Of a stretch of DNA of 2,578 bases, positions 1 through 2,578 are shown piece after piece (the stretch's first letter is position 1; each line of letters begins with the position of its first letter). The position numbers were made by a program, and so were the translations under genes. Source of the DNA: Patescibacteria group bacterium (lineage in GTDB: Bacteria > Patescibacteriota > Patescibacteriia > Magasanikbacterales > GWA2-37-8); the NCBI GenBank assembly GCA_004321885.1, contig SCQK01000021.1, positions 1 through 2,578 on the forward strand. Reading direction: 5' to 3'. Under the pieces are notes generated by a model, which saw only the letters and a list, made by a program, of their open reading frames with translations, was not told the DNA's origin and did no database searches.

Positions 1-133
1 CCTAATTGATTACTTTCTATATATTGATAACACTCAACTGTTGCTTGATTTCGGATGCAGTATTATTTTAACAGATATGAGCGCATTAGTCAATTTCGTA
101 GGGTGAATTCTCACCCTGACTGCACAGCGGTTT

Positions 134-149
134 GCAGGCTAATTGCACA
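134..149. repeat. Candidate IS left inverted repeat core (IRL)
   Basis: It is the reverse complement of 1131..1146 at 13 of 16 positions. It contains the motif GCTAATTGCACAG, which resembles the GCTAAT-N-CAGG copies at 1143, 1463 and 1542. Confidence 0.4.
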
Positions 150-171
150 GGCCATTTTCTCACTGGATACT
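143..171 (+). promoter_or_regulatory. Sigma70-like promoter inside IRL (TTGCAC-N17-GATACT) that would drive the transposase, possibly as a leaderless mRNA.
   Basis: The -35 TTGCAC is at 143..148 and the -10 GATACT at 166..171 with a 17-nt spacer. The predicted TSS at about 178-179 coincides with ATG 179. There is no SD in the 20 nt before ATG 179. IS30-family promoters are known to lie in the left IR. Confidence 0.35.
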
Positions 172-178
172 CCGATGC

Positions 179-1126
179 ATGTCACATACACACATTGGAA
201 AGGAGGATTGGTCGTGCATTGCCCGCATGCTGAAAGCGGGGCACGGTTTTTCAGAAATAGCCCGCACACTCGGGAAGCACCCGAGCGCCTTGAGTCGGCA
301 TGTACGTGCACATGGCGAACGGGAAGGATATGACGTTCGCGAGGTGCGCCGCACCAAGCGCATGAAACGGATCGCGGCCATGAAAGGCATCCGCGTCGTG
401 AAAAGCGCACTCCTGCGTTTCGTCACACAGGAGCTCCAGGATCATAAATCCCCGGAGCAGATATCGGGGATCCTGGCGCGAAGGCATATCACGCTTGCCG
501 CAAGCACGATATATCGGTATCTCAATGAGCGGGCACCGCATCTGAAACGGTATCTGCGATCACACAAAGGCAAGTATCGCAGGAGGCGAGGCGCCAAACA
601 GAGAGAAAAGGCCAGAGAAGAAGCAAAGAAGCGCCGCATTGACGAGCGGCCGGATGTCGTAATCCGCCGAGGGCGGATTGGGGACTTTGAGGGAGATACT
701 CTGATGGGTCGGGACAAGCGAGTGCGTATTGTATCGTTCGTCGATCGCAGGAGCGGATATCTCATCGCTTTCCTCCTGCCCAAGATGAACGCACGGCTTC
801 TGACAGACCTTGCCCTTTCGCATTTCCGGCGTATTGCATACAAGAAAAGAAAAACGATCACTTTCGACAACGGCACGGAATTCAGCGACTGGGAGCGGCT
901 CGAAGCACGCTCCGGCATGACCGTATATTTTGCGTATCCGTATCATGCCTGGGAACGGGGAACGAATGAGAATACAAATGGGCTCCTGCGCCAATACCTC
1001 CCCAAATCGCTCGACTTCAACACCATCACTCCCGGAGAATTGGCCTGCGTTGTTCGCAAGCTCAACCGGCGAGAGCGCAAGCGTCTCAAATTCCTCAGTC
1101 CCGAAACTGTGTTCCGGCGAAAATGA
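179..1126 (+). CDS. IS30-family DDE transposase. The ORF track starts at TTG 143, but ATG 179 fits the family N-terminus better.
   Basis: The translation matches the IS30 transposase (InsI) pattern. There is an N-terminal HTH ([35 protein letters not shown], compare IS30 EEKASVFELWKNGTGFSEIANILG). It has SPEQISGIL (IS30 SPEQISGWL) and DFEGDTL (IS30 HWEGDLV). The DDE region reads TFDNGTEF ... [31 protein letters not shown] (IS30 [27 protein letters not shown]), and the C-terminus is [12 protein letters not shown] (IS30 RPRKTLKFKTPKE). Similarity was recognised by eye from memory of the family, not by a search. Confidence 0.9.
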   Translation: [315 protein letters not shown]

Positions 1127-1130
1127 AAAT

Positions 1131-1146
1131 TGTGCGATTAGAGTGC
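1131..1146. repeat. Candidate IS right inverted repeat core (IRR)
   Basis: It is the inverted match of 134..149 and lies 5 nt after the transposase stop codon, as is typical for IS30-family elements. Confidence 0.4.
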
Positions 1147-1177
1147 TAATCCAGGAGTCGCCGAATTTTTTGAGCGA

Positions 1178-1224
1178 GGACGGCTCGGCAGGAGGGGGTG
1201 AGGGGAAGGAATGCCGAGCCGTCC
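1178..1224. repeat. Perfect 13-bp GC-rich stem (GGACGGCTCGGCA / TGCCGAGCCGTCC) around a 21-nt G-tract loop, flanked by direct GAGCGA hexamers.
   Basis: 1178..1190 is the exact reverse complement of 1212..1224. The loop 1191..1211 is GGAGGGGGTGAGGGGAAGGAA. GAGCGA sits at 1172..1177 and 1225..1230. Confidence 0.8.
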
Positions 1225-1240
1225 GAGCGAATCCCGCCGC

Positions 1241-1257
1241 CCGCGCCGAAGGCGCGG
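1241..1257. repeat. 7-bp perfect GC hairpin CCGCGCC-GAA-GGCGCGG
   Basis: Direct reading: the stem is 1241..1247 / 1251..1257 with loop GAA. Confidence 0.7.
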
Positions 1258-1260
1258 AGA

Positions 1261-1347
1261 GCCTCGCAGAAAAATTGCCTCTCATCTTTTGATTTTGCGC
1301 GCGCCCGATTTTTCTTTTTAGAAGGTAAGGCAATTTTTCTGCGAGGC
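1261..1347. repeat. Perfect 19-bp inverted repeat (GCCTCGCAGAAAAATTGCC ... GGCAATTTTTCTGCGAGGC) with a 49-nt spacer containing an alternating GCGCGCGC tract.
   Basis: 1261..1279 is the exact reverse complement of 1329..1347. The spacer 1280..1328 contains GATTTT-GCGCGCGC-CCGATTTTT. Confidence 0.85.
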
Positions 1348-1348
1348 A

Positions 1349-1395
1349 CAGCCGCCGCTTTGCGGCGGCTGGTCAGCGTAGATTTCGCTTTTTTG
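1349..1395 (+). terminator. 10-bp GC stem-loop (CAGCCGCCGC-TTT-GCGGCGGCTG) followed by a small 4-bp stem and a T6 run. It is terminator-like on the + strand, but the T-run is offset.
   Basis: The stem is 1349..1358 / 1362..1371 with loop TTT. AGCG(1375..1378)...CGCT(1386..1389) is followed by TTTTTT 1389..1394. On the minus strand no U-run follows the hairpin. Confidence 0.4.
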
Positions 1396-1420
1396 ATTTG
1401 TGTATCAGATTTGGTAAAAT
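1393..1420 (+). promoter_or_regulatory. Sigma70-like promoter TTGATT-N16-TAAAAT oriented toward the SET-domain gene
   Basis: The -35 is at 1393..1398 and the -10 at 1415..1420 with a 16-nt spacer, in AT-rich DNA directly after the terminator-like structure. It would give a leader of about 150 nt containing the repeated motif copies. Confidence 0.3.
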
Positions 1421-1462
1421 AATTTCAAAAGTTTGAGGATGTTCTAAATACGCAGTCAGCTC

Positions 1463-1576
1463 ATGCTAATTCAGGAGAACAAGACACCTACGGTGCTAAG
1501 GCGACCAGGATGCGTTCGAACAGCAGCGCCCCAGCACGCGTATGCTAAGTCAGGTGACTGAGATACCTCAATATAA
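1463..1576 (+). repeat. Two imperfect ~35-bp direct repeats (1463..1497 and 1542..1576) sharing the core ATGCTAA(T/G)TCAGG(A/T)G, with a degenerate third copy at 1493..1510.
   Basis: ATGCTAATTCAGGAGAACAAGACACCTAC aligned by eye against ATGCTAAGTCAGGTGACTGAGATACCTCA gives about 24 of 31 matches. The core also occurs at 1143..1157 (GTGCTAATCCAGGAG, inside the IRR region) and resembles 136..150. Confidence 0.6.
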
Positions 1577-1577
1577 A

Positions 1578-2108
1578 ATGAACAAACAATATCTATCGCG
1601 TACTTGGGCTAATCCAAAACTCAAGGCCGAAAAATCTAAAATTCATGGTGACGGCGTTTTTACTAATGAAAGAATTTTGGAAGGAGAAAAAGTCATGGAA
1701 TTTGGAGGCGAATTGATTTCAAGAGAACAAGCGCTTTCGGGAAAGTATAGAAGCCGTTCTATCTGGATAGTGGGTGCAGATCGTTATTTGGCGTTGCCCA
1801 AAAGCGACAATCAAGAAAGTCTAGACGAAAATCTTAATCACTCTTGTGATGCCAACACGCGGCTTATTGATGAAGTCACCATCGTCGCAAAAAGAGACAT
1901 AGAAGCGGGGGGAGAAATAACTTTAGACCAAGGCACGTGGAATTTTGAAGATATCGCGTACACCGACAATAAAGAACCATGTTCTTGCGGAGCAAAAGAT
2001 TGTCGGAAAATTTTAACGGAAAACGATTGGAAAATTTCAAGCGTCCGGGAAAAATACAAAGGTCATTTCCATCCGATGATTCAAAAGATGATTGATGTTG
2101 GTGCGTAA
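1578..2108 (+). CDS. SET-domain protein (lysine methyltransferase family) with a post-SET Cys cluster. An alternative start is ATG 1542.
   Basis: SET motifs are present. IHGDGVFT is a GxG-type AdoMet pocket. EFGGELIS matches the EYxGEVI motif. NHSCDAN is a variant of the canonical NHSCxPN pseudoknot motif. GGEITLDQG aligns to GEELTFDYG. The post-SET motif CSCGAKDC is C-x-C-x4-C. The size (~176 aa) is typical of compact bacterial and viral SET proteins. There is no SD before either ATG. Confidence 0.8.
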   Translation: MNKQYLSRTWANPKLKAEKSKIHGDGVFTNERILEGEKVMEFGGELISREQALSGKYRSRSIWIVGADRYLALPKSDNQESLDENLNHSCDANTRLIDEVTIVAKRDIEAGGEITLDQGTWNFEDIAYTDNKEPCSCGAKDCRKILTENDWKISSVREKYKGHFHPMIQKMIDVGA

Positions 2109-2181
2109 GATCTTTAATCTTACCAGGACTCCTCAATAAGAGAAGGGAGACTATCCACAAAAAAGCCTTTTATAATAATCA

Positions 2182-2209
2182 TTGCAATAGATTAAAAAAT
2201 GAGTACAAT
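2182..2209 (+). promoter_or_regulatory. Sigma70-like promoter TTGCAA-N16-TACAAT immediately upstream of the HicB-like gene, in a near-leaderless configuration.
   Basis: The -35 is at 2182..2187 and the -10 at 2204..2209. The predicted TSS at about 2216 is 2 nt before ATG 2218. There is no SD. Confidence 0.35.
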
Positions 2210-2217
2210 AGAAGTAT

Positions 2218-2505
2218 ATGAAAAAATTTGCTCAAATTAATCTTACGGTCAATATACTTAAACAAGCCAGTCGATATATTGTTTATTCTCCTGCGTTGGA
2301 TTTATCTACTTCGGGTAGATCCGAGGTAGAAGCGAAAAAGCGCTTTGGCGAAGCCGCCATGCTTTTGATTGAAGAACTAGACAGGGCAGGAACGCTTAAC
2401 GATGTTTTGCGAGAATTGGGATGGCGGCATGCACAAAAACAGTGGTTGCCGCCCAAGATTGTCTCTCAAGAAGCGGTTGGGGTTCGGGTACCGGTTGCCG
2501 CGTAA
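2218..2505 (+). CDS. HicB-like (UPF0150, RNase-H-like fold) antitoxin-family small protein
   Basis: YIVYSPALDLSTSGRSEVEAKKRFGEAAMLLIEEL fits the HicB N-domain pattern Y.V..PDLPG..tqG.T.EEA..na.EAl.l.lE. It is followed 4 nt later by a HicA-like start. There is no obvious RHH or HTH DNA-binding tail. Confidence 0.5.
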   Translation: MKKFAQINLTVNILKQASRYIVYSPALDLSTSGRSEVEAKKRFGEAAMLLIEELDRAGTLNDVLRELGWRHAQKQWLPPKIVSQEAVGVRVPVAA

Positions 2506-2509
2506 CTGA

Positions 2510-2578
2510 CATGAGCGAGATTGATTCAATTCACTGGAAAAAATTTGAAAAATTTATCTTGAAAATCGGGTGCGAATT
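2510..2578 (+). CDS. 5' fragment of a HicA/YcfA-like mRNA-interferase-family gene, truncated by the window end
   Basis: MSEIDSIHWKKFEKFILKIGCE resembles the HicA N-terminus (K.LIKLLEKnGw/f.l). The ATG is 4 nt after the upstream stop. Only 23 codons are visible. Confidence 0.4.

Follow-up and report, generated by a model that had tools for sequence, protein, structure and literature searches.

What is the perfect inverted repeat that spans positions 1261 to 1347 of the window, the whole 2,578-nucleotide stretch of Patescibacteria DNA analysed here? From its letters alone, the first-pass annotation had considered miniature transposable-element termini, a recombination site, a protein-binding palindrome, and a long RNA stem. 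Comparison with related loci identifies the repeat as stem P3 of a larger modular element, which is composed of a hairpin (P5), a four-way junction (P1-P4), and an outward promoter. The window contains an ordinary, decayed, solo copy of this element located beside an IS30-family element. The identity of the repeat is well supported; its function we infer.

Inverted repeat and its folding

An inverted-repeat search of the window placed the P3 arms at 1261-1280 and 1328-1347, with 20 of 20 positions paired and 47 nt between them. The perfect pairing described by the first-pass annotation was confirmed, and the size was corrected from 19-bp arms with a 49-nt spacer to 20 bp and 47 nt. About 2e-7 such inverted repeats with a spacer of up to 100 nt are expected in 2.6 kb, which places the repeat beyond chance, as had been claimed. 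The folding energy, proposed as a check, was far below that of shuffled sequences on both strands, namely -40.2 kcal/mol (z = -6.3) on the plus strand and -37.7 kcal/mol (z = -7.2) on the minus strand, with 0 of 200 shuffles equal in either case. The GCGCGCGC core is found in the spacer at 1297-1304, and the GATTTT direct repeats reported on its two sides are present at 1291-1296 and 1307-1312. The core is conserved across the family described below, and the flanking GATTTT motifs are conserved in many copies. The target-site duplications that were to be looked for around 1261 and 1347 are absent; no direct repeat was detected beside either position, where the flanks read ...gcgcggaga and acagccgcc..., respectively.

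Family copies and hosts

Exact searches were performed with a 19-mer from arm A, GCCTCGCAGAAAAATTGCC(T). The 19-mer was found in 28 stretches of one-genome-per-species contigs, three of which look like chance matches, and in 112 stretches of metagenome contigs; viral contigs gave no match. About four chance matches of a 19-mer are expected in 596 Gb. Apart from about five apparent chance matches, the 19-mer is always located inside the context of the four-way junction. Further copies of the arms, which the first-pass annotation had proposed to search for, do exist, and the arms are neither unique nor unconserved, recurring in the same conserved context. In total, about 135 family copies were obtained from these searches, mostly from CPR MAGs and metagenomes. 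The named hosts are mainly CPR/Patescibacteria MAGs, including Saccharibacteria, Veblenbacteria, Magasanikbacteria, Azambacteria, and Zambryskibacteria. Multiple copies occur within single MAGs (two copies in L004 plus L026; L005 plus L025; two copies in L008 plus L010), and the nucleotide identity among copies of the element across distant CPR lineages is 80-90%.

The unit is about 270-300 bp long, intergenic, and non-coding, with no conserved ORF. The repeat belongs to a short, non-coding, multi-copy family with mobile-DNA-like behaviour. A coding function of P3 was considered and rejected: the ORFs across P3 in the window (1146-1349 on the minus strand and 1198-1422 on the plus strand) have no Pfam match, and reading frames across P3 are not conserved because of the spacer flips described below. 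The similar peptides of the relatives (PSRKIAF..FARA) are interrupted by these flips and reflect mere conserved DNA.

Many of the 19-mer matches are no more than a few dozen bases from the end of their contig. Contigs with a linked recombinase typically start 480-640 nt upstream of the recombinase, and an independent assembly of the window's own locus, which is present in the metagenome SRR8426592, starts at about 1423 (window numbering). This pattern is typical for an assembly-breaking repeat. In Rfam 15, the best matches of the window had E values of 0.64 and 1.2, far under the gathering scores, and nothing was found on the element in L016, L014, L047, or L148. No match to the element was found in phage, plasmid, and viral collections, and no description of the repeat element or of the linked CPR recombinase units was found in the searchable literature.

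Architecture and ends of the element

Similarity to related loci spans 1178-1458 (blastn of the window), and the relatives match the minus strand of the window. This strand is taken as the family orientation; in the autonomous arrangement, it is the one along which the recombinase ORF runs into the element. On the minus strand, the order is the promoter module, the P1 5' strand CCCGCCGCC, P2, P3, P4, the P1 3' strand GGCGGCGGG, and P5. The features of the window are as follows:

129-1152: neighbouring IS30-family insertion sequence with the transposase ORF at 143-1126
1156-1458, minus strand: whole element, a recombinase-less (solo) subfamily A copy, delimited by homology and copy-pair ends
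1178-1224: hairpin P5, arms 1178-1190 and 1212-1224 pairing 13/13, 21-nt loop
1233-1244, minus strand: 3' strand of the P1 closing helix, GCGGGCGGCGGG, from comparison with L015, L017, and others
1241-1257: hairpin P4, CCGCGCC-GAA-GGCGCGG, which covaries across copies
1261-1280: P3 arm 1, arm B in the family orientation; other copies read ...CTGCTCGGC or CTGCTTGGC
1281-1327: P3 spacer of 47 nt with the GCGCGCGC core (1297-1304), A/T tracts, and a small internal palindrome; both orientations across the family
1328-1347: P3 arm 2, arm A in the family orientation, GCCTCGCAGAAAAATTGCC(T)
1350-1370: hairpin P2, AGCCGCCGC-TTT-GCGGCGGCT; the alternative sequences GTGCCGC/GCGGCAC keep the pairing
1393-1420, plus strand: sigma70-type promoter, -35 box TTGATT (family consensus TTGGAT), extended -10 box TGGTAAAAT
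1421-1458, plus strand: terminal segment between the -10 box and the edge of the repeat unit

The promoter-side end, ...GTTCTAAATACGCAG(C), was obtained by comparing subfamily A copies with unrelated flanks. The P5-side end was placed by homology to ...TTCGGCGGCTA, from copy pairs that diverge there, and seven copy pairs with differing flanks gave ...GGCGG(N)CTA. In one Magasanikbacteria MAG, the loci L005 and L025 share an identical sequence on the inward side of TGGTG, whereas their outward flanks are unrelated. The ends of the unit (GCTGCGTATTTAGAAC or TGGTG... versus ...GGCGGCTA) are not mutual inverted repeats. Copy pairs with known flanks showed no consistent target-site duplication at the true ends, with a possible 5-bp match in L004 alone. 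The family comprises two subfamilies, which are distinguished by the promoter module, and the window copy belongs to subfamily A. In subfamily A relatives, the region equivalent to 1421-1458 represents the last codons of the ORF of a second recombinase family (see below). The 21-nt loop of P5 is rich in purines on the plus strand and forms a CCTCCCC..CCCCTCC-type mirror repeat.

The element is short, non-coding, multi-copy, and intergenic, as MITEs are. A classical MITE or foldback element was nevertheless rejected, as the inverted repeat is internal, the unit ends are not inverted repeats, and a target-site duplication is missing. The idea that the arms are the termini of a miniature transposon was not sustained either, since conserved sequence extends about 105 nt past one arm and about 110 nt past the other. 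An intrinsic (Rho-independent) terminator was rejected for P3 owing to its 47-nt loop, the lack of a T-run, and the lack of a terminator-scan call. The same scan of the window gave no call at P2-P5 on either strand, and no T-run follows any of the hairpins.

Conservation of pairing and the atypical window copy

Covariation was analysed with RNAalifold in an alignment of 22 diverse copies. P3 was recovered with an internal loop of 2 nt, together with P4 and a portion of P2. Pairs are formed in 93.9% of the cells. Both-side changes occur in 17 of the 28 pairs, including 12 of 19 in P3, and these compensatory changes keep the stem paired. The observed pairing values were reached by 0 of 500 partner shuffles, and slid controls (partners moved by 1-3 columns) were 45-56% paired. 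The P4 variants are CCGCGC/GCGCGG, CTGTTC/GAACAG, and CTGCCC/GGGCAG, with both-side changes in four of the six pairs. In divergent copies found by HMM (such as L008b, L007b, L029, L031, and L095b), the P3 arms differ widely and still pair; the arms GCCAGCAAAAAAGTTTTCTT/AAGAAAACTTTTTTGCTGGC of L008b are an example. The P5 stems vary more between copies than the P3 arms, with complementarity kept. The pairing of P3 is thus maintained between copies.

Among 77 unique copies, perfect P3 arms were found in the window copy only. Its second arm reads ...CTGCGAGGC, a sequence seen nowhere else in this set, and the other 76 unique copies carry CTGCTCGGC or CTGCTTGGC. A 2x2 TC/TC mismatch located three pairs from the base of the P3 stem is kept in nearly every other copy, and the CTCG-opposite-CTCG motif is also present at the base of P5. 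The perfection of the window arms is therefore an exception in the family, and it may have arisen secondarily, one arm being corrected against the other. In comparison with other copies, the window copy also lacks 6 nt (CCGCCG) near 1372-1376, in the P1 5' strand; because this partner is missing, P1 and the four-way junction cannot close in the window.

Orientation of the spacer and the P5 loop

The P3 spacer is present in one orientation in about 70 copies and as the exact reverse complement in about 30. The P5 loop (CCTCCCCTTGAACCCCTCC or its complement) was also found both ways, and all four combinations of P3 and P5 orientation occur. The orientation of the P3 spacer is identical within all of the approximately 25 orthologous locus pairs, so that nothing suggests active switching of P3, and active phase variation of the spacer is not supported by these pairs. 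The orientation of the P5 loop differs between orthologous loci of about 92% identity (L069/L087 vs. L074). Known invertons have a segment of about 100 bp or more between inverted repeats, and P3 was not accepted as one, given its 47-bp spacer and the single orientation per locus in the orthologous pairs. About 12 copies are truncated, fused, or interrupted within the P3 spacer. Flips and truncations are known behaviours of long palindromes in DNA, and the spacer flips, together with the perfect arms of the window, appear to be by-products of template switching or of gene conversion between arms.

Outward promoter and window neighbourhood

The promoter at 1393-1420, which includes a TG motif, was found by promoter scan and is directed away from the hairpins, toward the ORF at 1542-2108, which encodes a SET-domain protein. 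In both subfamilies, TTGGAT-N17/18-TGn-TAAAAT (or TAAAGT, CAAAAT) is present in most of the 116 unique upstream sequences, and the conserved promoter ends 30-40 nt short of the element edge (plus strand). Genes on the promoter side follow the direction of the promoter at about 13 loci and oppose it at about 10, and those on the P5 side are equally mixed. Such mixed orientations indicate that the element is no dedicated regulator of one gene.

The ORF at 143-1126 encodes an IS30-family transposase (NF033563, 220 bits vs. a cutoff of 80; HTH_38 and rve domains). Candidate IS30 terminal repeats are located at 129-149 and 1131-1152, with a local alignment score of 12 that was matched by 1% of shuffles. 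The G+C content is 52-60% from about 110 to 1400 compared with about 40% on either side. The transposase and SET genes are separated by a gap of 415 nt, which contains P3 together with the 13-bp perfect hairpin at 1178-1190/1212-1224, two short GC hairpins, and the promoter-like site at 1393-1420 (plus strand). As the element spans about 1156-1458 by homology, the IS30 element abuts its P5-side end. A link between the element and the IS30 transposase of the window was rejected, because an IS30-like gene was found only in L012 (32% identity) and on the opposite side of the element. The segments 62-80 and 1405-1423, considered as long IS terminal repeats enclosing the hairpins, had a score of 23, inside the shuffle range (maximum of 26), and were discarded. 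The 14-bp direct repeat TGCTAATYCAGGAG (1144-1157 and 1464-1477) was rejected as an att core; the motif is missing from all other loci and is therefore a local feature of the window, probably related to the IS30 end. No tRNA or tmRNA was detected in the window by ARAGORN, and tblastn revealed no significant match there to either of the recombinase families described next.

Serine recombinases and tRNA ends

The element family shows physical linkage with serine recombinases of two families and with the 3' ends of tRNAs, and the element starts at the breakpoint they share. A large serine recombinase with the domains PF00239, PF07508, and PF13408 (Resolvase, Recombinase, and Zn_ribbon_recom) adjoins about 13 copies. 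It has more than 7800 homologues, the best 120 of which are 65-86% identical to the query, as well as weak, below-cutoff matches to CcrB, XisF, CcrC, and CcrA. Subfamily A is associated with a second family of serine recombinases, which has about 25% identity to the first and the same layout, including the inverted own 3' end. An adjacent recombinase of either family is present in about 20 of the approximately 135 copies.

In this layout, the element is followed by a recombinase 3' fragment, the promoter of the gene, the intact gene, and then a tRNA gene on the opposite strand. The 3' fragment is a copy of the last ~45 recombinase codons and is directed toward the element. The intact recombinase reads away from the element, and its last codons are overlapped by the tRNA 3' end. 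The tRNAs at this position are those for Val, Phe, Lys, Ile, Arg, and Gly. The common breakpoint, TGGTG, is the complement of the tRNA CACCA end. Three junction types meet at TGGTG: the recombinase 3' end with a tRNA in antisense (e.g., L016), the recombinase 3' fragment with the element (also L016), and an unrelated flank with the element (L009 and L025). Junctions resembling attP, attL, and attR with one precise breakpoint were found in the relatives; the window has an attL-like junction only, at the subfamily A end (~1458). The earlier mention of a recombination site is relevant only indirectly: the breakpoint deduced in relatives lies at the element end, about 110 nt from the inverted repeat.

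The recombinase-linked form has the same P5-side end and TGGTG breakpoint as the solo form. A long recombinase ORF continues straight over the breakpoint into the element in L008 and L047, and in one locus, L139, the gene of the second family reads into it. In most recombinase-linked loci, the intact gene faces away, and only the 3' fragment reads into the element. A real tRNA-Leu occupies in L149 the place taken elsewhere by the element. For seven of the nine solo copies near tRNAs, the tRNA is located on the promoter side and converges on the element. The recombinase-linked copies in L148, L152, and L030 lack P2-P4, which indicates that P3 is dispensable for the role of the module beside the recombinase.

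Proposed role of the P3 stem and alternatives

Since the element starts in relatives at the recombinase/tRNA breakpoint, it represents the DNA immediately on the far side of this breakpoint, as seen from the recombinase gene. Solo copies are dispersed in intergenic DNA and show the same pair of sharp ends. The element may accordingly be regarded as the flank that faces the recombinase gene over the crossover site, and its solo copies, that of the window among them, as dispersed or left-over copies of this flank. Where a recombinase reads into the element, the latter would form a multi-hairpin 3' trailer of the recombinase transcript. The inverted repeat of the window is P3 of a recombinase-linked CPR element of about 300 bp, here a decayed solo copy, and P3 probably acts by intrastrand base pairing, likeliest in the transcript trailer. 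A stem of about 20-22 bp has the size cut by RNase III-type enzymes, and the 20-22-bp stem of P3 could stop or stabilise the transcript or provide an RNase III-type site. Duplex DNA does not readily extrude a cruciform with a loop of 47 nt. This property, the RNA-like multi-helix junction, the trailer position, the sib-like geometry (see below), and the RNase III-size stem favour pairing in the transcript. We infer this RNA-level role purely by such reasoning from analogy and layout. At most, the element probably provides the window with hairpins behind the IS30 transposase gene and with a promoter directed at the SET-domain gene.

Several observations count against P3 acting in a transcript trailer, namely the lack of a T-run, conflicting strand tests, copies without P2-P4, and intact genes that mostly face outward. 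As for the strand tests, the plus strand of the window folds better in 69 of 83 copies, and a U.G conserved at the P4 base points to the opposite strand; an assignment by G.U pairs vs. A.C mismatches was abandoned because of these contradictory signals. Compensatory changes in the arms could also arise from gene conversion between the arms instead of selection. This bears on the possibility that P3 has no function and is a selfish or neutral palindrome in a mobile repeat, with arms kept alike by intramolecular conversion or template switching. Such an origin would suit the loop flips in two independent hairpins, the window arms "corrected" to perfection unlike those of the 76 other unique copies, the frequent truncations and insertions in P3, its dispensability in the three loci without P2-P4, and the arm-B transitions, which show no strand asymmetry (hand tally in the unique-copy alignment). 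Repeated conversion, however, should erase the TC/TC mismatch, which is kept in nearly every copy. The short helices P2 and P4, poor substrates for arm-to-arm conversion, covary too, and the spacer motifs are conserved even where the arms have diverged, so that the absence of any function is rather improbable. That the 87-bp unit itself is a foldback or miniature transposable element, with the arms as terminal inverted repeats, is extremely unlikely. The perfect arms and the many copies of the arm sequence elsewhere would agree with it, whereas conserved sequence continues past both arms in every copy, no target-site duplication is present at the arms, the family arms are imperfect, and the arm occurs outside the P1-P2...P4 context only in about five chance matches (about four expected in 596 Gb).

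Strong covariation in P2, P3, P4, and P5 would also be expected of a free-standing family of structured non-coding RNA genes (sRNA- or ribozyme-like), in which P3 is a functional RNA helix and the mobile DNA is incidental. The four-way junction with a long hairpin and the high sequence conservation over distant CPR lineages fit this view as well, and for seven of the nine copies close to a tRNA, the tRNA is immediately upstream and equally oriented, which would make co-transcription possible. Yet there is no conserved promoter into the structure, the sole conserved one reading outward, and the orientation with respect to neighbour genes looks random on both sides. Reverse-complemented P3 spacers and P5 loops would give altered RNA loops in many copies, and many others are truncated or bear insertions. 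With P2-P4 missing from some recombinase-linked copies, no clear strand signal, and no Rfam match for the window and four relatives, an independent RNA gene is quite unlikely. A role at the DNA level, in which P3 is an accessory or architectural site of recombination (as a cruciform, or with two arms bound by the recombinase or a directionality factor) or a programmed mini-invertible switch, is unlikely. The arms covary instead of being fixed, which argues for pairing over protein recognition. P3 is missing from some recombinase-linked copies, 47 bp is far below the known recombinase-inverted segments, a loop of this length is established to disfavour cruciforms, and each of the ~25 orthologous pairs shares one P3 orientation. 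These points stand against a spacer conserved in either orientation, as a duplex or cruciform site would be, a distance of 60-230 bp between P3 and the deduced serine recombinase crossover point, the CTCG/CTCG mismatch motif at the bases of both P3 and P5, phased A-tracts in the P3 spacer, and the L003/L136 hybrid junction, which lies precisely at TGCGCGCGCC of the spacer. It is doubtful, lastly, that the module is a cis-acting nucleic-acid partner of the serine recombinases, i.e., a sib-like retroregulator, a tRNA-end mimic, or a flip partner. In one version, an RNA or DNA module would tie recombinase expression or site choice to the DNA arrangement, and it could be a structured mimic of the tRNA end for a recombinase targeting the CCA end. 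In the other, the recombinase gene, bracketed by its inverted own 3' end, would flip between the module and the tRNA. If this were true, solo copies would put neighbour genes under the same control and supply them with a portable promoter.

Comparison with known systems

CPR/Patescibacteria have tiny genomes and are thought to be poor in mobile elements. A structured, assembly-breaking CPR repeat of about 300 bp would matter for the study of mobile DNA, genome assembly, and annotation. Its outward promoter and its link to two families of small serine-recombinase units at tRNA CCA ends are also of note. For the window alone, the practical message is modest, the palindrome being one decayed, recombinase-less copy.

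In its working, the element seems to resemble most closely the structured intergenic repeats (Correia/NEMIS and BOX) and the sib region of phage lambda, if P3 indeed pairs within a recombinase transcript trailer as preferred here. Lambda sib is a hairpin region located across attP from int. As in the int-attP-sib arrangement, the hairpins of the CPR element are placed just across the crossover from the recombinase 3' end. The element is therefore within the recombinase transcript in one arrangement and separated from it after recombination. Unlike in lambda, where the integrase is a tyrosine enzyme, the CPR enzyme is a large serine recombinase, and its target is the 3' CCA ends of tRNAs. The CPR module, with its four-way junction and P5, is also much larger than sib; it has an outward promoter in antisense and more than 100 solo copies, and its processing is a proposal only.

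The Correia/NEMIS, BOX, ERIC/IRU, and RUP repeats are short, non-coding, multi-copy, and intergenic and give long hairpins when transcribed; they can serve as RNase III substrates and as sources of outward promoters. Terminal inverted repeats of 26 bp, a TA target duplication, and an IHF site are found in Correia elements. The CPR element is similarly short, non-coding, and multi-copy with long hairpins, and it is modular with subfamilies, as BOX is. It differs from Correia elements in its non-inverted ends, the lack of a detected duplication, the internal four-way junction, and the physical linkage to serine recombinase genes and tRNA ends.

The recombinase has the same three-domain organisation as the phiC31, Bxb1, and TP901-1 integrases, the Ccr proteins of SCCmec, TnpX of Tn4451, and XisF. 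As in other large-serine-recombinase elements, a sharp breakpoint is common to the putative attP-, attL-, and attR-like junctions. The CPR unit differs from those elements in being very small (~2 kb), in a breakpoint that coincides with the final recombinase codons and with the CCA end of many different tRNAs, in a gene bracketed by its inverted own 3' end, and in a dispersed solo module.

Small "flip-flop" loop inversions associated with hairpins are known in plastid non-coding DNA. As in these, the CPR segments between inverted arms are exactly reverse-complemented, and the change recurs independently; unlike the plastid cases, the flips occur among paralogous copies of a bacterial repeat and affect two hairpins of one element. 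The element is a natural example in which to study hairpin-mediated loop inversion and the possible relation of recombinase expression to integration state.

Rearrangements within the Repeat Element

The P5 hairpin (window 1178-1224) has a mirror-repeat loop, CCTCCCC..CCCCTCC, composed of pyrimidines (or purines) and holding anti-Shine-Dalgarno-like or Shine-Dalgarno-like runs; this loop is reverse-complemented in about one third of the copies. The orientation differs between the orthologous loci L069 and L087 on the one side and L074 on the other; their flanks are about 92% identical, indicating that the flip is recent. In the copy at locus L047, the P5 hairpin is interrupted by an inserted intron:

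549-1157 of L047, minus strand, group II intron (Rfam RF02005, 131 bits; RF00029)

Some bacterial group II introns, those of class IIC, target stem-loop-adjacent sites; therefore, the position of the L047 intron hints that P5 behaves as a stem-loop of this kind.

Other copies carry nested insertions. At L018 (6537-6636), P2 is replaced by a palindromic insert of about 100 nt, and the P3 spacer contains inserts of about 35 nt in L040 and about 110 nt in L077. A hybrid junction was found at L003 (493-600; identical in L136), where the element's first half, as far as TGCGCGCGCC of the spacer, is fused to a 3' fragment of a recombinase gene. The fusion point is the same 10-mer in both partners, encoding ...RLRAPSG... 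in the recombinase fragment, and the junction looks like the product of recombination through the GC-alternating tract common to the spacer and this fragment.

Recombinase Gene Layout and Paired Copies

In both serine recombinase families adjoining copies of the element, the gene is preceded by an inverted copy of its own last ~45-120 codons (loci L005, L016, L029-L031, L062, L080, L148, and L152; L057, L096, L122, and L125). An intact gene of the first family takes its closing ~8 codons (PRVGFEPT*) from the antisense strand of a tRNA gene's T-arm. This gene layout suggests that the recombinase gene can flip or that it hops between tRNA ends.

At the loci with two copies (L004, L038, L092, L096, L119, L121, and L122), the two are always in convergent orientation, such that their P5 ends lie on the inside and their promoter ends on the outside, at a spacing of 1.7-6.9 kb. 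The pair at L004 is 99% identical and encloses two membrane-protein genes, with a recombinase just outside:

2279-2550 of L004, repeat-element copy
4354-4625 of L004, repeat-element copy

This arrangement could be a composite or an invertible segment.

Gene Neighbourhood in the Window

The following features flank the element in the window:

129-1152, IS30-family insertion sequence (transposase ORF 143-1126; NF033563, 220 bits)
129-149 and 1131-1152, its candidate terminal repeats
1144-1155, 1464-1475, and 1543-1554, copies 1 to 3 of TGCTAA[T/G]NCAGG (also 1463-1489 versus 1542-1568)
1542-2108, ORF for a SET-domain protein (PF00856, E = 7e-11)
2218-2505, ORF of 95 aa
2511-2578, start of an ORF (MSEIDSIHWKKFEKFILKIGCE...) continuing past the window edge

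The G+C content of the insertion sequence is 52-60% versus about 40% in the flanks, and 3-4 bp lie between its right end and the P5-side boundary of the repeat element. Other DDE transposase genes adjoin the repeat-element module at L012 and L149.

The motif TGCTAA[T/G]NCAGG occurs three times, with 0.07 occurrences expected. Copy 1 overlaps the right end of the IS30-family element, and copies 1 and 2, matching at 13 of 14 positions, form a direct repeat on either side of the repeat element. The motif was found in none of the 146 other loci searched and is thus local to the window; it could be a target sequence resembling an IS30 end, or a site for a regulator of the SET gene. The SET-domain ORF lies 120-160 nt downstream of the outward promoter of the element and may be transcribed from it.

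The 95-aa ORF, which had no match in Pfam or NCBIfam, is followed after 5 nt by the truncated ORF. The two resemble an antitoxin/toxin (HicB/HicA-like) couple, but profile searches gave this reading no support.

Host Labels of Copy-Bearing MAGs

Several copy-bearing MAGs (loci L008, L010, L013, and L027) carry record titles naming Gammaproteobacteria, Enterobacterales-type or Methylomirabilis. These could be mis-binned contigs or real transfers outside CPR; their local context, with tRNA arrays and a CPR-type recombinase, is similar to that of CPR loci.
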